From IMG/VR virus record IMGVR_UViG_3300015050_001305: a DNA stretch of 20,000 nucleotides, one strand, 5' to 3'. Source of the stretch: an uncultured virus (IMG/VR IMGVR_UViG_3300015050_001305). Taxonomy: Duplodnaviria > Heunggongvirae > Uroviricota > Caudoviricetes. Of the stretch, positions 1-20,000 are shown piece by piece; position 1 is the stretch's first letter, and each line of letters begins with the position of its first letter. Under the pieces are notes generated by a model, which saw only the letters and a program-made list of their open reading frames with translations, ran no database searches and was not told the origin of the DNA. Made by a program: the position numbers and the translations under genes.

Positions 1-37
1 CAGTTGACCTTCGAAAATCAATAACAAGGATAATGCC

Positions 38-307
38 ATGAATAATAAACCCGCCGCCGTGGATTTTCGCATTACGCGCGAAGTCGACCTAATCCTGGTC
101 GCCTGGGCACCAGGCTGGCATCCAATTGAAGTGGATTTTGACCTTTCAGGTAAGCCTTTTATTGTCACCGACTCAGAATATTGCCAACCTGGCGTATCGG
201 GCTTGCCGGCCAATGTGGCATATGAATTAAGCAGCGACGAAGCAGATCGTCGGGCTGAACTACAACAAGGCGAAGCCTGGCAACGCCCTTTCGCGGATAA
301 TCACTAA
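38..307 (+). CDS. hypothetical phage protein
   Basis: 89-aa ORF; AAGGA SD 7 nt upstream; stop overlaps next start (TAATG). Confidence 0.7.
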   Translation: MNNKPAAVDFRITREVDLILVAWAPGWHPIEVDFDLSGKPFIVTDSEYCQPGVSGLPANVAYELSSDEADRRAELQQGEAWQRPFADNH

Positions 308-441
308 TGACTAAAAATGCAGTTGGAGACATCATGACCAAGCACAAAGATCCATATCGCCACGAGCTTTTGGCGTTCGCTGCCGCGTACATCGGCGCTG
401 TCTTATTGGGAATAGCAATTCTAGTGCGTGTGGGACTATGA
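307..441 (+). CDS. small membrane protein (44 aa, not in ORF track)
   Basis: MTKNAVGDIMTKHKDPYRHELLAFAAAYIGAVLLGIAILVRVGL*; fills the gap exactly with TAATG and ATGA overlaps; C-terminal hydrophobic helix. Confidence 0.7.
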   Translation: MTKNAVGDIMTKHKDPYRHELLAFAAAYIGAVLLGIAILVRVGL

Positions 442-647
442 CCAAAATCCCCCCACGCGTCCGCTTAGCTGACGAGCTGAAACTAGCCCGCGCAATTGCC
501 ACTGTCGAAACAGCGAAGCGTTCGCCGTATGCCAAAGCGTTTCGCATCCTGCGTGGCATCCGCGATGATGAAACGTACGACGACGCATTCAATGTGATTT
601 ACGAATGGGGTTCAGAGACGGGCGTCCTGAACGAGGTAGACGAATGA
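438..647 (+). CDS. hypothetical phage protein
   Basis: 69-aa ORF with ATGA overlaps on both sides. Confidence 0.7.
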   Translation: MTKIPPRVRLADELKLARAIATVETAKRSPYAKAFRILRGIRDDETYDDAFNVIYEWGSETGVLNEVDE

Positions 648-889
648 ACGATAGAACACCAATAAGCAATGCCTCTGCGTTGGCAATTGCATACATTACG
701 GCTTTAAACTACGGCTATGTTGAAGACGACCAGCTTATCTCTGTGCTTGGCAAACCAGCTAAGGATCTGGCGCATCAAGCATGGCATCACATGAATGGCC
801 TAGGCGAAGGTGTTCATGTGAGGCACATATGGAACCTGGCTATAAGACTGCTCCATGACGGATGGTCCCCCGTGCCACGTCACGACTAA
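644..889 (+). CDS. hypothetical phage protein
   Basis: Start moved from 605 to 644 (ATGA overlap with upstream stop); MNDRTPISNA... Confidence 0.65.
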   Translation: MNDRTPISNASALAIAYITALNYGYVEDDQLISVLGKPAKDLAHQAWHHMNGLGEGVHVRHIWNLAIRLLHDGWSPVPRHD

Positions 890-903
890 GACCTCACAAT
901 TTA

Positions 904-930
904 TGAAAGTATTTGCAGTGACAACTGTAG
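904..930 (+). promoter_or_regulatory. putative ECF-type promoter TGAAAG-N16-TGTAG
   Basis: TGAAAG 904-909, TGTAG 926-930, intergenic, 16 nt before ATG 947; same motif at 7041, 8483 and 17758(-). Confidence 0.6.
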
Positions 931-946
931 GTAACGTTAAGCACCT

Positions 947-1417
947 ATGAATGAAATCAAACCATATCCCGCCATCTTCTACGGCATGCGTTGGAAATAC
1001 GACCCAGCCCTCTGGGCGCTGGCGGACAGTTCATCGCCTCAAGGCTGGCGAGCCATCTATGCTCGCGCCCATGGTATTAACCCGCCCAAAGGTCAAATGC
1101 CTGTACATCATGAGATAATTCAGACGAGCGAAGAAAAAGATTTCGTGAAGGGTTATGAGCATTTTGCGTTCGCGCAGCAAAAAGCAATCAGCAAATCTGG
1201 CTGCGAAGTCTATCGCCATCATCGGACGCGCGAAATTTTTATAATCATGACGGTTTCAATTACGGAGAGCGATTCCGATACCAGCCATTCGCTTGGTCGT
1301 TCTGTTCTTCAATTTGATCGCGAAAACAATTGGAATAACCAACTACATGAAATGGCTCGAATCTTAGGCTTTCCGCTAGATCGTCAGTCCTTTGATTGGT
1401 GGCTGATTCATGCGTAA
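947..1417 (+). CDS. hypothetical phage protein
   Basis: 156-aa ORF, first gene of a tightly packed + strand run. Confidence 0.7.
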   Translation: MNEIKPYPAIFYGMRWKYDPALWALADSSSPQGWRAIYARAHGINPPKGQMPVHHEIIQTSEEKDFVKGYEHFAFAQQKAISKSGCEVYRHHRTREIFIIMTVSITESDSDTSHSLGRSVLQFDRENNWNNQLHEMARILGFPLDRQSFDWWLIHA

Positions 1418-1640
1418 AATCGACCCACTCGTAATCGCAGAGTTCGAGGCCAGGTTGCATTGGCTACAGCGCGAGAATGAATTATTGCGCACCTCTGCAA
1501 GAGCCGAAGTAATTAAGGAGATTGCCTCGTATTTCGACATGGTTGCTGAGAATAAGGTTTGGCCGGTGCCAGCCATTGTCGCAACCTATGCCGAATCTTT
1601 TGCGCAAACAATTCGAGCCGGCAAAGCCAAGGTAAAGTGA
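1410..1640 (+). CDS. hypothetical protein (short coiled coil)
   Basis: 76 aa; 8-nt overlap with upstream gene. Confidence 0.65.
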   Translation: MRKIDPLVIAEFEARLHWLQRENELLRTSARAEVIKEIASYFDMVAENKVWPVPAIVATYAESFAQTIRAGKAKVK

Positions 1641-1643
1641 AAT

Positions 1644-2144
1644 ATGAATGCTAATGAAGTCTATAAGTTAAAACCAATTTCCGTAAATTCTGATTTGTGG
1701 GATATCGTATCCCACTTAGACGAGTTGACCCATGTCCGCTTACCCGACGTAGACCCCGCAGGTCGCATCACCCTGCACACGTATACCTATTTTGATTTCG
1801 ATGGCCGTAGGACATGGTGTCTCAAAGGTCTTTATTTCGATGACCAACCTTGCGCAATCTTTCAAAGTGCAGGCAGGGAAGGCGATGACCATCGGGCTCA
1901 TTTCATCACCAATAGGCAAGTTTTTATCATGGCCATGGCTTATCTGGAGACGCTAAACGCGAATGGATATCAATTCGATGTCATCGACCCAGAGGTTGAC
2001 ATGCCTGAATTAACTAATTTCTACGGTTGCGAGCTTGTCGATATTCTGGCTATGGTTGCAATCCAAGATGCAAAATACAAAGCCAGGTATGCAGCTCTTG
2101 AAGAGGAAAAAGCCGGCGATGCAGTCATCGTTAATGAAGCTTAG
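1644..2144 (+). CDS. conserved-looking hypothetical phage protein
   Basis: 166 aa; motif-like segment FDGRRTW...FQSAGREGDDH...FITN. Confidence 0.75.
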   Translation: MNANEVYKLKPISVNSDLWDIVSHLDELTHVRLPDVDPAGRITLHTYTYFDFDGRRTWCLKGLYFDDQPCAIFQSAGREGDDHRAHFITNRQVFIMAMAYLETLNANGYQFDVIDPEVDMPELTNFYGCELVDILAMVAIQDAKYKARYAALEEEKAGDAVIVNEA

Positions 2145-2343
2145 GATCTATTGGAGCAAGCGCGAAAAAGCGCTGCTCTACAACGGCCCTAAACAAACGG
2201 GTGGATTATTGGCTAGCCTGTTTGAGCAGCACCGAAACAATGATGGCAGAACGTTGGCGCAGGAACTTGAGTCACGGGGCTATGATTTGACCACGTTACG
2301 TTTTACGATTAAACACAAGACCCAGTTGGAATCCGACGCATGA
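2134..2343 (+). CDS. hypothetical phage protein
   Basis: Start moved to ATG 2134 (MKLRIYWSK...ELESRGYDLTTLRFTI); ATGA overlap with the next gene. Confidence 0.7.
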   Translation: MKLRIYWSKREKALLYNGPKQTGGLLASLFEQHRNNDGRTLAQELESRGYDLTTLRFTIKHKTQLESDA

Positions 2344-2852
2344 AGACCTTGTTTATCGAAATTGATGGCGTGATGGCGAATTTGCTTGATGCGATCAAGG
2401 CACTATCGGACCCGGCTGCACCTAGCTTGCAGATGGCGGATATCAAGGATGATGAAGCCTGGGCAGATCTAAACGTTCAGCGCCATCGTGATTTCTTTCT
2501 GAAATTACGATTCTTGCCATTCGCCAAAGCATCCGTGAGTGAGCTAGCTAAACATTTCCGCATCTACTGGATTGTCAAGCCTGTTAGGAAAATGCCTCAA
2601 TCGTATGCCGACAAGGTTGATTGGGTTACGGGACACTTCGGCCAAGCCGCCGCCAAGAATGTCATTCTAACGTGGCAACCTCATTTGATTACTGGCGATT
2701 ATCTGCTGACTGCCCAGCCCTTAACCGACGTTACCGCCTTTCACCACGTCATTGCCCATACGACCTGGCCGGGTACCTTACGGGAAATCGAAAAGCACGA
2801 AGGCATCTCGCTCTTTGAGCCTATTATGGCTCAGCTCTATTATAAGGATTAA
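2340..2852 (+). CDS. 5'(3')-deoxyribonucleotidase (NT5C, HAD)-like protein, catalytic motifs degenerate
   Basis: KTLFIEIDGVMAN (cf. DxDGV), FFLKL, ADKVDWV.HFG, NVILT, GDYLLTA (cf. GDYLIDD). Confidence 0.75.
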   Translation: MKTLFIEIDGVMANLLDAIKALSDPAAPSLQMADIKDDEAWADLNVQRHRDFFLKLRFLPFAKASVSELAKHFRIYWIVKPVRKMPQSYADKVDWVTGHFGQAAAKNVILTWQPHLITGDYLLTAQPLTDVTAFHHVIAHTTWPGTLREIEKHEGISLFEPIMAQLYYKD

Positions 2853-2857
2853 ACCAG

Positions 2858-3052
2858 ATGGAAGAATCATGCACCTGCGCGCCAACCGAATCACGCGGAC
2901 GCGGCACCCCAGATCGTACCACCCCTAGCTTCTGCGCGGCTTGCTTGCAACGCTTGGAACGAATGGCGAATGCCCCAAGGGAAACCAGATCCACGCATCC
3001 GGACTTTCGCCCCGTCGACAAGCAGGTGGCGTGGAGTCCGTATCCTGCGTAG
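2858..3052 (+). CDS. small Cys-containing protein
   Basis: 64 aa, CTC...FCAACLQRL; 5-nt gap from upstream gene. Confidence 0.55.
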   Translation: MEESCTCAPTESRGRGTPDRTTPSFCAACLQRLERMANAPRETRSTHPDFRPVDKQVAWSPYPA

Positions 3053-3096
3053 TACTATGAAGTATGAATTGGTAGGATACTAATAAAAAAAAATTC

Positions 3097-3258
3097 GTGG
3101 GAGAAGATAAAGGACATGCTGGCCGCCAGGCCGCGATTGTAGCGGCAGCTCAAGCTGTCGTGCGCTGCTATCGGCAACCTGGCAACATCGCAACCAGATC
3201 TTTCGTTGACGCTCTATTGACGCTGATTCGCACTGTCGAAGAATGCAATAAATTATGA
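3097..3258 (+). CDS. hypothetical protein (53 aa, not in ORF track)
   Basis: GTG start; (M)GEDKGHAGRQAAIVAAAQAVVRCYRQPGNIATRSFVDALLTLIRTVEECNKL*; ATGA overlap with 3255. Confidence 0.55.
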   Translation: MGEDKGHAGRQAAIVAAAQAVVRCYRQPGNIATRSFVDALLTLIRTVEECNKL

Positions 3259-3497
3259 AATTACCATTGTTTACATGTGAAGGCTTTGAGATTGAATCCA
3301 AGCCCTTGGTTATGGATTTACCCCATCGAGACGGCGACGATACTTCGACAGCTGAGCCAAGCCACTATGAATGCGTCGCTTGCCATAAAACCTTCGAAGG
3401 TCAACTAGCTGGCAATAAATACACGATAATACTTTGCACTTCATGCCAGCGCCACGCACTGGAAAAGTCAGTAAGGGAAATGTTTCCTAAATCATGA
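3255..3497 (+). CDS. C4 zinc-finger protein
   Basis: YECVAC...LCTSCQRHALE. Confidence 0.7.
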   Translation: MKLPLFTCEGFEIESKPLVMDLPHRDGDDTSTAEPSHYECVACHKTFEGQLAGNKYTIILCTSCQRHALEKSVREMFPKS

Positions 3498-3757
3498 AAA
3501 CACCAAATCGACTCAAGGCGAAGCCGACCGCCTTTGCCATTGCCCGACGCTACCTGGCAGGCGAAGATATTGCGGCGGCGCATTATGCTGCAGCCGACTA
3601 TTACGAGTGCGTTGCCTGCTTCGAGACGCTGAGCTGTGACGCCGAAGCCGACCCACCTATTTTCTGCCACGCATGCACCCGGCTCGCCTTGGATGTCATG
3701 TCCCAGGAGATTATCGCTCTTGCTCGCAAACGGCGGGCTGCAAACCTTAAAGGATAA
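3494..3757 (+). CDS. C4 zinc-finger protein, paralogous domain to upstream gene
   Basis: YECVAC...FCHACTRLALD; ATGA overlap. Confidence 0.7.
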   Translation: MKTPNRLKAKPTAFAIARRYLAGEDIAAAHYAAADYYECVACFETLSCDAEADPPIFCHACTRLALDVMSQEIIALARKRRAANLKG

Positions 3758-3762
3758 CCAAA

Positions 3763-4179
3763 ATGAAATTAACTGAGATTCTAAAAGAATACGACCCGCC
3801 TAACAATCTTAGGATAAAACGTCAGGTTTGGGGCGAATACTACGTCAACGTTCATCAACACCTGCTGCTTGATAGCAAAGGTAGCAGTGCATGGCTAAGC
3901 GCTGTAGATGTCAACGCAGATGATTGGATTATGGTCAAGGAACCCTTATTGTCCTCGCTGGCGAATCTTTTGCTGAAGCATGAAACAACTCGCCTACCTA
4001 TCTTTAAGCGGGCAGGCTGGAATTCACCCCATGAGAATGCAGCTGCTATTGACGAGGAGGGAGACCTGCTCTTGATGAAAGACGGCGTGGTCACAGATGA
4101 CCCATTTAGAATGACGGTGATGGACATCATGGCAGATGACTGGTTCTATGCTGGGAAGCATAGAACCAGAACCGGATGA
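3763..4179 (+). CDS. tandem DUF2829/Tad2-like repeat protein (putative nucleotide-signal sponge)
   Basis: Two copies of KRxxW...DxxADDW (RIKRQVW...DVNADDW; FKRAGWN...DIMADDW); AAGGA SD upstream. Confidence 0.6.
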   Translation: MKLTEILKEYDPPNNLRIKRQVWGEYYVNVHQHLLLDSKGSSAWLSAVDVNADDWIMVKEPLLSSLANLLLKHETTRLPIFKRAGWNSPHENAAAIDEEGDLLLMKDGVVTDDPFRMTVMDIMADDWFYAGKHRTRTG

Positions 4180-4243
4180 ATAATTCGCAATCAGAATCAG
4201 GCTTGCTTGCAAATATTTTCCAGATGGAATGTAGTCTATTTTT

Positions 4244-6283
4244 ATGAGTATTGTAGTTCAACAAAATGTCTGGGTAGCCATTTACCCCTATGCTCAGCGC
4301 CAGGTGCCCAAGGATGCCGGCTTTGCCTGGCACGGCGACGACTGTCGACCGAGCTGTGCGGGCTGCAAGATTGGCCTGCGGCACAAGGTTTGGTGGACGG
4401 CTAAACCTGAATGCGCGGCACTATTGCGGTCGGAATGTGATGAGGCAGCCTTGGCGCTCTTAACGCGGCATATCACCAGCGTAGAGGCGTCCAAGGCCAT
4501 GGATGCTGATATCGATGTGCCTGTACCGCCTGGGTTGGCTTATTTGCCTTACCAGAAGGGTGCGATTGCCTATGCGCTGGCGCGGCCTAATACGCTAATC
4601 GCAGACGAAATGGGGCTTGGCAAGTCGATTGAGGCGCTGGGTATCATCAATGCGTCTCCGCATGTCAAATCGGCGCTGCTGATTGTGCCGGCTTCGCTAC
4701 GGCTGAATTGGGCGCGTGAGGCGAAGAAGTGGCTAGTACGTGACGTTAAGACGTTTGTGGTGGAGGAATCTAAGAGTCAGATTCCTGCAGATGCTGAGCT
4801 GGTCATTGTTAACTACGATCTGATTCGTAGCAAGCGCGTGAACCATCCTGGAGGGCTGTTGGATACGAGTGGCAAGCTGGTTAGACAGCTGCAGTCTTCG
4901 CTCATTCATGCACAGCTCATGGCGCGCAGCTGGGATGTCATGATTGTCGATGAATGCCATCGTTTGAAGGATACGAAAGCGCTTCAGTCTATTGCCATGT
5001 TTGGCGTTGCTGAGCAGAAGCGTAAGGGTATTACGGCGGTGCCGGGGTTGATGCATCAGGCGAAACAGATGGTGTTTTTATCTGGTACGCCATTCCAGAA
5101 TAAGCCTATTGAGATTCAACCTATTTTGGCAGCCTTGGTGCCATCTGAGTTCGGTAACTTTTTTGCTTTTGCGAAGAAGTATTGCAATGCGCATCAGGAT
5201 GATCGCGGCCACTGGGACTTCGACGGCGCATCGAATATGCCTGAGTTGCAAGAAAAGCTGCGTTCAACGTGTATGGTGCGGCGGCTCAAGCGGGATGTGA
5301 TGCGCGAATTGCCACCGAAGCGTCGGCAGGTAATTCTGCTGCCTGCGGATGGCGCGGCCAAGGCGGTGGCGGCTGAGACCAAGGCTTGGGCAATGCATGA
5401 AGAGCGTTTGGCTATTTTGCGCAATGAGGCTGATTATGCGCATGCGGCGAATGATCAGACAGCGTACAAAGCGGCGGCTGAAGCACTGCGGGCAGCTGGC
5501 AAGATAGGTTTTGAGGAGATTGCGCAAGAGCGCAAGAATGTCGCCATGGCTAAGCTGCCTAGGGTGATTGCGCATCTCGAAGATGCCTTTGCGCAGGGCA
5601 TCGAGAAAATTGTTTTATTTTGTTATCACCACGATGTCAGTAATGCCTTGATGGCTCACTTTGGTGATGCTGCCGTTAAGCTGACAGGAGAAGTGACATC
5701 TAATAATGAACGCCAGCTGGCGGTAGACAGATTTCAAACCGACCCAGCTGTAAAGTTATTCGTCGGATCTATTGGCGCAGCCGGCGTGGGCCATACGTTA
5801 ACCGCGTCCTCTACGGTTATCTTTGCTGAGTTGGATTGGGTGCCGGCCAACGTTTCTCAGGCGGAAGATCGATGTCACCGAATTGGTGCTTCGCTACATA
5901 CCAACGTGCTGGTGCAGCATCTGGTACTTGACGGATCTATTGATGCACGAATGGTGCAGCTGTTAATCGAAAAGCAGGAAATTGCGGACGCCGCCTTGGA
6001 CCTGGCTACGGAGATTGACGTACCCGTGACGGCAACTATCTTACGGCGGCCAGGTTATTATCCTGAGGTGTCAGCGCTAAAGCAAAGTGCTGTCCATCGG
6101 GCGATGCAACACCTGTTGCAACTGCCCGCCTTTGATAAAATCGATATCAGCGTAGGCCGGAAGCTCGCATTGGCGGAGACCCTGACGGATGGCCAAGCTT
6201 GGATGGCAGAGGCCTTGGCCAAGAAATATCGTATTCAATTAACCAGTGAGATCTTAGTCGGTATGGGCTTAGATCCTTTCTGA
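4244..6283 (+). CDS. SNF2-family (SMARCAL1/HARP-like) helicase/ATPase
   Basis: LIADEMGLGKS (motif I), DECH (II), LSGTP (III), QAEDRCHRIG (VI); phage-type C-terminal ...LT.GQ...KKY..QL domain. Confidence 0.93.
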   Translation: MSIVVQQNVWVAIYPYAQRQVPKDAGFAWHGDDCRPSCAGCKIGLRHKVWWTAKPECAALLRSECDEAALALLTRHITSVEASKAMDADIDVPVPPGLAYLPYQKGAIAYALARPNTLIADEMGLGKSIEALGIINASPHVKSALLIVPASLRLNWAREAKKWLVRDVKTFVVEESKSQIPADAELVIVNYDLIRSKRVNHPGGLLDTSGKLVRQLQSSLIHAQLMARSWDVMIVDECHRLKDTKALQSIAMFGVAEQKRKGITAVPGLMHQAKQMVFLSGTPFQNKPIEIQPILAALVPSEFGNFFAFAKKYCNAHQDDRGHWDFDGASNMPELQEKLRSTCMVRRLKRDVMRELPPKRRQVILLPADGAAKAVAAETKAWAMHEERLAILRNEADYAHAANDQTAYKAAAEALRAAGKIGFEEIAQERKNVAMAKLPRVIAHLEDAFAQGIEKIVLFCYHHDVSNALMAHFGDAAVKLTGEVTSNNERQLAVDRFQTDPAVKLFVGSIGAAGVGHTLTASSTVIFAELDWVPANVSQAEDRCHRIGASLHTNVLVQHLVLDGSIDARMVQLLIEKQEIADAALDLATEIDVPVTATILRRPGYYPEVSALKQSAVHRAMQHLLQLPAFDKIDISVGRKLALAETLTDGQAWMAEALAKKYRIQLTSEILVGMGLDPF

Positions 6284-6300
6284 ATCTATGGGTATAGCTA

Positions 6301-6588
6301 ATGACCACGAACAATGCCAATGTCGCTGCCATGTCTGCGCCATCAAGTCCCCAAACCGTTAATGAGCTAATCGACCAACTGCTTGAGCGATTAGATGGCG
6401 ACGGTGAAATATCCGTGCCAGTTACACTGCTGCGTACGATTTGCAAGCAGCTCGTCGCACGCGGTCAACTGATTGGCGCTTACAAGAAGTTACTGACCTA
6501 TGCCGCCGATGAAATCAGCCTCAACGCTAACGACCCTGAATTAGTAGCAGTAATTACCAACGCAATCAAAGATATGAACAACCCATGA
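6301..6588 (+). CDS. hypothetical protein
   Basis: 95-aa helical ORF; ATGA overlap with the next gene. Confidence 0.65.
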   Translation: MTTNNANVAAMSAPSSPQTVNELIDQLLERLDGDGEISVPVTLLRTICKQLVARGQLIGAYKKLLTYAADEISLNANDPELVAVITNAIKDMNNP

Positions 6589-7031
6589 TTTATAAAATTA
6601 TCAATCCCTCCGACGCTCTGACCCTGGAAGCTGATGTCGCCGATGAAGCCTTGGCAGGCTTGGCTATTATTATCCTGAGTAAAGGCAATTATGGGCTTAC
6701 GGATGCCAATGATGTAACCGTCTGTCCTATCTTTGCCTTCTCATGCCCTGAGCGCTTAGTCGAGTGGCTGGGAGATCGAAATATTAGCAACGGGTCCGCC
6801 GATGAGTTCATCCTCGCCAATGGTGACAAACTAGCTACTATTCTGGAATCAGTTGTCTATGGCAACGTTTCAGATCGTCGCCTCTTGGTCAGCGCCATGG
6901 CCGCTATGGAACCTGCTGTTGCTGCTCAGTACCTGGCCGAATGGAACGATACTAAGCGAAGCTCCATGACCAACATCCGCGCCAAGGCCTTAGAGTTGGC
7001 CAGCCATTTACGTCAACGTGCAAAACATTAA
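6585..7031 (+). CDS. conserved-looking hypothetical phage protein
   Basis: 148 aa; IYKIINPSD...GNYGL...RSSMTNI. Confidence 0.75.
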   Translation: MIYKIINPSDALTLEADVADEALAGLAIIILSKGNYGLTDANDVTVCPIFAFSCPERLVEWLGDRNISNGSADEFILANGDKLATILESVVYGNVSDRRLLVSAMAAMEPAVAAQYLAEWNDTKRSSMTNIRAKALELASHLRQRAKH

Positions 7032-7040
7032 CGCAATCTA

Positions 7041-7067
7041 TGAAAGATCACACCTCCTGGCTTGTAG
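7041..7067 (+). promoter_or_regulatory. putative ECF-type promoter TGAAAG-N16-TGTAG
   Basis: TGAAAG 7041-7046, TGTAG 7063-7067, 8 nt before ATG 7076. Confidence 0.6.
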
Positions 7068-7075
7068 GTACAACT

Positions 7076-8476
7076 ATGAAAATTATCAATGTCAGACTCG
7101 GCCTCGCTACCAATAGCTCATCCACTCACTCAATCATCTTTTTGCCCAAAGATAAAAATATGCGGTCTACCGACAGCGAGGGCAGTCGTTATGGCTGGGA
7201 TTATTTCCACCTAGCAGACAAAGCAAGCAAGCTAGACTACCTTGCCACTTCACTAATGACGCAACTTCAGACAGAACTAGGCGAAGATATCGCAAGATCT
7301 GTCGTTAATGATTGGTGCAAGAGCGACCTGGACTTTGATGATACCTATTACGTAGACCATCAGTCGACCTTGACCTTCCCGCGAAACTGGGACGGCAAAG
7401 GCCTGGACCGCAAATTCTTTGATGCATTCAAAGAATTTATTGTTCACGATGATATTGTTATCGCTGGCGGCAATGACAATGACGACGAACGACCTTATGC
7501 AATTGAAGCTGGCGGCAGAGATCTTGACTCATTACCTGTAGAGTCATACAGCGCACCATGGGTAGCACGCCAGGACCATGACTATTGGACTATTTTTAAT
7601 CGTGATTCAGGTGCAAAAATTCGGCTTGCCCTCGCATCGCCATTCAATGCGATGCCTCGGCGCAGCACCGCGCCTGAGCTGATTGACATTAAGATTACGG
7701 ACTACTGCCCATTTAATTGCGAATTCTGCTACCAGGATTCAACCTTAAAAGGTGCGCATGCAGACTATGGATGGTTGCAATCACTTGCCTTTCACCTAGG
7801 AGATCAAAAAGTATTTGAAGTCGCACTCGGCGGCGGCGAACCAACCCTGCATCCTAAATTCGTGGAAATCCTGGCCATGTTTCGTTACAGCGGCGTCGTG
7901 CCAAACTTTACAACTAAAAATCTTGGTTGGTTAAAAGATGAAGTGACCCGCGACAAGATTTTGAAATATACAGGCGCATTTGCCTACTCAGCTCAAACCG
8001 CCGAAGATGTCAGAGCGTTTGTAGCGGCATTGCCCAAGAATTTGAAATTTGAAAAGCGGGTAACGATCCAACATGTTGTAGGTGTCGTCGATGCCGATGA
8101 ATTCAAGGCCGTACTTGAAGCCTGTGCCGACGCGCATTTCCCAATCACCTTACTGGGTTACAAAATGGTAGGACGAGGGCCAGCCTTTAGTCCCAAGACA
8201 TCGTCTGCCTGGCTGAATATCGTGAAGGAAGTCTGCGAGCGGAGAAGTCTCCGCGTAGGTATTGATACAGCCTTGGCCGATGATCACTGGGATGACCTCA
8301 AGAATGCTGGGATTTCTGAATGGTTGCTGACAAGGATCGAGGGTCAATTCTCCTGTTACATTGATGCCGTCGCAAAGACAATCAACACGTCTTCTTACAC
8401 TACGCGGGCGGGCTCACCGATGGGGGACCTTCAGTTCGACATTCCAGCGCTGTACGCCGATTTGCCTCATCAGTAA
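7076..8476 (+). CDS. radical SAM enzyme fused to N-terminal 'RxGxxTNSSSxHS' domain
   Basis: CPFNCEFC (CxxxCxxC, 7706-7729), ALGGGEPTLHP, VPNFTT; start likely 7076 (MKIINVRLGLATNSSSTHS) rather than 7040. Confidence 0.9.
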   Translation: MKIINVRLGLATNSSSTHSIIFLPKDKNMRSTDSEGSRYGWDYFHLADKASKLDYLATSLMTQLQTELGEDIARSVVNDWCKSDLDFDDTYYVDHQSTLTFPRNWDGKGLDRKFFDAFKEFIVHDDIVIAGGNDNDDERPYAIEAGGRDLDSLPVESYSAPWVARQDHDYWTIFNRDSGAKIRLALASPFNAMPRRSTAPELIDIKITDYCPFNCEFCYQDSTLKGAHADYGWLQSLAFHLGDQKVFEVALGGGEPTLHPKFVEILAMFRYSGVVPNFTTKNLGWLKDEVTRDKILKYTGAFAYSAQTAEDVRAFVAALPKNLKFEKRVTIQHVVGVVDADEFKAVLEACADAHFPITLLGYKMVGRGPAFSPKTSSAWLNIVKEVCERRSLRVGIDTALADDHWDDLKNAGISEWLLTRIEGQFSCYIDAVAKTINTSSYTTRAGSPMGDLQFDIPALYADLPHQ

Positions 8477-8482
8477 ATAAAG

Positions 8483-8508
8483 TGAAAGAATGGTCGGCTC
8501 AGTTGTAG
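8483..8508 (+). promoter_or_regulatory. putative ECF-type promoter TGAAAG-N15-TGTAG
   Basis: TGAAAG 8483-8488, TGTAG 8504-8508, intergenic, 10 nt before ATG 8519. Confidence 0.55.
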
Positions 8509-8518
8509 TAGGTATCAT

Positions 8519-9253
8519 ATGATTGATATTAAAAAATTACGGACGCTGGTTTTGAATTCTTCCCTTGGTCAATGGCGTCAAGTTGAAGTCAATGCAGCTG
8601 ACCAATTCGAAGAACCAAAAATGATGCCAGCCATCTACCTGAGTGATGGGGTAGCCATTACCTTGCCGAGCAATATTGCGCTGCTGCTTGCAATTCAGCA
8701 AGCTTTGCCAGATTTGCTAACGATCGCCGAACGGGTGGAAACACTGGCAGCAACGAGGATGGAAGACGACATCTATGAGACGGCAGACCAGCGCGCCAAA
8801 GATGTGAGCGTCTTGGCTTATTGCGAAGCCAGCGAAAACCTATTTGCTGATTTTCAGCGTGCAACTGCCGTCACTCGGGCACCTTTGGCAGATCACCCCA
8901 AGAATGAATCAATGGCGCTTATTGCGAATAACGCTAAGTCTTCGGGCCTTGTGCTCGAAGTAAAAGAACGCTGCGCTTTATATTATGATATCGATGCCAT
9001 CGGCAATGACCTCTCGGACCTTGGGCTGGACGACGCCCCTAGCGGGTTGTCCATTTGGGAAGGTTACGCAGTTGACCTTGTTCAATCCTATTATGATTCA
9101 GATATCGAACATGAACTCCATGGCACCTTCAGAGCCCTGACGGTTGCCGAATGGGACTTGCTGCGAACTGGCAAGCCCCTCTTCCCGCCATCTGTAGATG
9201 ATGACGAACAAAATCCGCCGACCAAGTTATTACCGTATATTGGTTTGAAATGA
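8519..9253 (+). CDS. acidic phage protein, N-terminus loosely Ead/Ea22-like
   Basis: 244 aa; IDIKKLRTL...GQW...NIALLLA...LPDLL pattern; family assignment weak. Confidence 0.7.
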   Translation: MIDIKKLRTLVLNSSLGQWRQVEVNAADQFEEPKMMPAIYLSDGVAITLPSNIALLLAIQQALPDLLTIAERVETLAATRMEDDIYETADQRAKDVSVLAYCEASENLFADFQRATAVTRAPLADHPKNESMALIANNAKSSGLVLEVKERCALYYDIDAIGNDLSDLGLDDAPSGLSIWEGYAVDLVQSYYDSDIEHELHGTFRALTVAEWDLLRTGKPLFPPSVDDDEQNPPTKLLPYIGLK

Positions 9254-9699
9254 AGACAAAACGCAAATATCCTGACCGGCCAAGGTACCAACACTGCATT
9301 TTGCAATGTGCCGACGGCACCAAGATTACAGCATGGCTCCCTAGTCATGCCGTGAAGCTAGATACGTTCTTGCCCGTCGACGAACAGGGTCGGCACTGGC
9401 GAATCAAGGCCGCAGGCTTGCCATGCCCTAAGCATGTAGCCATTAAATACGAACAAGTAAAGCATTTGCTCACTGATGCAACGCCAAGTGATAGCGCGCC
9501 AATCATTCTGGCATCTCGCGAAGCGCTGCTGGCGGCAGCCTTGCCCTATGTATTCGAGGGCACGTCATGCGCAGGCGAAGCTACCTTTGGTCAAGTCTGT
9601 TACCATGTTGCTAGCGAGCATGCCTACACCAATTTTGGTTTAGCTGCGCTGCGTATTTTTTTTAATAATCGAATTATGGCTATGCCCAATGATGTCTGA
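9250..9699 (+). CDS. hypothetical phage protein
   Basis: 149 aa; ATGA overlap. Confidence 0.65.
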   Translation: MKTKRKYPDRPRYQHCILQCADGTKITAWLPSHAVKLDTFLPVDEQGRHWRIKAAGLPCPKHVAIKYEQVKHLLTDATPSDSAPIILASREALLAAALPYVFEGTSCAGEATFGQVCYHVASEHAYTNFGLAALRIFFNNRIMAMPNDV

Positions 9700-9708
9700 A
9701 CAGTTGCC

Positions 9709-10080
9709 ATGCAGCATAGGCAGCCTATGACTATATTCGTTTTTGGCAGCAACACTGCGGGTCGTCATGGCAAGGGCGCAGCTCTGGAAGCGCGCAGGGT
9801 CTGGGGCGCAAAGTATGGCATCGGCGAGGGTTTGACGGGTAATGCTTATGCAATTCCGACCAAAGACGATCAGCTTCAGACTAGATCTCTAGCGCTGATT
9901 CAGCTATCTGTTCAGATGTTCATTGATTTCGCTACAGCAAATCCCCAGTTGTCGTTCTTCGTGACAGCGATTGGCTGTGGGTTAGCCGGCTATCAGCCTA
10001 ATGATATTGCGCCAATGTTTAAACATGCGCCAAGCAACTGCGAATTGCCAAAAGGTTGGCGTGACTGGGTTACATTTTGA
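9709..10080 (+). CDS. A1S_2505-family phage non-structural protein (macro-domain-like)
   Basis: IFVFGSNTAGRHGKGAA, G.GEGLTGNAYAIPTK, FFVTAIGCGLAGY, IAPMF; start may be ATG 9727. Confidence 0.85.
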   Translation: MQHRQPMTIFVFGSNTAGRHGKGAALEARRVWGAKYGIGEGLTGNAYAIPTKDDQLQTRSLALIQLSVQMFIDFATANPQLSFFVTAIGCGLAGYQPNDIAPMFKHAPSNCELPKGWRDWVTF

Positions 10081-10135
10081 AAAGTTCCTGGCATCTACCA
10101 TGACACCATTTTACGAATTACGCTAAAAGCTATCT

Positions 10136-10489
10136 ATGAGCAGCAGAGACCACAGCACCACATGCGAAGCATGTAGCCACGCCTCAGGTGGCATCAATGA
10201 CTTTCAATGCTCTTGTCAGTTGGAATCCAAGGCGTGGATCGGCACAACCACGCAGGCATCAGCAGCCCGCACACTGATGTATGCGCTCATTTATCCTGAT
10301 CGCGATTTCGATGCGGCATGGGAGGCTGCGAGCCTGCAATGGGGCCTCTTCGGCGAAGTGCCGGCCAAGATTGCTTTACTTGAAGTCGCCCTCCTGGAAG
10401 CCTGCGACCTGGCTGCTCGCGCTGGTCGTCGGAACAAGCAAACACTTGCAAGAATTGCCACATTGCGTGCTAAAGCAACAGGCAAGTAG
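10136..10489 (+). CDS. hypothetical protein with N-terminal CxxC...CxC
   Basis: 117 aa; CEAC...CSC. Confidence 0.6.
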   Translation: MSSRDHSTTCEACSHASGGINDFQCSCQLESKAWIGTTTQASAARTLMYALIYPDRDFDAAWEAASLQWGLFGEVPAKIALLEVALLEACDLAARAGRRNKQTLARIATLRAKATGK

Positions 10490-10606
10490 ACCTATTCTGC
10501 ATTATTCAATAGGATGGCACCATGATTCAATATCCTTCGCATGAGCAACTGTATCCTGACAATGTTATAAGCTGCTGAGTACACCTTGAAAGCGAAATAG
10601 GTAATT

Positions 10607-11620
10607 ATGTATCCATTTTTTTTACACTTGATACGCTTGCTCCTTAGCAAGATAGCTTATCGCGGCATACGCCATGAGCTTGACGAGAACGAATCCAACG
10701 CTGAGGCACCTCCGGCCAAGGAAGTCGCAGCCGAAGTGGCAGAGCTGCCTGCCGCAGTCGATGTTGCAGTAGCGGCGGCTGTTATTGTGCCGCTGGAAGA
10801 TGTCGAGATAGCGCCAGTGGTGGCAGCGCCAGACGTAGATCAGCTGCCAATTCTAAGCGTAGGCATTGATGGATGGTTAATCGGCAAAAAAGTCGTCAAG
10901 GTGCCGACCGAACGAGTCTATGCATGGAGATCTAAGAGCGGTAAACCGTTGGGCGCTTTATGGCATTGGACATCAACGGCGCATGGTACAGCGCTGACAA
11001 TGGCGAAGCGGATCGTCAAGGCACCTGGCACTTCAGTGCATTTATGGATTGAGCATGATGGCACAATTTACCAGTCAGCTCCGATGACTCGCGCAACTGG
11101 CCATGCAGGTGGCAAAACCGCAAAGAGAATGAGTGATCGAAATGGCGTTTGCGTACTCGACTCTAATGGTACGCGTGACGCCAACAGCTTCTTATTGGGA
11201 ATTGAAATGGTCAGCGTCGGCGAGGTCAGACTGGTTATGAAACAGTCCGACGGATCTTACGCTAAGGCCACATCAGATGCGCCAAGCGCAGTTTACATGG
11301 GATGGCCATTTGGCCGATGGGTCAAAGATCACGAGACCGGCAAGCTGGTCATCGGCAAGGGTCCGATCGTTAAGTCGGATCAAGTGAAATCCGCACTAGA
11401 CGAAACTGGCTTGCTTCGACATTACCATGACTACACGCCCGATCAGATCGACGCAATGGAACGGCTTTGCCGGGCATGGCGAGATAAATACGACTGGACG
11501 GATGAGCAAATGTCATGGGGACATATCGACAGCGATCCAACGCGAAAATCAGATCCTGGCCCAATCATGAAAAACAAATGGATGCCAGAGATCTTCAAGC
11601 GGATGCGTAAGGATACTTAA
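10607..11620 (+). CDS. N-acetylmuramoyl-L-alanine amidase (Amidase_2/AmpD-like), probable endolysin
   Basis: LWHWT, SVHLWIEHDGTIYQ, GHAG, NSFLLGIEM, YTPDQ, WGHID...RKSDPGP (His/His/Asp Zn ligands). Confidence 0.88.
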   Translation: MYPFFLHLIRLLLSKIAYRGIRHELDENESNAEAPPAKEVAAEVAELPAAVDVAVAAAVIVPLEDVEIAPVVAAPDVDQLPILSVGIDGWLIGKKVVKVPTERVYAWRSKSGKPLGALWHWTSTAHGTALTMAKRIVKAPGTSVHLWIEHDGTIYQSAPMTRATGHAGGKTAKRMSDRNGVCVLDSNGTRDANSFLLGIEMVSVGEVRLVMKQSDGSYAKATSDAPSAVYMGWPFGRWVKDHETGKLVIGKGPIVKSDQVKSALDETGLLRHYHDYTPDQIDAMERLCRAWRDKYDWTDEQMSWGHIDSDPTRKSDPGPIMKNKWMPEIFKRMRKDT

Positions 11621-11623
11621 CGC

Positions 11624-11902
11624 ATGACTATCGCTGAACTGCTCTCCGAATGTTTGCTAGCGCGCCAACAACACTTGAGCCATTTTGTTTTGCGCATCAA
11701 TCGCCATGGCGGTTCGCGAATGCAGCTACTTAAGGGAATCGCAGGCGTAGGCTTAATCGGCAGCGTTATCGGATCTGATAAGACAGGCTCTTATGTTGCA
11801 ATCAGTATCGCCAAGGCTGAGGCGGTTGCGGCAAAGCTGGACCCATCCACGGAAATTCCCGGCGCATCACCACATCGTGCTAAGATCACTCCGTCATGGT
11901 GA
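11624..11902 (+). CDS. hypothetical protein
   Basis: 92 aa; 3 nt after the amidase stop. Confidence 0.65.
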   Translation: MTIAELLSECLLARQQHLSHFVLRINRHGGSRMQLLKGIAGVGLIGSVIGSDKTGSYVAISIAKAEAVAAKLDPSTEIPGASPHRAKITPSW

Positions 11903-12045
11903 AGATAGATTGGCGACGCGTCCTATGCTTTCTCAGCTACCATACGTGGGTGCCATTTCATCCTGATGCGTATCGAGGTTTGATGATTTGCACATTCTGC
12001 AAGTCAGGCAGATGGTGTGATCCGTACATGCATCCTAGTGATTAA
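11896..12045 (+). CDS. small DUF1660-like phage zinc-binding protein (49 aa, not in ORF track)
   Basis: MVKIDWRRVLCFLSYHTW...MICTFCK...*; LCxxxxHxW...CxxC pattern. Confidence 0.6.
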   Translation: MVKIDWRRVLCFLSYHTWVPFHPDAYRGLMICTFCKSGRWCDPYMHPSD

Positions 12046-12247
12046 GCTTGATTAGCTGACAGAGCTTTTCCATTGCGGCAACATCCTGATTCGTCGCTTG
12101 GATGGGCGGCGCTTGCGTCGCTAAATTTTGCGAAATATTGCAATTTTGCTGAGCAGCTTTCAATAATTTACGCTTAGATCTCATCGCATATCCAAGTCCT
12201 ATCATTGCCGAAACCAATCCAATTAATACAATCCCTATTGTCATCAT
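12035..12247 (-). CDS. small single-pass membrane protein
   Basis: N-terminal hydrophobic helix followed by basic residues; own sigma70-like promoter. Confidence 0.65.
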   Translation of the reverse strand: MMTIGIVLIGLVSAMIGLGYAMRSKRKLLKAAQQNCNISQNLATQAPPIQATNQDVAAMEKLCQLIKLNH

Positions 12248-12255
12248 CTTTTTTT

Positions 12256-12284
12256 AACATAGAAAATTCAATCTACGAAATCAA
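12256..12284 (-). promoter_or_regulatory. sigma70-like promoter
   Basis: TTGATT-N17-TATGTT, 8 nt before ATG 12247. Confidence 0.5.
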
Positions 12285-12372
12285 AGCTGCGCCATATATT
12301 GGATATGTAATGATTTTTCGAAGAAGACGCGCTTCAACATAATAATCAGCAAGATGGCATAGTACGCATCAT

Positions 12373-12984
12373 ATGCACCACCTGCTGTCAAATGACCAGT
12401 ACTTCGTAAAGTATACGATTGACTCAAAACTTGACAACCTGTTCAGCGATAACAGGTACTTGTCTAGAATAGATGGGTCAATCTTATGTCTCACAGGGCC
12501 AGATAGCGAAGCCGTCGTATGCGGTCGACTGAGGGCTCATCTGCTTAATGTCAATGAAATGTTGGAAGATCAGAACTTTAAAATTGACACATGGCACGAA
12601 GACGACGAATTGCATGACATTGCGCAATCCATTTACACCTTCAGTGGTCAGTGGACTGAAGTCCTAGGAGCGACGTGGCCGAATGTTGAAAGCATGGATG
12701 TGCTTGTAATAGAAGACATTTTCCTTGAAAACAGTCACCGAGGTGCCGAATTAGGACTTGTTGTGGCAGACCGAACGATTGCCATCTTCGGTCGCGGCTG
12801 CGGTCTTGCCGTTATCTGCCCATGGCCAACTGAGCTAAAGGACTGCGACGATGAGGAGAACGCAGCTGAACATGCCCATAGTCGTCTAGGTGAGTACGCT
12901 GAGCGCATTGGATTCAAGGCTATCGAGGGCACTGACCTTTGGGCTAAATCGTTAGAGCACTTCATTGAGCGCAGCAGTAACTAG
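12373..12984 (+). CDS. GNAT-fold-like protein
   Basis: LVIEDIFLE.SHRGAELG...AVICPWP...RLGEYAERIGF resembles GNAT motifs A/B. Confidence 0.6.
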   Translation: MHHLLSNDQYFVKYTIDSKLDNLFSDNRYLSRIDGSILCLTGPDSEAVVCGRLRAHLLNVNEMLEDQNFKIDTWHEDDELHDIAQSIYTFSGQWTEVLGATWPNVESMDVLVIEDIFLENSHRGAELGLVVADRTIAIFGRGCGLAVICPWPTELKDCDDEENAAEHAHSRLGEYAERIGFKAIEGTDLWAKSLEHFIERSSN

Positions 12985-12992
12985 GCGTAGGA

Positions 12993-13223
12993 TTGATAAC
13001 TTTTTCATGGAGTCTGCTGATGAAAGAAGAGCTGATATCAGTTGTCCAGCCGTTTTTGTTTTCTGTCGCGTTGAGTCAGGTTCGCATTATACTAGATGCC
13101 CATCTTGTTCAATTCGATAGGCTGAAGCAAGTGCTACTGGAAATATCCACAATGCCTGACACGGTTGAAGGCGCGGAAGCGGCCAGGGAAGCGGCGAAAA
13201 AAGCGTTACGATCAGTTGAATAA
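12993..13223 (+). CDS. small helical hypothetical protein
   Basis: ORF between the GNAT-like and GGDEF genes; start may be ATG 13020 (GGAG upstream). Confidence 0.6.
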   Translation: MITFSWSLLMKEELISVVQPFLFSVALSQVRIILDAHLVQFDRLKQVLLEISTMPDTVEGAEAAREAAKKALRSVE

Positions 13224-13242
13224 ATAAAGTGAGAAACTTCCT

Positions 13243-14268
13243 ATGCCTACTAACATAAGCGATCGAATCAGTGAAATGCAGGCGGAGTTGGAAGAGATCA
13301 AGCGCTTGCCGCCTCGCTCGATTGATGGATCTTTTGATTTTTCAGAAGACACCGATGTCAGCGAATCGATCCAAATCATGGACCCCATGGCGGCGGCGGC
13401 TTATCAGCTGATCGCAGACCATGCGACGGACATGATCTCCGTTCACTCCGACAACGGTCGCTACGTATTCGTCTCATCTGCATGTCGTCGCCTGTTAGGC
13501 TTCAATGCCGGCGAATTGATAGGCCTGAGCCCTCATCGTTTAGGTCATCCAGAGGAAATCGATAAAATTGCGGAATATTACTTTCAGCCGATTGATAATG
13601 TTGATTTGCCATCCATTACTTATCGCTTGCGATGTAGAAATGGAACGTATCGATGGGTTGAGACAACCTCGCGTATTCATGTTTCGCACACAGGCATGCG
13701 CAGAATAATTGCCATTACGCGTGATGTTTCAGAGCGTGAGCGGCTAGTGCGCCAACTGGAAGAGTCGAACCGTCAGCTTATGGCCATTGCCTCGCGCGAT
13801 GAATTAACCGGTGTCGCCAATCGGCGCGCGTTCAACGAACGCCTTAGCTATCTGACGCTAGATTTCCACAGGGGAAGAATCTTCTCGCTGGTTGTAGGCG
13901 ATATCGATAAGTTCAAATTAATGAATGATACGTATGGCCATCAGGCAGGCGATAAGATTATTGGATTGGTAGCTCAAGCGTTAGCGAATGAATGCCGCAG
14001 CATAGATATGGTCGCCAGGTATGGAGGCGAGGAATTTGCAATCCTATTGCCTGGCACCAACGAAGCTGGAGCCCTGGCGCTGGCTGAGCGAGCCAGAGAA
14101 GCAATCAGTAATATAGTCTGCCAGTACGGCCAAGTGACGATGAGCTTTGGCGTCTGCACATCTAGCTCAACGGCCGATAATGAGCATGATATATTTTCCT
14201 TCGCAGATCGCGCACTGTACACGGCCAAGTCAAACGGTCGGAATCGCGTACATCTTCATCGCAGTTAG
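13243..14268 (+). CDS. PAS-GGDEF diguanylate cyclase
   Basis: PAS (DMISVH..GRYVFVS...HPEE...YRLRCRNGTYRWVE...RDVSER), coiled-coil linker, DELTGVANRR, DIDKFKLMNDTYGHQAGD, RSID I-site, RYGGEEF, ADRALYTAKSNGRN. Confidence 0.95.
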   Translation: MPTNISDRISEMQAELEEIKRLPPRSIDGSFDFSEDTDVSESIQIMDPMAAAAYQLIADHATDMISVHSDNGRYVFVSSACRRLLGFNAGELIGLSPHRLGHPEEIDKIAEYYFQPIDNVDLPSITYRLRCRNGTYRWVETTSRIHVSHTGMRRIIAITRDVSERERLVRQLEESNRQLMAIASRDELTGVANRRAFNERLSYLTLDFHRGRIFSLVVGDIDKFKLMNDTYGHQAGDKIIGLVAQALANECRSIDMVARYGGEEFAILLPGTNEAGALALAERAREAISNIVCQYGQVTMSFGVCTSSSTADNEHDIFSFADRALYTAKSNGRNRVHLHRS

Positions 14269-14363
14269 CCGGCGCAAACACTTGCGCGCTACAGATGATT
14301 GACAATGGCATAAGTGAGCGGCATCGTGTCTTGAATTTTTGAACCAAATCGAAATGAGGACAC

Positions 14364-14867
14364 ATGGCTGCAAATGATTTTGATCCAATGGATGGACTTT
14401 CCGCTGAAGATATCGCGTACCTAGAAGGCAGCAAAAGAGCCGCTGCCCGACAGTACGGTGCGCACGGCGAAGACCTTGCCAGGCAGAAGGCATCTGCCGA
14501 GCATATGCGCCTCACGCGTCTATCGCTGGGACTGCCGGCGATAGACGTCGCTAGCGCATCCGAAGTCTCGCTAAATACAACAGCGCCGTCTTCGTCGGCG
14601 GTTATTTCAATCATGATTGCTAATCCAGAGGAAGGTGGCCAGCGGACTCCGCATACGGAACAGTATGCGCCTGATTGGCATGTGATGAAGGAGATGCTGA
14701 CCAGGTATGACGGCACATGGATCGTGGTCAGGCACGAGATCCCTAGCCAGGTGGAATCAATCCTTGGGTTCTTTGGCAAAGATGGCTGGGATGAACCTGC
14801 GAATTCAAAGCAGGAAACATTTGAAGTGATCGTAAAAAAGGGTAAAGTTTTTCGGACAGACATATAG
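14364..14867 (+). CDS. hypothetical protein
   Basis: 167 aa; GAGGA SD upstream. Confidence 0.7.
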   Translation: MAANDFDPMDGLSAEDIAYLEGSKRAAARQYGAHGEDLARQKASAEHMRLTRLSLGLPAIDVASASEVSLNTTAPSSSAVISIMIANPEEGGQRTPHTEQYAPDWHVMKEMLTRYDGTWIVVRHEIPSQVESILGFFGKDGWDEPANSKQETFEVIVKKGKVFRTDI

Positions 14868-14895
14868 TCCATGGTTTAGTGTCCTGCGATTACTG

Positions 14896-15216
14896 ATGAA
14901 GCATGCCTTGACGCAAATACTGGAAACTATTGCCAGGCATCACGATATTGCGGCAGTCCTCGTGCCTACGCATATTGCAATGGGGCTAGTTGACGAAATG
15001 TATCCGTTATCAACGGACTGCGATGTCGCACGCACGAATGAAGCACGTCAACGATATCTCCAGCTGGTCCAGCTAGGTGGGTACATTGGCAGAGTGTCGG
15101 AGACACCAATGGTCGTCGCGAGGGATGTCGTCATCTGCTCTCTTAACGATCAGGATTTGACGTGTGCCGCTACTCGACTCGGCATTAACATGCAGGAATT
15201 GAACTTGAAGCTGTAA
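14896..15216 (+). CDS. hypothetical protein
   Basis: 106-aa ORF in + strand run. Confidence 0.6.
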   Translation: MKHALTQILETIARHHDIAAVLVPTHIAMGLVDEMYPLSTDCDVARTNEARQRYLQLVQLGGYIGRVSETPMVVARDVVICSLNDQDLTCAATRLGINMQELNLKL

Positions 15217-15227
15217 CAGGGTAAGCT
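15199..15227 (+). promoter_or_regulatory. sigma70-like promoter
   Basis: TTGAAC-N17-TAAGCT, 6 nt before ATG 15234. Confidence 0.4.
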
Positions 15228-15233
15228 TCATTT

Positions 15234-15707
15234 ATGTTCTCCAGGGAAGTTGTTAAAAACGTCGAAGTCACAGCATCCGCTAATGTACTGCCTGTGCGCG
15301 GCAGCAATCATCCTGCATTTGTCGAAATGCTATTTCTTTGGGGTGATAGCTTGTTAGAGGATTGCAGGTTTCGGACTGTTGTGTTGCCGGCAGGCTTCTA
15401 TCTCCAGCCTGTAGATGAAAACATTATTAATATAAATGACATGCACGACTTCACGCGTGCGCGATTGCACAACCTTAATTCGACGCCTTCGATTGCGCCT
15501 ATGAAGCGTTTCACACAAAGCGTCGCAGCGCACGGCGGGACATTCAAAGGCTTGGTCATGGACTGGTCTGAAGTGGTCTACCGCACGCCATCCTGCAGTG
15601 ATCAATCAGCTGCAATGCAGTTAGCCGCCGCGTGGCTAGATGAGTATAAACCGAGATGGGACAGCTATGTTGCCGCTGTAAATTTCGAACGAAAGATACC
15701 TGGCTGA
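15234..15707 (+). CDS. hypothetical phage protein
   Basis: 157 aa; ...VVLPAGF...WLDEYKPRW. Confidence 0.65.
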   Translation: MFSREVVKNVEVTASANVLPVRGSNHPAFVEMLFLWGDSLLEDCRFRTVVLPAGFYLQPVDENIININDMHDFTRARLHNLNSTPSIAPMKRFTQSVAAHGGTFKGLVMDWSEVVYRTPSCSDQSAAMQLAAAWLDEYKPRWDSYVAAVNFERKIPG

Positions 15708-15710
15708 TCT

Positions 15711-16076
15711 ATGAAGGTAGCAATCGTAGGATCTAGGGATTATCTGAACGTCGATGCCATTAAAGACTTCGTTGACTCCCTAGATCTGGACAGCGTCATT
15801 ATCAGCGGCGGAGCCAGAGGGGTTGATGCCATTGCTGAAGCAGCGGCCAGAAAGCGTGGCATGACTGTTACGGTCTTTCTGGCGGATTGGAATCAGTATG
15901 GCAAGGCAGCCGGACATATCAGAAATCAACGCATTGTTGATGAGTGCGACATCTTGGTAGCCTTCTGGGACGGCAATAGTCCAGGCACAAAGGATTCCAT
16001 TTCGAAGGCGAGCAAGGCTGGCAAGCTAAGCAAGGTTTTCAGAGACACCAATCCGACGCAGGGTAATCTCTTCTAA
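15711..16076 (+). CDS. SLOG-superfamily protein (DUF2493/YspA-like)
   Basis: KVAIVGSRDY, IISGGARGVD, ADWNQYGKAAGHIRN, LVAFWDGNSPGT. Confidence 0.88.
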   Translation: MKVAIVGSRDYLNVDAIKDFVDSLDLDSVIISGGARGVDAIAEAAARKRGMTVTVFLADWNQYGKAAGHIRNQRIVDECDILVAFWDGNSPGTKDSISKASKAGKLSKVFRDTNPTQGNLF

Positions 16077-16079
16077 GCA

Positions 16080-16108
16080 TTGACAATGGTTTATATTTTT
16101 TAAATAAT
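16080..16108 (+). promoter_or_regulatory. sigma70-like promoter
   Basis: TTGACA-N17-AATAAT, 7 nt before ATG 16116. Confidence 0.55.
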
Positions 16109-16115
16109 AAATCCA

Positions 16116-16328
16116 ATGAAATATGGTAATGGAGACATGCGCTTAATGGCCATTGGCGAAATGGGCGCAGCAGTAATTGGGCCTGTGGCAGCCGCGAATG
16201 TGGTGCTTCTAATGGAAGACTACCCTATACCCCTGATAATCGCAGGGGCTATTGTGGTGTGGGTCGCCTCAACCCTCATGGCGTTGGCGATAGTTCATCA
16301 TGGATATGATGCAAAAGATCGAATTTAG
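16116..16328 (+). CDS. small membrane protein with two hydrophobic segments
   Basis: 70 aa; two hydrophobic stretches and a charged C-terminus. Confidence 0.6.
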   Translation: MKYGNGDMRLMAIGEMGAAVIGPVAAANVVLLMEDYPIPLIIAGAIVVWVASTLMALAIVHHGYDAKDRI

Positions 16329-16401
16329 CAAAAAATTAATCAACTACATGTTGATTAACTTGAGAGATCGTACCATGGTGTAAATCATGAAGGAAAAAAC
16401 T

Positions 16402-16833
16402 ATGAACTCAGATTTTGAAAGAATTGTCGCCGAAGTGACTGAGCAGATTAAGCCAGTCATCCGGGCTTCGCTCAAGAAGTTGGCGGCAACGACGCGAGAC
16501 CAGCTGATTGCTCAGCTGGGTGGCAAGCACTCAACTGCCAAGGCTTCGACTAAGAAGACCCCTGGTAAGCGCAAGGCCGGCCGACCAAGTAAGGCCAGCT
16601 TGGTTGCCATCAAGGTCAGCCCAGTCAGTACTAAGACCACGCTGGCGGCTCAGCCTGTACCTAAAAAATACAAAACAAAAAACAAACCTGCTTTGAATGA
16701 CCAGAAGGCAGTCACGAAAAGCAAAAAAACTGTAGAGCTAAGCAGCCCAGTTGAAAAGCGACGCGTCGGCCGCCCAAGCAAGACACAAGCAGTCACTACT
16801 CAGCCAGAATCTACCAATATCAGCCTGTCATAA
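16402..16833 (+). CDS. basic histone-like/AT-hook-like DNA-binding protein
   Basis: Helical N-terminus, then Lys/Thr/Ser/Pro-rich tail with RKAGRPSK and RRVGRPSK; start 16402 (AAGGA SD) or 16387. Confidence 0.7.
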   Translation: MNSDFERIVAEVTEQIKPVIRASLKKLAATTRDQLIAQLGGKHSTAKASTKKTPGKRKAGRPSKASLVAIKVSPVSTKTTLAAQPVPKKYKTKNKPALNDQKAVTKSKKTVELSSPVEKRRVGRPSKTQAVTTQPESTNISLS

Positions 16834-16853
16834 ACTTCAACTACTCACATCAA

Positions 16854-16908
16854 ATAGGGCCACATTAAATGCCGCCGTCCAGGGCATTCAATGTGGCCCT
16901 ATCTTTTT
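16854..16908 (+). terminator. long hairpin between convergent genes (probable terminator)
   Basis: ATAGGGCCACATTAAATGCC-9nt-GGCATTCAATGTGGCCCTAT (19/20 paired) followed by CTTTTT. Confidence 0.7.
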
Positions 16909-17269
16909 CTATGAAATGCTGCATGTTGCGAGCGCAATTGTCGTTGCAGAAGTATCTGTCGCCGCTAAAGATTAGCTCGCCACAGTCCAGACACTTGCCG
17001 GTCGGCTCAGGTCCCATGTACTCATCGTAGGCATACACGCCTCCGTATCGAAAGAACTGACTGAGCGTAGGATCCACGATCGTCTCGCCGTCCAGGCACC
17101 ACCAGTGCTGATGCCTAGCACCACCATATGACTCGACGTAGCCACGATGCCGCGTTAGTCGGGGGATGGCCCTGACCATCAGCTCCGTCGCCTCGCGGCA
17201 CATATTGTCCACGTTGCCGTTGTTGGATTTTACATATGCTGTAATCCATTGAGCGCAATCGTCATTCAT
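16865..17269 (-). CDS. transglutaminase/papain-like Cys-His-Asp protein with C-terminal zinc finger
   Basis: NMCREAT...HQHWWC...IVDPT.SQF; CLDC...FCNDNC; start moved to 17269 because 17329 lies inside a tRNA. Confidence 0.65.
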   Translation of the reverse strand: MNDDCAQWITAYVKSNNGNVDNMCREATELMVRAIPRLTRHRGYVESYGGARHQHWWCLDGETIVDPTLSQFFRYGGVYAYDEYMGPEPTGKCLDCGELIFSGDRYFCNDNCARNMQHFIEKDRATLNALDGGI

Positions 17270-17302
17270 TTTAATTAATCCATTATTTAAGATGTCAAAT
17301 AG

Positions 17303-17376
17303 TGGCCCTGGCAAGGATCGAACTTGCAATCTCTGCTTTAGGAAAGCGGTGCTTAATCCAATTAAGCTACAGGGTC
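17303..17376 (-). tRNA. tRNA-Arg(CCU)
   Basis: GACCCTG-TA-GCTT AATTGGATT AAGC-A-CCGCT TTCCTAA AGCAG-AGATT-GCAAG TTCGATC CTTGC-CAGGGCC-A; two stem mismatches, no encoded CCA. Confidence 0.85.
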
Positions 17377-17377
17377 A

Positions 17378-17453
17378 TGGCGCATCCGGTTGGATTCGAA
17401 CCAACGTAATTTTGCTTAGAAGGCAAACGCCTAATCCACTAGACTACGGATGC
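17378..17453 (-). tRNA. tRNA-Arg(UCU)
   Basis: GCATCCG-TA-GTCT AGTGGATT AGGC-G-TTTGC CTTCTAA GCAAA-ATTAC-GTTGG TTCGAAT CCAAC-CGGATGC-GCCA. Confidence 0.95.
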
Positions 17454-17482
17454 GTATCATCTTTTAGGTGCAGATCGAATGA

Positions 17483-17719
17483 TTATTTGAATATTCCCAT
17501 TGAAAGCAATACTGCAATGGCAGCATTCATAGCCTTTAGCTTGTTCACGTCAGCTTCGAACTCGACGGTGCTTGCAAGCAGTTCTTCTAGTGAGGAATTG
17601 CCTGTGCGAAAAGATAGAATGCTGAGAGTGATGGCGTTGGATCGAAGAATTACTTTATTTTGCTGATGATCAATGCTTAGTTTAATTTGATCTATTGGAC
17701 TCAGAAACATATTTATCAC
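17483..17719 (-). CDS. hypothetical protein
   Basis: 78 aa; GTG start 12 nt downstream of the TGAAAG-N16-TGTAG motif. Confidence 0.6.
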   Translation of the reverse strand: MINMFLSPIDQIKLSIDHQQNKVILRSNAITLSILSFRTGNSSLEELLASTVEFEADVNKLKAMNAAIAVLLSMGIFK

Positions 17720-17731
17720 CTATGAACTACT

Positions 17732-17758
17732 CTACAGCTGAGCGCTGAATATCTTTCA
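17732..17758 (-). promoter_or_regulatory. putative ECF-type promoter TGAAAG-N16-TGTAG
   Basis: Minus strand TGAAAG 17758-17753, TGTAG 17736-17732; points into ORF 17719 and the tRNA-Arg pair. Confidence 0.6.
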
Positions 17759-18232
17759 CGCATTCATCAGTTCATTGTAGTTGAATTTTTCCCCCAGAGC
17801 TTCGTAGATGTCAATTGTTTCGACATCGGCGCGCTTCACCGGAGATCCGTTGTACAGAAAGACATACATCGGCACGCGCACCTGGCGATTGACGAATTTC
17901 TTGCCTAGTTCTGTAATCCTGTAGTACCCAGCATGCACGCTGCCGTCGTCTCGAACCTTGTCCATCTCTTCAATGAGGCCCCAGTAGCGCAGCTTAGCGC
18001 ACTCACGGTCAGTCGCATTCTGCGAAATCAGATAGCTTGGTACATGCAGGCAATCCTTGGCGTCAGGCTGCCTGAAATAGCGATCAATCAGAAGCAGCGC
18101 ATAGGCCATGAAGCTATTCAGCTTGCGCTTGTAAAGCTTCACATGCTGGTTGCAGGTAGGGCATGTTGCGCCATGATCAAAGCGTGCGCGTAGCCATTGT
18201 TTTGCTTCTTCAACAGTTCGATTGTCTGGCAT
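17756..18232 (-). CDS. phage protein with CxxC knuckle and winged-helix-like domain
   Basis: GATCPTCNQ...AKLRYWGLIE...GYYRITELGKKFV. Confidence 0.75.
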   Translation of the reverse strand: MPDNRTVEEAKQWLRARFDHGATCPTCNQHVKLYKRKLNSFMAYALLLIDRYFRQPDAKDCLHVPSYLISQNATDRECAKLRYWGLIEEMDKVRDDGSVHAGYYRITELGKKFVNRQVRVPMYVFLYNGSPVKRADVETIDIYEALGEKFNYNELMNA

Positions 18233-18303
18233 CTAAAACAACATTCACAGACAAAATAATCATTGTCTAGTGCATGGAAGCATTTGGCGTGACAATTCGA
18301 TAA

Positions 18304-18576
18304 TCAGCGATATTTCTTTTTCTTATCGGGCAATGGAATCAAATGATTTATTGCTTTTGTATGATTGCTTGACTTGCTGATCTGCGCGCGGGAAAGATGG
18401 TCCCATTTTTTGCTGTGTGGCAGGTCGCTTTGCTCCTCGGTTGCTATGCCGCACTGCTGGCAATAGGTGACGAGCTTTACGCCAGCGCGCTGTAGATCAA
18501 TGTGCTCATATCCGCAATTTTTACAAGTCAAACCCAACCGACTTTCTGCAGGCTCATGCTGTATCCAACGTAGCAT
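18304..18576 (-). CDS. zinc-ribbon protein
   Basis: CKNC...CQQC, basic C-terminus. Confidence 0.65.
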   Translation of the reverse strand: MLRWIQHEPAESRLGLTCKNCGYEHIDLQRAGVKLVTYCQQCGIATEEQSDLPHSKKWDHLSRAQISKSSNHTKAINHLIPLPDKKKKYR

Positions 18577-18578
18577 AA

Positions 18579-18749
18579 CTAAAATTCAATAATGATCACA
18601 GTAGGTGACCCCGAATTCTCGGGCTGAGGTCTAGGCCGTTCTTCATAAAATGGCGCTTCGATCTGAAGCGGCTGCTGAATTACAACTTGAGGACAGCTCG
18701 GACAGAAGTGCCAGGCTGGTCTCGCGTGAGGACACAGTGGAATTTCCAT
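18579..18749 (-). CDS. small protein (56 aa, not in ORF track)
   Basis: MEIPLCPHARPAWHFCPSCPQVVIQQPLQIEAPFYEERPRPQPENSGSPTVIIIEF*; ends 2 nt before the next start; TGATACAAT extended -10 lies 6 nt upstream. Confidence 0.65.
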   Translation of the reverse strand: MEIPLCPHARPAWHFCPSCPQVVIQQPLQIEAPFYEERPRPQPENSGSPTVIIIEF

Positions 18750-18847
18750 GAGTCGATTGTATCATAAGTAAATTTATAAAACGGAAGCAGGTTGGATCGT
18801 CTCTTGTACCATCAGAACTATTAGTGTTTCTCATATTCCAAAATAAT

Positions 18848-18876
18848 TTGATGTTCAAAATATCTCATGATAGTTT
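18848..18876 (+). promoter_or_regulatory. sigma70-like promoter with extended -10
   Basis: TTGATG-N17-TAGTTT with TG at the extended -10 position. Confidence 0.45.
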
Positions 18877-18880
18877 CCAA

Positions 18881-19393
18881 ATGAATCACATGCCCGAATA
18901 CGCCATATATCTCTGTGCAATGCCGACTCGCGTCACAGACATCATTGAGGATACGTCGCCATCGCTGGCTGCGTCATCTTACGCCAGATGTGTTGAAGCA
19001 GCCCATGGTGACACAGTTACGGTGCAGCTAGTTATAAATCTTGATTCACAGGACTACCACTCATTGATGAAGCGCTTAAAGCACGCGCCGTTTCAATCAG
19101 ATGAGCTTGGCGCAGCGGAACAATTCGTGATCGAGTATGAGCCGGACTCGTACCTTGCGCGTGATCGGCCGAAGCCACTAACACCCTTCGCCAATGGTCG
19201 AGACATGCGCACAGTTGACGAGATTCGCCAATGGGAGTCTCATGATCGCCGAATCGTGAGACTACTTGAAGTGATTGACGCCCAGCGCCTGGAGATCTTA
19301 AAACTACAAAAGCATACGTGCGCTCTGCCATTCGTGGAGCGCACGTATGCTAGTATTCCCGAGGAGCTGCTGCTAATCGGCGAAGACGACTAG
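18881..19393 (+). CDS. hypothetical protein
   Basis: Open frame; start probably ATG 18881 or 18890, downstream of the promoter. Confidence 0.65.
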   Translation: MNHMPEYAIYLCAMPTRVTDIIEDTSPSLAASSYARCVEAAHGDTVTVQLVINLDSQDYHSLMKRLKHAPFQSDELGAAEQFVIEYEPDSYLARDRPKPLTPFANGRDMRTVDEIRQWESHDRRIVRLLEVIDAQRLEILKLQKHTCALPFVERTYASIPEELLLIGEDD

Positions 19394-19397
19394 CAAG

Positions 19398-19940
19398 CTA
19401 GCCCTCTTCTAGAGGATCTGTCCAATAGCAGAAGTCTCTCCATGCCTCAGGCGCTGAAGCTGACGAAATGCGCAATGTCATCGCCGAAGCTCTGGCTGGT
19501 TTAATAGGCAGACACTTCAGTTTCATCCCCGCAGCCTCAGGCGTACGGTTACCTTTTTTGGCATTGCAAGAGTTGCATGCAGAAACGATATTCGTCCACT
19601 CCGTTAAACCACCTTGAGCGCGTGGCTTCACATGGTCATACGTGAGGTCGGACATCGACATCTTCGTGCTGCAATATTGGCATCTGAAATTGTCACGAGC
19701 GTAAATATTGACGCGTGAAAATTTGATGTTCTTTTTGTTGCGACGAAACGCCTGCAAGATTCTAACTACGGCAGGCATTTTAATGACTACCGTAGACGAT
19801 CGAATATCGCACCCCTCGTACTCGCGGAGTACTTCAATCTTGCCTTGGAACAGCAAGGTAATAGCGCGCTGCCAAGAGATGACCTTAATTGGCTCATATC
19901 CTTGAGATAGCACAAGTGTTCGGAATATTTCAGTTGACAC
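19398..19940 (-). CDS. HNH endonuclease (McrA-like, zinc-finger type)
   Basis: TLVLSQGYEP, FSRVNIYARD.FRCQYC, LTYDHVKPRAQGG, WTNIVSACNSCNAKKG.RTP; strong AAGGAGG SD before GTG. Confidence 0.92.
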   Translation of the reverse strand: MSTEIFRTLVLSQGYEPIKVISWQRAITLLFQGKIEVLREYEGCDIRSSTVVIKMPAVVRILQAFRRNKKNIKFSRVNIYARDNFRCQYCSTKMSMSDLTYDHVKPRAQGGLTEWTNIVSACNSCNAKKGNRTPEAAGMKLKCLPIKPARASAMTLRISSASAPEAWRDFCYWTDPLEEG

Positions 19941-19974
19941 AGACTACCTCCTTTCGTTTGACGTTTTACTAAAG

Positions 19975-20000
19975 TGAATCATTAGGGAGTCGAACCCTAA
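19975..20000 (-). tRNA. 3' part of a tRNA gene (truncated by window edge; anticodon not visible)
   Basis: Minus strand TAGGG-TTCGACT-CCCTA T-arm followed by a 7-nt acceptor strand ATGATTC and discriminator A. Confidence 0.7.

Follow-up and report, generated by a model that had tools for sequence, protein, structure and literature searches.

A phage-like gene joining a serine-rich N-terminal tag to a radical SAM enzyme: a candidate tag-directed protein maturase in a single chain

Enzymes of the radical SAM superfamily use a [4Fe-4S] cluster to cleave SAM, which yields a 5'-deoxyadenosyl radical. SkfB, SuiB and CteB direct this chemistry at short precursor peptides, carry Cys-ligated auxiliary clusters, and have an N-terminal leader-binding region (RRE) of three strands and three helices. 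Another protein-modifying member, anSME (anaerobic sulfatase-maturating enzyme), has a two-cluster SPASM domain and acts on the sulfatase substrate motif C/S-x-P-x-R. In the CteB-CteA complex, as presented in the available portion of PMC8326336, the N-terminal leader peptide pairs strand-to-strand with the RRE. A radical SAM protein also occurs in an antiphage setting: the KpAvs2 operon encodes the radical SAM protein Avap1 and the DUF6375 protein Avap2, whose roles are unassigned in the available text of PMC11564622. According to the same text, Avap2 binds KpAvs2, and Avap1 is required against T2 and dispensable against SECphi18; since Avap1 is dispensable against one phage, Avap2 can work without its enzyme.

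Our literature search found no description of a module made of a serine-rich tag and a radical SAM enzyme. We analysed a gene that joins the two, located at 7076-8476 on the plus strand of a 20,000-nucleotide stretch of DNA (the window) from an uncultured virus. It would be the one-polypeptide form of a two-part system, consisting of a radical SAM maturase and a substrate with an N-terminal serine-rich tag, and we think it likely that the protein is a tag-directed maturase acting here in cis on an NSSS serine, probably Ser15. By analogy it would work like an RRE-type RiPP maturase or like anSME, yet it fails defining features of both. SkfB, SuiB and CteB were the best matches to the predicted structure, N-terminal sheet included, and, as described for CteB-CteA, the N-terminal peptide of a homologous split pair is modelled on the last strand of the sheet. 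Of the RRE, three strands are predicted here and no helices between sheet and barrel. Cysteines for auxiliary clusters are missing (no Cys column above 46% beyond the triad). The putative substrates also differ, being the heads of folded proteins of 90-300 aa, here within the same chain, and among ORFs above 40-60 aa in the neighbourhoods of tag and fused loci no precursor with protease or transporter genes was recurrent. Unlike anSME, the protein has no two-cluster SPASM domain, its tag reads N-S-S-S-T-H-S in place of C/S-x-P-x-R, and neither the N-domain nor the tagged partners matched a sulfatase family.

Layout of the protein and its window

The 466-aa open reading frame, whose protein begins MKIINVRLGLATNSSSTHSII, consists of a tag, a body, a three-strand sheet and a radical SAM barrel, and a database search found the same protein on a contig of 72,887 bases. 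Starting from an alternative in-frame ATG at 7040, the protein would have 478 aa. We regard 7076 as the likelier start, because the Asn lies at position 13 from a Met in 170 of 241 motif-bearing homologues, and because a promoter-like motif (TGAAAG-N16-TGTA; 7041..7066, plus strand, 10 bases before the 7076 start) overlaps 7040. The first-pass annotation had credited the gene with its own copy of this motif, which may resemble an ECF-type promoter, and the copy at 7041-7066 is indeed one of five in the window. For the pattern TGAAAG-N15/16-TGTA, picked post hoc with the sequence already seen, the chance mean was 0.16 and five copies were reached in none of 200 shuffles. Four of the five copies lie directly upstream of ORF starts; those beyond the present gene are found at 904-929 (plus strand, ORF start 947), 8483-8507 (plus strand, ORF start 8519), 17733-17758 (minus strand, ORF start 17719) and 10587-10611 (plus strand). 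This last copy overlaps the called start of an amidase gene at 10607, which suggests that the true start of that gene is later.

Dense small ORFs and several PHROG matches give the window the look of a large phage's accessory region, and no structural gene was identified in it. Pfam matches mark an NT5C 5'-nucleotidase (2340-2852), a SNF2-type helicase (4244-6283), the Amidase_2 gene (10607-11620), a YspA-like SLOG protein (15711-16076) and an HNH endonuclease (19398-19940). The window also holds a 138-aa protein (3763-4179, plus strand) with a Tad2-like (Thoeris anti-defence) Pfam match above cut-off (E 1e-5), which looks like two tandem domain copies, a PAS-GGDEF diguanylate cyclase with its GGEEF motif present (13243-14268, plus strand), and two tandem tRNA-Arg genes (CCT, TCT) for AGG/AGA codons (17302-17453, minus strand).

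An N-terminal domain of about 190 aa had been proposed; it resolves into a tag-plus-body domain of about 140 aa, followed by a sheet of the peptide-binding type that belongs to the enzyme. The tag (residues 1-22; 7076..7141, plus strand) reads R-x-G-x-A-T-N-S-S-S-T-H-S. It runs from a strand (2-7) through R7, G9, A11, N13-S14-S15-S16, H18 and S19 to a second strand (19-22), and residues 10-19 have pLDDT below 50 in the full-length structure model. N13-S14-S15-S16, the proposed modification site, is encoded at 7112..7123 (plus strand), with S15 at 7118-7120. The body of roughly 120 aa (residues 23-140; 7142..7495, plus strand) contains all the motifs listed in the first-pass annotation, YGW (39-41), YVDHQS (92-97) and IAGGNDNDD (129-137), and its conserved residues are G40-W41, K52, Y55, D94-H95-Q96-S97, P102 and G131-G132-N133-D134-N135. 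A variable, low-confidence linker follows (residues 141-160; 7496..7555, plus strand), which is a natural split point in L036 and L297. Residues 1-196 gave no Pfam or NCBIfam match and a single PHROG at E 0.059, no family, fold or PDB match was obtained for the body, and profile searches with the N-domain matched no characterised family.

The sheet (residues 162-185; 7559..7630, plus strand) is antiparallel and three-stranded, has invariant G179, K181 and R183, and in the predicted structure overlays the leader-binding (RRE) part at the N-terminus of SkfB and SuiB. The radical SAM core, a partial barrel at 7661..8275 (plus strand), proved intact as had been claimed, with CxxxCxxC at C211/C215/C218 (7706-7729) and GGGE (7829-7840). 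It has the features of the superfamily, namely the Cys triad in 56 of 56 homologues, the GGE motif and a partial TIM barrel fold, and the Pfam Radical_SAM model matched residues 205-356 at 36.4 bits against a cut-off of 29.5. Other invariant barrel residues among the 56 aligned homologues are D204, E248, A250, T279, S305, K363 and D397. In the same alignment no Cys outside the triad is conserved (best other column 46%), and profile searches gave no SPASM match in any of the 56 family members. A Cys-rich SPASM tail is thus absent, as first noted, although a Cys-free twitch/SPASM hairpin remnant persists (8339..8398, plus strand; E-G-x-F-S-x-Y-I-D-A ... S-S-Y) and lines up with the end of Cys-bearing relatives that reads P-C-S-F.

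Among fused proteins, conservation of the body motifs is 91-98%, as expected of a catalytic site, which speaks against the maturase reading. One rival picture is a two-domain small-molecule enzyme, with a viperin-like barrel acting on a nucleotide or metabolite and the N-domain serving as a second, metal-dependent catalytic centre. We hold this to be very unlikely. The prokaryotic viperin model NF038283 reached 25 bits against a cut-off of 180, and the protein has an extra sheet and a tag domain. No pathway gene recurs nearby (apart from the module itself, the commonest neighbour family occurs in 7 of 61 fused groups), and in L298, L299, L300 and L302 the body motifs decay and the tag is kept. 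For Avap1, the authors found no pVip-type nucleotides, as far as the available text of PMC11564622 states.

Fused, split and reversed arrangements

A database protein search returned 2014 matches to the fused form among 8000 scored candidates, and the N-domain profile matched 4594 sequence clusters. The fused-type viral loci numbered 77 in 61 non-redundant groups, with full fusion in 57 groups; 36 of the 77 lie on contigs of at least 100 kb and 20 on contigs of at least 200 kb. A search of 185,579 species genomes yielded just 30 loci, of which all except two came from MAGs, and a plasmid search gave 12 records. The fused architecture is also present in a cultured phage, as gp146c of Salmonella phage Arash (WGL32597.1), which is annotated without evidence as 'methyltransferase'. 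Tabulation of neighbours in the fused groups revealed no gene family travelling with the module and no recurrent protease or transporter. A contiguous intein was observed in six database homologues, and an apparent N-terminal split intein ends eight others; the insertion sites are inside the cluster motif or directly before GGGE. Apparent split-intein pairs occur at L040 4277-7160 and L055 5959-8783, with halves about 1 kb apart and the break in CxxxCxxC, and the intein-bearing or broken homologues include P0150, P0204, P0224, P0256, P0266 and P0268. In P0123 (213 aa) the N-domain is joined to the C-terminal hairpin of the enzyme with no barrel; faulty assembly or a deletion within the gene may explain this.

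The first-pass annotation had described stand-alone NSSS proteins as common in large phages beside radical SAM genes, and the neighbours of tag loci confirmed this. A tag-only search gave 128 viral matches; the 80 with 5-kb flanks were analysed, and 48 and 40 short-flank matches were omitted. A related enzyme lay within 5 kb at 64 of the 80 loci (33 of 43 non-redundant groups), compared with 0 of 80 control loci in a set unmatched in host and genome size; the enzyme cut-off of at least 50 bits is unspecific, as a generic radical SAM/SPASM protein reached 99.6. The remaining 10 of 43 groups had no enzyme in the fetched flanks, and some of these loci end at a contig edge. The chain is split before the sheet in L036, L297, LMM01 and Lak-B1, and after it in L151, RM378 and phiYS40, where the sheet goes with the partner. 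Together with the fused form and a reversed one, these arrangements support the original Rosetta-stone argument that the two parts act together.

Many loci are arrays, with up to six or seven tagged proteins of dissimilar bodies. The tagged proteins include a canonical GW/DH/GND class (n = 44, non-redundant), a short acidic class (n = 46) with little beyond the tag and a C-terminal hairpin, and others. Tags also come in dialects. One of them, RxGFVSNSSSSSF (FVS), begins unrelated proteins that stand in arrays of up to seven, close to a relative of the enzyme that has the extra Cys residues. The enzyme was detected at 16 of 34 raw FVS loci, duplicates counted; the flanks of the other 18 lacked it, several being at contig ends and 8 having no detected tagged ORF. 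In RB16 (L284 4896-6050) the cluster motif of a radical SAM protein of the FVS-associated type is interrupted by an insertion. No tagged gene was found within 5 kb of this gene, and any partner it has lies farther away. A Cys dialect, R-x-G-x-S/A-P-N-C-S, was found at five MAG loci, two of them nearly identical (L307, L310, L312, L313, L316); these myxobacteria-like proteins fuse tag and hydrophobic helix to radical SAM/SPASM with no body. In an isolate of Deinococcus lacus (L299 7953-9431, between relA-like and lepA-like genes) the fusion is reversed: the tag domain follows the enzyme, and in it the tag is intact while the body motifs have decayed. A free N-terminus is therefore unnecessary.

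Asn followed by Ser or Cys is a feature of self-cleaving junctions, and the tag, with Cys in the myxobacteria-like MAG variants, resembles one. NSSS could then be a radical-independent self-processing site (N-to-O acyl shift, pyruvoyl- or intein-like), with the enzyme as a downstream partner. Such processing requires a fixed fold round the site, whereas the tag sits on unrelated bodies; it does not explain why the tag keeps so closely to a single type of enzyme, and a weak fold search matched no such fold to the N-domain. We give this explanation hardly any weight. The tag riding on unrelated bodies, and being the sole modelled partner contact with the enzyme, favours a modification substrate over the second catalytic centre and the self-processing site that had been offered beside it.

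Modelled docking of the tag and the proposed reaction

The complex was modelled on a natural split pair, L176, a homologue of the window protein whose partner lacks the canonical body. It scored 0.83, the best of three controls 0.01; the score mark is a rough guide for L176: 116 of 157 solved complexes attained it, as did 2 of 215 mismatched pairs. Runs shared at least 72% of contacts, with partner pLDDT of at least 58. The best-defined contacts are those of partner residues 2-8 with the final sheet strand, and others line the barrel. Mapped to the window protein, the contacts are G179-R183, D204, E248, A250, N277, T279, S305, L360 and D397, of which almost all are invariant among fused proteins. 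The model supports leader-like recognition of the tag by sheet and barrel, and its pass may partly reflect likeness to solved leader-RRE complexes. The confident interface consists of partner residues 1-13 only, naming no contact past N13 and no SAM distance.

Tight binding would suit an unmodified tag equally well. The tag could be a docking strand or plug, anchoring a specificity subunit or closing off the active site until it is required. The radical would in that case act on something brought by the body domain. The end of the confident interface at N13 fits this, as do the invariant polar set of the body itself and the sheet that moves with the partner, like a docking unit, in RM378, phiYS40 and L151. 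So does an Avap2 deletion that was unobtainable beside Avap1 and KpAvs2, as described in the available part of PMC11564622. However, a strand needs no three to five invariant serines behind it, and the bodies found in arrays differ too much for all of them to bring in the same kind of substrate. Moreover, 12 of the 33 groups with enzyme have no canonical-body partner in the flanks, and 4 have only the short acidic class. On balance we find docking without modification unlikely.

In the preferred reading, modification of the tag, the [4Fe-4S] cluster on the observed C211/C215/C218 motif would cleave SAM to the 5'-deoxyadenosyl radical. The first tag strand would pair with residues 179-185, the final strand of the sheet, in the way that RiPP leaders pair with RRE strand 3, and the G-x-A-T-N stretch would enter the barrel, as modelled on the homologous split pair. 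The radical would then abstract hydrogen from an N-S-S-S serine, most probably S15 and less probably S14. S15 is the sole serine that all five tag dialects share in a gap-free alignment, in which the DUF6375 head was placed by eye, gap-free from Met1 against the FVS tag, and the motifs are short. The equivalent serine (Asn+2) is present in 98% of 56 DUF6375 heads, found with a search pattern that left the position free.

Given the lack of an auxiliary cluster and of any conserved spare Cys, the chemistry likeliest to follow is redox-neutral: dehydration to dehydroalanine, or formation of an aldehyde by C-N elimination. In our judgement this outcome falls a little short of an even chance. Oxidation to formylglycine, as in anSME, we judge rather unlikely, and a cross-link or an epimerisation, to equal degrees, distinctly so. 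The reaction would take place in cis, once per chain, and give a modified N-domain, in which the conserved H18, D94-H95 and N133-D134-N135 may keep the altered residue in place or put it to use. At split loci a single enzyme would serve several tagged proteins.

Avs2-like neighbours and meaning of the module

An NSSS-tagged protein and a radical SAM/SPASM protein lie directly behind a SMEK-STAND (Avs2-like) gene in three operons on Agrobacterium, Rhodobacter and Rhizobium plasmids (L474 3755-8191; L475 3559-8014; L478 3470-7921). These STAND genes score under the Avs2 equivalog cut-off, and the operons are candidates for an undescribed defence variant. Among the window ORFs scanned there was no Avs-like gene. 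Avap2 starts M-K-I-W-x-G-Y-G-S-E-H-S, as given in the available supplement of PMC11564622. Like the split loci of our system, the Avap1/Avap2 pair has the gene for a small protein adjoining a radical SAM gene. The head of this small protein follows M-K-I-x-x-G-aromatic-x-S-x-x-S, with S-E-H-S where the tag has T/S-N-S-S. PF19902 (DUF6375) matched neither the window N-domain nor 13 N-domain sequences or 10 stand-alone tagged proteins. Enzymes of DUF6375 loci resemble ours in having the sheet, GGGEPTLHP and the Cys-free IDA...SSY end, and the enzyme profile matched them with probability 99.0 (E 4e-18). An enzyme stood beside DUF6375-type heads at 55 of 80 loci (37 of 42 long loci), and all three heads tested were confirmed as DUF6375.

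From its occurrence in large phages and its Avs2-like neighbours, the module probably has a role in phage-host conflict. We tentatively entertain a more general possibility, doubtful as a whole, of a tag-activation system in which one radical SAM lineage reads a portable N-terminal strand-plus-serine tag and makes one serine, here S15, reactive. The reactive group would be dehydroalanine or else an aldehyde, whose formation might or might not cleave the backbone, and would provide a covalent handle on many unrelated proteins; phage arrays of small proteins and accessory subunits of NLR-like Avs defence, Avap2 included, would be forms of this system, and the present gene its self-arming single chain.

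The module is present in thousands of sequence clusters, mostly of large phages, and has no described function. Its fused gene is the simplest test object, since enzyme and substrate are in one 466-aa chain, and Arash has a fused copy. If the proposal is true, it predicts the function of the Avap1/Avap2 accessory pair in Avs2 defence and would offer a short tag, transferable between proteins, for chemistry at a chosen site. Modification of the tag by the enzyme, if true, would be a new protein modification employed by phages.
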